Source of the DNA: Candidatus Levybacteria bacterium RIFCSPHIGHO2_01_FULL_38_26
Lineage (GTDB): Bacteria > Patescibacteriota > Microgenomatia > Levybacterales > UBA12049
DNA length: 64,000 nucleotides
Reading direction: 5' to 3'
NCBI GenBank assembly: GCA_001782075.1
Contig: MFNO01000022.1
Span: forward strand, 9,540-73,539
Position 1 is the stretch's first letter; each line of letters opens with the position of its first letter. Below the pieces are notes generated by a model. It was given only the letters and a program-made list of their open reading frames with translations. It was not told the origin of the DNA and did not search any database. Shown piece by piece: positions 1-64,000 of the stretch. The position numbers and the translations under genes were made by a program.

Positions 1-862
1 TACCTTGTTTGATATATGGCACAAGAGTACCTGATAGATCGATGTTAAAGGTTGACGCGCCCAGAATATTTTCGATATCAGGGATAAAGACAATTAAGTT
101 ACCAGAATGTGAAATTTCTGTTATAACATTATCCAAGCGCGACTCTAGTTCTCCTTGATTAGTAGATCCTGCTAAAAGCCGATCAACAAGAAGTTGGAAA
201 AATTTTTGATGATAAAGATCCCCTTCAATATTTCCCAGGAAACTTTCAAATGCCAGAGTGTCAACAAGCGATGTTTTTCCACTACCAGGTTCTCCAACAA
301 GAATTGCACTTTTATTTTTATAAAGAAATTCGATCGTTTGCGTATATTCTTTCTCTCTTCCAGAAAGTAGTGGTTTTTCTTGTATGACCTTTCTTGTCAG
401 GTCAAACATGTATTTTTTGGTTTCGATTGTCCAGCCAAAGACCCAATTCTCTCCGATTCCTTCTCCCCAGAATCTGATTCTAATTGGGCGGGGTTTTTCT
501 TCTCGAGGATATGTTTTTCTTGCCCATAGGAGTATGTGAAAAAACTCTTCATTTTTAAGATTTTTGTCAAATAAAAGCTTAGTTTTGTCCTCGGAAAGCA
601 AAATATATGCGGCAAATAGATCCGTAGTTGTTACTGCCTTTCCTTTTGAGTCTTTTGCAAGATCAAAGGCTTTTTTTGCCAACTCTTTAATAGATATGTC
701 GTTGATTAAAGAAATCTCGCTTCTTTTGATGTTTGCTTTTGTCAAAATGAATTGCACTGCCTTTTTACGGACAAGGGTTTTTATCAAACTAGATGTATTT
801 GAAGATGATATTAAAATACCTAAAGCTTCAAGAGTAAAAGAATCATAGATGTTTTTGCTCAT
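1..862 (-). CDS. AAA+ Clp-family chaperone (ClpB/ClpC-like), N-terminal part; 3' end runs off the window
   Basis: Hand translation of the minus frame starting at ATG 862 gives MSKNIYDSFTLEALGIL... (Clp_N-like repeat) followed by the Walker A motif NAILVGEPGSGKTSLVDTLA and a Walker-B-like LIVFIPDIE. No stop before position 1. The ORF track entries 564..848(+) and 397..615(-) overlap it in other frames and look spurious. Confidence 0.5.
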   Translation of the reverse strand, partial: MSKNIYDSFTLEALGILISSSNTSSLIKTLVRKKAVQFILTKANIKRSEISLINDISIKELAKKAFDLAKDSKGKAVTTTDLFAAYILLSEDKTKLLFDKNLKNEEFFHILLWARKTYPREEKPRPIRIRFWGEGIGENWVFGWTIETKKYMFDLTRKVIQEKPLLSGREKEYTQTIEFLYKNKSAILVGEPGSGKTSLVDTLAFESFLGNIEGDLYHQKFFQLLVDRLLAGSTNQGELESRLDNVITEISHSGNLIVFIPDIENILGASTFNIDLSGTLVPYIKQG

Positions 863-1086
863 AAAAATTGGGGGCGTGATTCTTGAAATTTTAAAATAGA
901 AGAAAACTTCAAAAATTAGAAAAGAAGAGAGTAGAAATCCCGAGTACCGAGAGACGATCGATGAAAACAGTCCAGACGGAAGGTCTATCATTATAAAAAG
1001 CGTTAATACGACAAAAATGCTAAATCTTAGTGTCCTAATTGGGATTAAGTTATAAAAATAGTAAAGCCTTGCGTAATTTATCATAT

Positions 1087-1413
1087 TTATAGAATCAAAA
1101 TAATTGCTCCTATTGGCCAAAAAACGAAACCTAATAGAATAATCAGTTCAGCAGTCAAGAGTAAAAACAGCAAAAGAATATCCGTTAGGATTACAAAAGT
1201 TTTGATAAACACTGCCATGCCGATCGAAAATCCAACCAAGCCTTCTCTGTACTCATTTTTCCATGGTTTAAAATATGTTTTTATTAGCAAAGGCAAAGAA
1301 AATAATTGGAGAAAGGATTTGTTTACAGAAGTAAAATAATTAACAAGCCCAATTGGAGCCTCAAAAAACCAAAATTTAAGAAAAGCCAAAGGTAGGGTTG
1401 TTAAATAAAACAT
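1087..1413 (-). CDS. hypothetical small membrane protein
   Basis: 108 aa, hydrophobic throughout with several predicted TM segments; no motif recognised. Confidence 0.3.
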   Translation of the reverse strand: MFYLTTLPLAFLKFWFFEAPIGLVNYFTSVNKSFLQLFSLPLLIKTYFKPWKNEYREGLVGFSIGMAVFIKTFVILTDILLLFLLLTAELIILLGFVFWPIGAIILIL

Positions 1414-1454
1414 CTCCTCTTTAGTATAGGAAGTTTAGTATCAAAATACAAACC

Positions 1455-2888
1455 TTATATTCTCGGAAACAAAGGTTTTTGGGAGGTGATTTTTGGACCT
1501 TTAAATTGTTTTTCAATCTTCTCCGCAGTTTCGGGAAGGAAAGGTTTTAGCTCGTTTGCTATGTCGATGATCTTGTCAACATATCTAAATAATATATCTT
1601 TGAGCTTTTCATCGTCTGATACTCTCCAGGGTTCCTCATCGTTAATTATTCCATCGGTAATTCTAATATTACTCCAGATGTTGGATAGGGCATTTGAAAA
1701 ATTATAATCAAATCCAAATGATGTGTTAGGCTGTTTGAATTTAGAATGATTGCTTGGTTTATTATTGGGAAATTGATAGTTTATCCTTTCGCATAATTTA
1801 GCAACGCGGGCGACTAAATTTCCGAGTCCGTTTGCTAAATCTGCATTGTAGACTTCTTTAAACCTGCTTTCTGAAAAATCTCCGTCCTCAAAAGGGGAGA
1901 TTTCTTTTAATAGATAATAGCGAAGTGCGTCGGTACCATATTTTTCAATTAAATCTAGCGGATCTATAACATTCCCTAATGTTTTACTCATTTTTTGACC
2001 ATCGACAGTAAGATATCCATGAACGAAGAGTTTTTTTGGGGGGGTAAGTTTCGCCGAGAGAAGAAATGCAGGCCAGTATATTGCGTGGAACCTTAGAATT
2101 CCTTTTCCAATCACATGCAAATCAGCAGGCCACCATTTTTTGTATTTTTCCGTGTCTAGTGCAAATCCAATACCGCTTTGGTAAATATTTAGAGCGTCAA
2201 ACCAGACATACATTCTCTGCGTAGGATCATTGGGAACTGGGACACCCCAGTTTTTTGCCCTTTCATTTGAGCGGGAAATACTTATGTCTTTTAAACCTTG
2301 TTTAACAAATGAGAGAGCTTCATTTTTTCGCTTTTGCGGAATAATTTTAAGCTTATCTGTTTCGATCAGCTTTTCAATATCGTTTTGGTATTTTGACAGT
2401 TTGAAAAAGTAATTTGTTTCTGTTACTTCATCCAGTTTTTTCCCAGGGTGCTCAAAACATTCGCCTTTTTCGTTAAGCTCTTCTTTTTCGTAGAATAACT
2501 CGCATCCTACGCAATAAAGCCCTGTATATTCCTTTTTATAAATATCTCCATTTTTGTTGCATAACTCCCATAACTTCTGAGAAGAAGAATGATGCTTTGC
2601 ATCACTTCCTTTTTGAAAAACATCAAAGTGCACATTTAGTTTTTGGGCTAAATCCGCAAACAGCTTGCTGTTTTTTTCTACAAATTGCTGTATGGGTATT
2701 TTTTCTTTTTCCGCTGCTTGGACGTTTTTGAGCGCATTTTCATCTCCTCCTGAGAGAAGAAGAGTGTCGTCGCCTAGTATTTTGTGATAACGAGTTATAA
2801 CATCAGCTTGTACAAATTCTAATGCATGACCGATATGAGGCTTTGCATTTACATAAGGAATTGCGGTTGTTATATAAAATTTAGCCAT
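1455..2888 (-). CDS. metG: methionyl-tRNA synthetase (short form)
   Basis: HIGH motif (PHIGHALEFVQADV) and KMSKS motif (KMSKTLGNV); class I aaRS with a Zn-knuckle-like CVGCE...C..C segment. Confidence 0.9.
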   Translation of the reverse strand: MAKFYITTAIPYVNAKPHIGHALEFVQADVITRYHKILGDDTLLLSGGDENALKNVQAAEKEKIPIQQFVEKNSKLFADLAQKLNVHFDVFQKGSDAKHHSSSQKLWELCNKNGDIYKKEYTGLYCVGCELFYEKEELNEKGECFEHPGKKLDEVTETNYFFKLSKYQNDIEKLIETDKLKIIPQKRKNEALSFVKQGLKDISISRSNERAKNWGVPVPNDPTQRMYVWFDALNIYQSGIGFALDTEKYKKWWPADLHVIGKGILRFHAIYWPAFLLSAKLTPPKKLFVHGYLTVDGQKMSKTLGNVIDPLDLIEKYGTDALRYYLLKEISPFEDGDFSESRFKEVYNADLANGLGNLVARVAKLCERINYQFPNNKPSNHSKFKQPNTSFGFDYNFSNALSNIWSNIRITDGIINDEEPWRVSDDEKLKDILFRYVDKIIDIANELKPFLPETAEKIEKQFKGPKITSQKPLFPRI

Positions 2889-2929
2889 GGCATAATTATA
2901 ACAGGGCTTGAGCCTATAAACAAACCAAA

Positions 2930-3307
2930 TTATTTTTTGTGATTCGAAAATAGGAGCTCGAGGACGAAGAAGAGGGCTACAAGAAGTAATAGAAAAAAGA
3001 AATGGGTTAAGTTATAAAAGCGGAGAAGTAAATAGAAGACTATAGCAAGAGCAATAAGAAGACCTCTTCTAGAATTATTTAAAATATAAGCAGAGAGAGA
3101 AAAAGTAGATAGGAATACAAGAATAAAGAAGAATGGAATAGTTGTAAGTTGTAAGCCGTAAGAATTAAGCTTTTGTGTAGGGTCTGAGTTCATTATTAAA
3201 TAACTCAAAGAAGCAAAGGATATAAGGCTAAAAATCAAAAGAAGAAGTGGTCTTTTGCGGCGGCGCATATACATCCAGTTTAACACAATAAAAAAGGGAC
3301 TTGACAA
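2930..3307 (-). CDS. hypothetical membrane protein
   Basis: 125 aa, 3-4 hydrophobic helices; no motif recognised. Confidence 0.3.
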   Translation of the reverse strand: MSSPFFIVLNWMYMRRRKRPLLLLIFSLISFASLSYLIMNSDPTQKLNSYGLQLTTIPFFFILVFLSTFSLSAYILNNSRRGLLIALAIVFYLLLRFYNLTHFFFLLLLVALFFVLELLFSNHKK

Positions 3308-3337
3308 GCCTTAGCACTCATGCTATATTAGTGCTAA
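3301..3337 (+). promoter_or_regulatory. sigma70-like promoter overlapped by a CIRCE operator (HrcA binding site) for the hrcA-grpE-dnaK-dnaJ operon
   Basis: -35 TTGACA at 3301-3306, 17-nt spacer, -10 TATATT at 3324-3329. TTAGCACTC-N9-TAGTGCTAA at 3311-3337 has one mismatch to the CIRCE consensus TTAGCACTC-N9-GAGTGCTAA. Confidence 0.65.
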
Positions 3338-3413
3338 CCCTGCTGCATGCCTTCTTTCTTATGATCGCAATATGGTGTCATAAGAAGGGGCATGTGCAAG
3401 GGAGATTGAATTT

Positions 3414-4145
3414 ATGCACGATTTAACACAAAGACAAGTTGAGATATTAAAAAATCTTATTGAAGAATATATTGAAACTGCAGAGCCCGTTGGATCTGAA
3501 ACTTTGGAAAAGAAACATAATCTAAGCGCATCTCCTGCGACTATCAGAAATGAGATGGTTAGGCTAACCAAACTTGGCTATATCAAAAAGCCTCATGCTT
3601 CGGCCGGTCGTATTCCAACTTCAAGCGGTCTTAAGTTTTATGTCAAACAGCTCATGCGCGAGAAAGAACCTTCGATTGTAGAAAGCGTTGCTCTAAAAGA
3701 AAAAATGTGGAACCTCAGAGATAAAGAAACCCATTTCTTAAAAGAGCTAACAAAATCTCTTGCTGACAAGACCAAGGCCCTGGCAATCTCTTCTGCAAAT
3801 GAAGGAGATATTTATTGTTCAGGCTACGCAAATATTTTGGATATTCCTGAATTTTTTGATATAGACGTTACCAAAAATCTCTTGAGCGTGATTGATGAAT
3901 TTGAGTATTTTGATAATCTATTTTCAAACGTGATAGAAGATGAAGATGTTCATGTTCTTTTAGGAGAGGAGTTGGGTCCAAGGCTTCAGGGTCCATATGG
4001 ATTTGTTTTCACGCGCTACCAAACACCTATGCGAATGTCTGGAGAAATTGGCGTGTTGGGACCGGCAAGGCTTAATTACACACATATTATTCCAACAGTT
4101 AGATATTTTGGAGATCTTATTGAGGAAGCAGCTAAAGGCTGGTAG
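3414..4145 (+). CDS. hrcA: heat-inducible transcription repressor HrcA
   Basis: N-terminal winged-helix segment LTQRQVEILKNLIEEYIETAEPVGSETL typical of HrcA; sits upstream of grpE-dnaK; CIRCE element in its promoter. Confidence 0.85.
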   Translation: MHDLTQRQVEILKNLIEEYIETAEPVGSETLEKKHNLSASPATIRNEMVRLTKLGYIKKPHASAGRIPTSSGLKFYVKQLMREKEPSIVESVALKEKMWNLRDKETHFLKELTKSLADKTKALAISSANEGDIYCSGYANILDIPEFFDIDVTKNLLSVIDEFEYFDNLFSNVIEDEDVHVLLGEELGPRLQGPYGFVFTRYQTPMRMSGEIGVLGPARLNYTHIIPTVRYFGDLIEEAAKGW

Positions 4146-4188
4146 TTCATGAGAAAATAAAAGATGGAAAGCAGAAAGTAGAAATGTA

Positions 4189-4689
4189 ATGGACAAAAAC
4201 GGATCAAAAACAAAAAAAAGCGATAAAATTGAAAAAACAGAAGTCGATGAGTCGCTAAAAAAAATTGAAGATTTAGAAAATAAATACAAGAGGGCGATTG
4301 CTGATTATCAGAACCTTGATAAAAGAGTATCAGAGGAAAGAAAAGAATGGGTGCAAAAAAGCAATAGAGAATTACTCTTGCGTCTTTTGCCTGTTTTGGA
4401 TACACTAGTGTTGGCTTCAAAACATAGTAAAGACCAGGGTGTAGCTTTAAGTGTCCAGCAATTTCTGGATGTTCTAAAGCTTGAAGGCGTAGAAAAAATT
4501 GAGACTATAGGCAGGAATTTTGACCCTTACATAATGGAATGTGTTGATACGTTAGAAGGAGAAGCGGATAAAGTTTTGGAAGAATTTAGAACTGGGTATA
4601 CTTTACACGGGCAGTTACTCAGAAGCGCTCAGGTAAGGGTAGGAAAGAAAGGAAGAGATTCTTCTCCGCAAAAGGCGGGATTAGAATGA
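4189..4689 (+). CDS. grpE: nucleotide exchange factor GrpE
   Basis: Coiled-coil N-terminus plus a C-terminal GrpE-like segment; position between hrcA and dnaK. Confidence 0.85.
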   Translation: MDKNGSKTKKSDKIEKTEVDESLKKIEDLENKYKRAIADYQNLDKRVSEERKEWVQKSNRELLLRLLPVLDTLVLASKHSKDQGVALSVQQFLDVLKLEGVEKIETIGRNFDPYIMECVDTLEGEADKVLEEFRTGYTLHGQLLRSAQVRVGKKGRDSSPQKAGLE

Positions 4690-4704
4690 CATTGAAGGAG
4701 AATT

Positions 4705-6663
4705 ATGGGAAAAATAATTGGAATTGATTTAGGTACTACAAACTCATGCGTAGCTGTGATGGAGGGTGGAGAGCCCAAGGTGATTCACTCGGCAGAGGGT
4801 CGCAATGTTATTCCATCGGTAGTTGATCCGATATCGCATGTTGTTGGTGATGTCGCAAAGCGACAGTTGGTTCTAAAACCAAAGAGAACCATTTTTTCAA
4901 TAAAAAGACTGATGGGACGAAAATTCACGGATCCCTCCGTGCAGTTTGACATGAAATGGTTGCCCTATACGATTAAATCGGGTCGAGACGGAATGGCTGT
5001 TGTTGAAGTTGAGGGTCGCACTTTTACCCCGCAGGAAGTTTCGGCTCAGATTTTGCAAAAGATAAAAGCAGACGCGGAGAGCTATTTGGGGGGAAAGGTG
5101 ACGCAAGCTGTTATTACTGTTCCTGCTTATTTTGACGATTCGCAGAGACAAGCTACAAAGCAGGCAGGGGAAATAGCAGGGCTTGAAGTGCTTCGGATTA
5201 TTAACGAACCCACAGCATCAGCTCTCGCGTATGGACTTGACAAGAAAAACGCGCATACGGTGGCTATATATGATTTGGGCGGCGGGACATTTGATATATC
5301 TGTTCTTGAGCTTGGGGAAGGAGTTTATGAAGTAAAATCTACCAATGGAGACACCCATTTGGGCGGAGATGATTTTGACCAGGTAATTATCAATCATATC
5401 GCTGAAGAGTTTAAGAAAGAAAATAACGTTGATTTGAGAAAAGATCCTCAGGCTTTGCAAAGACTTAGAGAATCTGCTGAAAAAGCAAAGATTGAATTAT
5501 CAAGCAGTCAAGAAGCTCAAATCAATCAGCCATTTATTACACAGGGAAAAGAAGGGCCGTTGCATCTCACAATGTCATTAGGAAGGGCAAAGCTTGAGCA
5601 GTTGGTTGACAATCTTGTTCAAAAAACTCTTGAGCCGGTTAAACAAGCACTTAAAGATGCAAAGATTGAGAAAGATAAGATTGATGAAGTGGTCTTGGTT
5701 GGCGGAATGACGAGAATGCCCAAAATTGTTGATACTGTCACTAAGTTTTTTGGCAAAGAGCCAAATAAATCAGTAAATCCCGACGAGGTTGTGGCTGTAG
5801 GCGCTGCTGTTCAGGGTGGAGTTTTGGGAGGAGAAGTCAAAGATGTCCTGCTTTTGGACGTAACTCCTTTGACTCTTGGAATAGAGACACTGGGCGGAGT
5901 CTCAACGCCTCTTATTGAAAAAAATGCAACCATTCCTACTTCAAAATCTCAAATTTTCTCAACTGCGGGGGATAGCCAGACTCAAGTTGAGATAAACGTA
6001 TTGCAAGGAGAGAGACCAATGGCTATGGATAACAAATCTTTGGGTAGATTTATCCTAAGCGGAATTCCGCCATCTCCTCGTGGTGTTCCTCAAATTGAAG
6101 TAACATTTGATATAGACGCAAGCGGAATTTTGAACGTAAAAGCGCAGGATAAAGCAACAGGAAAGGAACAAAGTATTAAAATTACAGGATCAACGGGACT
6201 TACAAAGGATGAGATTGAGAAAATGAAAAGAGATGCAGAGGAGCATGCAAAAGAAGATACAGAGAAAAAGGGAAAAATTGAGGCAAAAAATACAGCAGAT
6301 TCTCTCATATTTACCGCGGAAAAAACACTTAAAGACGCGGGAGATAAAGTTGCTGGGGATGTAAAAAAAGAAGTTGAGGATAAAATCTCTGCACTTAAGG
6401 CTGTTCTTGAGACCGGTACAAAAGAAGATTTGGAAGCAAAGAGCAAAGATTTATCAGACAGTCTTCAAAAAGTCGGACAGGCAATGTATTCTTCAGGGGG
6501 GTCAGCCCAAGGTCAATCCGATCAGACAGAAGGACAACAAGCAGGCGATTCCCAACATACTACAGATTCCGCAGGACCTGACACCGCAAATGGAGAGAAA
6601 AAAGATAAAAAAGCAAATGGTAAAAAGTCAGAGGAGCCGGTTGAGGGAGAAGTCGTAGAATAA
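4705..6663 (+). CDS. dnaK: Hsp70 chaperone DnaK
   Basis: [22 protein letters not shown] and [11 protein letters not shown] Hsp70 signatures; 652 aa. Confidence 0.97.
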
Positions 6664-6672
6664 GATCTTAGG

Positions 6673-6759
6673 GTTGTCATTCTGATCCTGAGCTTGTCGA
6701 AGGAGAAGAAGCTCGAACGAAGCTCGACGAGAGATCCTTCACCTCCTTCATGATGACAG
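6673..6759. repeat. GC-rich TIR-flanked intergenic repeat (copy A), immediately 3' of dnaK
   Basis: Begins GTTGTCAT and ends GATGACAG; contains CTTGTC and GAAGGAG/CTCCTTC stem segments. A diverged second copy with the same termini lies at 37455-37527 after secY. Confidence 0.35.
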
Positions 6760-6768
6760 AGGAAAGAG

Positions 6769-6788
6769 AGCGCGATTAGCGCTTTTTT
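6769..6788 (+). terminator. intrinsic terminator-like hairpin + T-run between dnaK and dnaJ
   Basis: AGCGC-GATTA-GCGCT stem-loop followed by TTTTTT. Confidence 0.4.
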
Positions 6789-6802
6789 AGTATAATAAAC
6801 AC

Positions 6803-7723
6803 ATGGCAACAGCAAATGACTATTACAAAATACTGGGAGTGTCTAAAAGCGCATCTAAGGAGGAGATAAAGAAGGCGTATCGAAAGCTTGCCCTTGAACA
6901 TCACCCGGATCGAAACAAATCTAAAGATGCGGCTGAGAAATTCAAGGAAGTAAATAAGGCTTACGAAGTTTTGTCTGATCCTCAAAAGAGACAAACTTAT
7001 GATCAGTTTGGCCATGCCGCATTTGAGCAGGGTGCCGGTCAGGGCCCTTTTGGAGGAGCAGGAGGACCATTCGGCGGTGCTGGGGGCGGGCAGACACGAG
7101 GCGGTCAATACGGGCCGTTTACTTATACATATACATCATCCGGTGGGGATGGTGGAGCAAATTATGACTTTGGAGGATTTTCGGATCCGTTTGAAATATT
7201 TGAGCAATTTTTTGGAGGCGGTTCGACTTTTGGCGGTCGACAAAGAAGGTCAACTTACTCTTTGTCTATAGATTTTATGGAGGCAATACGGGGTGTTGAG
7301 AAGAGGGTTACAATCGATGGTAAGACACAGACAATAAAAATTCCAGCAGGAGTTGATGATGGCTCCAGGATCCGTTTCGGAAATTATGATGTTGTTTTGG
7401 ATGTCCGACCGGACCTAAGATTTAGAAGAGAGGGATCAGATATTGTTTCTGAGAAGGAGGTATCTTTTTCTCAGGCTGCTTTGGGGGATACGGTTGAGGT
7501 AGAGACGATAGATGGAGGGGTAAAACTTAGAGTGCCTGCCGGCTCCCAGCCAAATACAATCATTAGACTACGCCAAAGAGGAGTGACTCGACTTAGCGGT
7601 GGTGGACGGGGAGACCATTATGTAAGAATTAAAATAGTTGTCCCGAAGAATTTGTCTCGTCGTCAAAAACAACTGCTTGAAGAATTTCAAAAAGAAAACT
7701 CTTCGAGAAAGGGGTGGTTTTAA
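6803..7723 (+). CDS. dnaJ: DnaJ-family co-chaperone (J domain + G/F region + C-terminal domains, no zinc finger; CbpA-like)
   Basis: J-domain [33 protein letters not shown] with the HPD motif; Gly/Phe-rich linker; no CxxCxGxG repeats. Confidence 0.85.
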
Positions 7724-8091
7724 CCATGCAAAAAATTATTCCAACCATATATTTTTATTTATTAAGCGCGGTTGGGATGGTTTTGATTATTATTGGATTG
7801 TTTAATTCAACGCATTATATCGTTGGAGTTACTGCTTATGATAAATATCCTTTGGGCTACAGCCCTGAATCCAGATGTGAATTTACGCCAAAACCAGTCT
7901 TGCTTGAGGGACAGACAGAAGTAGAATCCAGCCCTGAAGATCTACAAAAATCAAAGGACGAGTGTTTAAAAAGCGTTGAAGAAGAGCGAAGAAATAAAAA
8001 GGTAGATGATTTGGAGAAATCAATAACCTTTACCGCAATTGGTCTTTTGGTATTCGGCGCCCACTTCTACTTCGCCCGCCGCCGGGAATGA
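7714..8091 (+). CDS. hypothetical membrane protein (2 TM)
   Basis: N- and C-terminal hydrophobic helices with an acidic central region. Confidence 0.3.
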
Positions 8092-8415
8092 GCTTTAGCG
8101 CAACGCAACTGGAATAGTTATCCCAAGATCCATAAGCTTCTTAAATTGTTCTTTCCCAATCTTCAAAAGCAAGTCTTGCTTAAAATATGCTAGATCGTTT
8201 TTCACTTTTTTCTTATTTAACAAAAAGAATTTCATAAGCTTCATACTAATATTATTGTAATTCCTGAAGTCTTAGGTATATAAAAAATCCAACTGCAATT
8301 CCTGTAAGCATAACTGTTTCCATAATAAAATCATTTTCTTTTATAGGTTTAAATATTTGATGAATTGAAGGTAAGAAATATGAAAGAAATTAAGCGTATT
8401 CTAAAGCTAAGAGGG

Positions 8416-8979
8416 TTAGTTGCTTTCTTTCCATTTAATACTGCAGCCGGAGCTTGGTTTTTGGTTATCGGTTACCGATTCATCGTTTAAAACATTGTCG
8501 ATTGCGTTTCTGAGGTCATGTCCGTCGGTTGGGAAGTTATTTCCGGGTCTGCTGTCGTCAAGCTGTCCTCTGTAGGCTAATTTTCTTTCTTTGTCAAAAA
8601 GGAAAAAGTCCGGAGTGCAGACGGCAGTGTATTCTTTTGCGACTGCTTGTGTTTCGTCAAACAATAATGGGAAGGTAAATCCTTCTTCTTCTGCCATTTC
8701 TCTAAGACTTTCCGGCGCGTCTTGCGGATAGCTTGCCGGATCATTAGAGCTTATCGAAACAATTCCTATGTCTTTATCCTTGTAATCTTTCCCTATTCTT
8801 GCCAGCTCTTCTTTAACATGCTGCACATACGGGCAATGTCTGCAGATAAACATTACAAGAAGCGCCTTTTTGTTTTTGAATGTGTCCAATGAAACATTTT
8901 GTCCAGATACAACATCAGTCAAACTAAAATCAGGCGCTTTGGTTCCAAGCGTTAACATGGTAGACTGCATCAGTGCCAT
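8416..8979 (-). CDS. thioredoxin-fold protein (AhpC/TSA / thiol-disulfide oxidoreductase-like)
   Basis: CxxC-type motif FICRHCPYVQ in a thioredoxin-like context; about 187 aa. Confidence 0.55.
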   Translation of the reverse strand: MALMQSTMLTLGTKAPDFSLTDVVSGQNVSLDTFKNKKALLVMFICRHCPYVQHVKEELARIGKDYKDKDIGIVSISSNDPASYPQDAPESLREMAEEEGFTFPLLFDETQAVAKEYTAVCTPDFFLFDKERKLAYRGQLDDSRPGNNFPTDGHDLRNAIDNVLNDESVTDNQKPSSGCSIKWKESN

Positions 8980-9066
8980 AATATTTTATATAAAATAGCA
9001 CATATCTTTTTTTAAAACAACCCTTAAATTATTGTTTCTGTAATATATAATTGGTAGTATTTTATT

Positions 9067-9861
9067 ATGATTGATGTTCATTGTCATTTAAATTTTCACG
9101 CATTTGAGAAGGATTACGAGAAGGTAATCAATAGTGCATATGATGCTGGGGTTACGAAGATTATTAATGTTGGGACCAAGATTGATTCGAGTCAAAAAGC
9201 AGTAGAGCTTGCAAGGAATTACGAAAACCTGTTTGCTATTGTCGGTGTTCATCCTCATCATGCAGACAAAATTGAAAGTGGATGGGAAGCTGAACTGGAA
9301 AAATTAGCCAAAGATACTAAAGTGGTTGGGATTGGGGAGTGCGGGATGGATTATTATAGATATAAATCAAACGATATCGTTGACCCAAAGGTTCAAAAAG
9401 AAATTTTTATAAAACAGATTGAACTTGCTTATAAACTTAAATTACCTCTACAAATTCACAATAGACATGCAGGCAAAGATATCCTCGATATAATCATAAA
9501 TCATAAATCATATCTTTCAGATCCTCCAGGGATGTTTCACTGCATGTCAGGAGATATTGATTTTTTAAAAAAAGTTCTTGATTTAGGTTTTTATGTTGGT
9601 TTTGATGGAAACATAACTTACAAAGGCATTGCGCCTGGAGAAAATACAGAGCTTAAAGACTTGGTTAAGTACGCTCCGCTTGATAGGATTGTCACAGAGA
9701 CAGACAGCCCTTTTTTAACCCCGCAGCCAAAACGAGGTAGCAGAAACATGCCAGAAAATGTTATAATTATAGGTAGGTTTATTGCGCAAATAAATGGATT
9801 GACATTGGGGCAAGTTGAGGAGCAAACAACAAAAAACGCGCACAATGTTTTTAAACTATGA
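9067..9861 (+). CDS. tatD: TatD-family metal-dependent DNase/hydrolase
   Basis: N-terminal IDVHCHLNF (HxH metal site), GVHPHH and GECGMDY segments typical of TatD. Confidence 0.8.
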   Translation: MIDVHCHLNFHAFEKDYEKVINSAYDAGVTKIINVGTKIDSSQKAVELARNYENLFAIVGVHPHHADKIESGWEAELEKLAKDTKVVGIGECGMDYYRYKSNDIVDPKVQKEIFIKQIELAYKLKLPLQIHNRHAGKDILDIIINHKSYLSDPPGMFHCMSGDIDFLKKVLDLGFYVGFDGNITYKGIAPGENTELKDLVKYAPLDRIVTETDSPFLTPQPKRGSRNMPENVIIIGRFIAQINGLTLGQVEEQTTKNAHNVFKL

Positions 9862-11351
9862 CAATATTTTTTCAAAAAATATTTACTCGCTATCCAAATA
9901 GAACCCAGCGAATGCTTGAAATATTGCCAGGATTTACTTCGTGGACTCTTATTCTTTTTCCTGTTTGGGGATCGCTGCTTATTCCTTACGTTGTTGCTTA
10001 CTTTATACTTTTTTTTGACGTTTATTGGTTTTATAAGTCGTTTTCACTGGCTATAACTGCTTATATTGCTTCCAAAAAAATAAAAGAGGCGGAAAATACG
10101 GATTGGCTAAAGAAAACAAAAAAACTCCGCAATTTTCAAAAAGTTACGCATGTCGTTGTAATTCCCAACTATAAAGAAAGTCTAGATAAACTTAGAGAAA
10201 CAGTCATGGCTCTGTCTTGGCAAACTTTTCCCCTAAAACGAATTTTTGTTGTTTTGGCAATGGAGGAGAGAGAAAAGGAGGCAACATATAAAGCCAAAAG
10301 CATAATTTCGGAATTTAGTCATATTTTTGGAGGCATCTTTGCTACTTACCACAAAGATGTTGCTGGAGAAGTTAAAGGTAAATCATCAAATGAGTCATAT
10401 GCTGCCAAAGTTGCGCATGATAAACTCGTGGATGATGGAATTATAGATATAAATTATGCAACTATATCTTCTGTTGATGCCGATTCAATCTTTGATAGAC
10501 AGTATTTTTCTTATCTTTGCTATAAGTTTCTCAACGATTCCAAACGCTATAATAAGTTTTGGCAGTCAGCAAATGTTTACTATAACAACTTTTGGAAGGT
10601 GCCGGCGCCTATTCGCGTCCTTGCTTTTTTTGGAAGTCTTTGGAGGATAGGCATACTTATTCAAAAAGACAGACTCGTTTCAAATTCTACCTATTCTTTG
10701 TCATTTTCGATGCTAAAAAAAATAGGATATTGGGATACAGATGTTATTCCTGAAGATTACAGAATTTTCTTCAAGGCTTTTTACAAACTGGGTGGAAACG
10801 TGTGGGCGGAGCCGATTTTTTTAAGAACGTCAATGGACGCACCTCTTTCTCATAGTTACATGAGAAGCCTTAAGAATAAATACAATCAAGAACTCCGTTG
10901 GTCATGGGGAGTATCGGATGATCCTTTGTTTATAAAATGGTGGTTAACAGTTCCCAACGTTCCCTTTATAAGAAAAACGATTATTCTTTACAATGTGCTT
11001 CTTGAACATTTTCTTTGGCCGGTCAATTGGTTTATCATAACAATCGCGGCAAATATTATGCCTTTTGTAAATCCTGTTTTTTCCCGCACCACTCTTGGCT
11101 ATAACTTGCCATACCTTGCGGGATTTATATTGACTTTGTGTCTTTTATCGCTGTGTTTTATGATAATTATAAACTTCAGACAGAGTTATAATTCCACTTC
11201 TCTATCAAAAGTTCGTCGATTATTAATGCCTCTTGAGTTTTTTCTCTTACCCATAGTTGGTTTTTTTCTCATAACTGTGCCTGCTCTTGTTTCACATACG
11301 CTTCTTATGATAGGAAAAAGGATTGAGTATAAAGTTACTGAAAAACTATGA
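9858..11351 (+). CDS. membrane-embedded processive family-2 glycosyltransferase (cellulose/chitin-synthase-like)
   Basis: N-terminal TM helices, a cytoplasmic GT-A domain with a DAD segment (SVDADS), the QxxRW hallmark (QELRW) and C-terminal TM helices. Confidence 0.6.
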   Translation: MTIFFQKIFTRYPNRTQRMLEILPGFTSWTLILFPVWGSLLIPYVVAYFILFFDVYWFYKSFSLAITAYIASKKIKEAENTDWLKKTKKLRNFQKVTHVVVIPNYKESLDKLRETVMALSWQTFPLKRIFVVLAMEEREKEATYKAKSIISEFSHIFGGIFATYHKDVAGEVKGKSSNESYAAKVAHDKLVDDGIIDINYATISSVDADSIFDRQYFSYLCYKFLNDSKRYNKFWQSANVYYNNFWKVPAPIRVLAFFGSLWRIGILIQKDRLVSNSTYSLSFSMLKKIGYWDTDVIPEDYRIFFKAFYKLGGNVWAEPIFLRTSMDAPLSHSYMRSLKNKYNQELRWSWGVSDDPLFIKWWLTVPNVPFIRKTIILYNVLLEHFLWPVNWFIITIAANIMPFVNPVFSRTTLGYNLPYLAGFILTLCLLSLCFMIIINFRQSYNSTSLSKVRRLLMPLEFFLLPIVGFFLITVPALVSHTLLMIGKRIEYKVTEKL

Positions 11352-12799
11352 GGATCGTCTTAAAACTTGGAAAAAGCCACGATCTTTTATTTCTCGTATT
11401 CTCCTTTGTTGCTTTTTTTCTACTTAGACTTCCTTCTTTTTTTGAGCCAAATTGGTATGGAGATGAGGGAGTATACCAGGCGATAGGAGAGGCTATCAAT
11501 AAAGGGAGTTTATTATATAGAGATATTTGGGATAACAAACCGCCGCTTCTTTATTTTCTTTACGCATTGTTTAACTCTGATCAGTTTGCCTTGCGGTTTG
11601 TCTCCTTTATTTTTGGAGCATTTTCTATTGTGGTTTTTTTCTTTTTGTCCAAAAAGCTTTTCTCGCATTATTTTTTGACTACTTCTATTTTCGTGATACT
11701 TTTGGGACTTCCTATTATTGAGGGGAATATTGCTAATGCCGAAAATTTCATGATGCTTCCAATTCTTTTGTCTGCCTTTTTAATCTATAGTTTGCCTAAA
11801 CCACATTCAAAAACTGTTAGCTTTCAATTAGTTGCGGCTGGTTTATTACTTGGCATTGCTTTTCTTTTTAAAGTGGTCGCAATTTTTGACCTAATTGCGT
11901 TTTTAATTTTTCTTGTTATTGCAAACATACATCATAGATTCGGTTTAGCCATAATAAAAGAGAAGGTATTACCTCTTGTTTTTGGTTTTTTAATGCCTTT
12001 TATTATTGCTGTTTTGTACTTTTGGACACAGGGCACTTTTGCGGATTTTGTAAAAGCAAGCTTTTCTAGTAATATCGGCTATGTAGCATGGGAGAACAAA
12101 GTTATCTTTTCTCAAGATTTGCTTTTACTTAAAACGCTTTTATTAGGAATTGTAGTTGTTTTGATTTTTGTAAAACGTAAGCTATTTAGCGTAAGCGCGC
12201 TTTTTATTCTATTGTGGTTTGTGTTCTCGTTGTATAGTGCTTTTTTTACCCAGCGCCCTTACACACACTATCTTTTAGTGCTTCTTCCTAGTTTTTGCCT
12301 TTTGTTTGGTTTAATATTTTCGGAGAAAAAACAGCAAAAGATACTAACTATTTTTTTTATTTTTGCACTCGTGTTGATTATGAAAAATTTCAACCTTTAT
12401 GAAAAATCAATTAGTTATTATCAAAATTTTGCCTCTTTTTTGATAGGAAACAAATCAGTTGTTTCTTATCAAGAGTTTTTCGATAAAAGAACGCCTGTTG
12501 ATTATAAAGTAGCGTCATTTATTAAGTCAAAACTAGGGAAAGAAGAAACAATTTTTATCTGGGGAAACAATGCCCAACTTTATAAAATCATAGGAACTAC
12601 GCCTTCTGTAAAGTACGTTGTATCATATCATGTCTTAAGCAACGAGGATGGGATGAGTAATATAAGAAAGACAATCAAAGCTACTAAGCCAAGGTTTATT
12701 ATTATCATGCCTGATCAAGAGCCTGCTTCTTTTGAGCTTGTCCAGTACTTTGAGAGAATTAGTATTGATAGGGTATCAATATATGAGAGGTTTTTTTAA
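11348..12799 (+). CDS. GT-C fold glycosyltransferase (GT39/GT83, PMT/ArnT-like), polytopic membrane protein
   Basis: More than 10 TM helices; first-loop WYGDEGVY (the DE motif of PMT/ArnT-type GT-C enzymes). Confidence 0.55.
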   Translation: MRIVLKLGKSHDLLFLVFSFVAFFLLRLPSFFEPNWYGDEGVYQAIGEAINKGSLLYRDIWDNKPPLLYFLYALFNSDQFALRFVSFIFGAFSIVVFFFLSKKLFSHYFLTTSIFVILLGLPIIEGNIANAENFMMLPILLSAFLIYSLPKPHSKTVSFQLVAAGLLLGIAFLFKVVAIFDLIAFLIFLVIANIHHRFGLAIIKEKVLPLVFGFLMPFIIAVLYFWTQGTFADFVKASFSSNIGYVAWENKVIFSQDLLLLKTLLLGIVVVLIFVKRKLFSVSALFILLWFVFSLYSAFFTQRPYTHYLLVLLPSFCLLFGLIFSEKKQQKILTIFFIFALVLIMKNFNLYEKSISYYQNFASFLIGNKSVVSYQEFFDKRTPVDYKVASFIKSKLGKEETIFIWGNNAQLYKIIGTTPSVKYVVSYHVLSNEDGMSNIRKTIKATKPRFIIIMPDQEPASFELVQYFERISIDRVSIYERFF

Positions 12800-13136
12800 A
12801 AATATAATCTTTGATAAAACTACGCGCTTGGGGTTCTTTGGCACTTTCGGGACAGTATTAATTACTTTTTTATTGATAGTAGTTTATTACAATAAGATGC
12901 CTCCTTTTGTTCCAATTTTTAATCAGCTTCCATGGGGAGAACAAAGGTTGGGGATAAAAACAGAAATATTTATTCCAGTTTCAATCGTTTTTCTAGTTTT
13001 TGTAGTTAATCTGTTGTTGTCTTCAATTATATACAAAAAAATTCCTCTTGCTTCCCGTATCCTGGTAATAAGTAGCTTTACTTTTTCTATTCTCGCTTTC
13101 TTTTTTACGATAAGAACAATTCAGCTAATAATTTAA
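12732..13136 (+). CDS. small membrane protein, 3-4 TM. The true start is probably an internal ATG near 12784, because this ORF overlaps the preceding gene by 68 bp.
   Basis: Hydrophobic profile only. Confidence 0.3.
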   Translation: MSLSSTLRELVLIGYQYMRGFFKNIIFDKTTRLGFFGTFGTVLITFLLIVVYYNKMPPFVPIFNQLPWGEQRLGIKTEIFIPVSIVFLVFVVNLLLSSIIYKKIPLASRILVISSFTFSILAFFFTIRTIQLII

Positions 13137-14200
13137 TGATAGTTTATTTACCTCTCATAACTGCGTTTCTTGCAACAATCATTGCAACGCCTCTGTCTTT
13201 GATTTTCATAAGACGTATGGGACTTTTTGATGATCCAAAAAGCCACAAGCATCCGGGTATAATTCACAAGATTCCAATACCAAGGGGCGGAGGAATACCT
13301 CTTGTTATAGGTATCTTTTTCGGGTCTATTTTTTTTCTGCCTTTTTCAAGCATTACTATTGCATTGTATTTTGCCTTGTTGTTCGCACTTTTTGTCGGGG
13401 TGTTGGATGACAAATTTGACATTTCTCCTTATTTTAGGTTTTTACTAAATATAATAGCGGCAATTATAGTGGTGGCAAGTGGCGTAGCCGTGCCTTTTAT
13501 TACAAACCCCTTTGATGGAATTCTTAATCTGGACAGTGTTGTTTTTTTCTCTCCTTTTGATACTTTTAATATTACAGCTTCTCAGATAATTGCAGTTATT
13601 TGGATAGTTTGGGTTATGAACATGCTTAATTGGAGTAAAGGGGTTGATGGACAGATGCCTGGAATAGTGGCAATATCGGCAGTTATCATTGGTATTGTAA
13701 GCATGCGTTATCCTCTAACTGAAGAGAATACTTTGATCGCCACAACTCTGTCATTTGCTATAGCTGGAAGCGCATTGGGTTTTTTGCTTTACAATTTTTA
13801 TCCTGCAAAAATTTTTCCAGGTTACGGCGCTACTGCTCTCTATCTTGCATTGGCAGTTGTATCTGTTCTTTCCAGCTCAAAACTGGCAACCGCAATACTT
13901 GTCATGGGAGTCCCGATGGTTGATGGAGCATTTACTGTAGTGCGAAGAATTCTAACAGGCCGTTCTCCTTTTTGGCATGACAACAAACATCTTCATCATT
14001 TGCTTCTTAGCCTTGGTCTTGGCCAGCGGTCCATAGCCTTGTTTTACTGGGGGATATCTGCTATATTAGGTACGATTTCTCTTCTTTTGTCAAGCAGAGG
14101 CAAAATGTTTGCAATTATAATGTTGATAGTTTTGGTAGGGGGAGCTTTGTTTTTTCTGCATTATGCCTTGAGCCATACAAATGATAAAAAAAACATATAA
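13136..14200 (+). CDS. polyprenyl-phosphate N-acetylhexosamine-1-phosphate transferase family (MraY/WecA-like)
   Basis: NMLNWSKGVDGQMPG matches the N..N..DG.DG signature of the MraY/WecA family; about 10 TM helices; 354 aa. Confidence 0.7.
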   Translation: MIVYLPLITAFLATIIATPLSLIFIRRMGLFDDPKSHKHPGIIHKIPIPRGGGIPLVIGIFFGSIFFLPFSSITIALYFALLFALFVGVLDDKFDISPYFRFLLNIIAAIIVVASGVAVPFITNPFDGILNLDSVVFFSPFDTFNITASQIIAVIWIVWVMNMLNWSKGVDGQMPGIVAISAVIIGIVSMRYPLTEENTLIATTLSFAIAGSALGFLLYNFYPAKIFPGYGATALYLALAVVSVLSSSKLATAILVMGVPMVDGAFTVVRRILTGRSPFWHDNKHLHHLLLSLGLGQRSIALFYWGISAILGTISLLLSSRGKMFAIIMLIVLVGGALFFLHYALSHTNDKKNI

Positions 14201-15122
14201 AATTTTAAAACTATTGCGGCCCAAACAATGGATAAAAAATTTGGCAATTTTTGCTGCGATTACTTTCTCGGGCAACCTGTTTGAACCTCTGATCTTTCAA
14301 CAAGTTCTGATCGCATTTTTTGCATTTTGCGGTCTTTCTTCTGCTGCATACATAGTTAACGATATATTTGACATAAAAAAAGACAGACTTCATCCTTTTA
14401 AAAAATTCAGGCCGCTAGCGCATGGAGATATTTCTATACCTGTTGCTCTTGTTATAGCGGCTTTTCTTACAATTGGATCATTATTTTTGGGATTTTTTGT
14501 AACGCCTGCATTTTTTTTGCTAGCTCTTATATATCTAGCCATTCAACTTCTATACTCGACGATCTTAAAACCAATAGCTATTATTGACATCTTGGCCATA
14601 GCGGCAGGATATATCCTCAGAGTTTACGCGGGCGAGGTAGCATCTGGCTTTCACATATCAGTCTGGCTGTCTTTGACAACGATTTCGGTATCTCTATTCT
14701 TGGCTATCGGCAAAAGAAGATCGGAGCTTACTCTTTTGTCTAGTAACAAAAGTTTAGATATAGCGAATATAAGAAAATCTTTGTCTCATTATTCGGAAAG
14801 ACTTTTAGATGTCTATGCTTCAATTTTCGCAACATCAACTTTTATTTCTTATACTCTTTTTACTTTTCTTGAGAACCCAAGAGGGCTAAAGCTTGGCCTA
14901 AGCGTTCTTCTTCCAGATTTTTTGCCGGATTTTTTCCAGAGAAAGTGGCTCATGATAACAATTGCTCCGGTTGTCTATGGACTCATGCGGTACCTGCAAG
15001 ATATTTATGAAAAGCAGGAAGGGGAAAGCCCAGAAAGAGTTCTTTTGTCAGACAAACCGCTTCTTATAACTGTAATTATTTGGATTATATTTGTTATTGG
15101 AATAATATATGTTTTGGGCTAA
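14181..15122 (+). CDS. UbiA-family prenyltransferase (decaprenyl-phosphate phosphoribosyltransferase-like)
   Basis: NDIFDIKKDRLHPFKKFRPLA matches the NDxxDxxxD...RP(I/L)A motif; 8-9 TM helices. Confidence 0.7.
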   Translation: MIKKTYKILKLLRPKQWIKNLAIFAAITFSGNLFEPLIFQQVLIAFFAFCGLSSAAYIVNDIFDIKKDRLHPFKKFRPLAHGDISIPVALVIAAFLTIGSLFLGFFVTPAFFLLALIYLAIQLLYSTILKPIAIIDILAIAAGYILRVYAGEVASGFHISVWLSLTTISVSLFLAIGKRRSELTLLSSNKSLDIANIRKSLSHYSERLLDVYASIFATSTFISYTLFTFLENPRGLKLGLSVLLPDFLPDFFQRKWLMITIAPVVYGLMRYLQDIYEKQEGESPERVLLSDKPLLITVIIWIIFVIGIIYVLG

Positions 15123-15134
15123 TAAGTATAATCC

Positions 15135-15992
15135 ATGAAGTTAAAATACAAAGATAAGCTAGGGAAGACAATCAAATATTTTAGCGCAAAAGAATCTCGC
15201 TGGGGTTATAGTTTGCTCCTTAGGGGAACAAAGCATTTTGGATATTATCCAGTAGGAAAAGAACATATACCGATGAGCAAGGCTCAAAGATTAATGGAGG
15301 ATAAGTTGGGAAAAAAACTCGATCTTCCTCATAATTCGATGTTGTTAGATGCCGGCAGCGGTGAAGGAAATGTAGCAATATATCTCGCGGAAAAATACGG
15401 TTTTAACATACGCGGAGTAGACTTATTGGGTTTTGCAGTTAAACGCGCAGAGGAAAAATCCAAAAGATTGAATTTGCAAAATAAAGTTGAATTCCACGCT
15501 GGAGATTATACCAAGTTGAATTTTCCAAATAAGACCTTCGATGGCGTTTACACGATGGAGACTTTAGTACATGTCCCTGATTACAAAAAAGCCCTTTCAG
15601 AGTTTTACCGAATATTAAAACCTGGAGGTAGACTAGCTCTTTTTGAGTATTCGATACCTTCGAGGGAAAATCTTTCGCCAGAAGATCAACAGACTTGGAA
15701 TATGATCAACGAAGAATCTGGCATGCATAGTCTGCCATATTTTATTCATGGGAAAATGCCTCAAATACTAAAAAATGCAGGATTCGATAATGTTGTGGTA
15801 GAAAATATTACTCCGCACGTTCTTCCGATGTTAAGAAAATTTTATTTAATTGCGTACGTGCCTTATATTCTTTTTAAAGCATTAGGATTGCAAAGAAAAT
15901 TTATTAATACAACCTCGCCAGTTGAAGTATATAGAAGGTTAAAAGCAACCGATTATTGGAGGTACAATGTTATTACTGCAGTAAAAAGGTAA
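15135..15992 (+). CDS. class I SAM-dependent methyltransferase
   Basis: Motif I LLDAGSGEGNVAIYLAE and post-I acidic loop. Confidence 0.6.
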   Translation: MKLKYKDKLGKTIKYFSAKESRWGYSLLLRGTKHFGYYPVGKEHIPMSKAQRLMEDKLGKKLDLPHNSMLLDAGSGEGNVAIYLAEKYGFNIRGVDLLGFAVKRAEEKSKRLNLQNKVEFHAGDYTKLNFPNKTFDGVYTMETLVHVPDYKKALSEFYRILKPGGRLALFEYSIPSRENLSPEDQQTWNMINEESGMHSLPYFIHGKMPQILKNAGFDNVVVENITPHVLPMLRKFYLIAYVPYILFKALGLQRKFINTTSPVEVYRRLKATDYWRYNVITAVKR

Positions 15993-16025
15993 CTGTTCTG
16001 CGATTACGTCTAGGTATTGGTAACT

Positions 16026-16841
16026 TTATTGTTTCTCTGCGTATTGGCTGCTGATCCAGCCTGTAGTTTCATCATCAAGTTTTATCTCAAGCCATCCGTC
16101 CCCCTCGCTTACTAAATCAAAAGTTTCACCAGGGTTTACTCTATCAATTTCCAGAGAAGCTGTTGAGCTGGCAGATCTGACTCTAAGAAATCCGGTCGGA
16201 GTATCAAGTATTACTATTTTGTTAACAGCTTGTGGTTGTTCCTGTGCCGAAGGGCTTGATACAGGTAGTATACCGAGAGAAATTAAGGCGGTGAGCTTAA
16301 ATCCTAGAGCTGTTTTTATCGCGACCGATCTATCTTTGTATCCTTCTTTTGTGATATTTAGAATATAATCAGAAGATTTGGACTCTTTAAGTGAAAATGG
16401 AGTTGTGCCTGATGGTTTGTTATTTAAAAACACACTCGTATCGTTTGGCAGAGACATAATCAAAAGTTCAGCTTCTTTGTCGCTGGGAATTGAGGTAAGA
16501 CTAATAATACTGCTGCTACCCTGAGACCCTTCTTCAAATTCCTTGTCAATAACTGTAAGAGTAGATTTATTTATAGTGATTTTTTCTTCAAATTCTCCAA
16601 ATTCGCTATTGGCAGGGACTAGTTTTATCGAATGCTCTCCAGTTTCAATAAGATCTTCAGGGTTACATTTACAAAGAGGTGTGTCTCCTATTTTTTCCCC
16701 ATTTAGAAACACTGATGCGACTGGCGTTGAGGTTACTTGCAGAGCTCCTTTTCCTGAGTTGTCTTGGAAAAATAATATAACACCTAAAAAAATGATTCCC
16801 GCCAAGAGGAGAAGAAAAACGAATATAATAATCTTTTTCAT
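16026..16841 (-). CDS. secreted/membrane-anchored protein with C-terminal bacterial SH3-like domain
   Basis: N-terminal signal/TM helix; C-terminal ...PGETFDLVSEGDGWLEIKLDDETTGWISSQY resembles SH3b. Confidence 0.4.
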   Translation of the reverse strand: MKKIIIFVFLLLLAGIIFLGVILFFQDNSGKGALQVTSTPVASVFLNGEKIGDTPLCKCNPEDLIETGEHSIKLVPANSEFGEFEEKITINKSTLTVIDKEFEEGSQGSSSIISLTSIPSDKEAELLIMSLPNDTSVFLNNKPSGTTPFSLKESKSSDYILNITKEGYKDRSVAIKTALGFKLTALISLGILPVSSPSAQEQPQAVNKIVILDTPTGFLRVRSASSTASLEIDRVNPGETFDLVSEGDGWLEIKLDDETTGWISSQYAEKQ

Positions 16842-16905
16842 GGTGATAGTAACAATTGTTTATTATGATAACATAAAGAACATTATTCTCACAAACTTAT
16901 TAAAC

Positions 16906-16935
16906 AAAAAAACCGCCTCTTCAGCGGTAATTTTT
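16906..16935 (-). terminator. intrinsic terminator downstream of groEL (hairpin with flanking A/T runs, potentially bidirectional)
   Basis: AAAAAAA-CCGCCTCTTCAGCGG-TAATTTTT; on the minus strand this reads hairpin + TTTTTTT. Confidence 0.55.
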
Positions 16936-16956
16936 CACTTTTAATTTTTAATTTTC

Positions 16957-18907
<1,951 letters not shown>

Positions 18908-18940
18908 AGCTTAAATATTGAAAGGCAGTTTTTCAAAAAA

Positions 18941-18996
18941 ATGTCACTTGTTAAAAGCGACTGCTAATTTATACTACAAAAATAAAAATCTGTCAA
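18941..18996 (-). promoter_or_regulatory. groES promoter with a possible degenerate CIRCE
   Basis: On the minus strand: TTGACA (+18991-18996), 17 nt, TATAAA (+18969-18974), then TTAGCAGTC-N9-AAGTGACAT (+18941-18967). The left half-site has 1 mismatch to CIRCE and the right half has 4. Confidence 0.3.
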
Positions 18997-19014
18997 TAGC
19001 CTATAGTTATCCTC

Positions 19015-19043
19015 TTGACACTAATCAGAAATTCTGATATTCT
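19015..19043 (+). promoter_or_regulatory. promoter of the antitoxin-toxin operon with a perfect palindromic operator
   Basis: -35 TTGACA at 19015-19020; the 15-bp palindrome ATCAGAAATTCTGAT at 19024-19038 lies between -35 and a TATTCT -10 box. Confidence 0.4.
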
Positions 19044-19052
19044 GAACATAAT

Positions 19053-19316
19053 ATGAAATTACTGCAAACAACCAGCATTATTCGCAATCGAGGTCAACTT
19101 ACTATTCCTGAGCCTATTCGAAAAGCTGTAGGCTGGGCAAATCCTTTGTCTGCTGTTTCTGTTTCAACTATGCATCCCGATGAAATTGTTATTCGACCTA
19201 AAAAAGAGGTTGATTGGGATAATATCTGGAAAGGTATAAAAAAAGCAAGAAGCTTAAAAGGAAAAAGAAGGGGTAGCCTATCTAAGTTTATAGCAGAGGA
19301 CAGGTATCGCCACTGA
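19053..19316 (+). CDS. AbrB/MazE-fold antitoxin (VapB-like)
   Basis: 87 aa; N-terminal swapped-hairpin-like IRNRGQLTIPEPIRKAVGW; directly precedes the PIN gene with a 1-bp overlap. Confidence 0.6.
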   Translation: MKLLQTTSIIRNRGQLTIPEPIRKAVGWANPLSAVSVSTMHPDEIVIRPKKEVDWDNIWKGIKKARSLKGKRRGSLSKFIAEDRYRH

Positions 19317-19750
19317 TGAAGAAGATTGTCGTTGATTCCTCGGTAATAATCAAATGGTTACACAAAGAAAATGAAAGATATCTTGATCAAGCGAGTAAAA
19401 TCTTAGAGGATGTCAAAAATGGCATTGTTACACTTCTTGCTCCTGAGCTTGCAAAATATGAAGTAGGAAATGCGTTTCTCTTTGGTAAAAAACTATCTAC
19501 CGATCAAGCAAAAATTCCTCTTGCCGCTTTTTATTTATTGCCGATTCGGTTTACTGTTCAATCAGAACAATCTGCAATTCTGACTTACGAAACAGCAGAA
19601 GAATTGAAGATTACTTACTATGACGCAAGTTTTATAGCTCTAGCTCATCAGGAGAAAGCCATTTTGGTTACCGACAACCCAAAACATCAAGGAAAAGATA
19701 AAAAGATTAAAGTTGTGCCACTGTCTGAGTACGGAGGGAAAGACCAATAA
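19316..19750 (+). CDS. vapC: PIN-domain ribonuclease toxin (VapC-like)
   Basis: N-terminal KIVVDSSVIIKW with a conserved acidic residue at position ~7, plus later acidic residues (TYYDASFIALA...VTDN). Confidence 0.65.
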   Translation: MKKIVVDSSVIIKWLHKENERYLDQASKILEDVKNGIVTLLAPELAKYEVGNAFLFGKKLSTDQAKIPLAAFYLLPIRFTVQSEQSAILTYETAEELKITYYDASFIALAHQEKAILVTDNPKHQGKDKKIKVVPLSEYGGKDQ

Positions 19751-19887
19751 TAAGATGGTACAGTAATACAGTTTACGGGAGTGAAAGAAGAGTAAAAACA
19801 CCGTTACCGAATTTGTGAACACTTATAGTCGTCACTATTCCATGAAGAAACTTGAATCCTGCTATTAAGTCTGTTAAATTATTATAA

Positions 19888-20247
19888 ATGGTTTACAAAT
19901 CCAGAACAGAACATATTTTGATGATCCTACTGCAATGCTTCAATTTCTTCTCAGCCTTTGTGTCTGGACTTTTCTTGCTGTTTGCTGCATATCTTTTTTT
20001 CATGCAAAGTTTTCTGGCTATTCACCCAACTTTAGTTGTACATAGTATCTTTTGGTTACCGGTATCAATTAACCTATTGCGGCGAAGGCGTTGGGCATGG
20101 GTCTTAGCACTTGTAGGAGTTACTTCAATTCTTTTCGGCAATATCCTATTTATGATTTACTCTTTTCGAACAGTATACTGGTTTCCTATTTCGTTTAATC
20201 TTATCTATTTGTTTCTTCTATTAATTAACAGAAAGTTTTACAAGTAA
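19888..20247 (+). CDS. hypothetical membrane protein
   Basis: 119 aa, 3-4 TM helices. Confidence 0.25.
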   Translation: MVYKSRTEHILMILLQCFNFFSAFVSGLFLLFAAYLFFMQSFLAIHPTLVVHSIFWLPVSINLLRRRRWAWVLALVGVTSILFGNILFMIYSFRTVYWFPISFNLIYLFLLLINRKFYK

Positions 20248-20304
20248 TTTTCAAAATAATAATCTTGAAAAGTACAGAAGTACAGTAGTTTCGCTACTTG
20301 CTAC

Positions 20305-22065
20305 TTAACCATTCTCAATCATCGATAGCAGGGCTTCTTGGGGGATGGAGATTTTGGCGTGGGACAACATCCTTGACTTTCCTTTTTTCTGAGCATCCAG
20401 AAGTTTGTCTTTTCTTCTTCTATCTCCGCCAGACATTTTTTGCAAAACGTCTTTTCTAAATGGCGGTATTTCTTCGCGAGCTAAAATATTCCCCGCGACC
20501 AATACTTGAATAACCTGTCTGAATTGCTGGCGAGGCAGAGAGTTTTTGAGTTTCAGTGCTTTTTCTCTTGCGACGCGAGACGCTTCTTCTTCATAGATAG
20601 TCTCGGATAAAACATCAATTGGATTGTCATTTACCCTAACTTCAAGTGGAGTAAGATTTGCTTCTTTATATGTTGACAGTTCATAATCAATACTCGCGTA
20701 ACCATTAGACGCAGCTTTCAACTCGTTTGAAAGACCTCGAATAAACATGCTATATGGCATATCATAGGAAAGCACGACATAATTATCATGGTATGCCATA
20801 TTGGCAAGTTCTCCCAGTCTTCCTTGGCAAACATTCATAACCGGGCCTACGCTGTCTTTGGGCGTATAAACAGAAAGCTTCATGTATGGCTCCAGCATTT
20901 TTCCTTTATCCTGAGCGGAGTCGAAGGATTTTTTATAAAGAACTTGGGGCATTGTTAGCAGAATATCCAGGTTAAACTCTTGTTTTAATCTCTCTTTTAT
21001 AATCTCAGCATGAAGAAGTCCCAGGAATCCGACTCGAAATCCGCTTCCCAAATATGAAGAATATTCATCTGTATAAGTTAGAGCAGTGTCATTTAGAATC
21101 AATTTGTTTAACGACTCTTTTAGCAAAACAAAGTCATTGCTGTTTTTGGGATACATGCCAAAAAACACCATGGGCTTTGGTAGTTGATATCCTGGCAACG
21201 CTTGTACTTCTTCTTCGGACTTTTGACTTGTTATTATTGTGTCTCCGATGCGGCATTGTCTAATATTTTTTATACCAGTAATTACATAACCTATTTCACC
21301 GGTTTGTAATTTGTCCGATGAAACAAGATTTGGCGAAAAATAGCCAATATCAGAAATTTCAGATGTAACATTGTTTTGGAAAAACTTAATACTGTCATGT
21401 TTTTTAATTTCTCCGTCGACAACTTTAACGTATGCAACAACTCCTCTAAATTCATCATAAACTGCATCAAATATTAAAGCTCTTAAGGGTTTTTCTTTCT
21501 TGCCCGAGGGCGGAGGTATTCTTTTTATTATCTCATCTATTAATAAAGTAACATTTTCTCCGTTTTTGGCAGATATATATAGTATTTCTTCTTTCTTAAA
21601 CCCGAAAACACTATTTAGGTCTTTTGTTACAATTTCGGCTTGTGCGTTTGGCAGATCTATCTTGTTAATAACTGGAATAAGCGTGAGGGTTTCTTTTAGC
21701 GCCTCTTTGTAATGCGCCACAGTCTGTGCTTGAATTCCTTGTGTAGCGTCTACCAAAAGTATTGCGCCCTCGCAAGCTGCCAAAGTCCTTGAGACCTCGT
21801 ATGAGAAGTCCACATGACCAGGAGTATCTATCAAGTTCAGAATATATTCTGAAGTTGAATCCTGAACTTTATATTTCATCCTGACTGGCGCAAGCTTAAT
21901 AGTTATTCCCCGCTCTCTGCTTATAGGGTTTTGGTCCAAAAACTGCTCAGCCATTTTTTCTTTTGGCACAGTGTTTGTTATCTCCAGCAGTCTATCGGCA
22001 AGAGTTGATTTGCCATGATCTACATGGGCAATAATGGCAAAATTTCTGATACTTTGTTGATTCAC
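20305..22065 (-). CDS. lepA: elongation factor 4 (LepA)
   Basis: NFAIIAHVDHGKSTLADRLLE G1 motif, DTPGHVDF G3 motif, and the LepA-specific C-terminal domain; 586 aa. Confidence 0.9.
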   Translation of the reverse strand: MNQQSIRNFAIIAHVDHGKSTLADRLLEITNTVPKEKMAEQFLDQNPISRERGITIKLAPVRMKYKVQDSTSEYILNLIDTPGHVDFSYEVSRTLAACEGAILLVDATQGIQAQTVAHYKEALKETLTLIPVINKIDLPNAQAEIVTKDLNSVFGFKKEEILYISAKNGENVTLLIDEIIKRIPPPSGKKEKPLRALIFDAVYDEFRGVVAYVKVVDGEIKKHDSIKFFQNNVTSEISDIGYFSPNLVSSDKLQTGEIGYVITGIKNIRQCRIGDTIITSQKSEEEVQALPGYQLPKPMVFFGMYPKNSNDFVLLKESLNKLILNDTALTYTDEYSSYLGSGFRVGFLGLLHAEIIKERLKQEFNLDILLTMPQVLYKKSFDSAQDKGKMLEPYMKLSVYTPKDSVGPVMNVCQGRLGELANMAYHDNYVVLSYDMPYSMFIRGLSNELKAASNGYASIDYELSTYKEANLTPLEVRVNDNPIDVLSETIYEEEASRVAREKALKLKNSLPRQQFRQVIQVLVAGNILAREEIPPFRKDVLQKMSGGDRRRKDKLLDAQKKGKSRMLSHAKISIPQEALLSMIENG

Positions 22066-22085
22066 CAGGAAGATTATAGCAGAGA

Positions 22086-23858
22086 TTACGCTGCTAATCG
22101 CAAACTGTTTGGTTGGGGGAAGGCGTAATTAATAATATCCTTTAAGTTTCTTGCACCTGAGGCTTTCTCATTGTATCCAGCTAGTTGTCTTTTCACGGAA
22201 TAATCCCAGCTTTCAGGATCTTTTCCATCAACTATTCTTAGACCTCTTTGAGTTTGTCTATAGAGAGAATCTACTTCTTGTTGATGATTTTGGCCTGATA
22301 TGATTAAAGCTGGAGATGGTCTCACATCTGCTACTCCACCATCATCAGTTGAAACTAAAATTGTTCTATTTTTAATTGCCTTAAATATTGATGTTCCGCA
22401 TGCTTCTTTTCCGACAATTGGGTTATTTAGCCATAAATCTGTACCCGCTACCATCCGGCGGGCCAAGTCCTTGTCATAATCCTGAATGTAGTGGGCGCGA
22501 TTTCTAAGAATCGGGTTTTTGTCAATGGTATAAAGAATTTCCGGTATATCTCTACCCATATTGGGAACTTTTCCTGCAAATAAAAAATGAGCATTTTCAC
22601 TTTCAAGAATTTCTGCCAATCTTTCAGGATCTTCAAATGGCATTTCCGGTCTTTTGTAGGGGACAGGTCTTCTTGCCCATCCTATGGTTCTGGAACCATC
22701 CGGGATATATATTGGTTGATTGTATTGATCAAGTCTTGTTGGTAAATATTCCCTAAGCTCTCTTCTTGCTTTGTTTTTTATTGCTATTTGCAGGCTTGGA
22801 TCTAGGCTTAATATCCTTTCCAGCGAATCAGGACTTGGAAGACCGAACTCGTCTATTACACCTTTTTCGCGATCCATCCTTAGGAAATCCGGATGAGTCC
22901 ATCTGGAATGAACACCATTTGTAATTGCGTCAAAAGAGACATTTTGTCCATCAATATTCCTGAATTGTTCGCTTGCTTTTTGTGCATGGGGTTGGCTAAC
23001 GCCTATATATCTTTTGGCAAGAGCAAGGGCAAGATTGCTTAATTTTAATCTACCCCCTCCTTTTTCAACCATTTCCGCAAGCCAATTTCTAACACTTTCG
23101 CTCTTAAGATTCCTTGATACATATCGTTCAGTCTGATCTTCGTTGAACTCCGCTTCAGCTGCCTGCTCCAGAGTATGATTTACATAAATGGTTTTTTCCC
23201 GCACTTGTGATAGAGCTTGAGGTAAAGGTTTTCCGTCCTGACATAATTGATCAAGTTCTGCCAAGGGATAAAACGCAGCAGGCGACTCATTGACAAGAAC
23301 TATAGGTGGATTAATGCCCAGTTCTTTTATTGCTTTAAATCCCCCAAAGCCCAACACTGCTTTCTGATATAATCTGTGTTCTGAATCCGTTGCCCCATGG
23401 TATAAGCCTTTGAGACCGTTTTCGTAAGTGGTAACCATCCTTGAGCTTCCAAGTTCTTGGGTGTAAAGTTCAAGGGACGGCTCATCTCCATTAGCTTTGA
23501 TGTTGATTGAAACCGGTTCTTTTTTAAAACCGTTATTTTCCGGGTGCACGCTATATGTTTCTTCTCCCGGCCAGAGATTTGAGAGTTTTTGTCTCCACCT
23601 ATCGGGAGGAGAAAAAGTGAGGGCCGCATACGGGATTCCTGCGTCTGCTGCCTGGTGGAACTTGTCTCCCTCTAAAATTCCTAGGCCTCCTGCGAAAGCA
23701 CCGCCTAAAGCGTCATTTTCCATAGAGATAGAAAGGATTGGGGTTTGGGGGGAGAGAATTTTTTTTAGCTCAGAGCGACCTATGACATCTAAAAATGTCT
23801 TTTTACTAGGCAGTTCAGGAATAAGGCCATTATGACTTAACTGTTCAGCAGCTGCCAT
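22086..23858 (-). CDS. GT35-family alpha-glucan phosphorylase-like protein (short form)
   Basis: VNHTLEQA (cf. TNHT of glycogen phosphorylases) and EACGTSIFKAIKNRTILVSTDDGGVADV (cf. the PLP-lysine region EASGTSNMKF...GTMDGANVE). Confidence 0.5.
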   Translation of the reverse strand: MAAAEQLSHNGLIPELPSKKTFLDVIGRSELKKILSPQTPILSISMENDALGGAFAGGLGILEGDKFHQAADAGIPYAALTFSPPDRWRQKLSNLWPGEETYSVHPENNGFKKEPVSINIKANGDEPSLELYTQELGSSRMVTTYENGLKGLYHGATDSEHRLYQKAVLGFGGFKAIKELGINPPIVLVNESPAAFYPLAELDQLCQDGKPLPQALSQVREKTIYVNHTLEQAAEAEFNEDQTERYVSRNLKSESVRNWLAEMVEKGGGRLKLSNLALALAKRYIGVSQPHAQKASEQFRNIDGQNVSFDAITNGVHSRWTHPDFLRMDREKGVIDEFGLPSPDSLERILSLDPSLQIAIKNKARRELREYLPTRLDQYNQPIYIPDGSRTIGWARRPVPYKRPEMPFEDPERLAEILESENAHFLFAGKVPNMGRDIPEILYTIDKNPILRNRAHYIQDYDKDLARRMVAGTDLWLNNPIVGKEACGTSIFKAIKNRTILVSTDDGGVADVRPSPALIISGQNHQQEVDSLYRQTQRGLRIVDGKDPESWDYSVKRQLAGYNEKASGARNLKDIINYAFPQPNSLRLAA

Positions 23859-23944
23859 TTAATTTTGTCCTTATGTTATAGTATAAATTATAGTGCTTGG
23901 TTATTCTAACTTTCTTGACACAATCCTGACAAATTAGTTTGTCA

Positions 23945-25672
23945 TTACGGTTTTACAGTAGTTGCGTCTATAACTTCGTCGCTTTTCTTCAGAACTTCCC
24001 TCCAGTTGCCGATTTTTTTGAAAATAAGTAGAAACGTTGTTGCTTCTTTGACATTAAAAAGCCATGTTAAGAAAAGATAGAGACTAAGTCCTGCGAAAGC
24101 AGAAATTCCAGTAAGCATTATTAGGTTTATTGTTCGGGTTGTGTCAAAAACCAGTTGGTCTAAAAGTTTTATGGGGATATAAAGAGCAAAACCAGTAAAA
24201 AAAGTGGCTGAGAAGATTTTAAGTATTGGGAAAATTAGCGACGTTTTTTTAAATCCGCCAACCTTTCTATCAAGAAAAATGAATAAAATTACAAGATTAA
24301 TAATAGTAGCGATGGAATAAGCAGCCGCCATGCTTTCAATACCAAGTCCTGAGGAAAAGATAAATAAAAATCCAAGCGCGATCATAACAGCTGTGGTTGT
24401 AGCTCCTATATACAATGGTGTTTTTGTGTCGTGCAGGGCATAAAATCCTCTAGATACCAAATAGATAAGCGCTTGAGCAAAAAGTGATATGCTGAAAAAA
24501 GCAAGAGTTTTTCCTGTAAGAACAGTAGCTTCCCAGTCAAACTGTCCTGCTCCAAAAATAAGTCTTACAATAGGTATTCTTAATACAAGAAGGAGAACAG
24601 ATACAGGTAGAATTAGATAAAGTATTTGGTTAAAGCTAGCGACAAAAGTTGTCTTGAAGTTTTCTAAATTGTTTTTCTCTCTAGATAGGATCGGGAAGGC
24701 TGCCTGGGCGATAGACTGTCCGAAAAGAACAATTGGCGCGAATGCCAGGGTTTGGGCATAGTCAAATATTACATAATTTCTTCCAGGATTTGGCAGAAAG
24801 GAAATAATTGCCACTATTGCAATAGTGCCCATCTGGAAAATCGCCATTGCAACAGTTCGAGGCCACATAAGATGAAGAACCGCTAGCACTCCCGGTACTC
24901 TAAAGGAAAACGTTGGCTTGAAAGAAAACCCTATTTTTTTTACCATTGGAAGCTGAACGATAATAAAAAATAAAGCGCCAAGTAAGACTCCATAAGCTGG
25001 AGAAAAGATGCCAACTGTAGAGGAGAGAGTTATTATTCCGGTGATAATACCCAAGTTGTATAGCGCCGCTGCAATTCCTGGAATAAAAAAATGATTGTAC
25101 GATTGAAGCAGCGCAGAAAAAAAAGTTCCTATTATAAATAGTAATTGTCCAAAGATAATAATTCTTGTCAAATTTGCCATAAGATTCATTTCTTCATTTG
25201 AGAATCCAGACCCAAGATTAAAAATCGTGAGAAAAAAAGGAGCCCAAACAAAAAGTATCGCAGAAAGCACAGCAAAGATTGAAACTCCTATAGCAAGAAG
25301 ACTAGATGCCATTTTATGAGCTTCTTGAACCTTGTTTTTAGATAAATAGTCGGAGAAAATAGGAATAAATGCTGAGGCAAGAGCGCCCGCGATGATCAGC
25401 TGAAATAGAAAGTCAGGAAGGCGAGTGGAGGCAAGGTAAATACCTAAAGTGTCTGAAGCGCCAAAAATAGAAACTAAAAGTCTTTGCTTAATAAGTCCTA
25501 AAATTTGCGACAATATTATGGTTACCATGATGATAAAAGCTGCGGAGAGTATGTTGGTTTGACTTTTCAGAAGGAGGCTGAAGCCTTTTCTAAATAATTC
25601 GTGCGGCATATGTATTTGCGATTTACAGTATATCATGCTAAAATATCCCAATGCCAGTAATAAAAAGTGCAA
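23945..25672 (-). CDS. murJ: MurJ/MviN-family lipid II flippase-like polytopic membrane protein
   Basis: 575 aa with about 14 TM helices and the MOP-superfamily pattern. The annotated start overlaps rpsT by 22 bp, so the true start is probably an internal Met. Confidence 0.55.
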   Translation of the reverse strand: MHFLLLALGYFSMIYCKSQIHMPHELFRKGFSLLLKSQTNILSAAFIIMVTIILSQILGLIKQRLLVSIFGASDTLGIYLASTRLPDFLFQLIIAGALASAFIPIFSDYLSKNKVQEAHKMASSLLAIGVSIFAVLSAILFVWAPFFLTIFNLGSGFSNEEMNLMANLTRIIIFGQLLFIIGTFFSALLQSYNHFFIPGIAAALYNLGIITGIITLSSTVGIFSPAYGVLLGALFFIIVQLPMVKKIGFSFKPTFSFRVPGVLAVLHLMWPRTVAMAIFQMGTIAIVAIISFLPNPGRNYVIFDYAQTLAFAPIVLFGQSIAQAAFPILSREKNNLENFKTTFVASFNQILYLILPVSVLLLVLRIPIVRLIFGAGQFDWEATVLTGKTLAFFSISLFAQALIYLVSRGFYALHDTKTPLYIGATTTAVMIALGFLFIFSSGLGIESMAAAYSIATIINLVILFIFLDRKVGGFKKTSLIFPILKIFSATFFTGFALYIPIKLLDQLVFDTTRTINLIMLTGISAFAGLSLYLFLTWLFNVKEATTFLLIFKKIGNWREVLKKSDEVIDATTVKP

Positions 25673-25971
25673 AAAAGAAATTGCGCCAAGACAGAAAAAG
25701 GACGGCGCTGAATAAAAAATTTGAGGATCTATTCAGAAAATTAATCAAGCAGGCGGAAAAAAATTCTACAGAAGCAAACATCAGAAAAGCGGTAGTTGCT
25801 ATTGACAAAGCCGCAAAAAAAGACATAATCCACAAAAACAAAGCATCAAGACTTAAATCTAATCTTTCAAAACTTTTAAAAAGAGAAAAAAAGACACCTA
25901 CGAAAAACTTAAAGGCAACCCCAAAATCTTCCTCGAAGAGGAAGTCTTCGAAGATAAAAAAGAAAAAGTAA
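25651..25971 (+). CDS. rpsT: ribosomal protein S20 with a Lys-rich C-terminal extension
   Basis: MPVIKSAKKKLRQDRKRTALNKK matches the S20 N-terminus (MANIKSAKKR...). Confidence 0.8.
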   Translation: MPVIKSAKKKLRQDRKRTALNKKFEDLFRKLIKQAEKNSTEANIRKAVVAIDKAAKKDIIHKNKASRLKSNLSKLLKREKKTPTKNLKATPKSSSKRKSSKIKKKK

Positions 25972-26057
25972 TTTTTGGGGTATTGACGGGAATATAAATA
26001 TGGTGTATATTCCTAACTAGCCTTATAAGTCATAAGGTAATTTTTTTTTTATAAATT

Positions 26058-27245
26058 ATGGCAGAAGCTAAAAAGTTTGAGAGGACAAAACCCCATGTAA
26101 ACATTGGAACTATTGGTCATGTTGATCACGGTAAGACAACTCTGACCGCAGCAATTTCCACAGTTTTATCTAAAAAAGGAATGGCATCTGCCAAAAAATA
26201 TGAAGATATTGACAATGCTCCAGAGGAAAAAGCAAGAGGAGTTACGATTAATATCTCCCATATTGAGTACGAAACAGACAAAAGACATTACGCGCACATC
26301 GATGCCCCAGGTCACGCAGATTATATAAAGAACATGATTACCGGCGCCGCGCAGATGGACGGTGCTATTTTGGTGGTTTCTGCTCCAGATGGTCCAATGC
26401 CTCAGACTAGAGAGCATATTCTTCTTGCCCGCCAGGTTGGAGTTCCGGCAATTGTTGTTTTCCTTAACAAAGTTGACATGGTACAGGACAAAGAACTTTT
26501 GGAATTGGTTGAGATGGAAGTGAAAGAGCTTTTGACAAAATATCAATATCCCGGCAATGAAGTGCCGATAATAAGAGGCTCGGCTCTTAAGGCTCTTGAA
26601 GGAGATGCGGAAGCGGAGAAGCAAATAATGGCATTGATGGAAGCTGTGGACAGTTATGTTCCTACGCCCAAGCGTGACATTGACAAGCCGTTCTTGATGC
26701 CAATTGAAGACGTATTCTCAATTAAAGGTCGCGGAACAGTAGTAACAGGTAGAATTGAAAGAGGAAAAGTAAAAGTAAATGAGTCAGTTGAAATCGTTGG
26801 AATTCGAGACACAAAGTCTTCGGTAGTAACAGGTGTTGAGATGTTTAAAAAGCAGCTTGATGAGGGACAAGCAGGTGATAATGTAGGACTCTTGATAAGA
26901 GGAATTGAAAAAGACGATGTTGAAAGAGGTCAGGTAATCGCAAAGCCAGGAAGCATTACTCCCCACAAAGAATTTGAAGCAGAAGCTTATATATTGACCA
27001 AAGAAGAAGGTGGTCGTCATACACCATTCTTTACAGGATACAGACCCCAGTTTTATATAAGAACTACAGATGTGACTGCAGAAGTAAATCTTCCAAAGGG
27101 TGTCGAGATGGTCATGCCAGGAGACAGCACAAAGATGTCTGTAAAGCTAATTGTGCCTGTTGCCCTTGAGGACGGGTTGCGATTTGCAATAAGAGAAGGC
27201 GGAAAGACAGTTGGAGCCGGAGTTATCTCTAAAGTAATAGCATAA
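26058..27245 (+). CDS. tuf: elongation factor Tu
   Basis: [40 protein letters not shown] and NKVDMV motifs; 395 aa. Confidence 0.98.
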
Positions 27246-27258
27246 GTACTTTAAAATA

Positions 27259-27567
27259 ATGCCTAAAGGAAGAATTAGGGTTCGTTTAAAAAGTTATGAC
27301 GCAAGAGTCATAGACGCTTGCTGTCAGCAGATTTTAGATACGGCAATACGTACCGGCGCCAAGGTAGTAGGACCAATCCCTCTTCCCACAAAACGTACTG
27401 TTTATGCCGTCAACAAATCTCCATTCATAGATAAAGACGCTAGAGACCACTTCGAAATGAAAGTTCACAAAAGGCTTATTGATATAATTTCACCAACAGA
27501 TAAAACAATCGACAGCCTCACCCATCTGGAACTCCCCGCAGGGGTAAATATTGAGGTAAGGATGTAG
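27259..27567 (+). CDS. rpsJ: ribosomal protein S10
   Basis: 102 aa with an S10-like sequence (IRVRLKSYD...); directly after tuf. Confidence 0.95.
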   Translation: MPKGRIRVRLKSYDARVIDACCQQILDTAIRTGAKVVGPIPLPTKRTVYAVNKSPFIDKDARDHFEMKVHKRLIDIISPTDKTIDSLTHLELPAGVNIEVRM

Positions 27568-27600
27568 TTTTCTTTTCCTAATTGTTACACATACTCCATG

Positions 27601-27629
27601 TTGCAATTCTTCGATGAGCGTTATATAAT
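27601..27629 (+). promoter_or_regulatory. near-consensus sigma70 promoter inside the rpsJ-rplC spacer
   Basis: TTGCAA (27601-27606), 17 nt, TATAAT (27624-27629). Confidence 0.45.
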
Positions 27630-27719
27630 AGCCTTAAGTTAAGTCATGAGAAACCGAGCAAAGGAGGTATTCTTGGCTGCATAGTAGAAAGCTTTAGGGA
27701 AGAAATTCCTTGAATCAGA

Positions 27720-27745
27720 AGCGACTCTATGTAGTCGCTTTTTTT
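27720..27745 (+). terminator. intrinsic terminator/attenuator hairpin immediately upstream of the rplC start
   Basis: AGCGACT-CTATGT-AGTCGCT (7-bp perfect stem, 27720-27739) followed by TTTTTT (27740-27745). Confidence 0.55.
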
Positions 27746-27761
27746 GTTGTCAATTTTATTT

Positions 27762-28490
27762 ATGGCTCTACAGGCGTTATTAGGAAAAAAAATTGAACAG
27801 TCACAAAGATTTCTGGAAGATGGAACTCGTATTCCTGTTACAAGAATTCAAGTTTCAGGAAATGTGGTTGTTTCGGTTAAAACTAAAGATAAGAACGGGT
27901 ATGATGCCGTGCAAATTGGCTTTGGAACCAAAAAGAAGCCCGATAAAGCACTCCTGGGAATTGTTAAAAAAGCAAATCTTAAGACAGCTCCTTATACGCT
28001 AAAAGAAGTAAAATATGCTGACGCAGATGGTTCTGCGGCTCCGAGCATCAGCGAGGCGATTAAAGCTTTAGAGGTTTTTAAGCCAGGGGACATAGTTGAT
28101 GTTATTGGTATATCAAAAGGAAAAGGATTTGCGGGAGTCGTAAAAAGACATCATTTTAAAGGCGGACCAAGAACACATGGACAATCAGATAGAGAAAGAG
28201 CGCCTGGGTCAATTGGTCAGACAACCACCCCAGGTAGAGTTTACAAAGGCAAAAAAATGGCAGGAAGGATGGGGGCAGATCGAGTTACTCTGCAGAATTT
28301 ACAATTAATAGACGTATCTGATGATACGCTTTTAATCAAAGGTTTGGTTCCGGGAGGACGAAACAACTTGTTAACCATCAAAAAAGTGAGAGAGGCTAAA
28401 AAATTTATTCCTTTATATAAAGAACCAGAAGAGACAAAGGAGCCGCAGGAGGAAGTGAAAAAGGAGGAAAAGAAAGAAGATGGCAAATAG
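27762..28490 (+). CDS. rplC: ribosomal protein L3
   Basis: From ATG 27762 the protein starts MALQALLGKKIEQSQRF, matching the L3 N-terminus (M..LLGKKIGMTQIF). The track start TTG 27744 lies inside the terminator T-run and is rejected. Confidence 0.9.
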   Translation: MALQALLGKKIEQSQRFLEDGTRIPVTRIQVSGNVVVSVKTKDKNGYDAVQIGFGTKKKPDKALLGIVKKANLKTAPYTLKEVKYADADGSAAPSISEAIKALEVFKPGDIVDVIGISKGKGFAGVVKRHHFKGGPRTHGQSDRERAPGSIGQTTTPGRVYKGKKMAGRMGADRVTLQNLQLIDVSDDTLLIKGLVPGGRNNLLTIKKVREAKKFIPLYKEPEETKEPQEEVKKEEKKEDGK

Positions 28491-29250
28491 TAAGAAATTA
28501 GAAATAAAAAGTAAAAAGTCAGAAGTAAAAGCAAAGAGTTCAGTTAAGGCTTCGGCAAACGCGCAAAAGTTAAGAGCGGCAGTTAAGAAAACAGGCGAAT
28601 TGAGCTTGGATTTATTTGATATTAAAGGTAAGACAGCGGGGAAAATTGATTTACCAAAGGAAATTTTTGGAGCAAAGATAAACAATCAGCTTTTAGCTCA
28701 AGCAGTCAGAGTTTATCTTGCAAATCAAAGAAAGGGCACCGCAGAGACCAAAACAAGAGGAGAAGTTCATGGATCAACAAGAAAGATTTGGAGACAGAAA
28801 GGAACTGGTCGAGCAAGACACGGTTCTAAAAAAGCTCCTATTTTTGTTCACGGCGGTATTGCTTTTGGTCCTCATCCTCGTGACTTTTCTCTAAAAATTT
28901 CAAAAAAAATGAAAAGACAGGCGCTTTTTTCTGCTTTATCCTCAAAGCTTAAGAGTAATGAAATAAAGGCCGTAACAGGACTTGAAAAACTAGATCCAAA
29001 GACTAAGTCGATGGCAGATGTTATTAATAATTTAGGAATAGACAAAAAGAAGAGGAATATACTTATGATAACTCCTCTGAAAAATGATTTAGAAAATGTT
29101 TATAGAGCAGCAAGAAATTTAGAGGGAGTGCGTATCTTAAACGCGAATGTGCTTAATACCTATGATGTATTGAATAACAGGTTGATACTCTTAATGGACA
29201 AGGCAGTAGATTCGATAAAAGAGAATTTCGCCAACGCAAAGATTAATTAA
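28480..29250 (+). CDS. rplD: ribosomal protein L4
   Basis: Position after rplC; L4-like body with a Lys-rich N-terminal extension. Confidence 0.9.
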   Translation: MANSKKLEIKSKKSEVKAKSSVKASANAQKLRAAVKKTGELSLDLFDIKGKTAGKIDLPKEIFGAKINNQLLAQAVRVYLANQRKGTAETKTRGEVHGSTRKIWRQKGTGRARHGSKKAPIFVHGGIAFGPHPRDFSLKISKKMKRQALFSALSSKLKSNEIKAVTGLEKLDPKTKSMADVINNLGIDKKKRNILMITPLKNDLENVYRAARNLEGVRILNANVLNTYDVLNNRLILLMDKAVDSIKENFANAKIN

Positions 29251-29251
29251 T

Positions 29252-29551
29252 ATGGATATAAATGATGTTATTATTGCGCCTATAATAAGTGAGAAATCAA
29301 TGAAAGATGTAAGTCTTCATAAATTTACATTTAAAGTTGCGGGAAAAGCTAACAAGAGATTTATTAAAAAAGCAATCCAGGACAAATTTAATGTAGACGT
29401 ATTGGATATTTCAACAAATATCGTGAAAGGAAAAAAGATGAGGGTTGGTTTGAGAAGAACCGAGGTTGAGAAAAGTCCCTGGAAAAAGGCGATTGTTACT
29501 TTGCCTCAAGAACAAAAAATTGCATTGTTTGATGTGGGAGGAAAATCTTAG
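29252..29551 (+). CDS. rplW: ribosomal protein L23
   Basis: 99 aa; conserved gene order. Confidence 0.9.
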   Translation: MDINDVIIAPIISEKSMKDVSLHKFTFKVAGKANKRFIKKAIQDKFNVDVLDISTNIVKGKKMRVGLRRTEVEKSPWKKAIVTLPQEQKIALFDVGGKS

Positions 29552-29556
29552 AAATT

Positions 29557-30297
29557 ATGAGTAAATTAAAGATTATTAAAAAGAAAAGATCCGGCAGGGA
29601 TTCAAGCGGCAGAATCTCTGTTCGTCACAAAGGCGGAGAGCACAAAAGATTTTTGCGAAATATTGATTTTAAGCGAGATAAGTTAGGAGTTTCTGGCAGA
29701 GTTGTCTCTATTGAATACGATCCAAATAGAACTTCTGATATTTCGCTTATCCAATACACCGATGGAGAAAAGCGCTATATTTTAAGACCTGAGGAGATAA
29801 ATCTTAATGATGTTATAAAGTCGGGTCAAGATGTAGAAATTAGGCCTGGAAATACATTGCCTTTGGCTTCGATGCCGGTTGGAACGGCGGTTCATAATAT
29901 AGAGCTTACACCAGGACACGGCGGTCAGCTGGCTCGAACAGCCGGGTCCTTCGCAACCGTATTGGCAAAAGAAGGTAATTATGTAAACTTGAAACTTCCC
30001 TCGGGAGAGATGAGAAGGGTGAGAAAGGAATGTTATGCAACTGTGGGCAATTTGGGTAATGTGAATTGGAAGAATGAAGTTATAGGAAAAGCAGGAAGGA
30101 AAAGAAATATGGGTATAAGGCCAACTGTTCGAGGGGTTGCGCAAAACCCAAGATCTCATGCGCATGGAGGAGGAGAGGGAAGAAGCGGAATTGGCATGCC
30201 TACGCCAAAAAATTATAGAGGCAGAAAAGCAGTCGGCAAGACGAGAAGAAAGAAAAAGTATTCAGATAAGTTTATTTTACAAAGGAGAAAAAAATAA
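29557..30297 (+). CDS. rplB: ribosomal protein L2
   Basis: Conserved C-terminal region GRKRNMGIRPTVRGVAQNPRSHAHGGGEG (cf. the L2 segment ...GVAMNPVDHPHGGGEG). Confidence 0.95.
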   Translation: MSKLKIIKKKRSGRDSSGRISVRHKGGEHKRFLRNIDFKRDKLGVSGRVVSIEYDPNRTSDISLIQYTDGEKRYILRPEEINLNDVIKSGQDVEIRPGNTLPLASMPVGTAVHNIELTPGHGGQLARTAGSFATVLAKEGNYVNLKLPSGEMRRVRKECYATVGNLGNVNWKNEVIGKAGRKRNMGIRPTVRGVAQNPRSHAHGGGEGRSGIGMPTPKNYRGRKAVGKTRRKKKYSDKFILQRRKK

Positions 30298-30582
30298 ATG
30301 GGACGTTCAATAAAAAAAGGTCCATACATTGATCAAAAATTGCTTAAAAAAGTATTGAGACAAAAACAGATGGGTGATAAAACTGCTATAAAAACTTGGG
30401 CTAGAGCGTCACAGATTCCTCCAGAATTCGTTGGTCAAACAATTGCGATTCACAATGGCAGAATATTTATTAACATATTAATACAGGAGGGAATGGTTGG
30501 TCATCGTTTGGGTGAATTTGCGCCAACAAGAACTTTTAGAAGCCATGGAAGAGTTGTAGCAAGAGAGATTAGCAAGACTTAA
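30298..30582 (+). CDS. rpsS: ribosomal protein S19
   Basis: [18 protein letters not shown]...IAIHNGR, the canonical S19 pattern. Confidence 0.95.
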
Positions 30583-30617
30583 AGACTAAAGGATTTATCG
30601 CTAAGATCTTAAAATAT

Positions 30618-30965
30618 ATGGAAATAAAAGCAGAGAGCAAGACAACTAGAATCAGTCCTAGAAAAGTAAGGTTGGTTGCTGATGTTATCAAAAACAAACC
30701 CGTGAGTCAGGCGTTAAATATACTGAGCATAACCAATAAAAGGGGGTCGTCTGTTCTTTTAAAAACGCTTAGAAGTGCTGTTGCTAACGCAGTTAATAAT
30801 GCAAAGCTTAAGGAGGATTTACTTACAATAAAAATAATAGAGGTGGGAGAGGGTCCATTTCTTAAGAGATATCGTCCCTCAACTCGTGGAAGAGTCCACC
30901 CATACAAAAAAAGAAGCAGTCATATTAGGATAATACTGGAGGATAAAAATGGGACAAAAAGTTAA
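30618..30965 (+). CDS. rplV: ribosomal protein L22
   Basis: 115 aa; RISPRKVRLVADVIK matches the L22 N-terminus. Confidence 0.9.
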   Translation: MEIKAESKTTRISPRKVRLVADVIKNKPVSQALNILSITNKRGSSVLLKTLRSAVANAVNNAKLKEDLLTIKIIEVGEGPFLKRYRPSTRGRVHPYKKRSSHIRIILEDKNGTKS

Positions 30966-31593
30966 TCCAAAACTATTGCGGCTTGGCCCAGTATACAATT
31001 GGAGTAGCCGTTGGTTTGAGGACAAAAAATACAAGGATATTTTGATTGAAGATCGAAAGATTAGAAAGGCTCTGACAGAAAGACTAAAGAATGCTGGAGT
31101 TTCAGATATTGAGATCGAGAGATCTATCAACAATATGGGGCTTAAGATTTACGTATCAAGACCAGGTATTGTTATTGGACGAGGAGGAAGCGGACTGGAG
31201 GATTTGAAGAAGTTTATAAACGAAGTTTTGAAAAGCAACATAAGCTCTAAGCAGCCGCCCAAAATAGATATTAGAATAGAGGCTATTAAAGAGCCCAATC
31301 TTGATGCGTATTTAGTCGCGTCTAATATCTCGGATCAGTTATTAAGAAGACTACCTCATAGGCGAATTATGACCCAGGCGGTAGAAAAAGTAATGTTTGC
31401 TGGCGCTAAAGGCGTAAGAATTGTTCTTTCTGGAAGAATAGGTGGCGCTGAAATAGGCAGAAGGGAAAAACAGCAAAAAGGCACTGTGCCTCTTTCAACA
31501 ATAAGGGAGCATATTAATTTTTCAAGTGTCCCCGCACTTACTAAGAAAGGGTATATTGGAGTTAAGGTTTGGATAAATAGAGGAGATAAATAA
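30949..31593 (+). CDS. rpsC: ribosomal protein S3
   Basis: [14 protein letters not shown]-terminus; KH and S3_C domains. Confidence 0.95.
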
Positions 31594-32003
31594 TGTTGGT
31601 TCCAAAAAGAGCAAAATACAGAAAACAACAAAGAGGCACGATGAAAGGAGACGCTCATAAAGGGGTGAATATTTCTTTTGGAGAATATGGGATATTGGCC
31701 TTGAGTAGCGGTTGGGTTACTAGCCGCCAAATAGAAGCAGCAAGACGTGCGATGACGCACTTTACACAAAAAGGCGGCAGGGTTTGGATAAGGATATTTC
31801 CAGATAAACCAGTTACCAAAAAACCTGCTGAGACTAGAATGGGCGGGGGAAAAGGCGATGTTTTTGAGTTTGTCGCGCCGGTAAAGCCGGGAAGGATGTT
31901 GTTTGAGATGGGAGGAATTCCTAAAGACATGGCGATTACGGCTCTAAAACGAGCGGCGCAAAAACTGCCTGTAAAAACAAGAATCATGGAGAAACCCGTC
32001 TAA
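31593..32003 (+). CDS. rplP: ribosomal protein L16
   Basis: [15 protein letters not shown], the canonical L16 start. Confidence 0.95.
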
Positions 32004-32070
32004 GCTTACCAATCGCCTTAGTTCATTCGAACTGCGGCTCTTGGAGCGCTTGGTCGGCGGGTAAATAAGT

Positions 32071-32289
32071 ATGAAAACAAAGGATAAAAAAGCATTGCAT
32101 GGAAAAACTTTGCAGGAGTTAAATGCGCAACTTTTAGAAGCGAGAAATGAATTGCATAGTTTGAAGCTTGACAAATCGCTTATAAAGCTTAAAAATACAA
32201 GGTCGATTTTTGAAAAGAGAAAGGAAATCGCTCAAATTTTAACTATTATAAAAATAAAGGAGCCGCCAGCTGGCGGCCAGGGTAAATAA
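32071..32289 (+). CDS. rpmC: ribosomal protein L29
   Basis: 72 aa; LQELNAQLLEARNELHSLKL, the L29 coiled-coil pattern. Confidence 0.8.
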   Translation: MKTKDKKALHGKTLQELNAQLLEARNELHSLKLDKSLIKLKNTRSIFEKRKEIAQILTIIKIKEPPAGGQGK

Positions 32290-32290
32290 T

Positions 32291-32527
32291 ATGAGAAAAA
32301 TACTTGAAGGAGTGGTTGTGTCACTTAAAATGCAAAAAACTGCAGTTGTACAAGTGGCACGAGTAGCACCTCATCCAATTTATAAAAAGCTTATAAAAAG
32401 GGATAAAAAGATAAAAGCAGATACTTCTTCTTTTGATCTTTCCATTGGCGATAGGGTAAAAATTGGGCAGACCAGACCGCTTTCAGCGCAAAAACATTTT
32501 AAAATACTGGAGGTATTGAAAAAATGA
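32291..32527 (+). CDS. rpsQ: ribosomal protein S17
   Basis: 78 aa OB-fold protein; conserved order. Confidence 0.9.
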
Positions 32528-32898
32528 TCCAGCACAGAACTGTATTGAAAGTTGCTGACAACTCAGGCGCTAGGAAGATTGTAGTTATTCATATCTTTGG
32601 CGGATCAAAGAGAAAATTTGGATCTGTTGGGGACGTACTCAATTGCGTTGTTAAAGAAGCAGTGCCAGAGGCAGGAGTAAAAAAGAGCGAGATTGTAAAA
32701 GTAGTACTTGTCCGTACGAAAAAAGAAAAAAAACGAAAAGATGGTTCTTACATTCGGTTTTCCGATAATGCAGGAGTTTTGATAGATAATCCAAAAGACA
32801 AAAATCCAAGAGGAACAAGAATCTTCGGACCGATTGCAAGAGAAGTAAAGGATAGAGGTTTTGCGAAGATTGCCAGCATGGCTTCTGAAGTATTATGA
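32524..32898 (+). CDS. rplN: ribosomal protein L14
   Basis: [18 protein letters not shown], the canonical L14 start. Confidence 0.95.
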
Positions 32899-33200
32899 AA
32901 CTTATAAAAGGCGATTTAGTCAAAATTGTGAGGGGAAAGGATCAGGGAAAGACTGGAAAAATAGACAAAGTTTTTTCAAAAACCGATAAGGTTATCGTTG
33001 AGGGGGTTAATCAATACAAAAGACATCTGAAGGCAAGATCGCAAAGACAGCCATCGGAAATAGTTACTGTAACTATACCTATTTTTGTAAGCAATGCTGC
33101 ATTGATTTGTCCTAAATGTAAACTTGCGACAAGAGTTGGATTAGCGTATGATGAAGGCAAAAAAGTTAGAATTTGTAAAAAATGCAAACAAAAAATATGA
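32895..33200 (+). CDS. rplX: ribosomal protein L24 (KOW) with a C-terminal CxxC...CxxC zinc-ribbon-like tail
   Basis: [22 protein letters not shown] motif; C-terminal CPKCK...CKKCK. Confidence 0.9.
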
Positions 33201-33748
33201 ATGTTTTAGAAGATAAGTTTAAAAAAGAGATCATAAAAGATTTGCAGAAAAAATTAATCGTTAAGAATGTTATGGATGTGCCAAGACTTGTAAAGATTGT
33301 TATTAACATGGGAGTAAGAGATGCTTTAGCTGATGGTAAAAATGTAGATAAAGCAAGTACGATTTTAACTCAAATTACTGGTCAAAAACCTAAGGTAACT
33401 CTTGCGAGACGTGCTATTGCCGGTTTTAAACTTCGAGAAGGAGACAAAATAGGACTTGTGGTTACTCTCAGAGGAGAAAGGATGTATGTTTTTTTTGAAA
33501 AGCTGGTGAATGTTATCTTGCCTAGGTTGCGAGACTTTCATGGAGTTAAAAAAGAAAGCTTTGACAGAAGCGGCAACTATACCTTGGGATTTACAGAAAA
33601 CTATGTTTTTCCAGAAATAGATCCCGGAAAAATTGATTCGTCTCTTGCTAGACAGGGGTTTGAGATAACTATCGTAACTTCGGCAAAAGACGAGAAAGAA
33701 GGATTCGAGCTTTTGAAGGCGTTGGGAATACCGTTTATGAAAAACTAA
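33182..33748 (+). CDS. rplE: ribosomal protein L5
   Basis: 188 aa; L5 pattern; conserved order. Confidence 0.95.
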
Positions 33749-33759
33749 GAGGAGATGAT

Positions 33760-33945
33760 ATGGCTAAAGTATCTGATATTGTAAAATTTAAAAAAAAGCA
33801 AAAATATCAATCGCGAGCAAGAAATAGATGCAATATATGCGGAAGAGCAAGGGGTTATATGAGGAAATTTGGATTGTGCCGTCTTTGTTTTAGAGATTTA
33901 GCTCTTAGAGGAGAGTTGCCAGGAGTACGTAAGGCAAGTTGGTAG
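33760..33945 (+). CDS. rpsZ: ribosomal protein S14 type Z (zinc-binding)
   Basis: 61 aa with [20 protein letters not shown] (Cx2C...Cx2C). Confidence 0.9.
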
Positions 33946-33963
33946 TTTCGGGAAAAAATTAAT

Positions 33964-34356
33964 ATGAATCACAAAGTATCAGATTTTATTATTAGACTAA
34001 AAAATGCGACCCTCGCAAGAAGGCGAAAGGTTTTAGTTCCTTACTGCAACATTAATAAAAAGTTGATTCAGGTATTGGTAAAAGAGGGATATTTAGAAAG
34101 CGTGAATGAGAAAGATACTAACGGGAACAAAGTTTTGGAAGTAGAAATTAAGTATGACAGAAGATATCCAGTGTTAACAGACGTCGCGATAGTTTCTAAA
34201 CCCTCACTTCGTATTTACGCGCCAGTCTCAAAAATTCCCAATATCCAGAGAAGAGGGAGGCACACTGTAATTCTTTCTACAAGCAAGGGGATAATGAGCG
34301 GTAGAAAAGCTCTTAAGGAGGGAGTTGGAGGAGAGGTGCTTTTTAAGATTTGGTAA
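33964..34356 (+). CDS. rpsH: ribosomal protein S8
   Basis: 130 aa; DFIIRLKNA N-terminus typical of S8. Confidence 0.95.
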   Translation: MNHKVSDFIIRLKNATLARRRKVLVPYCNINKKLIQVLVKEGYLESVNEKDTNGNKVLEVEIKYDRRYPVLTDVAIVSKPSLRIYAPVSKIPNIQRRGRHTVILSTSKGIMSGRKALKEGVGGEVLFKIW

Positions 34357-34374
34357 GAATTAAGGAGGTTATTT

Positions 34375-34926
34375 ATGTCAAAACTTGCTAAAATACCGAT
34401 TGTTATAAATGAAGGAACGTCTGCGGAGATTGTTGATAATACAATTAAAGCAGCTAGCGCCAAAGGTGCTCTTTCTTTTAATATTCCGGATGACGTTTTG
34501 GTAAAGATTGCAGATGGTAAAATAGTAGTATCTGCAAAAAAAAATGCTGATGATAAGACAAAGGTAAGGCTTGGTTTGACTCGCTCTATGATTGCTAACA
34601 TGGTAAAAGGCGTTTCTGCCGGTTTTTCCAAGCAGCTGGAATTGTCTGGGGTTGGTTATAGAGCCCAAGTTTCTGGAGATGTCCTTACCCTTTCTGTTGG
34701 ATTTTCTCATCCCGTGAAGATTACAGCTCCAGGCGGAATAAGCTTCACGGTTTCTGAAAATGTAATAACCATTTTAGGCATAGACAAAGAGCTTGTTGGA
34801 AATACTGCAGCAAACATAAGAAGAATACGTCCGCCCGAGCCTTATAAAGGCAAGGGAATTAAATATGTGGGAGAAAGAATTAGGAGAAAGGCAGGAAAGG
34901 CGGCAAAAGCTTTGGGTGCAAAATAA
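34375..34926 (+). CDS. rplF: ribosomal protein L6
   Basis: 183 aa; MSKLAKIPIVINEG start; two-domain L6 pattern. Confidence 0.9.
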   Translation: MSKLAKIPIVINEGTSAEIVDNTIKAASAKGALSFNIPDDVLVKIADGKIVVSAKKNADDKTKVRLGLTRSMIANMVKGVSAGFSKQLELSGVGYRAQVSGDVLTLSVGFSHPVKITAPGGISFTVSENVITILGIDKELVGNTAANIRRIRPPEPYKGKGIKYVGERIRRKAGKAAKALGAK

Positions 34927-34928
34927 AA

Positions 34929-35264
34929 ATGAAAAATAAAAAATTAAAAAAACAAGTTAGGGCAAAGGTCGTGGGGACCAAGATCAGGCCGCGGCTTTCT
35001 GTTTTTCGATCAAACAGATATATCTACGCTCAGATTATAAATGATGAGGATGGGAAATCGGTCGTTGGGGTCTCGGAAAAACATTTGGAAAAAAAGACAG
35101 GAGCTTCTAAAATAGATAAAGCAGAAGCTTTGGGAGAACTTTTGGCAAAAAAAGCCATAGAAAAAAAAGTAAAAAAAATAGCTTTTGACAGAAGGGATTA
35201 CGCGTATCACGGAAGAGTGGCAGGAATCGCCAAGGGCGCAAGGAAAGGAGGATTAGAATTTTGA
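34929..35264 (+). CDS. rplR: ribosomal protein L18
   Basis: 111 aa; RPRLSVFRSNRYIYAQIINDE L18 signature. Confidence 0.9.
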   Translation: MKNKKLKKQVRAKVVGTKIRPRLSVFRSNRYIYAQIINDEDGKSVVGVSEKHLEKKTGASKIDKAEALGELLAKKAIEKKVKKIAFDRRDYAYHGRVAGIAKGARKGGLEF

Positions 35265-35722
35265 TGGCGGATAATGGATTTGAGGAAAAAATTGTTCAGG
35301 TAAATAGAGTTTCCAAAAAGACAAAAGGAGGAAATAAAATTGGCTTTTCAGTTTTGGCAGTGGTTGGAGACAAAAAGGGAAGAGTAGGAGTAGGTCTTGG
35401 AAAGGCTGGAGATGTATCATCTGCTATTAAAAAAAGCGTCTCAATAGCCCAAAAGCATCTTGTAGAAGTGCCTATTATAAATGGAACGATACCGTTTGAA
35501 TACAATATTAAATTGGGAGCGGCAAAAATTATCCTAAAGCCTGCTCCTCCTGGAAGCGGAGTAATTGCGGGAGGAGCTGTGAGAAGTGTTGTTTCTGCCG
35601 CAGGAATTCAGAATATTTCATCTAAAGTCTTAGGAACCAAAAATCAAGCAAGCAATGTTTATGCGACAATAGAGGCTTTGAGGCGGTTGGCATTAAGATT
35701 TGAGAGAAGTAAGAAAGCTTAA
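35261..35722 (+). CDS. rpsE: ribosomal protein S5
   Basis: VNRVSKKTKGGNKIGFSVLAVVGDKKGRVGVGLGKA S5 signature. Confidence 0.95.
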   Translation: MMADNGFEEKIVQVNRVSKKTKGGNKIGFSVLAVVGDKKGRVGVGLGKAGDVSSAIKKSVSIAQKHLVEVPIINGTIPFEYNIKLGAAKIILKPAPPGSGVIAGGAVRSVVSAAGIQNISSKVLGTKNQASNVYATIEALRRLALRFERSKKA

Positions 35723-35727
35723 AAAAT

Positions 35728-36171
35728 ATGAAATTAGAAAACTTACCAGGAATAACTGATCGAAAAAAGAAAAGACTAGGCCAAGGACATGGTTCTGGAC
35801 GAGGGAAAACAGGAGGACGTGGCACAAAAGGACAAAAAGCAAGAGGTAAAATTTCAATCTCCTTTGAAGGAGGAGCGCTTCCTCTTATTAAGAGGCTTCC
35901 ATTTAGACGGGGTAAGGGAAAAAACAAGGCTTTTAGAAAAAAACCAATTGTGATAAACGTAAAGGCGCTTAATCTTCTTAGGAAAAGTAGCGTTGTAGAT
36001 ATAGATACACTTATAAAAAACAACATCATCGACAAAAAAGAAGCAGAAATTTATGGAGTCAAGATACTAGGGGATGGTGAGCTTTCAATTCCCTTGATAG
36101 TGAAGTTGCCCGTTTCAAAAGGAGCAGAAAAGAAAATTATCAAGTCAGGGGGTAAGATAGAACGTGGGTAA
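35728..36171 (+). CDS. rplO: ribosomal protein L15 (directly after S5; no L30 gene between them)
   Basis: [24 protein letters not shown]15 signature; only 5 bp separate rpsE and rplO. Confidence 0.9.
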
Positions 36172-37450
36172 CATCCTTGGGATTTTCAGAAATAGCATTA
36201 AAGCGCCTGAGGTAAGAAATAAACTTTTGTTTACGGCAGCGATATTTGTAGTTTTTAGAATTTTTGCACACATTCCTGTTGCCGGAGTGGATTTAGTCGC
36301 TCTTAGATCGCTTTTTTCGCAAAATCAATTTTTGGGACTTTTGGACATCTTTTCCGGAGGTACACTTGCTAACTTTTCTGTTATGGCATTGGGGCTTAAT
36401 CCGTATATTAATGCATCTATAATTATGCAGCTTTCAACGCTTGTTTTCCCAAAGCTTGAAGCATTATCAAAAGAGGGTGAATCTGGGCGACAAAAGATAA
36501 ACCAGTATACAAGGATGCTTACAGTGCCCCTGGCAATTTTGCAGGCAATTGGAATGTACGCTTTGCTTCGAAGCCAGGGTATAATTTCCACGTTGGATCC
36601 CATAAGCCTTGCGGCATTTGTTGTTACCATGACCGCGGGAACTATGCTTTTGGTGTGGCTTGGGGAGCTTATCACTGAAAGAGGAGTTGGGAATGGCATA
36701 TCACTTCTTATCTTCGCGGGAATCGTAGGCAGGATCCCTGTTATTTTTGGACAAACAGCCTCAACTACAAATGCTTCCAATGTCTTTAACATAATTACTT
36801 TTATGGTAATGGGTCTTTTTGTGGTTGCTTCAATTGTCCTTATAAACGAAGCAACCAGACGTATAACAGTCCATTATGCAAGAAGGGTTAGAGGTAACAA
36901 AATGTATGGTGGACAATCAACGCACCTTCCTTTGAGACTTAATCAAGCAGGAGTTATTCCTATTATATTTGCAGTTTCTCTTGTATTAATGCCATCTCTT
37001 ATCGCGAATTATTTGACTGCCTCACCGAATAATTTTTTGAATAGTATTGCAACCAATATCACAAGGTGGTTTAATCCGGAAGGAGCGTTTTACAATGCAA
37101 CTTATTTTCTTTTGGTAGTTGGTTTTACTTTTTTTTATACAGCAGTAGTTTTCAACCCCAAAAAGATTTCAGGGGAAATACAAAAATACGGAGGATTTAT
37201 ACCAGGCATAAGACCAGGTACGCCTACTGCCCAATATCTTAATTATATTTTGACGCGCATAACTTTGGCAGGAGCAATTTTTTTGGGTATTATAGCCATA
37301 TTTCCCGTAATTGCCAAATTGTTTACAAATGTCCAAGCTCTTATCTTGGGAGGCACAGGAATCCTAATTGTAGTTTCGGTGGTTTTGGAAACTATCAAAA
37401 ACATAGAAGCGAGATTAGTTATGAGAAGTTACGATAAGTTTAGTAAGTAA
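36164..37450 (+). CDS. secY: preprotein translocase subunit SecY
   Basis: 428 aa, 10 TM helices; conserved position after rplO. Confidence 0.95.
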
Positions 37451-37454
37451 CAAA

Positions 37455-37527
37455 GTTGTCATGCCGAACTTGTCCTTCGGTAAACTCAGGACCCTTCGCA
37501 GCGAGGCGAGCGAGTTTGGGATGACAG
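37455..37527. repeat. GC-rich TIR-flanked intergenic repeat (copy B), immediately 3' of secY
   Basis: Begins GTTGTCAT and ends GATGACAG; contains CTTGTC and a CCGAA/TTCGG hairpin; related to copy A at 6673-6759. Confidence 0.35.
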
Positions 37528-37531
37528 GAAT

Positions 37532-38077
37532 ATGAAAATAATTTTAATCGGTATTCAAGGCGCTGGTAAATCAACTCAAGGGAACTTACTTGCTGAAAAA
37601 CTTAAGATTCCCTATCTTTCAACAGGTCACATTTTTAGAAATCTCGCGAAAGAAAAGACAAAATTGGGACGGTATATAAAGGAGATCATGAATGCTGGTT
37701 ATTTGATACCGGATAGAAAGACTTTGATTATAGTTAGCGATTATCTCAAACGTTCAGAATATCAAATGGGATATATTCTCGATGGTTTTCCAAGGACTGT
37801 TCCTCAGGCGAAATTATTTAGAAATGGCGTGGATAAAGTTGTTTACCTTAAGGTTTCGGACAAAGAAGCTTTGTGGAGGTTAAGTTATAGAAATGGGGAG
37901 ACAAGAGAAGATGAGACCCTTGCGGCTCTTCGGAACAGGATTGAGCTTTTTCACAAACTCACCGAGCCAGTTTTGGAATTTTATCGCAAAAAGAAGATAT
38001 TGGTTGAGATTGATGGAGAGCAGAAAATAGAACAAATTAATAAAGACATTTTGAGGAGAGTTAAGAAAAATCCATAG
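37532..38077 (+). CDS. adk: adenylate kinase (short form, no zinc lid)
   Basis: P-loop GIQGAGKSTQ; 181 aa; conserved position after secY. Confidence 0.85.
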   Translation: MKIILIGIQGAGKSTQGNLLAEKLKIPYLSTGHIFRNLAKEKTKLGRYIKEIMNAGYLIPDRKTLIIVSDYLKRSEYQMGYILDGFPRTVPQAKLFRNGVDKVVYLKVSDKEALWRLSYRNGETREDETLAALRNRIELFHKLTEPVLEFYRKKKILVEIDGEQKIEQINKDILRRVKKNP

Positions 38078-38079
38078 AA

Positions 38080-38682
38080 ATGAAGAAGATAATCGCGATT
38101 GTTGGTATGCCCGGAGCTGGCAAGACTGAGACTGCAGAATATTTATTTTCCAAAGGCATGCCTTTTGTTCGGTTTGGAGAAATTACAGAGGATGAAGTAA
38201 GGAGGCGAGGTCTTCCGCTTACGACCGATAACGAGCGAATAGTGCGTGAAGCAATACGCAAAGAAGGCGGAATGGGAGCGTATGCTCTTAGAGCAGAGCC
38301 AAAAATAAACAAACTTCTGGAAGCAAATGAAGTAATAGTTATCGATGGGCTTTATTCCTGGGAGGAATACACTTATTTAAAAGAGAAGTTTCCGGGGCTC
38401 ATTTTGATTAACGTATATGCTGAGCCTAAAGTACGCTACCTCAGGTTATCAAAGAGAAGCATAAGGCCTATTTCTCTTGATGAGTGTTATCTAAGAGATG
38501 TTGCGGAGCTTGAGAAATTAAATAAAGGCGGACCAATTGCGATCGCTGATTATACAATAGAAAATAACAGCGATAACACAAGTAAACTATACGCGAAGAT
38601 TGACTCGCTTTTATCGAGACTGTCTATAAATTTGCCTGCTGACCCGCTTCAAAGCTCGGAGAGCACAGATGCATTGAAATGA
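38080..38682 (+). CDS. P-loop nucleotide/nucleoside kinase-like protein inserted between adk and map
   Basis: Walker A IVGMPGAGKTE in a roughly 200-aa NMP-kinase-sized protein; exact specificity unknown. Confidence 0.45.
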   Translation: MKKIIAIVGMPGAGKTETAEYLFSKGMPFVRFGEITEDEVRRRGLPLTTDNERIVREAIRKEGGMGAYALRAEPKINKLLEANEVIVIDGLYSWEEYTYLKEKFPGLILINVYAEPKVRYLRLSKRSIRPISLDECYLRDVAELEKLNKGGPIAIADYTIENNSDNTSKLYAKIDSLLSRLSINLPADPLQSSESTDALK

Positions 38683-39437
38683 TTGACATAAAAACCCCAA
38701 AAGAAATTTCGATAATGGCGGCTGGAGGAAAAATTTTGGCAGAAGTCCTAAGTGAAGTTTTGTCAAAAATAAAACCAGGGGTTTCAGAGCTGGAGCTTGA
38801 CAACCTTGCTGAGAAATTAATAAGAGGGAAAGGGGCAGAGCCTGGTTTTAAAAGAGTAGAAGGCTACAGGTACTCTATTTGTATTTCGACAAATGAGGCG
38901 GTTGTTCATGGCATCCCCACAGATTATAGGTTTAAAGAAGGGGATGTTGTAGGCGTGGATTGCGGTGTTTATTTTAAAGGGTTTAATACGGATATGGCAC
39001 AAACAATAGAGGTTAAAGGTCAAAGCGACGACAGTGTTGATAAGTTTCTTAAGACAGGAGAAAAGGCATTGATAGAAGGAATTAAACAAGCAATGCCAGG
39101 AAATAGGGTGGGGCATATTTCCAAAGCAATACAAGATATAGTTGAAGAAAAAGGTTATTCTGTGGTCAGAAGTTTAGTTGGACATGGGGTGGGTAGAGAA
39201 CTTCATGAGGAGCCAGAAGTTCCAGGTTTTTTGATAAAAAAGATCGATCAGACCCCCAATCTTAAAGAGGGAATGGTTATTGCTGTTGAAGTAATTTACA
39301 ACATGGGAAAAGCGGATGTGGAGTATTCAAATGATGACGGATGGACAATTAAAACTAAGGACAATAGTTTGTCTGGGCTTTTTGAGAGAACAATTGCAGT
39401 AACAAAAAGTGGCCCAGTTGTCTTAACAACGGTTTGA
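38679..39437 (+). CDS. map: methionine aminopeptidase type I
   Basis: 252 aa; pita-bread-fold metal ligands (DVVGVDCG, HGVGRELHEEP, VIAVE). Confidence 0.9.
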   Translation: MIDIKTPKEISIMAAGGKILAEVLSEVLSKIKPGVSELELDNLAEKLIRGKGAEPGFKRVEGYRYSICISTNEAVVHGIPTDYRFKEGDVVGVDCGVYFKGFNTDMAQTIEVKGQSDDSVDKFLKTGEKALIEGIKQAMPGNRVGHISKAIQDIVEEKGYSVVRSLVGHGVGRELHEEPEVPGFLIKKIDQTPNLKEGMVIAVEVIYNMGKADVEYSNDDGWTIKTKDNSLSGLFERTIAVTKSGPVVLTTV

Positions 39438-39606
39438 TTGCAGTTGAAAGATTATTTTGATATAATAAGATTTAAATTCGAAATCCGAAATCCGAAGCAC
39501 GAAACAATTTCAGAATCCGAATTTTAAAATTTTCAAAACATTTTTAATTTTGGTCATTCTAATTTGTTTCGAATTTCGATATTAGAGTTTCGAATTTAAT
39601 TTTTGT

Positions 39607-39825
39607 ATGGCTCATCAAGGCTCGTTTGAGGTAGATGGAGTTGTTAAAGAATCTCTACCAAATACCTTATTTAGGGTGGAGATTCCAGGCGGGGAAATAA
39701 TTATTTGCCACTTGTCGGGTAAAATGAGAATGAATTTTATAAAAATTTTGCCGGGGGACAAGGTACGAGTTGAAATGACAGCTTATGATAAAACAAAAGG
39801 AAGGATAGTATATAGACACAAATGA
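39607..39825 (+). CDS. infA: translation initiation factor IF-1
   Basis: 72 aa S1-like OB fold with a typical IF-1 sequence. Confidence 0.95.
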
Positions 39826-39935
39826 AAGTAAGAGCCAGCGTTAAACCAAGATGCGCAAAATGCAAGGTGATTAAAAGAAAGGGAGTAATTAGAATTATTT
39901 GTGATAATCCAAAACACAAGCAAAGACAAGGTTAA
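39822..39935 (+). CDS. rpmJ: ribosomal protein L36 (not in the ORF track; found by hand)
   Basis: ATG overlaps the infA stop (ATGA). It encodes [37 protein letters not shown], 37 aa, with a C..C...C...H zinc ribbon. Confidence 0.85.
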
Positions 39936-39940
39936 AACAT

Positions 39941-40348
39941 ATGAGGGTTGCAGGATTTAATATACCAGATGATAAAAGAATAGATATTGCCCTAACTTAC
40001 TTGTATGGTATAGGCAGGAGTAATGTTTTTAGTATTTTGAAAAAAGCAGATGTCGAAGGCTCAAAAAGAGTAAAGACCTTATCTGAAGACGAACAAAAAA
40101 GAATTCAAAAGGCTATGGAGGGATACAAAGTTGAGGGAGACCTCAGGTCTGAAGTAATATCCAATATCAAAAGACTTAAGGAGATCTATTCGTATAGAGG
40201 CTTAAGACATACTAAAAACCTTCCTGCAAGAGGGCAGCGCACCAGATCTAACGCAAGAACAAAAAGAGGAAAAAGAGTTACGATCGGCGCGATAAAGAAA
40301 GAGGTTGCTGTAAAGATGGGGCTTATTGAAAAAGAAAAGAAAGTATAA
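39941..40348 (+). CDS. rpsM: ribosomal protein S13
   Basis: [26 protein letters not shown]13 start. Confidence 0.95.
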
Positions 40349-40355
40349 TATTTAT

Positions 40356-40727
40356 ATGGCAGTAAAGAAGAAAACAACAGTTGGAAGTTCTGGTAAGGCG
40401 TTTATCGCCTCAACTTTCAATAATACCTTGATTTCAATAACAACTGACAAAGGTGATGTTCTGTCATGGGGCAGCAGCGGCGCATCGGGTTTTAAGGGGA
40501 CAAGGAAGTCAACTCCATTTGCCGCCAGCTCTGCTGCTGAGACTGCGGTAAAGAAAGCGGTTGAGAAGGGTTTAAAGGCAGTCGATGTTTATGTGAGAGG
40601 ACCCGGGTCGGGTCGTGACGCCGCGCTTAGAGCTATCAAAAATGGTGGCCTTTCTATACTTTCTATTGCTGATATAACGCCTATACCTCATAATGGGCCA
40701 AGGGCAAAAAAGAAAAGGAGAATCTGA
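40356..40727 (+). CDS. rpsK: ribosomal protein S11. The start is reassigned to ATG 40356; the track ORF begins inside rpsM.
   Basis: From [10 protein letters not shown]...; conserved order. Confidence 0.9.
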
Positions 40728-41332
40728 TGGGTAAATATACAGGACCAAAACACAAATTAGCAAGAAAAGTCGGCGTAAATATTCTGGATAAAGAGTCAGC
40801 AAGTCTTCAGAGGCGCTTGAATGTTCCTCCTGGGCAACATGGGCGAAAGAGAAAAAAAAGACTTTCAGAGTTTGGTGCCCAACTTAGAGAAAAACAGAAA
40901 GCAAAAATTACTTATGGGATCTTAGAGAAACAATTTAGTAATTTGGTTAAGAGAGTTGCGAGAAAGAAGGGGGAGACAGGAGAAATGCTTTTGAGTCTTC
41001 TTGAAACAAGACTCGATAATATCGTATATAGACTTGGTTTGGCAAAAACACGGTTTCAGGCTCGGCAATTTATTTCGCATGGTCATATTTTGGTTAACGA
41101 TAAAAAGGTAGATATCTCCTCTTTTCAAGTAAAAGTAAATGATATTGTTGCTGTTGCCCCAAATTTTCAAAGTAATGTAGAGATTTTAAAGTCCTTGGAT
41201 AAAAAAGAGGAAGGGTCCTTGCCGTTTCTCAAAAGAGAGGGAGCATCGGGTAAACTTTTAAGGCTTCCTAAAAGAGGCGATATAGAGACGGTTTTTGATT
41301 TGCAACCCATTATTGAATATTATTCAAGATAA
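40727..41332 (+). CDS. rpsD: ribosomal protein S4
   Basis: [16 protein letters not shown] start; C-terminal S4 domain. Confidence 0.95.
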   Translation: MGKYTGPKHKLARKVGVNILDKESASLQRRLNVPPGQHGRKRKKRLSEFGAQLREKQKAKITYGILEKQFSNLVKRVARKKGETGEMLLSLLETRLDNIVYRLGLAKTRFQARQFISHGHILVNDKKVDISSFQVKVNDIVAVAPNFQSNVEILKSLDKKEEGSLPFLKREGASGKLLRLPKRGDIETVFDLQPIIEYYSR

Positions 41333-41348
41333 TGGTAAAATAACCTTT

Positions 41349-42272
41349 ATGCAAAACCCACAATTTAGTGTTAAGGAAGAAAAAGTAAACGAATTGCACA
41401 GTAGGTTTATAATAGAACCTTTGCCGTCAGGATATGGAAATACTATAGGAAATGCCTTAAGAAGGGTACTTCTTGCTTCCATAGAAGGAGTGGCGGTAAC
41501 ATCTGTTAAAATCTCTGGAGCGAAGCACAAATTCTCCACGATAGAGGGTCTTAAAGAAAATATCGTTGATCTTCTTCTTAATATAAAAGGATTAAATCTA
41601 AGGCTTCTTGATTCAAAAACAGAGAGCGTTGTTAAGCTTTCTATAAAAGGACCAAAAAAAATACTAGCGTCTGATTTGGATGTCCCAGAGGATGTTGAGA
41701 TTGTAAATAAAGATCATTATTTAGGTTCTCTAACGGATAAAAAGGCCAAGCTTGATTTGGAGATGACAGTTGAAAAAGGATTTGGTTACTCTCTAGCTGA
41801 GGAAAATAGATCTACTTCTTTGGGTGTTATTCCGGCAGATGCGGTTTTTACTCCTGTAACGTTGGTTAGCTACGAAGTGTCCGCGACTAGAGTTGGAAGA
41901 CAGACTGATTTGGATAAGTTAATTCTTAACGTTTGGACAAATGGAACAATCGCGCCCAAATCCGCATTGGATGAAGCAGCACGTATTTTGAGCGGTTATT
42001 TTTCTCAAGTCTACGAACCGCACCTTACAGCCATGGAGGACAATACTAGAAGAAGTTTAATCGTTGGCGATGACGTTATGCATCTTACAATTGACGAACT
42101 CGATCTTCCAACAAGAATTTATAACAGTCTTCGAAACGCGGATATAGAAAATATAGGTGATCTAATAAAAACACCGAAAAAAGACTTGATGGGAGTGCGC
42201 AACTTAGGTAGAAAATCGTTAGACATTGTAGACAAAAAACTCAAGGAAAAAGGTTTGTCGCTGATGGCTTAA
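41349..42272 (+). CDS. rpoA: DNA-directed RNA polymerase alpha subunit. The start is reassigned to ATG 41349 (MQNPQF...).
   Basis: N-terminal alpha-NTD pattern (IEPLPSGYGNTIGNALRRVLL) and C-terminal alpha-CTD (HLTIDELDLPTRIYNSLRNADIENIGDL). Confidence 0.9.
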   Translation: MQNPQFSVKEEKVNELHSRFIIEPLPSGYGNTIGNALRRVLLASIEGVAVTSVKISGAKHKFSTIEGLKENIVDLLLNIKGLNLRLLDSKTESVVKLSIKGPKKILASDLDVPEDVEIVNKDHYLGSLTDKKAKLDLEMTVEKGFGYSLAEENRSTSLGVIPADAVFTPVTLVSYEVSATRVGRQTDLDKLILNVWTNGTIAPKSALDEAARILSGYFSQVYEPHLTAMEDNTRRSLIVGDDVMHLTIDELDLPTRIYNSLRNADIENIGDLIKTPKKDLMGVRNLGRKSLDIVDKKLKEKGLSLMA

Positions 42273-42305
42273 GACACAAATAACCACGAATGACTGCACT
42301 AAATG

Positions 42306-42358
42306 CCACAAAGTGTTTTGCGGATTAGCGTTTTTATTTGTGGTTTTTAGCGTATTTC
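42306..42358 (+). terminator. candidate terminator after rpoA
   Basis: CCACAAA ... TTTGTGG inverted repeat (7-bp stem, long loop) followed by TTTTT. Confidence 0.3.
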
Positions 42359-42365
42359 GCTTATT

Positions 42366-42923
42366 ATGAGAAAACAAGTTTTTGGACGACAGTTAGGCAG
42401 AGACGCAAACGAGAGAAAGGCTCTTTTTAAAGGCTTAATCTCTTCTTTGATTTTGCATGAGAGAATTAAAACAACAGAAGAAAAAGCAAAGGCTATTAAA
42501 GATTTGGCTGATAAAATTATCACAAAAGCTAAAAAAGGAGAAGGAAGCGCGAGGCGTCTTTTGCAAGGAGAGCTTTCTAAAGATGCAATAAATAAGCTTA
42601 TTATTAATATTGCCCCAAGGTTTGAAAAAAGACAGGGGGGTTATACTAGGTTAGTAAAGATAGGAAAAAGATTTTCAGACAATGCCTCAATGGTTTTGAT
42701 GGAATGGACAGAGGAGCGTAAAATCAAAGATCAACCTTCGTCCGGAGCTCAGGTCGAGGGAAATTCTCCGCCAAAGACGGATCAGCCTCTGGCTGAAAAA
42801 ATCAAAAATTTGGAAGAAGTAAAAGACAAGGACAATCAGCGCACTAGCGTTGAGAATAAAACTGCTACAACGAAAGGCAAGAAGTTGTTAAAAGCGTCAA
42901 GCAGGAGGACTAAAAAGAAATGA
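42366..42923 (+). CDS. rplQ: ribosomal protein L17 with a long Lys/Ser-rich C-terminal extension
   Basis: N-terminal 115 aa is L17-like (GRQLGRDANERKALFKGL...); conserved position after rpoA. Confidence 0.9.
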   Translation: MRKQVFGRQLGRDANERKALFKGLISSLILHERIKTTEEKAKAIKDLADKIITKAKKGEGSARRLLQGELSKDAINKLIINIAPRFEKRQGGYTRLVKIGKRFSDNASMVLMEWTEERKIKDQPSSGAQVEGNSPPKTDQPLAEKIKNLEEVKDKDNQRTSVENKTATTKGKKLLKASSRRTKKK

Positions 42924-43363
42924 AAAAAACAATTTCAACAAAAAAGTCGGACATAAAAAGATCGTGGCATTTGGTTGATGCTAATGAAAATATTTTGGGG
43001 AGAGCTTCAACCAAGATTGCCCAGTTTTTAATGGGAAAGTCGAAGCCTTATTTTGTGAGGAATTTGGATTGTGGAGATTATGTTGTAGTTGTTAACGCAG
43101 GTAAAGTAAAAGTTACAGGAAAAAAAGAACTTTTAAAAAAATACTACCGCTACTCTGGTTATCCTAGTGGCTTGAGAATAGAATCATTAGGTGAGTTGCG
43201 GCAGAGAAAGCCAGAGGAGGTTATTCGTCATGCTGTTTCTGGAATGTTGCCGCAAAACAAGTTGAGAGACAGGATGCTTGCAAGATTGTTTGTTTTTGAA
43301 GGAGAAGAACACCCATATAAAGATAAAATTAAAGATCAAAAATCAAATATAAAAAACGAATAG
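42920..43363 (+). CDS. rplM: ribosomal protein L13
   Basis: KRSWHLVDANENILGRASTKIA L13 start. Confidence 0.95.
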   Translation: MKKTISTKKSDIKRSWHLVDANENILGRASTKIAQFLMGKSKPYFVRNLDCGDYVVVVNAGKVKVTGKKELLKKYYRYSGYPSGLRIESLGELRQRKPEEVIRHAVSGMLPQNKLRDRMLARLFVFEGEEHPYKDKIKDQKSNIKNE

Positions 43364-43375
43364 AAGATTTAAGAT

Positions 43376-43852
43376 ATGGTTAAACAGGCTAAGAAAATAC
43401 AAGATAAGCAAGAAGTAAAAATTCCAAAAAAGAATTATGTTTTCGCTGTTGGGAGGCGCAAGGAGTCCGTGGCAAGAGTACGTCTTTATAGTACCGACAA
43501 TGTTTCATTGAGTGGAATTATGGTGAATAGGGGTGAGATTATTGTCAACAAGAAAAAAGCGGAGGATTATTTTGGAAAAGGAAGTTCGAATGTTTTTAAA
43601 GAGCCATTGCATATAACAAATACAGAAAATAAATTCGCAGTTACAGTAGTGGTTGTCGGAGGGGGAAAATCTGGCCAGCTCGGCGCAACAGTTTTGGGTA
43701 TTGCAAGAGCATTGGACAAACAAGACAAAGAAAAATTTAGACCATCTCTTAAGAAAAAAGGCTTTCTTACTCGTGATCCAAGAGTTAGAGAGCGCCGCAA
43801 AGTCGGCATGGGCGGAAAAGCGAGGCGAAAAAAGCAATCACCAAAGAGATAG
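43376..43852 (+). CDS. rpsI: ribosomal protein S9
   Basis: C-terminal DPRVRERRKVGMGGKARRKKQSPKR S9 signature. Confidence 0.95.
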   Translation: MVKQAKKIQDKQEVKIPKKNYVFAVGRRKESVARVRLYSTDNVSLSGIMVNRGEIIVNKKKAEDYFGKGSSNVFKEPLHITNTENKFAVTVVVVGGGKSGQLGATVLGIARALDKQDKEKFRPSLKKKGFLTRDPRVRERRKVGMGGKARRKKQSPKR

Positions 43853-44389
43853 GAATTTTTTGTTGTTCTTTAGTTTTTCTACCTCAAGGATGCACCATGG
43901 AGAGTATACATCCGGGTTCTTTTTTACATCTTCAACAAACTTATCCCAAGAAACCCATCTAATATCGTTTGCCTCGTCCTTATTTATCATTGGTTTTTGA
44001 TCTGTGAAGCCAATTAGAATAGGGCATATTTCGTTTTCTATAATTCCGTTTAATTCCACTTTGTATCGAAAATCAGGTATAATCTCAAAGATTTTAGTTT
44101 TAGTAATACCAAGTTCAAAGTTCAATCTTCTTTTTGCCGCATCAATGCTTGATTCATCCAGTGCCGGATGGCCGCAGCAGCTGTTGGACCAGACAAACGG
44201 CCATGTTTTTTTCTTGGCACTTCTCTGCTGAAGGAGAAGTTCGCCCTCTTTGTTGAAAAGAAACAGAGAAAAGCCTCGATGTAATGGTGTATCGTTGTTG
44301 TGGGTTTCGAGTTTTGAAGCAGTTCCCAATATTTTGTTATTTTCATTTACCAAAACAACGTGTTCCATTTTATCTTCTCCAAAAAGCAA
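43838..44389 (-). CDS. idi: isopentenyl-diphosphate delta-isomerase, type 1 (Nudix fold)
   Basis: TPLHRGFSLFLFN...LLLQQRS and WSNSCCGHP motifs of IDI-1. Confidence 0.8.
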   Translation of the reverse strand: MLFGEDKMEHVVLVNENNKILGTASKLETHNNDTPLHRGFSLFLFNKEGELLLQQRSAKKKTWPFVWSNSCCGHPALDESSIDAAKRRLNFELGITKTKIFEIIPDFRYKVELNGIIENEICPILIGFTDQKPMINKDEANDIRWVSWDKFVEDVKKNPDVYSPWCILEVEKLKNNKKFLSLW

Positions 44390-44708
44390 AAATAAAACTT
44401 GCCAAAAGGTACAAAAGAAGTGCTTGCCAAAGTGCTATTGAGATTAGCGCTGTTCCCAAAAACAGCGAAATTAACTCTCTTTTTAATTCATAAACATCTA
44501 TTAAATATGCCCCAATTCTTCCAAGTACGAAAAGTATAGACAGTCCAATAAATGGAGAGAAAACTACCGGTAAAAGAATAGGCCGTCTGGTAACCTGTCT
44601 TACAGTGGCAAGGGGACGAAATGTGAGCCCCAGAAGAGTTTTGATCCAAATATATGTAGCAAAAATTAAAAATGTGCTTTTTTTCATGCCGCTTCGCTGA
44701 TCTTTCAA
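44370..44708 (-). CDS. hypothetical membrane protein (3 TM)
   Basis: Hydrophobic profile only. Confidence 0.3.
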   Translation of the reverse strand: MKDQRSGMKKSTFLIFATYIWIKTLLGLTFRPLATVRQVTRRPILLPVVFSPFIGLSILFVLGRIGAYLIDVYELKRELISLFLGTALISIALWQALLLYLLASFIFAFWRR

Positions 44709-44827
44709 TTTTAAATATTTATTTATATTGAACTTTTCACCTTTCTTCGTTACCTTTTTGGCAAGCTTCGCGGCATGACCCTTCCGTAGTTTTAACGACG
44801 GATCATATCATTCGACTCCGCTCATGA

Positions 44828-45085
44828 TTATAATTTGCCAAAAATTTTTAAAATAAACTCATCGTATCTCTGTCCAATTATACTATGAAATACAAAATTA
44901 ATAATAAATGCAAGCGGGACTAGGATTCGCAGCGGATGGTCGCCAAGCCAAAAACAGACAGTTCTAAAGACTTTTGGCATGGGCATGTTAATGATAATTT
45001 TTCCTTGTTCTCTGGCTCTTGCTTCTAAAGTTTTAATAAATTCATTCTCGTTCATACATTCGACTCTCGACTCTGTTCTATTCAA
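44828..45085 (-). CDS. putative anti-sigma factor (single TM), 4-bp overlap with the ECF sigma gene
   Basis: 85 aa; cytoplasmic N-terminus then one TM helix; gene order sigma then small membrane protein. Confidence 0.35.
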   Translation of the reverse strand: MNRTESRVECMNENEFIKTLEARAREQGKIIINMPMPKVFRTVCFWLGDHPLRILVPLAFIINFVFHSIIGQRYDEFILKIFGKL

Positions 45086-45627
45086 TAATCTGACGAAGAC
45101 TCATAAGCAAGCCGGAAGCGCTGCCTTGCCCTAAAAAGTAGAGATTCAGTAGCCTTAAACGATAGATTAAAAATTATTGACATTTCTTTAACTGATACTT
45201 TTTCTTCGTAGTGAAGCTTTAGTATATTTTGATATTTGCGGGAAATACTGAGAAATGCTGATTCAATCCTGTCTCTTATTTTATTTTTTTCGTATTCAAA
45301 TTCGGGCTGGCTAATTTCGTTCGCAACTATTTGCAGATATGGAATTTGTGACAGAAATATAGATTTGATCTTCTTTTTTCTATAAAAATCAACCATTTTG
45401 TTGTGGGCAATCTTGAAAAGCCAAGCTTGAATATTTTCTTCTTTCTTAAGCAGATACAAAGAATCAATAGCATCCAAAAATACGTCGTTGGTTAGATCTT
45501 GCGCGTCTTCAAATCTTGGTAACTTTTTTGAAAGATAGGACAAGACTTTGGGAGAGTAGAATTTGTAAAATTCAACTACCGCTTTGGTGTCTTTATTGAG
45601 AATACCTTTTATAAAGGAATGGGACAT
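45082..45627 (-). CDS. ECF-type RNA polymerase sigma-70 family factor
   Basis: Region 2 (DLTNDVFLDAID...AWLFKIAHNKMVDFYRKKK) and region 4 (helix-turn-helix ...KVSVKEMSIIFNLSFKATESLLFRARQRF). Confidence 0.75.
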   Translation of the reverse strand: MSHSFIKGILNKDTKAVVEFYKFYSPKVLSYLSKKLPRFEDAQDLTNDVFLDAIDSLYLLKKEENIQAWLFKIAHNKMVDFYRKKKIKSIFLSQIPYLQIVANEISQPEFEYEKNKIRDRIESAFLSISRKYQNILKLHYEEKVSVKEMSIIFNLSFKATESLLFRARQRFRLAYESSSDY

Positions 45628-45703
45628 AGTCAGATTATATCAGATTTCTTCATCGAATGATTATTTTTAATTTTACGACTATATATGGGGTATTAAAATA
45701 CTT

Positions 45704-46849
45704 ATGGATTTGCGTGGTTACCTAAGCGTGTCTGACAGACGAAAGGGAGTAGAAGATAACATAGGAGTTAGCCTGAAAAACATTGGTAATTACTCTATAA
45801 ACGAAGAGATAGCATCTTCTAGAAATTGCGAGAACATGATAGGAGTTACGCAAATTCCCATAGGTATTGCTGGTCCATTAAAAATAAAAAGTGAATTTTT
45901 TAAAGAGGAGTTTTTCTTGCCTCTCGCTACAACCGAAGGGGTTTTGGTTGCCTCTGTAAGCAGGGGATGCAAAGCAATCACTCTAAGCGGAGGAGCTAAT
46001 GTTTTAAGTAAAAAAATAGGTATCACAAGGGCACCTGTTTTTGTTGTTGAGAATATTCTTGAAGGGAAAAAATTTGCAGATTGGGTGCATGCAAATTTTG
46101 ATCAACTGAAAAAAATTGCTGAAGACACATCTTCTCATCTAAAGCTTTTGGAGATAAAAGCTATCTCCATGGGAAGAAACGTTTATTTAAGATTTAGGTT
46201 TGACTCTCACGATGCAATGGGAATGAATATGGCAACAATTGCCGTAACAAAGTCAGCAGAATTTATCGAAAAAAAAGTTCATGTAAAGTGCGTAGCAGTT
46301 TCCGGCAACATGTGCGTTGACAAAAAACCTAATTTTCTGAATTTTATTGAAGGCAGAGGATATATGGTTTCAGCTGAGGCATTGATTCCCAAAAAACTTG
46401 TTAAAACTGTTTTGAAGGCTGAAATTAACGAAATTATAGAGGTTTATCAGCGGAAAATCGTTTACGGATCAGCACTCTCTGGGAGCATAGGGTCAAACGC
46501 TCACTTTGCCAATATTCTGGCGGCAATTTTTGCAGCTACTGGACAGGATTTGGCACATGTGGCAGAATGTTCTATAGGTACAACAACTATTGAGACAGTC
46601 AAAGATAGCCTCTATGCTTCGGTATATTTGCCAGATTTGGCAGTTGGAACAGTTGGCGGAGGAACAGGACTTGAGACTCAAAAAGAAGCATTGTCGATTA
46701 TGGGAGTTGCAGGTGGCGATAATGGTAAGAATGCTAGAAAATTTGCAGAGATTATCGGAGGTGCAGTTTTGGCAGGAGAAATTTCTCTTCTTGCTTCATT
46801 GGCAGAAGGTTCATTGGCATCGGTTCACAAAAGATTAGGCAGGGGATAA
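45704..46849 (+). CDS. hmgA: HMG-CoA reductase (catalytic domain)
   Basis: DAMGMN and VGTVGGGT motifs conserved in HMG-CoA reductases; 381 aa. Confidence 0.8.
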   Translation: MDLRGYLSVSDRRKGVEDNIGVSLKNIGNYSINEEIASSRNCENMIGVTQIPIGIAGPLKIKSEFFKEEFFLPLATTEGVLVASVSRGCKAITLSGGANVLSKKIGITRAPVFVVENILEGKKFADWVHANFDQLKKIAEDTSSHLKLLEIKAISMGRNVYLRFRFDSHDAMGMNMATIAVTKSAEFIEKKVHVKCVAVSGNMCVDKKPNFLNFIEGRGYMVSAEALIPKKLVKTVLKAEINEIIEVYQRKIVYGSALSGSIGSNAHFANILAAIFAATGQDLAHVAECSIGTTTIETVKDSLYASVYLPDLAVGTVGGGTGLETQKEALSIMGVAGGDNGKNARKFAEIIGGAVLAGEISLLASLAEGSLASVHKRLGRG

Positions 46850-46862
46850 GTTTTAAATAAAA

Positions 46863-47900
46863 ATGAGTGGTATTGTTTCTTACGGTACATATATTCCTAA
46901 ATATCGTCTTAGGCTCTCAAGTATCGCCCAAATGTGGGGGAAAGACTCCGACGAGATAGAAGCGGGACTTCGTATGGTTGAAAAGGCAGTTTCCGGCTTT
47001 GACGAAGATGCAGTGACAATGGGTATTGAGGCAGGTAAAAAGGCAATTGAGTTGGCAGAGATTAAATCTGGTGAGCTTGAGAGTGTATATTTTGGTTCAG
47101 AAAGCCATCCTTATGCTGTTAAACCCTCTTCAACATCAGTTGCGCAGTATCTTGGTGTTGGAAACAATTATTTTGCGGCTGATTTGGAATTTGCCTGCAA
47201 AGCCGCAACTGCTGGAATGCAGGTGTCATCTGCTTTATTAAATAGCAAAGTCATAAAATATGGATTAGTAATAGGAAGTGATGCGGCACAAGGAAAACCC
47301 CATGATGCCTTAGAATATACAGCTGCAAGCGCGGCTTGTGCCTATATTTTAGGAAATAATAAAAACGAGATCATTGCAGAAATTCTTGAAATGTCATCAT
47401 TTTCCTCAGATACTCCGGATTTTTGGAGAAGAGACGGAGCAAGATATCCTTCCCACTTCGGAAGATTTACCGGAGAGCCTGCGTATTTTACCCATGTAAT
47501 GGGAGCGGCTAAAAATTTGTTTGCCAAAAGCAAGCTTAAGCCCTCTGATTTTGATTTTTGTGTATTTCATATGCCAAATGGTAAATTTCCACGAGTTGTT
47601 GGGAAAAAACTAGGTTTTACCAGCGAGCAACTAGCACCTTCTTTAATAGTAGATAAGATTGGCAATCCATATTCTGCGTCTTCTTTGATGGGATTGGCAT
47701 GTGTTTTGGATGTAGCAAAACCAAAGCAGAAAATATTTTTTGTTTCATATGGATCGGGAGCAGGATCAGATGGGTTTATATTTGAGACGACAGAGAAGCT
47801 CTTAAAAAGGCAAAAAAAGATAATTCCGGTACTAGAGCAGATAGAAGATAAGATTTATATTTCTTATCCAGAATATCTAAAGCACACACACGCAATATGA
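46863..47900 (+). CDS. HMG-CoA synthase, short archaeal-type
   Basis: 345-aa thiolase-fold condensing enzyme with an active-site Cys region (ADLEFACKAATAG); precedes the thiolase and DUF35 genes as in archaeal MVA operons. Confidence 0.75.
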   Translation: MSGIVSYGTYIPKYRLRLSSIAQMWGKDSDEIEAGLRMVEKAVSGFDEDAVTMGIEAGKKAIELAEIKSGELESVYFGSESHPYAVKPSSTSVAQYLGVGNNYFAADLEFACKAATAGMQVSSALLNSKVIKYGLVIGSDAAQGKPHDALEYTAASAACAYILGNNKNEIIAEILEMSSFSSDTPDFWRRDGARYPSHFGRFTGEPAYFTHVMGAAKNLFAKSKLKPSDFDFCVFHMPNGKFPRVVGKKLGFTSEQLAPSLIVDKIGNPYSASSLMGLACVLDVAKPKQKIFFVSYGSGAGSDGFIFETTEKLLKRQKKIIPVLEQIEDKIYISYPEYLKHTHAI

Positions 47901-49045
47901 AGATAAGTATATTAGGTACTGCAACAACCAAATTTGGAGAATTGTGGAACATTTCTCCTCGCGCGTTGGCAAAAGAAGCAATGATTAGTGCCCTAGATGC
48001 TTCGGGGTTAAAAGCTCATCAAATAGATGCATTGTTTGTGGGGAATATGCTATCTGGAATATTGGGAAATCAGGCAAATTTAGGATCACTTTTAGTTGAA
48101 GAATTGGGTGTTAACATCCCGGCATTTAGGATAGAGGGCGCATGTGCATCCGGAGGATTGGCTCTTCACAATGCGGTAAACAGTCTTAAAGCTTACCAAT
48201 ACAGGACAGCTTTAGTTTTAGGGATAGAAAAAATGACAGATCATAGTCAGGATGAGATTACAAATGCTCTTATGGCGGCGGGATCAGATGAAGAAAGATT
48301 GGCAGGCGCAACATTCCCGGGTGTATATGCTCTAATGGCACAGGCTTATATGCAAAAGTATAAAGTTACAGAAGAGGATTTAGCCGCAGTTTCTGTAAAA
48401 AATCATTATCATGGGACCCTTAATTCAAAGGCACAGTTCCAGTTTGAAGTATCAATTTCAGATGTTATGAAGAGTTCAAAGATTGCGGATCCACTTAAGC
48501 TTTTGGATTGCTCCCCTATTTCAGACGGGGCGGCAGCTGTTGTTATTACAAGCGATGAAAATTCTAAAAAAATTAAAAACAATGTTTATATCGCTGCAAG
48601 TGAAGTAGCAACAGATACTCTTAGCCTTCATGACAGAAAATCTTTCACAAGCCTTGAATCAGTAGTTAAGGCATCTAACAATGCGTACAAGAAAACAGGG
48701 ATAAAACCAAAAGACATTGACGTTTCTGAAATTCATGATTGTTTTTCAATTTCCGAGGCAATTGCAACAGAAGACTTGGGGTTTTCAGAAAAAGGAGAAG
48801 GCGCAATAGATATTGCCAAAGGAAAAAGAACTCTTTTTAAGGGAGATATTATTTGTAATCCCTCTGGTGGGCTTAAGGCTTGCGGTCATCCGGTTGGGGC
48901 AACCGGTATAAAACAAATAGTAGAGATAACAGAGCAATTACGCGGGGAGGCTGGAAAACGTCAGGTTGAAAAAGCGAAGATTGGCTTGACTCACAATGTT
49001 GGAGGGAGTGGAACAGTTGCCGCAATTCATATCTTGAGGAGTTGA
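47897..49045 (+). CDS. acetoacetyl-CoA thiolase, archaeal-type
   Basis: Catalytic Cys motif IEGACASGG and C-terminal GHPVGATG and NVGGSG thiolase motifs. Confidence 0.8.
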   Translation: MKISILGTATTKFGELWNISPRALAKEAMISALDASGLKAHQIDALFVGNMLSGILGNQANLGSLLVEELGVNIPAFRIEGACASGGLALHNAVNSLKAYQYRTALVLGIEKMTDHSQDEITNALMAAGSDEERLAGATFPGVYALMAQAYMQKYKVTEEDLAAVSVKNHYHGTLNSKAQFQFEVSISDVMKSSKIADPLKLLDCSPISDGAAAVVITSDENSKKIKNNVYIAASEVATDTLSLHDRKSFTSLESVVKASNNAYKKTGIKPKDIDVSEIHDCFSISEAIATEDLGFSEKGEGAIDIAKGKRTLFKGDIICNPSGGLKACGHPVGATGIKQIVEITEQLRGEAGKRQVEKAKIGLTHNVGGSGTVAAIHILRS

Positions 49046-49353
49046 TATTTATGATAACATCGCCTGTAAAACTTTGGAGAAGACAAAAAAGCGCATCATC
49101 TCTTATTGGGAAAAAGGGTAAGATTTTGCACTGGACAATTATTCGAGTTCCAGCAAAATCTTTTGTTGATCAGGCTCCGTATCCTGTGGTAATTGTGAAA
49201 GTGCAAAATGGAGAAAATATGATTGGACAACTAGTTGATTGGCAAAAAGAGGATTTAAAAGTTGGGCAGGATGTAGTATGTGTTTTGAGACGACTGCGCA
49301 CCGAAGAGAGAGAAAGCATAATCTACTACAATATTAAATTTAAACCTCTATGA
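49042..49353 (+). CDS. DUF35-family OB-fold protein (scaffold of the archaeal thiolase/HMGCS complex), without an N-terminal Zn ribbon
   Basis: PYPVVIVKVQNGENMIGQLVDW...LKVGQDVVCVL matches the DUF35 OB-fold consensus (PY.VALVEL.EG.R....IVD......IGM.V). Confidence 0.55.
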   Translation: MIFMITSPVKLWRRQKSASSLIGKKGKILHWTIIRVPAKSFVDQAPYPVVIVKVQNGENMIGQLVDWQKEDLKVGQDVVCVLRRLRTEERESIIYYNIKFKPL

Positions 49354-50417
49354 AACTTATTAAAGTTTCTGCCCCGGGGAAACTTCATTTACTTGGTGAA
49401 CACGCAGTTGTTTATGGTAAACCTGCAATTATTGCTGCAATTGGCAAAAGATGTTTTGTCTATATAAAAAACCGTAGCGATAAAAAAATAAACATCTCAT
49501 CAGAAAGTTTTGGGAAAAGTAATAATTTTACAGAGAAAGAGATTATTGATAAAACAAAAAAAGCGCAGTTAAATTGGGAAAAGTATATAGAAAACAATGA
49601 CATTCTGCTTCTTAAGTCAATAACTTCAGATCCTCTTGATTTTCCGGCAATAATTATTGGAGAAAGTTTGAGGTATTTTAAAAAGAAGATTTCTTCTGGC
49701 TTTGACCTTAAAATAAAATCAGATATTCCGATTGGATCAGGCATGGGATCATCTGCAGCATTAAGCGTTGCTATTGCAGGAGGAATTTCCATATTTCTTG
49801 GTGAAGGCTTAAATAAAAACGTTATAAACGAAATTGCATTTAAATCTGAACAGAAAAAGCATGGTTTTCCATCTGGCGGTGATAACTCAGCAAGTTGTTT
49901 TGGTGGAATGATTTGGTATAGAAAAGAGTCCCCGGACTTAAAAATTATTCAGAAAATACCATTTGAATTTCCAGCAAAGTTATCACGAAACTTCTACGCG
50001 ATTCATACAGGCATACCTAGCGAATCGACAGGAGAAATGGTTAGTATTGTAAGAAATTTACATTCGAAAAGAAAAAATTTTGTGGATGGTATTTTATCTA
50101 ATCAAGAAAGATTGGTGGTGGAACTTTTATCTGCAGTCAAAAGAGAAGATGAGTTAGAAATTATAAATATTATTAAGAATGGCGAGAGAAATTTGGAGAA
50201 ACTTGGGGTGGTTTCTGATTCGGCAAAGTTGTTAATAAGATCAATTGAAAAAAATGGAGAAGCTGCGAAAATTTGTGGAGCAGGAGGAAAGAAAAAAGGA
50301 GCAGGAATAGTCTTGGTTTATAGTAAGCATACGGAGTTCGTAAAAAGCTTAGCAAAATTTCATAATTACAAATGCATAAATATTTATATGGGCGAGGAGG
50401 GTTTTAGAAAGGAATGA
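49350..50417 (+). CDS. mvk: mevalonate kinase (GHMP family)
   Basis: SAPGKLHLLGEHAVVYG N-terminal motif; GHMP ATP motif PIGSGMGSSAA. Confidence 0.75.
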   Translation: MKLIKVSAPGKLHLLGEHAVVYGKPAIIAAIGKRCFVYIKNRSDKKINISSESFGKSNNFTEKEIIDKTKKAQLNWEKYIENNDILLLKSITSDPLDFPAIIIGESLRYFKKKISSGFDLKIKSDIPIGSGMGSSAALSVAIAGGISIFLGEGLNKNVINEIAFKSEQKKHGFPSGGDNSASCFGGMIWYRKESPDLKIIQKIPFEFPAKLSRNFYAIHTGIPSESTGEMVSIVRNLHSKRKNFVDGILSNQERLVVELLSAVKREDELEIINIIKNGERNLEKLGVVSDSAKLLIRSIEKNGEAAKICGAGGKKKGAGIVLVYSKHTEFVKSLAKFHNYKCINIYMGEEGFRKE

Positions 50418-51382
50418 ATAAGAAAATGGTTTCTGCACCTGGAAAATTGATGCTCATGGGTGAACACGCAGTTGTCTATGATCATCCTTGTCTTGTGACT
50501 GCGGTTGATCAGAGAATGTGGGTTACCATTGAATTGATGGATAATCAAGAGTTTTGGCTTGAGGCAAAGGACGTCGGGATAAAAGAACACAAAAAAACAT
50601 TAAAAGATTTGGGGAAAGGTGGAATTCCAAAAGGAGCAAAATTTGTAGAATTAGCGGTTAAAAATATCATTGAAAAGTATTCCTTGAAATCGGGTTTTAA
50701 AGTGGTTACAAAATCAGAATTCTCAAGCGAGTTTGGATTTGGATCCTCTTCTGCGTCAACAGTTTGTACAATAAAAGCAATATCGGAGATTTTTAAATTA
50801 AATTTATCGCATAAAGAAATATTTGATATTTCTTATAAAACAGTTCTGGATATTCAGGGAAAAGGATCGGGATTTGATGTTGCCGCGTCAGTATATGGTG
50901 GAACATTATATTTCTTGACCGGAGGAAGAGCGATTAAACCATTTGGTATTAAATCCTTGCCTTTAGTTGTAGGATATAGCGGGGTAAAAGCAGATACGGC
51001 TCAGCTTATAAATAAAGTAAAAGAAGATTATTTCACTAAAAAAGATCGTCTTGATGAGATTTATAATAAGATTGAAGTTTTAGTTAATCAGGGAAAAGAT
51101 GCGCTTGTTAAAAGGGATTGGAAAGCGCTTGGCAAATTAATGAATAAAAATCAGGAATATTTAGTTGAACTTGGTGTTAGCAGTGGTATGCTTGATAAGA
51201 TGATTGAGGCTGTATTACAAGCCGAGGCATATGGCGCGAAACTTTCAGGAGCTGGCGGCGGAGATTGTATGATCGCGATTGTTTCGGAGGGCAAGAAAGA
51301 AGCTGTCAAAAGAGCCATTTTAAGCACTGGGGGAACAATAGTTAATGTTGAAACAGATGCGGAAGGAGTTAAAGTAGAATAA
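50414..51382 (+). CDS. second GHMP kinase, probable phosphomevalonate kinase
   Basis: SAPGKLMLMGEHAVVY and GFGSSSAST motifs; sits between mvk and the decarboxylase. Confidence 0.55.
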   Translation: MNKKMVSAPGKLMLMGEHAVVYDHPCLVTAVDQRMWVTIELMDNQEFWLEAKDVGIKEHKKTLKDLGKGGIPKGAKFVELAVKNIIEKYSLKSGFKVVTKSEFSSEFGFGSSSASTVCTIKAISEIFKLNLSHKEIFDISYKTVLDIQGKGSGFDVAASVYGGTLYFLTGGRAIKPFGIKSLPLVVGYSGVKADTAQLINKVKEDYFTKKDRLDEIYNKIEVLVNQGKDALVKRDWKALGKLMNKNQEYLVELGVSSGMLDKMIEAVLQAEAYGAKLSGAGGGDCMIAIVSEGKKEAVKRAILSTGGTIVNVETDAEGVKVE

Positions 51383-51385
51383 ACA

Positions 51386-52363
51386 ATGAAAGCGACAGCA
51401 GTTGCGCCGTCAAATATTGCTTTTATTAAATACTGGGGCAAAAAAGATGAGGGATTAAGAATTCCTTTGAATGGAAGTATTTCTATGAATTTAAGCAATC
51501 TTTTGACTACGACAACCGTCGAGTTTAACCCAAAATTTAAAAAAGATGCAGTCACAATTGATGATCAAAAAGAAGACGAAGCAAAAAACAGGGTAATTAA
51601 ACATTTGGATAGAGTAAGGAAAATTGCAAAAATAAATGATAGGGCAAAAGTTGTTTCGGTCAATAATTTCTCGACAAGCACTGGTCTTTCATCATCAGCG
51701 TCCGGTTTTGCTGCTTTGACCCTTGGCGCCTCATGTGCAGCAGGGTTAAATTTGTCAGAAAAAGAATTATCGATTCTTGCAAGAGTTGGTTCAGGATCTG
51801 CGTGTCGTTCTATTCCTGATGGTTTTGTTGAGTGGTTTCCTGGAGAAACAAACGAAACCTCTTATTCTGTATCATTTTTTCCTCAAGATTACTGGGATAT
51901 TGTTGATGTTGTTGCGATAATTAGTAAAGATAAAAAAGAAGTTCCAACAACAGCGGGTCAAAAATATACAAAAACTAGCCCCTTTCTCCCAACTCGTTTA
52001 GAACGAATAGAAGAGAAAATAAAATTAGTTAAAAAATATATTCAAGAAAAAAACTTTTCTCTTTTTGGAGAATTGATTGAGCAGGAAGCATTAGAGCTTC
52101 ATTCTATTATGCTGACGTCAAAACCACCGCTTATCTATTGGTTGCCAGAAACTTTGAAAGTAATGCATGCTGTTATAAAGTGGAGGCAAGAGGGGTTGCA
52201 AGTTTATTTTACTATTAATACAGGCCAAAACATTCACCTTATCTGTCGAGAGAAAGATTTGAAAAAAGTTATGGTCAGAATAAAAGAGTTATCAGTAGTA
52301 ATAAAAACAATTATTAACAATCCAAGCAGAGGCGCAGACTTGACAACATCTCATTTATTTTAA
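51386..52363 (+). CDS. mvaD: diphosphomevalonate decarboxylase family
   Basis: NIAFIKYWGKKDE and STGLSSSASGFAAL motifs. Confidence 0.8.
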   Translation: MKATAVAPSNIAFIKYWGKKDEGLRIPLNGSISMNLSNLLTTTTVEFNPKFKKDAVTIDDQKEDEAKNRVIKHLDRVRKIAKINDRAKVVSVNNFSTSTGLSSSASGFAALTLGASCAAGLNLSEKELSILARVGSGSACRSIPDGFVEWFPGETNETSYSVSFFPQDYWDIVDVVAIISKDKKEVPTTAGQKYTKTSPFLPTRLERIEEKIKLVKKYIQEKNFSLFGELIEQEALELHSIMLTSKPPLIYWLPETLKVMHAVIKWRQEGLQVYFTINTGQNIHLICREKDLKKVMVRIKELSVVIKTIINNPSRGADLTTSHLF

Positions 52364-52367
52364 AATT

Positions 52368-53087
52368 TTATTTTCCAAACCTTCTTTGTCTGTTTGAGTA
52401 TTCTTGGACAGCGAAATCGATATCGTCTTCGTTTAGATCCGGAAAGTGTTTGTCAAAAAAAACATACTCTGCATAAGCTGCCTGCCAGATCATAAGCCCC
52501 GATGTTCTTTGTTCCCCGCTTGTTCTTATAATCAGATCTGGATTCGGATGCGGTTGGTCATGCGTGTCTAGAAATTGATTAAAATTCTTCTCATCTAAGT
52601 TTTGAACTTTGAACTCTTGCTCTGAGCGACGTCGAAGAGTTGAACTTTGAACTTTCTTGATTGCTCGGATTACTTCATCGCGTCCTCCATAGTCAAGAGC
52701 GACATTTAAAATATATTTTTTGAAATCTTTTGTTTTTTCTTCACTTTCTGTAATTTTTTTAAGCAAACTTTTAGGAAGCCTGTCTTTTCTTCCAAGGTGA
52801 ACCACTCGTATTTCTTCTTTTATGGACTCCTTTAGATTTTTTTCTATGAATATTTCATATAGTTTCATAAGATACCGAACTTCTTCTAGAGCTCTTTTCC
52901 AGTTTTCGGTCGAGAATGCCCAAAGGGTGAAGGTGTTTATTCCCAAAGTCCTTACTTTTCGTCCGATCTTTATCGCAGTGTCAAACCCAATCCTATGTCC
53001 CTCAAAGGTAGGTTTGTTACGAGATTTTGCCCATCTCCTGTTGCCATCTGGAATTATAGCCAAATGATTTGGAATGGTAAGTTGCAT
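52368..53087 (-). CDS. uppS: undecaprenyl-diphosphate synthase (cis-prenyltransferase)
   Basis: HLAIIPDGNRRWA and the C-terminal RFG motif. Confidence 0.9.
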   Translation of the reverse strand: MQLTIPNHLAIIPDGNRRWAKSRNKPTFEGHRIGFDTAIKIGRKVRTLGINTFTLWAFSTENWKRALEEVRYLMKLYEIFIEKNLKESIKEEIRVVHLGRKDRLPKSLLKKITESEEKTKDFKKYILNVALDYGGRDEVIRAIKKVQSSTLRRRSEQEFKVQNLDEKNFNQFLDTHDQPHPNPDLIIRTSGEQRTSGLMIWQAAYAEYVFFDKHFPDLNEDDIDFAVQEYSNRQRRFGK

Positions 53088-53120
53088 ATTGTAAAATGGA
53101 GTATATCATAATATAATACT

Positions 53121-53807
53121 ATGATGGCAGCAAGGAAAGCGACTAGCAAAAGGACAAAATCCACAAATGTTTCCGCCTGGGAACCCAACAAAGAAACCTT
53201 TGCCTCGGGAAGAAAATCAAGACAGCTTTTCAGCAAACGAAATGTTTTCATTGCCCTTGGGATAGTAATAATTGTTGGAATTTTGTATTATTTCAGAGGT
53301 TTGTTTGTGGTCGCTTTAGTCAACGGTCAGCCAATAACTAGGTTTGAAGTAATCCAAGAGCTTGAGAAACGAGGTGGCGAGCAGACATTGTCATCTCTTG
53401 TTACACAAGCACTTATTGTTCAAGAGGCAGGAAGGCAGGGGGTAAATGTCACAGAAGCAGAGATCGATGAAGAAGTCAAAAAACTTGAGGATACTCTTAA
53501 ACAGCAAGGGCAGAATCTTGACGATGCGCTCATGTTTCAAGGAACAACTAGAGAGAAATTTAGAGAACAAATTCGTGTACAGAAACTTGTTGAAAAAATG
53601 TTGGCAGATGAAATAAAAGTAACAGATAAGGAAATTACTGATTATATTCAACAGAATAAAGATACTATTCCAGCAACCATGAGTCCTTCTGAAGTAACAT
53701 CAAGCGCAAAACAAGCATTGGAAGATCAAAAAATGTCTGTCAAAGTACAGGAGTGGCTGCAAAAATTACAGGAGGCTGCACAAATTCAGTACTTTGTTAA
53801 TTACTAA
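53121..53807 (+). CDS. membrane-anchored SurA-N/PpiD-like chaperone domain protein
   Basis: Single N-terminal TM helix followed by a helical region resembling the SurA N-terminal chaperone domain; assignment tentative. Confidence 0.35.
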   Translation: MMAARKATSKRTKSTNVSAWEPNKETFASGRKSRQLFSKRNVFIALGIVIIVGILYYFRGLFVVALVNGQPITRFEVIQELEKRGGEQTLSSLVTQALIVQEAGRQGVNVTEAEIDEEVKKLEDTLKQQGQNLDDALMFQGTTREKFREQIRVQKLVEKMLADEIKVTDKEITDYIQQNKDTIPATMSPSEVTSSAKQALEDQKMSVKVQEWLQKLQEAAQIQYFVNY

Positions 53808-54381
53808 TTTTTCTTCTGCTTATAATTCTTTCAAAGACCTGACTTATTAACATTCCAGTAAATAGCACGATTAAATAAATTGTCAAAAGGATTTGAAAAG
53901 GCGCGGGAGACGTCTTCATAATTCCCAAAATAAAAGCAGACCACCAAGATAGACTAGAAATAGACCCAAAGGCAAAAAACAATCTTCTTACCTCCTTGAT
54001 GTTTTCATCAGATGATGTCATCAATTCTCTAAAAGGGATAGATGAAAGTTTTGGAGAGATAAAGTGTAGAAAAAGTCCGTTGATAATTATCACAAATACA
54101 ACAAGCATCTTGGTCAAAAACTTTGCAGACTGAGAGTATTTATCGATATCTGAAAGAAATAAAAATATTCCCGCTGAAACAATTACTAAAAGACCGAACC
54201 AAATTATTTTTGAAAAAGCCCTTAAAATATTTATCTCTATTTTTGTAGCATTAAGGTTTTTTAGAAGTTTTAGGAAAAATACATCTGCAATCATTACCGT
54301 CCCAAAACTCACAAACACTCCGAAAAGATGAAGCGTTGTGAATAAAACTTTGTTCTGCTGTGCAAACCCAATTAAGTCCAT
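53797..54381 (-). CDS. hypothetical membrane protein (5 TM)
   Basis: Hydrophobic profile only. Confidence 0.3.
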   Translation of the reverse strand: MDLIGFAQQNKVLFTTLHLFGVFVSFGTVMIADVFFLKLLKNLNATKIEINILRAFSKIIWFGLLVIVSAGIFLFLSDIDKYSQSAKFLTKMLVVFVIIINGLFLHFISPKLSSIPFRELMTSSDENIKEVRRLFFAFGSISSLSWWSAFILGIMKTSPAPFQILLTIYLIVLFTGMLISQVFERIISRRKISN

Positions 54382-54592
54382 GCAATTAATTTTAGCAGAA
54401 ACGGAAGGGATTTAATATAATATTAAACGGAAACTTGTCAGATCAGATTTTGAAAATATATCCTTCCTCGGAGCGCGCGACTCTTCCCGCAGTCGGATTT
54501 GCAAAATACGTGCCATCCTCCATTTCAACAATCTGAAAAAACTCAACCTCCCCAATTTTCCATCTCAAGCTATTCATTGTTTATAGATAAAT

Positions 54593-55381
54593 TTATTTCC
54601 TATCGGGATTTCTGTCGGGTTTTAAAAGATAAGATGAGATAGTATCATCGACTCCAGCATGCTGTATCCCTTCTATTTTAAAATGTCTGAATCCAGTAAG
54701 TTCATCAATACTTATTCCTTGATAAAAAACTTCTCTGTTTTCCTCGGAAGTCCTGCATATAATTCTTGAGTCAGAACCGGTATGTTGCCAAATATTATCC
54801 ATAATATTCTGTTTTGGCTTTGCAAGAAGAGCAACAAAAATTACTTTGTTACCATGTGTAGAGCCCTTTTGTCCGGTTGAGTTAACTACGCTTATTTTTT
54901 CACTCATGCCCAATTTTTCGATTACTTCTCTTGATCTGCTAACTACCTCGTCATTTTGTTCATAGCACTCAACGTTCGCGCCGGTCATTCTAGAAATAAG
55001 GATAGGAGATATTGTGAATGGGCCACTTCCTATAAACAAAACTCTGTCATCTTCTTTTACTTTTGCGAGTTCGGTTTCTTTGGCAATCAGCCGCTTAAAT
55101 CTATCGTACAGAGGGTATTCTTCTTCAGAATTTGTCTCACCTGATAGTAATTTTTGAGCAAATTCATTCTCCAAATTTGTTTCAAATTGTTCATAAAGAG
55201 CCTGTAATCTTTTTAAAGTATTTCTGTTTGCTAGATCGGAAACATCAGGATCTTTTAAATTGTCACTTTGCAAAAACATCTCATCCAGTCGAAAGCAGGC
55301 ATTTCTCACAGCTGAAGGGTCTTCAAGATTGGTACTTGCCAGTTGGCTGATTTCGGGTATAAGCTTTGGTATTTCGGTCAT
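54593..55381 (-). CDS. nicotianamine-synthase-like protein (short archaeal-type NAS fold; SAM-derived aminoalkyl transferase)
   Basis: ...YPLYDRFKRLIAKETELAKV...RVLFIGSGPFTISPILISR...ANVECYEQNDEVVSRSREVI follows the NAS pattern (FPYY.NY..L...E..LL....kVAFVGSGPLPLTSIVLA....T.F.NFDID..AN..A), and the size (about 260 aa) matches archaeal NAS homologues. Confidence 0.5.
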   Translation of the reverse strand: MTEIPKLIPEISQLASTNLEDPSAVRNACFRLDEMFLQSDNLKDPDVSDLANRNTLKRLQALYEQFETNLENEFAQKLLSGETNSEEEYPLYDRFKRLIAKETELAKVKEDDRVLFIGSGPFTISPILISRMTGANVECYEQNDEVVSRSREVIEKLGMSEKISVVNSTGQKGSTHGNKVIFVALLAKPKQNIMDNIWQHTGSDSRIICRTSEENREVFYQGISIDELTGFRHFKIEGIQHAGVDDTISSYLLKPDRNPDRK

Positions 55382-55394
55382 TGTGAAAACAAAA

Positions 55395-55763
55395 TTATAT
55401 TTCCTGGTGGACCAGGTCTTTGGATTTGAAAAAATCTTTCGTGAACATCACTACTTTTTTTACGTCAAACTTCTTACAGCTGTAAATATCGGACGTAAAA
55501 AATTTGACTTTTCTCCAGGCATATACATGGCAGCCGGATTCTGTCCATGCGACAAAACCATTCAGCTCGTAGAGTGGCACATCTTGGTTATCCCATTTGT
55601 CTGGAGGCCAAGAGTAGGGACCAGAGAATATTCTCATCTTCAGGACTTTGGAAAGTTCTTTGAGATAATATTTTATTGTCTTACCATCGGCATTGATCCC
55701 ATAATGACCCTCAATGATAAGTCTTTGTCTGATAACACTCGGCTCTAAATTCTTCACACCCAA
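55395..55763 (-). CDS. S-adenosylmethionine decarboxylase-like pyruvoyl-dependent proenzyme (SpeH/SpeD class 1b-like)
   Basis: 122 aa; LIIEGHYGIN N-terminal strand; the putative Glu-Ser self-cleavage site in FVAWTESGCHVYAWRK aligns with the AdoMetDC LSESHISIHTWPE; SDIYSCK aligns with DVFTCG. Confidence 0.5.
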   Translation of the reverse strand: MGVKNLEPSVIRQRLIIEGHYGINADGKTIKYYLKELSKVLKMRIFSGPYSWPPDKWDNQDVPLYELNGFVAWTESGCHVYAWRKVKFFTSDIYSCKKFDVKKVVMFTKDFFKSKDLVHQEI

Positions 55764-55832
55764 ATTATACCATTTAACCTATTTACAATTGCTATTGAGC
55801 TCCAATGAGCGTATAATTTCGTTAACAAAAAT

Positions 55833-56846
55833 ATGGCTACTGTAGGAAGATCAAAAAGTGGAATTAATTACCTTGCTGAGTTGTTAAGAGAAGCACCTAA
55901 AACTCTTACAAAGGTTTGTTTCTGGAAAATACCACATAATACTGGAAAAGAAGATATTAGATTAAAAATAGGAAGATATAATAAAGACGGTTTTGAAACT
56001 TTGGAAACTAGACAACCTAAAAGCGAATTAACACTTGATCACGAGGAGTTTCAAAACTTGCTTAAATTTTTATCAGAAAATTATGAACCTTTCAAGAAGG
56101 GTGTTATGAAATACATTCCAATTGATGAAAAATTTGATGAAAAGAGCATAGATCACCTGAGGGCAATTTTTGCAAATCCTGATAAGCAAAAAGTTTTAGA
56201 TTTCGTAGCAGAGAATAATATTCTTCCTGTGGATCTAATTGCTTCTCTACAACATCAAATGCGAATAAATGCGGTTCGAGAATTTGAAGGTATGTTAAAT
56301 AAAAATTTACTCGAGCAAAAGTGGCAAGAATGGTTTGAAAGAAACGATTGGGTATTGGGCAGCGAGTTTGTAAAAATTCTCGATGAAAGGGAAATAGATA
56401 CATCAAACATCACGGACTATTTAATGCAAGCATACGATGGATTTTTAGATATTATTGAAATAAAAAGACCAGAAGGAGATTTACAATTTTGGGCTGAAGG
56501 ACAAGATCACGGAAATTATGTGCCTTCAAACGACTTAACGAAAGCCATAACTCAAGCTACGAAATATATTTATGAAGTCGAACGAGAAGCGAATAGTATT
56601 AAGTTTTTGGAAAGGGTTGGAAATGTAAAAACCATTAAGCCACGCTGCATTTTAATTTTCGGAAGATCCAATGATTGGAATAATGAAAAAAGAGAGTCGT
56701 ATCGAATATTGAACTCAAGTTATCATAGCCTGACTATTATGACTTACGATCATGTATTAAGTAGGGCTAAAAGGATTTTGGGATTTAGTGGTAAGGAGGA
56801 AGCTGTTATGAAAGAAGATGTTCAACCAAAAGATGTATCCTTTTAG
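55833..56846 (+). CDS. Shedu-like antiphage defence nuclease (DUF4263, PD-(D/E)xK)
   Basis: C-terminal domain with AYDGFLDIIEIKRPE (D...ExK core), ILIFGRS and the terminal LTIMTYDHVL block typical of DUF4263/SduA; variable N-terminal domain. Confidence 0.6.
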   Translation: MATVGRSKSGINYLAELLREAPKTLTKVCFWKIPHNTGKEDIRLKIGRYNKDGFETLETRQPKSELTLDHEEFQNLLKFLSENYEPFKKGVMKYIPIDEKFDEKSIDHLRAIFANPDKQKVLDFVAENNILPVDLIASLQHQMRINAVREFEGMLNKNLLEQKWQEWFERNDWVLGSEFVKILDEREIDTSNITDYLMQAYDGFLDIIEIKRPEGDLQFWAEGQDHGNYVPSNDLTKAITQATKYIYEVEREANSIKFLERVGNVKTIKPRCILIFGRSNDWNNEKRESYRILNSSYHSLTIMTYDHVLSRAKRILGFSGKEEAVMKEDVQPKDVSF

Positions 56847-56938
56847 ATATGCAAAATAAATCTTTTTTTGAACTAAAAACTAGGGGAATTTGGAGACGGT
56901 TCTTAGAAAATTTATTTACTAATCCAAAAGTTGTTTAG

Positions 56939-57511
56939 TTATGCTTTTGGGGGTTTTCCTTCATGACCATCTGAAATTGTTCTCCGAATGTCTTCGAGCG
57001 CGCTTCTGTCTTTTTCACTTAGGTCATCATTGCCACGAATGGTACGAAATGGATTTACTTCAAGCGAATCAGCCCTTCCCTCTTTACTTCTTCTTTCTAT
57101 TTCAAGATCAATAATGTTTGCATTGCCATCTTTAGATATTCGAGCCAGTTCTTTACCGGAGAATACAAAGTTGGAGATAGGTCTGGGTTTTCCTTCCCTT
57201 GCCATTATTTGATCTCCACTGTAATGTTCGCCTGCAATCTCGTCTGAAATATCAACTACTATCAAAAATCCTTTTTCTCCTGCAAAACCACGTGCCATTT
57301 CTTCATCATCGGTAAAGAATTGGGAACCGGCGATTTTTGCAAGTTTTGCCCATCTTCCAAAACGTTCTGATCCCATTCTGTTGATAACATCAATAGGATT
57401 TTTTGTCCCTTCCGAAGCAGCTTGTTTTGCAGTATTTAGCTCATTCCATTCATTTTCAAGTTTTTCATCAAGAATTTCTGGTTTTTCCTTATATCCTCTA
57501 TATAGTTTCAT
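56939..57511 (-). CDS. hypothetical soluble protein
   Basis: 190 aa, charged, no motif recognised; lies between the Shedu-like gene and tag. Confidence 0.3.
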   Translation of the reverse strand: MKLYRGYKEKPEILDEKLENEWNELNTAKQAASEGTKNPIDVINRMGSERFGRWAKLAKIAGSQFFTDDEEMARGFAGEKGFLIVVDISDEIAGEHYSGDQIMAREGKPRPISNFVFSGKELARISKDGNANIIDLEIERRSKEGRADSLEVNPFRTIRGNDDLSEKDRSALEDIRRTISDGHEGKPPKA

Positions 57512-57668
57512 TGACTTAATGATACCATAATTATTTGAAATATAGGAAGTTGGGGTTATTTTGGAAAAGATTTATTTGATAGTCAAAATTGAAATATTTT
57601 TAACCTCTGTAAATATCGTGGGTGCCGATTTTATAGCTTTGAACATCGGGTGTTGATTGGCTTAGAGA

Positions 57669-58238
57669 TTATATTTCGTTATATCGGAAGCATTGTAGCT
57701 GGTGGTCGTTTACCATGCCAACTGCTTGCATGAAAGCATAGCAGATGGTGGGGCCGACGAATTTGAATCCTCTTTTGAGTAAATCTTTGCTCATTGTTTC
57801 CGCTTCTTTTGTCCTGGTTGGATAATCATCTAGATTTTTGAAAGAATTTTTTATAGGTTTGTAATTTACAAATCCCCATATATATTTGTCAAAACTTCCG
57901 AACTCTTTTTGGACGAGTATAAATGATTTTGCATTTTGAATTGCAGCAGCGATTTTTAATCGGTTTCTGATGATACCGCTATCGGCAAGAAGGGAATTGA
58001 TTTTTTTAGAGTCATATTTTGCAATTTTCTTTATATCAAATAAGTCAAAAGCTTTTTTGTAATTTTTTCTTTTCTTCAAAATAGTCATCCAGGATAACCC
58101 TGCTTGTGCGCCTTCAAGAATTAACATTTCAAATAATTTCTTGTCATCATGTACCGGTATTCCCCATTCAAAATCATGATATTCTATATCAAGCGGATCA
58201 TTACCGACCCACTCGCATTTGTTTTTATCATTTTTCAT
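57669..58238 (-). CDS. tag: DNA-3-methyladenine glycosylase I
   Basis: CEWVGNDPLDIEYHDFEWGIPVHDDKKLFEMLILEGAQAGLSWMTIL matches the Tag family. Confidence 0.85.
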   Translation of the reverse strand: MKNDKNKCEWVGNDPLDIEYHDFEWGIPVHDDKKLFEMLILEGAQAGLSWMTILKKRKNYKKAFDLFDIKKIAKYDSKKINSLLADSGIIRNRLKIAAAIQNAKSFILVQKEFGSFDKYIWGFVNYKPIKNSFKNLDDYPTRTKEAETMSKDLLKRGFKFVGPTICYAFMQAVGMVNDHQLQCFRYNEI

Positions 58239-58275
58239 ACAGAAGCAATATTAAGACTTTGAGCTTGTCGAAAAG

Positions 58276-58346
58276 TCGGGATGCCGTGAATCGGACACGG
58301 ACTACCGCACCCCCAGCGCGGCGTACTACCACTATACTACATCCCG
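58276..58346 (-). tRNA. tRNA-Pro (anticodon GGG), 71 nt before CCA
   Basis: Hand-folded cloverleaf on the minus strand: acceptor CGGGATG/CATCCCG (7 bp), U8, D-stem GTAT/GTAC with a GG-containing loop, anticodon stem CCGCG/TGCGG with loop CTGGGGG (U33, anticodon GGG), 4-nt variable loop, T-stem CCGTG/CACGG with loop TCCGATT. This is a GC-rich island in AT-rich DNA. Confidence 0.6.
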
Positions 58347-58407
58347 TTCTGCGGAGCAGAATTTGACCTCTTGCATTATAACAAAAAAATGTTAGTATTA
58401 GAACCAA

Positions 58408-59487
58408 ATGGCGAGGGCTTCTAGTAATCAAAAAACCAAACTTCCAAACGGTCCAACTGAAGCGTCACAAAAACTTGATGCCGTAAGGCTTGCAATGGAG
58501 CAGATAGAAAAGCAGTACGGCAGGGGTTCTATAATGCGCTTTGGAGAGGCAGGAAAAAAGTTTGATATTTCTGTGATTTCAACCGGCTGTCTTCCTTTGG
58601 ATTTAGCACTTGGTGTGGGAGGCGTGCCAAGAGGAAGAATCGTTGAAATTTTTGGACCTGAGGCATCGGGTAAAACTACTGTTTGTTTATCCATTATCGC
58701 TCAAGCGCAAAAACACGGAGGAGTGGCGGCATTTATAGATGCAGAGCATGCCTTAGATCCTTTGTGGGCGCAAAGAATTGGAGTAAAGCTTGATGAGCTT
58801 CTTATTTCCCAACCGGATACGGGAGAGCAGGCCCTTGAAATAGCAGAGAGCCTTATCCGAAGCGGCGGGGTAGATGTTTTGGTGATTGATTCTGTTGCCG
58901 CATTAGTTCCTCGGGCAGAGATAGAAGGAGAAATGGGCGATGCAATGATTGGTCTTCAAGCAAGGCTTATGTCCCAGGCTCTTCGAAAATTAACAGGTGT
59001 TATTTCAAAATCAAAAACTGTCGCGATTTTTACCAATCAACTGCGGCAAAAAATTGGAGTGATGTTTGGAAATCCGGAGACAACAACCGGAGGGCTGGCG
59101 CTGAAGTTTTATGCATCAGTAAGAATGGATGTCAGGAAAATAGAAACCCTGAAAGATGGAGATAAAGCAATTGGATCAAGACATAGAGTAAAAATAGTTA
59201 AAAATAAAGTTTCAGCTCCTTTTAGACTCGCGGAGTTTGACGTGATGGGAGATGGCATATCACGGGAGGGGGGAGTTATAGATGTCGGAGTTGAGATGGG
59301 GATTATTCAAAAATCCGGAGCTTTTTATAAACATGGAAATACAATGCTTGGACAAGGAAAACAAGCGACAATAATGTATTTGAGAGAAAATCCAGAAGTT
59401 GCAAAAAAAATAATAGCTGAAATTATGCAGAAAAGCAGAGACGGCGGAATGCCGGTTGCCGTTGGGGTCGAAGAAGAGCAAAGCTAA
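58408..59487 (+). CDS. recA: recombinase RecA
   Basis: GPEASGKTT Walker A; ALDP...L2 region; 359 aa. Confidence 0.97.
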
Positions 59488-60023
59488 TTGTCATCGGTCA
59501 TGATTACCTTTGAAATACCCTCGTATCTATTATATTTATTTACAATCAGCGGTAGCGCTTGATCCTCAATTTCAAATGGTTTTTTAAGCCATTCTACCTG
59601 CTGAAGCATCTGAAGATCACCTGATAGTTGCTTTTCGAACATTTTTTTGTTTTGGATCTTCATTGACAGCAAAAACTCTGTAGGTTTTGTATTTATATCC
59701 CAAGTTTGTACAATTTTCCTAGAACGTGCAAAAAAAAGCCTAGATGTTCCAAACGGCTCTAATGTTGTTTTTAATTCTTCCTTTATAGTTGGGTCAAGCC
59801 TTAGGATTTCCATTAAACCTAATTCTGTTGCCGCACGTGTCAATACCTGATGCGCATAATGTAATTCATTTTCCTGCAGTCTGTTTGCTAACGTTTGGTA
59901 TTCTGGGGATAGATATATCTCGCGTTCTAGCCAGCTTTCGGCTTTCTTACGAATGGGTATCATAAAATTATCCATTCGGTGCTCCGCTTCAAGAAGCCTC
60001 CTTCGCCTTTCATGCATGTTCAT
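59484..60023 (-). CDS. hypothetical protein encoded antisense between recA and recX
   Basis: 179 aa, soluble, Arg-rich N-terminus; no motif recognised; 4-bp overlap with the recA stop. Confidence 0.3.
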
Positions 60024-60084
60024 GCAGTTGCATTATAGCATACCGATATGACAAGCGTATTTATGCTATGATAAGGCAAATAAA

Positions 60085-60552
60085 ATGGGTGATTTTGAAA
60101 GATTCTATAACAAAGCCCTTAGGTTTCTCTCCTTTCGTCCTCGGTCGGAAAAAGAAATAAGCGACAAGCTTAAAACACAAAAAGCATCCCCAGTTATTAT
60201 TGAAAAAGTGATTTCAAAGCTCAAAGAGCAAAAGTTTTTAAATGATGAGGAGTTTGCGAAGTGGTGGATTGAGCAGCGTACAACTTTTAAACCTCGGAGT
60301 TTGAGATTGATTAAGCTAGAGCTAAGACAAAAGGGAATCTCTAAAGAAATAATTGAATCAAGAATCATAAATCAAGAATCAAGGGGAGACTTGGAACGAG
60401 CGAAAGAGCTTGTTAAAAAAAGAATAGAAAAGTTTAGAGATCTATCAAAGAAAGAGATTTATCAAAAACTAGGTTCGTATCTTGCAAGAAGAGGGTTTGA
60501 TTGGGAGACGATAAAACAGGCAATTGACGAGTCGCTTTTTAAAAGAGTATAA
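60085..60552 (+). CDS. recX: recombination regulator RecX
   Basis: 155 aa three-repeat helical protein; ALRFLSFRPRSEKEISDKL and EEFAKWWIE are RecX-like. Confidence 0.8.
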   Translation: MGDFERFYNKALRFLSFRPRSEKEISDKLKTQKASPVIIEKVISKLKEQKFLNDEEFAKWWIEQRTTFKPRSLRLIKLELRQKGISKEIIESRIINQESRGDLERAKELVKKRIEKFRDLSKKEIYQKLGSYLARRGFDWETIKQAIDESLFKRV

Positions 60553-60682
60553 TACAAAAAGAAAGACAATAGAGGGTGCCAGGTAAGCCTTATGAGAAAA
60601 TTAAATGGAGTCCTCATAGGATCAGCGATATAAATGTTTACCCCGCCAAGAGCGGTATTCCCCTACTGTCTTCTAAGATTAT

Positions 60683-61951
60683 ATGAATAAGCAAAATCAA
60701 GATTTAATTGCTCTTGAGAAAAAACTTCTTGATAAAGAGGAGAAGCTGGAGGTAGAAAAGGCGCGAATCCAGGAAGAGAAAGAAAATTTAGACAAACTAA
60801 AGGAAGATTATAGAGAAAAACTTGAAAAAATATCAGGATTTACCTCGGATGAAGCAAAAAAAGAACTTCTCCAAGAAACAGAAAACAAAGAAACGCAAAT
60901 TATTGCAAGAATTATCAAAGAAAAAGAAGAAGAAGCAAAGATAACCGCAGATAAAAAAGCGCGGGAGATTCTAATTGACAGCATGCGTCATGGGGCGCTT
61001 AATTATATCGCAGAGTATACTGTTTCGATTATTAAAATAGACGATGAAGATATAAAAGGAAGAATTATAGGTAAAGAAGGCCGTAATATTAGAGCTTTTG
61101 AGCAAGCAACAGGGGTTGATGTTGATTTGGATGAGGAGGGAATTATTAGGCTTTCTTCGTTTGATCCGGTGAGGAGAGAGATAGCAAGACGAGTTTTGGT
61201 GAATCTTATTAAAGATACTAGAATTCAACCATATAGGATTGAAGAAAATGTAAAACAGGAACAAGGAGCAGTTAAAAAAATAATGACCGATGAGGGAGAG
61301 AAGCTGATTCATGAGGTTGGGGTTTATAATCTTCCACAGGAACTTATTGAGATTCTTGGTCGTTTCAAATTCAGAACTTCTTACGGACAAAATCTTGTCG
61401 TGCATACTCTTGAGGAGACAAAGATTGGGATTCACATAGCATTAGAGATTGGCGCAGACGTGAATATTGTTAGGCTTGGGTGTTTGTTTCATGATATTGG
61501 AAAAGTTGTTGAAGGCGAAGGCAGTCATGTAAAATTGGGCGCAGAACTGCTTAAGAGATTCAATATTCCGGAATCTGTTGTTAATTGTGTTTTGGAGCAT
61601 CATGAAGACAAACCGTTTTCATCCCTGGAGTCTGTTATCGTTTATTTGGCGGATGCAATTTCTGGAGCAAGGCCAGGGGCAAGATATGAAGATGTTGAGG
61701 ATTATGCCAAAAGATTGAAAGACATGGAAGAGATAGCAAAAGGATACGAAGGAGTTTCTGATGCTTATGCTTTTGAAGCTGGTAGAGAGCTTAGGGTGGT
61801 CATAGATCCGGGGCAGCTGGATGACGCCAAAACAACACTTCTTGCGCATAAAATAAGAGAAGAAATAAGCAGTAAATTGGTCGTACCCGGGGAGGTAAAA
61901 GTGACTGCAATCAGAGAATTTCGCGCAGTTTCTCCAGATTCTACGGTCTAA
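60683..61951 (+). CDS. rny: ribonuclease Y (coiled coil + KH + HD), apparently lacking the N-terminal TM anchor
   Basis: KH motif IIGKEGRNIRAFEQATGVDV; HD motif LFHDIGK...EHH. Confidence 0.85.
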   Translation: MNKQNQDLIALEKKLLDKEEKLEVEKARIQEEKENLDKLKEDYREKLEKISGFTSDEAKKELLQETENKETQIIARIIKEKEEEAKITADKKAREILIDSMRHGALNYIAEYTVSIIKIDDEDIKGRIIGKEGRNIRAFEQATGVDVDLDEEGIIRLSSFDPVRREIARRVLVNLIKDTRIQPYRIEENVKQEQGAVKKIMTDEGEKLIHEVGVYNLPQELIEILGRFKFRTSYGQNLVVHTLEETKIGIHIALEIGADVNIVRLGCLFHDIGKVVEGEGSHVKLGAELLKRFNIPESVVNCVLEHHEDKPFSSLESVIVYLADAISGARPGARYEDVEDYAKRLKDMEEIAKGYEGVSDAYAFEAGRELRVVIDPGQLDDAKTTLLAHKIREEISSKLVVPGEVKVTAIREFRAVSPDSTV

Positions 61952-61966
61952 ACTCTATTTTAGATA

Positions 61967-61995
61967 TTGACAAACTTTAGTTCTCCCTGTATTGT
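61967..61995 (+). promoter_or_regulatory. promoter of the HU gene
   Basis: TTGACA (61967-61972), 17 nt, TATTGT (61990-61995). The ORF-track start codon for this gene is actually the -35 hexamer. Confidence 0.4.
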
Positions 61996-62041
61996 TAAGC
62001 TAATTGGATTATTTTACCCAAAGAAGGGTGGTGAGGAAAAT

Positions 62042-62314
62042 TTGACAAAAAGGGAACTGATTGAAATTGTTGCTAAAAAAGCAAATCTCACAAACAAAGC
62101 TGCTAGAGACGCTGTTCAGTCTGTAATCAACTCCATCCGTGATTCTCTAAAACGGGGTGAAAAAGTAGTTATCACGGGTTTTGGTACGTTTAGCATAAGA
62201 CAGAGAGTCGCTAGAGTTGGAAGAAATCCAAAAACAGGAGCAAAAATTACTATAGCAGCCAGAAAAGCGCCTGGTTTTACTCCGGGTAAAACGCTTAAGA
62301 AAGTAGTAAGGTAA
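62042..62314 (+). CDS. hup: DNA-binding protein HU (start reassigned to TTG 62042, giving a 90-aa product)
   Basis: LTKRELIEIVAKK...ITGFGTFSIRQRVARVGRNPKTGAKITIAARKAPGFTPGKTLKK HU signature; SD-like GAGGA lies 4 nt upstream of the TTG. Confidence 0.8.
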   Translation: MTKRELIEIVAKKANLTNKAARDAVQSVINSIRDSLKRGEKVVITGFGTFSIRQRVARVGRNPKTGAKITIAARKAPGFTPGKTLKKVVR

Positions 62315-62347
62315 ATTTGATTATTGGACACAACTGGTGTAGAATAC

Positions 62348-62708
62348 GGTTGCTCTAGGAGGAAGGTCTGCTAGTCCCGATTCGATCGGGACAGGAAAGT
62401 CCAGACAGACGTAGAGCCGGGGATGGAGCGTAAGCTCTGGCTAGTAATAGCCGGTCTCCAAGTTCTTTACCCACATGCGGAATTTGGAGCAGGTTTTGAA
62501 TTGACAAAACTTGAGAGTAACAGAGACGAGTGGGAGTGAAACGTGACAATCCTACCTGCTGCAACCTCCGAAATGGTGCGTTATTACCTGCTTTACGGGA
62601 GCATCGATGTTGAGGGCAGCACGTCAAACGTGCCGGGAGTGAATAGTTATCACAACCGAGATAGATTGCAGAAATAAACAGAATCTGGCTTATTCTCCTC
62701 CTAGAGCA
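62348..62708 (+). ncRNA. rnpB: RNase P RNA (bacterial type A)
   Basis: P4 5' strand GGAAAGTCCAGAC; GTGGGAGTGAAACGTG (conserved GTGnAA region); P4 3' strand ATAAACAGAATCTGGCTTA; the P1 helix pairs GGTTGCTCTAGGAGG with CCTCCTAGAGCAC. The 90-aa minus-strand ORF 62355..62627 sits inside it and is spurious. Confidence 0.8.
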
Positions 62709-64000
62709 CTAATTTGATACGCTGCATAACATTTTGTACTCGCAGTTTTGGCAGTAGATAGAACCACTGCATAAAAAATCGCTTTTTTCTATCTCCTCAA
62801 CTTTTTGCAGTATTTTAACTTTTGCTTCTTCAAGCTGCTCTTTTGTTCTTGTGGTTGTCAATCTCTTTCCCTCTTCTACAAAGTCAAGAGACAAAACTAT
62901 ATCTTCTGGTTTTCTATTAAAAATCCTGTCGTTAACTTGAGTTGCTGCCAGTGCATATAATGTCAACTGAAGATTGTCTTTAAGATCTTTTTCTTTTGGC
63001 AAATTATTTCCAGTTTTGTAGTCGATTATCTCAATTTTGCCATCTTCCATCTTGTCTATTCTATCTATTCTTCCCGCTATTTTTAGATTATTTACAAAGA
63101 ACCGAAAAGGCACTTCAATGCCAATTGATTTACCTAAATCTTTTGTGTAATTAGCTTTTAGATACTCAAGAAGAATATGTTTTGCTCTTTCATAAGCTTG
63201 GTCTTGATGGGCGCGGCTGCTGTAACCTTCATTTATCCAGTTTTTTTCAAGCATAGGGATTATGTCCCCAATCGTTAGATCTTTGTCCACAAGTGATTTT
63301 TGATAAAAATCTTTTAGAGAGGTATGTATGCTTGATCCAAAGCTAAGCGGCGCGGTTGGCTGGAAGGGGACTTTTAAAATATATTGAAGCTTGTAATGCA
63401 AAGGGCACATATTGAATGTTTGGATTTGCGAGTATGAAATATAGTTTATTTTAGTTTTTGTTTGTTGTTCGTTTGTCGTTTGTTTTTGGATGATTAAGTT
63501 TGGCGCCCAATCCAAAAGAGATGGTTGTAAAATAGTTTTTTCGACTTTCTGTTTTTCTAAATGTTTTTTAATAAAATTTTCCCCTAGAGCCTCGTATACA
63601 TAAGGAGAAAGTTTTCTATCTCTTTTACCTTCGCCGTAAAAATTAGCAGCTGTAAAATAAAGTCTATCTCGTGCGCGCGTCATACCTACATAAAACAAGC
63701 GTCTTTCTTCTTGAAGGTGATAGTCTCCCTCGGGCAGTATTTCTTTGATGAGATCGGTAGGGATAGGTATTTGTTCTCGTCTTTCTCTGGTTGGGAAACG
63801 TTGACTTACGAGATTTACCAAAAAAACAACAGGGAATTCAAGACCTTTACTCGAGTGGATGGTTAGAATGTTTACCGCATTATTTTCCGACCAATCAATA
63901 TCTGCTGCCATAGGACTTTCTCCCATTTGCATTGACAGATCAATCCAATCAACGACGGGAAAAATTCTTGAGTCTTCATGCTCAATCTCGTAGGTTTTTA
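62709..64000 (-). CDS. UvrD/PcrA-like helicase C-terminal region fused to a RecB/Cas4-like PD-(D/E)xK nuclease domain with a Cys cluster; 5' end lies beyond the window
   Basis: Helicase motif VI ILTIHSSKGLEFPVVFLV; nuclease core ...CPLHYKL...IDRIDK...EIIDYKTG; C-terminal CSGSIYCQNCEYKMLC. The reading frame stays open upstream of the annotated Met to position 64000. Confidence 0.7.
   Translation of the reverse strand, partial: KTYEIEHEDSRIFPVVDWIDLSMQMGESPMAADIDWSENNAVNILTIHSSKGLEFPVVFLVNLVSQRFPTRERREQIPIPTDLIKEILPEGDYHLQEERRLFYVGMTRARDRLYFTAANFYGEGKRDRKLSPYVYEALGENFIKKHLEKQKVEKTILQPSLLDWAPNLIIQKQTTNEQQTKTKINYISYSQIQTFNMCPLHYKLQYILKVPFQPTAPLSFGSSIHTSLKDFYQKSLVDKDLTIGDIIPMLEKNWINEGYSSRAHQDQAYERAKHILLEYLKANYTKDLGKSIGIEVPFRFFVNNLKIAGRIDRIDKMEDGKIEIIDYKTGNNLPKEKDLKDNLQLTLYALAATQVNDRIFNRKPEDIVLSLDFVEEGKRLTTTRTKEQLEEAKVKILQKVEEIEKSDFLCSGSIYCQNCEYKMLCSVSN

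Follow-up and report, generated by a model that had tools for sequence, protein, structure and literature searches.

The locus described here raises the question of why a gene for a small protein with the fold of S-adenosylmethionine decarboxylase (AdoMetDC) stands next to a gene for a protein of the nicotianamine synthase (NAS) family, and what the two proteins might make together. Both genes, referred to below as dc-like and NAS-like, lie in the window, that is, the whole stretch of 64 kb of DNA that was analysed. The genome is plausibly that of a CPR bacterium, an identical protein being on record as 'uncultured bacterium ACD_50C'. The preliminary description of this DNA had placed two adjoining minus-strand ORFs, 13 bp apart, at 54593..55381 and 55395..55763, and both were recovered there; they encode 262 aa and, counted from a TTG, 122 aa, and carry the motifs WTESGCHVYAWRK and FIGSGP. 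The length of 122 aa holds for the mechanical ORF, which opens at TTG 55763, and not for the gene, for which a GTG start gives 120 aa. Since all of the homologues of the dc-like protein (111 sequences, 54-99% identity) open with MKNLEP, the start was placed at GTG 55757, which is probably the true one. The features of the locus are as follows.

55764..55772, minus strand: TGGTATAAT, an extended -10-like element abutting the TTG codon, read directly from the sequence
55395..55757, minus strand: dc-like gene, encoding a 120-aa pyruvoyl-type proenzyme with AdoMetDC fold (the mechanical ORF reaches TTG 55763)
55536..55541, minus strand: codons of Glu75-Ser76, the predicted self-cleavage site, aligned with the ES of ESH in SpeD
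55476..55478, minus strand: codon of Cys96 of dc-like, 20 residues past Ser76
55382..55394, minus strand: 13-bp spacer between the dc-like and NAS-like genes
54593..55381, minus strand: NAS-like gene, encoding a 262-aa SAM-dependent aminocarboxypropyl transferase of NAS/CntL type, assigned by profile and predicted fold
54382..54592, minus strand: intergenic stretch downstream of NAS-like, with unsupported ORFs of 44 and 47 aa and a promoter-like site
54441..54414, minus strand: promoter-like site for the next gene, from the promoter scan
53797..54381, minus strand: gene for a 194-aa membrane protein, downstream of NAS-like on the same strand

By inference only, TGGTATAAT would set the start of the transcript at about the GTG and give a leaderless mRNA; the element is absent from the output of the consensus promoter scan, which needs a -35 element. 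Neither a promoter-like nor a terminator-like site was found in the 13-bp spacer, and no riboswitch or other known RNA was matched in 53700..56000 (Rfam, E up to 1).

The assignment of NAS-like to the NAS family, rather than to the spermidine synthases or the plain methyltransferases, was borne out. The protein scores 59.2 bits against the Pfam NAS profile (PF03059, cut-off 27.1), the match spanning profile positions 11-255 of 276, and a phmmer search of the PDB retrieved MtNAS, the thermonicotianamine synthase of Methanothermobacter thermautotrophicus (3fpe, E=1e-22; E=7e-41 with the family profile). Its AF2 model (pLDDT 91.7) has the two-domain NAS fold, with an N-terminal helical domain and a Rossmann-type SAM-binding domain, and Foldseek aligned it to MtNAS at TM 0.82-0.84, followed by CntL at 0.74-0.77, whereas ordinary methyltransferases reached only about 0.5. 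MtNAS (PDB 3fpe/3fpj) is the best match in both sequence and fold, at 23-26% identity, and has in common with NAS-like the two-domain layout, the Gly-rich SAM loop (FIGSGP here), the catalytic Glu and a conserved Arg, Lys and Arg, so that E71, R94, K190 and R210 of NAS-like are of MtNAS type. E71 aligns with the catalytic Glu of MtNAS (E81), AtNAS1 (E77) and SaCntL (E84) and is invariant in 34 sequences; in the fused proteins described below the position is an invariant Asp. Judging by their conservation with MtNAS, the Arg and Lys residues would serve as carboxylate binders.

NAS-like also differs from MtNAS. A further invariant Glu, E67, precedes E71 by four residues; MtNAS has Gly there, and the spacing equals that of the plant-specific E73/E77 of AtNAS1 (PMC10248798). 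The catalytic Tyr (MtNAS Y107, AtNAS1 Y106) is missing, the position being an invariant Phe95 in the NAS-like clade and Leu in the fusions. Because Phe replaces the proposed catalytic Tyr107 and the Y106F variant of AtNAS1 is inactive (PMC10248798), the chemistry of NAS-like may differ from that of MtNAS. SaCntL likewise lacks the Tyr, which therefore does not define the whole NAS family. The CntL enzymes of staphylopine, pseudopaline and yersinopine synthesis, which carry out one aminocarboxypropyl transfer from SAM to an amine, share family and fold with NAS-like (NCBIfam CntL, E=1.6e-13), but its score against the CntL equivalog (NF033601) is 50.6 bits, far under the cut-off of 350. No genes for the opine dehydrogenase CntM, the racemase CntK or the Cnt transporter were found in the paired loci, where no CntM-like neighbour recurs. 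MtNAS has no reported decarboxylase partner, whereas NAS-like is paired with dc-like.

The placement of dc-like in the AdoMetDC family stood as well (Pfam AdoMet_dc, 31.3 bits, cut-off 25), with both the fold and a processable Ser kept. A sequence search of the PDB gave no match and a profile search one marginal match, so that a fold search was needed; the AF2 model (pLDDT 94) had T. maritima AdoMetDC (1vr7/1tlu) as its top Foldseek matches, at TM 0.73-0.76, and hhalign against canonical class 1b SpeD gave a probability of 92.6%. With the class 1b enzymes (AdoMetDC/SpeD of Thermotoga maritima, Aquifex aeolicus and Bacillus) dc-like shares a length of about 120 aa, the fold (TM about 0.75), the Glu-Ser cleavage site, a Cys at Ser+20 and a Trp at Ser+7. 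In the alignments Glu75-Ser76 falls on the ES of the ESH motif of SpeD from Aquifex and from phage, and Ser76, which would become the pyruvoyl group after self-cleavage at this bond, is invariant in 36 dc-like sequences and in the fusion family. Cys96 is invariant too, and its distance of 20 residues from Ser76 is that between S63 and C83 of T. maritima AdoMetDC (PMC10407285).

In other respects dc-like departs from the class 1b enzymes. Identity to class 1b SpeD is 17%, the score against the NCBIfam SpeD equivalog (16.8 bits) lies below the cut-off of 75.65, and dc-like has a 9-residue insertion of its own (SWPPDKWDN), an invariant RQR at the N-terminus and no SpeE partner nearby. Throughout the subfamily ESH is replaced by ESG, and Ser+5, the position of H68 in T. 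maritima, is an invariant Tyr81 instead of His; clades A and A' have a His at Ser+3, where clade B has a Ser and the fusions vary. The WPE motif reads W-R-K/F, its Pro-Glu giving way to Arg-Lys/Phe, and the aligned Arg84 and Lys85 vary across the family. The Glu of HTWPE is the counterpart of the ribose-binding E247 of human AdoMetDC. Among bona fide AdoMetDCs conservation of the Pro of HTWPE is complete, and all functional homologues keep the His (PMC10407285); in our reading this Pro is the one marked gamma in the figure of that study. A tblastn search with E. coli SpeE found no homologue in the 64-kb window and only a marginal match in the fetched loci (L045, E=0.005). Because the His, Pro and Glu of ESH...HTWPE are replaced and no SpeE lies nearby, dc-like is, on sequence grounds, not a canonical AdoMetDC; it forms a new, highly conserved subfamily, distinct from the known ornithine decarboxylase offshoot.

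Two SpeD-derived decarboxylases described previously, SpeDA for arginine and SpeDC for ornithine (Li et al., 2023; PMC10407285), resemble dc-like in being SpeD homologues without SpeE that are common in CPR, DPANN and Methanomicrobia, have spread horizontally and are clustered with the enzyme consuming their amine. In that study SpeD homologues without SpeE were amino-acid decarboxylases, and every 'anomalous' SpeD homologue tested so far was devoid of AdoMetDC activity (PMC10407285). Their partners are SpeY, HSS or CASDH, where dc-like has a NAS-like enzyme. The motifs of dc-like fit neither SpeDA nor SpeDC, and the His kept by both is missing from it, so that both identities were ruled out. 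For SpeDC the signature in the fusion alignment of supplementary Fig. S5 is Q-L-I-E-T-S-L-x-S-G-H-F-A-N...Y, with diagnostic Gln, Thr, Phe and Tyr near the cleavage site (PMC10407285); against the part of it given there, Q-L-I-E-T-S-L-x-S-G-H-F-A-N, dc-like reads A-W-T-E-S-G-C-H-V-Y-A-W. No homospermidine synthase was found near dc-like in a Kaiserbacteria locus (L013), which is therefore not visibly the published cluster.

Conserved adjacency and the existence of gene fusions give strong support to the idea, proposed earlier from the window alone, that the two proteins work together. A NAS-like gene is directly adjacent in 6 of 20 genome loci encoding dc-like (in one of them the NAS match is weak), and a dc-like gene directly adjoins 10 of 80 NAS-like genes in metagenome loci. 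With duplicates removed, 14 distinct pairs remain, with gaps of 9-93 bp, and an IMG/VR contig carries a further one. These loci, about 15 in all, belong to DPANN archaea, CPR bacteria and other bacteria, and the genes stand in tandem in either order, convergently or divergently. The paired NAS-like proteins form a single clade, in which 14 of the 22 genes with adequate flanks are paired, against none of about 27 outside it. Furthermore, dc-like and NAS-like are fused into one protein of ~450 aa in a family that comprises 28 or more sequence clusters with 44-62% identity, in which the Ser, the Cys and the NAS-type Glu/Asp, Arg, Lys and Tyr are all invariant; for one member (P0339) the identical ORF was found on 4 contigs, and P0379 is another natural fusion. 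Judged from this distribution, the pairing of the genes is not a matter of chance. For about half of the close dc-like genes no NAS-like gene lies within 6 kb, though they are 70-80% identical to paired ones, and a third of the NAS-like genes in the paired clade have no dc-like gene nearby. The complete genomes CP070803 and CP070662 are among those in which dc-like has no NAS-like gene beside it. Such solitary genes would be expected if the two were neighbours with unrelated functions, or if dc-like were a partner without catalytic activity, as the trypanosome AdoMetDC prozyme is, and there are known cases of inactive AdoMetDC paralogues with a regulatory function (PMC5201418). We regard this explanation as very improbable, given an adjacency that holds through four arrangements and two domains of life, a diversified fusion family, and the invariance of Ser76 and Cys96, which a dead paralogue does not require.

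NAS-like is the sole recurrent neighbour of dc-like, and in Saccharibacteria a SAM synthetase gene adjoins the pair. Members of the wider dc-like family occur in fusions with SET domains and with GNAT-like domains, and in a GNAT-NAS-dc operon (L108); all of these partners modify amines. An aminotransferase was rejected as a third member of the module, the recurrent BLAST cluster being a mixture of LL-diaminopimelate, aspartate and alanine aminotransferases that we treated as housekeeping synteny. A phage origin was likewise rejected, no homologue being present among 50,697 phage genomes, although one IMG/VR contig, putatively viral, does carry the pair.

The question then becomes what the decarboxylase acts on. 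In the model suggested by the preliminary description, dc-like would be a true, if divergent, SAM decarboxylase, and NAS-like may use decarboxylated SAM as an aminopropyl donor, possibly iteratively, to make a polyamine without spermidine synthase. The sequence of dc-like lends this minority reading no support, since residues that never vary in bona fide AdoMetDCs, namely the second His and both Pro and Glu of HTWPE, have other residues in their place subfamily-wide, and we think it unlikely. It would accord with the AdoMetDC fold and above-threshold Pfam score of dc-like and with its invariant Ser and Cys; both recurrent partners, NAS-like and SET, bind SAM, the SAM synthetase is adjacent in Saccharibacteria, and the lack of a nearby SpeE means that another transferase would be needed. 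NAS-like, on the other hand, keeps the cationic residues common to MtNAS and seems to have nothing resembling the acidic residues with which aminopropyltransferases bind decarboxylated SAM. The inactivity of the 'anomalous' SpeD homologues towards SAM (PMC10407285) points the same way. In favour of the minority reading, route b of microcin C maturation, in which decarboxylated SAM is formed first, may operate even in MccD/MccE (PMC10491745).

We lean, with modest confidence, towards a module in which the decarboxylase does not act on SAM, and in which SAM and an amine-bearing partner would be converted to a small nicotianamine-like or polyamine-like compound. As suggested by its fold and key residues, dc-like would cleave itself at Glu75-Ser76 to form the pyruvoyl cofactor and would then decarboxylate an alpha-amino acid. 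NAS-like would move the 3-amino-3-carboxypropyl group of intact SAM onto an amine nucleophile and release methylthioadenosine, as in its models MtNAS and CntL; it is read as a user of intact SAM because the MtNAS-type residues are kept and a SAM synthetase adjoins the pair in Saccharibacteria. The substrate of the decarboxylase, other than SAM itself, may be of two kinds. It is tentatively possible that a free amino acid is decarboxylated to supply the amine acceptor for NAS-like, by analogy with the SpeD-derived arginine and ornithine decarboxylases, which feed the next enzyme of their clusters. A somewhat doubtful option is that dc-like would remove the terminal carboxylate of the aminocarboxypropyl adduct to leave a net aminopropyl group, by analogy with route a of microcin C maturation, MccD and then MccE; that both reactions occur seems most improbable. 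There is documented precedent for aminocarboxypropyl transfer with subsequent decarboxylation in MccD/MccE, in which a SAM-dependent aminocarboxypropyl transferase and a decarboxylase (the N-terminal domain of MccE) install an aminopropyl group, the order of the steps being debated (PMC10491745). That decarboxylase is PLP-dependent and not of the pyruvoyl type of dc-like, MccD falls outside the NAS family by sequence, and the acceptor is the phosphoramidate of a peptide-nucleotide, unlike the amine proposed for the pair. The dc-like genes that lack a NAS-like gene within 6 kb argue against trimming of the adduct, unless a NAS is encoded elsewhere in those genomes. Against supply of the acceptor stands its end product, a carboxy-amine for which no further enzyme is evident. 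Against the module as a whole, the fact that both recurrent partners bind SAM could mean that SAM is the substrate of the decarboxylase.

A 54-aa Arg/Lys-rich ORF had been reported at 54577..54413; this frame stops after 44 codons (MNSLRWKIGEVEFF...IFKI*) and its product is acidic or neutral, the basic peptide corresponding to another frame (54555..54412, TTG start, 47 aa). Neither the 44-aa nor the 47-aa peptide matched a protein family, and tblastn against all fetched loci gave nothing below E about 1; the third small ORF, with its stop at codon 45, no family match and no relatives, was accordingly rejected. In the closest relative (L107) a TauE permease gene takes the place of the small ORFs, and after dc-NAS-TauE comes a homologue, 52% identical, of the 194-aa membrane protein of the window. 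No such homologue was seen in other paired loci, and the protein has solely sub-threshold Pfam matches (DUF6644, DUF2214, CopD); it is a possible associate of the pair. The suggestion that the pair sits in an accessory island was partly upheld: the pair has a Shedu nuclease gene as a neighbour, and L107 has a different upstream flank, one with toxin-antitoxin genes, but there is no G+C anomaly. A compositional island was rejected, G+C being 0.37-0.38 for the pair and 0.33-0.40 for the surrounding DNA.

Some of these neighbours would suit a module that makes a classical nicotianamine-type metallophore for metal capture or export, with the decarboxylase tailoring the product or supplying a building block. 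All characterised NAS/CntL relatives produce metal chelators (PMC10491745, PMC10248798), an ArsR/SmtB-type regulator gene lies upstream of GNAT-NAS-dc in L108, a TauE-type permease gene follows the pair in L107, the membrane protein downstream in the window has weak CopD-like matches, and more distant NAS-like genes occur in NAS-NAS-GNAT-MFS clusters. The regulator and the permease, however, are found in one locus each, neither an opine dehydrogenase (CntM) nor an importer recurs in the paired loci, and decarboxylation takes away a metal-binding carboxylate. We consider a metallophore quite unlikely; the proposal is one about physiological role, and the enzymology of the module without SAM decarboxylation would accommodate it.

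Taken together, the gene pair suggests that two enzymes lead from S-adenosylmethionine to a small amine compound by a route so far undescribed. Although much work has been done on both enzyme families, no earlier description of the pairing was found in the literature searched. With the pairing, SAM-derived small-molecule biosynthesis would gain a new branch, and the AdoMetDC fold, to which the arginine and ornithine decarboxylases reported in 2023 also belong, would gain a new offshoot in dc-like. It is improbable, in our estimate, that the two genes alone provide a complete third route to spermidine-type polyamines, without spermidine synthase or the aspartate-semialdehyde (CASDH/CASDC) pathway. 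In one version of such a route, the pyruvoyl enzyme would convert ornithine or an amino acid like it to a diamine, which NAS-like would turn into a carboxy-polyamine by adding the aminocarboxypropyl group of SAM, and the pyruvoyl enzyme would then trim this product to the polyamine; in the other, that of the preliminary description, iterative aminopropyl transfer from decarboxylated SAM would yield a polyamine from SAM alone. The pair occurs mainly in the tiny, symbiotic CPR bacteria and DPANN archaea, whose metabolism is thought to be minimal, and may bear on the sources of their polyamines or metal ligands. If true, the third route would be a minimal, horizontally mobile polyamine pathway for genome-reduced CPR bacteria and DPANN archaea.

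Both minus-strand reading frames of the preliminary description, 13 bp apart, were present where it had located them:

55395..55763, minus strand, dc-like (pyruvoyl-type proenzyme of the AdoMetDC fold), 122 aa counted from a TTG codon
54593..55381, minus strand, NAS-like (nicotianamine synthase family), 262 aa

Since all 111 database homologues of the dc-like protein begin with MKNLEP, its true start is most likely the GTG at 55757, with a predicted product of 120 aa. An extended -10-like element, TGGTATAAT, was read by eye from the sequence at 55764..55772 (minus strand), touching the TTG codon; it was not among the sites reported by the promoter scan of the region, and its position would fit a leaderless mRNA starting at GTG 55757. 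No promoter-like or terminator-like site was found by the site scan in the gap between the two genes, and therefore they are likely co-transcribed. No Rfam family matched in the region of the pair, and G+C content was unremarkable. A third, small basic gene had also been proposed downstream, but the frame that begins at ATG 54577 runs for just 44 codons and its product is not basic, the basic peptide being the product of another frame. Neither small peptide matched a protein family or had a counterpart in related loci, and in the closest relative (locus L107) a TauE permease gene occupies this position.

The dc-like protein scored 31.3 bits with Pfam AdoMet_dc (cut-off 25), while its NCBIfam SpeD equivalog score was far under threshold and PDB sequence searches gave essentially no match. 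Its structural model (pLDDT 94) resembled T. maritima AdoMetDC with a TM of 0.73-0.76 at 17% identity, and the profile-profile alignment to canonical class 1b enzymes reached a probability of 92.6%. This alignment, together with an Aquifex alignment, was used to map the residues listed below.

Residues of class 1b AdoMetDC and their equivalents in the dc-like protein
ES cleavage site: Glu75-Ser76 (site predicted by alignment)
Cys 20 residues past Ser: Cys96, spacing identical
His of ESH: Gly77, invariant
His at Ser+5 (T. maritima H68): Tyr81, invariant
Pro-Glu of HTWPE: Arg84-Lys85, variable within the family

Nine inserted residues (SWPPDKWDN) and, close to the N-terminus, an invariant RQR are further features of the subfamily. 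According to Li et al., all bona fide AdoMetDCs keep the Pro (PMC10407285). The ornithine decarboxylase offshoot described by the same authors was considered and rejected, as its signature in their supplement (QLIETSLxSGHFAN...Y) is unlike the dc-like protein (PMC10407285). From the replacement of canonical residues and the misfit to this signature, we conclude that the dc-like protein represents a distinct subfamily.

Conservation in this subfamily is unusually high: members from DPANN archaea, CPR bacteria, delta- and gamma-proteobacterial MAGs and one Phycisphaerales MAG are 60-83% identical. In an exhaustive profile search the number of representatives, one per 50% identity cluster, rose from 8 at E<=1e-30 to 174 at E<=1e-10 and 762 at E<=1e-3. 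Three sub-clades were seen: A, which includes the protein of the window and has the motif WTESGCHVYAWR; A', of CPR bacteria, with the motif WKESGCHVYAFSET; and B, of Methanocellales, Micrarchaeota and Pacearchaeota, in which the residue at Ser+3 is not His. In two Methanocellales loci (L019 and L020, about 4200..6375), a clade B gene follows, on the same strand, histidine biosynthesis genes of the His_biosynth family and for imidazoleglycerol-phosphate dehydratase. On a Woesearchaeota chromosome (CP070803; L005 5025..7148), a PfkB-family kinase gene upstream of the dc-like gene and a DeoC-family aldolase gene downstream of it both overlap with it, and the three form an apparent operon; no NAS-like gene was found within 6 kb of the dc-like gene. 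The SET domain is of the lysine methyltransferase type, and fusions to it occur in the wider, more distant dc-like family (L024 5983..6864, P0266, P0291 and P0334), which also includes tandem dc-dc proteins and a dc-like domain joined to a GNAT-like C-terminal domain (P0256).

The NAS-like protein scored 59.2 bits with Pfam NAS (cut-off 27.1), and among proteins of known structure its best match is MtNAS, an archaeal thermonicotianamine synthase (E=1e-22 in a single-sequence search, E=7e-41 with the family profile). In fold comparison, its AlphaFold model (pLDDT 91.7) gave a TM of 0.82-0.84 to MtNAS and 0.74-0.77 to CntL, against only about 0.5 to ordinary methyltransferases. From the Pfam, MtNAS and fold scores, a spermidine synthase or generic methyltransferase can therefore be ruled out, and the earlier assignment to the NAS family stands. 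The catalytic Glu of MtNAS (E81) corresponds to E71, invariant in the NAS-like clade, whereas its proposed catalytic Tyr107 is replaced by an invariant Phe95; SaCntL likewise lacks the MtNAS-type Tyr, and the Y106F variant of AtNAS1 is inactive (PMC10248798). Four residues ahead of E71 the clade has an invariant E67, forming an ExxxE pair with the same spacing as the plant-specific E73/E77 pair of AtNAS1 (PMC10248798); the first Glu of the pair is Gly in MtNAS.

Across the 20 species-level genome loci with a dc-like gene, the NAS-like gene was its only recurrent neighbour, directly adjoining it in six, and 10 of 80 metagenome loci encoding NAS-like proteins had an adjoining dc-like gene. Once duplicates were dropped, 14 distinct pairs remained, with gaps of 9-93 bp and all four arrangements (dc upstream, dc downstream, convergent and divergent). 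An additional convergent pair, its dc-like protein 62% identical, lies on the 93 kb IMG/VR contig UViG_3300023212_000537 (L118 5001..6182), which is filed as viral. In a neighbour-joining tree, every paired NAS-like protein fell in a single clade of small proteins (250-280 aa), in which 14 of the 22 members with flanks of 700 bp or more were paired, compared with 0 of about 27 outside it. Both domains were also found in one protein of 452 aa, P0339 (L115 1181..2539, ORF identical on four contigs), with the dc-like part N-terminal (69 bits with the dc profile, residues 21-136) and the NAS-like part C-terminal (63 bits with the NAS profile, residues 166-394). Pfam found no domain in it. As a query, it retrieved 28 clusters of full-length fusions (about 420-458 aa, 44-62% identity; P0379-P0405 among the family) from Woesearchaeota and Patescibacteria, on contigs of up to 463 kb. 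Across the fusion family the Ser, the following Gly, the Tyr at Ser+5 and the Cys of the dc part are invariant, as are the NAS-type Glu/Asp pair, Arg, Lys and Tyr of the NAS part. One member is labelled by NCBI merely as 'class I SAM-dependent methyltransferase'. Adjacency that survives rearrangement and a diversified fusion are together strong evidence that the two proteins share a pathway. Pairing is not obligatory, however: roughly half of the dc-like genes in clades A and A' lack a NAS-like neighbour within 6 kb.

Two further reading frames lie upstream of the pair in the window:

55833..56846, plus strand, Shedu anti-phage nuclease (Pfam SduA_C, 92 bits), divergent from the dc-like gene
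56939..57511, minus strand, ORF of 190 aa next after the Shedu gene, no family match

The Shedu/dc-like arrangement is identical on the ACD contig AMFJ01022020 (L025). In L107, whose NAS-like protein is 77% identical, the order is dc-NAS-TauE, followed by a homologue of the window's 194-aa membrane protein and, as in the window, a SurA-like gene; toxin-antitoxin genes and a kinase gene take the place of the Shedu gene upstream. Elsewhere, a GNAT-NAS-dc cluster is preceded by an ArsR-type regulator gene (L108), and a stand-alone SET gene (4185..4676) is flanked by two NAS-like genes in a cluster that also has ABC-2 transporter and glycosyl/pyruvyl transferase genes (L091). More distant NAS-like genes lie in NAS-NAS-GNAT-MFS clusters of Gammaproteobacteria (L039, L061 and L067, about 3900..7450), and many NAS-like proteins, of about 450 aa, are fused to a GNAT acetyltransferase (for instance P0137, P0152, P0179 and P0184). 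Natural-product pathways are suggested by other clusters, in which the neighbours are AMP-binding, thioesterase, PALP, amidohydrolase and M28 peptidase genes. NAS-like genes that have no dc-like neighbour directly adjoin a gene for LL-diaminopimelate aminotransferase (TIGR03542, scoring above cut-off) in L027 (3243..4496), L047, L069 and L086; this may be lineage-specific synteny or a hint at the acceptor substrate.

The present analysis established the folds, the family memberships, the conserved cleavage Ser and Cys, the loss of canonical AdoMetDC residues and the genomic coupling; all substrate assignments are what we infer for the two enzymes. The preliminary description proposed decarboxylation of SAM as the first step, followed by transfer of its aminopropyl group by the NAS-like enzyme. 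Both main partners of the dc-like protein bind SAM, and in Saccharibacteria a SAM synthetase (MetK) gene lies immediately after the dc-NAS pair, convergent with it (L014 7215..8426, minus strand; L036; L038). However, this model appears unlikely, considering that the subfamily lacks residues invariant in real AdoMetDCs, that the NAS-like enzyme keeps cationic residues common to MtNAS, that the remaining partners of the wider dc-like family (GNAT and SET) are amine modifiers, and that all tested 'anomalous' SpeD homologues without SpeE are amino-acid decarboxylases (PMC10407285). No spermidine synthase homologue was found in the window or in any fetched locus. We lean slightly towards transfer from intact SAM by the NAS-like enzyme, with the dc-like enzyme decarboxylating a substrate other than SAM. 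Within intact-SAM transfer, the dc-like enzyme could decarboxylate a free amino acid to give an amine acceptor, which the NAS-like enzyme would then alkylate with the aminocarboxypropyl group of SAM; this order is a tentative possibility, favoured because unpaired, nearly identical dc-like genes point to a common metabolite as substrate. Alternatively, the NAS-like enzyme could act first and the dc-like enzyme then strip the adduct of its terminal carboxylate, as has also been proposed for MccD/MccE of microcin C (PMC10491745). This second order, a little more doubtful, is favoured because the adduct terminus chemically resembles the methionine moiety of SAM and because it would give a finished product. 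That both orders operate together is very improbable.

In the literature searched, whose coverage was incomplete so that this is absence of evidence only, no description of a pairing of NAS with a SAM decarboxylase was found. Both proteins fall in known families; what is new is the decarboxylase subfamily and its coupling, fusion included, to NAS-like proteins, a pair that is cheap to test experimentally.
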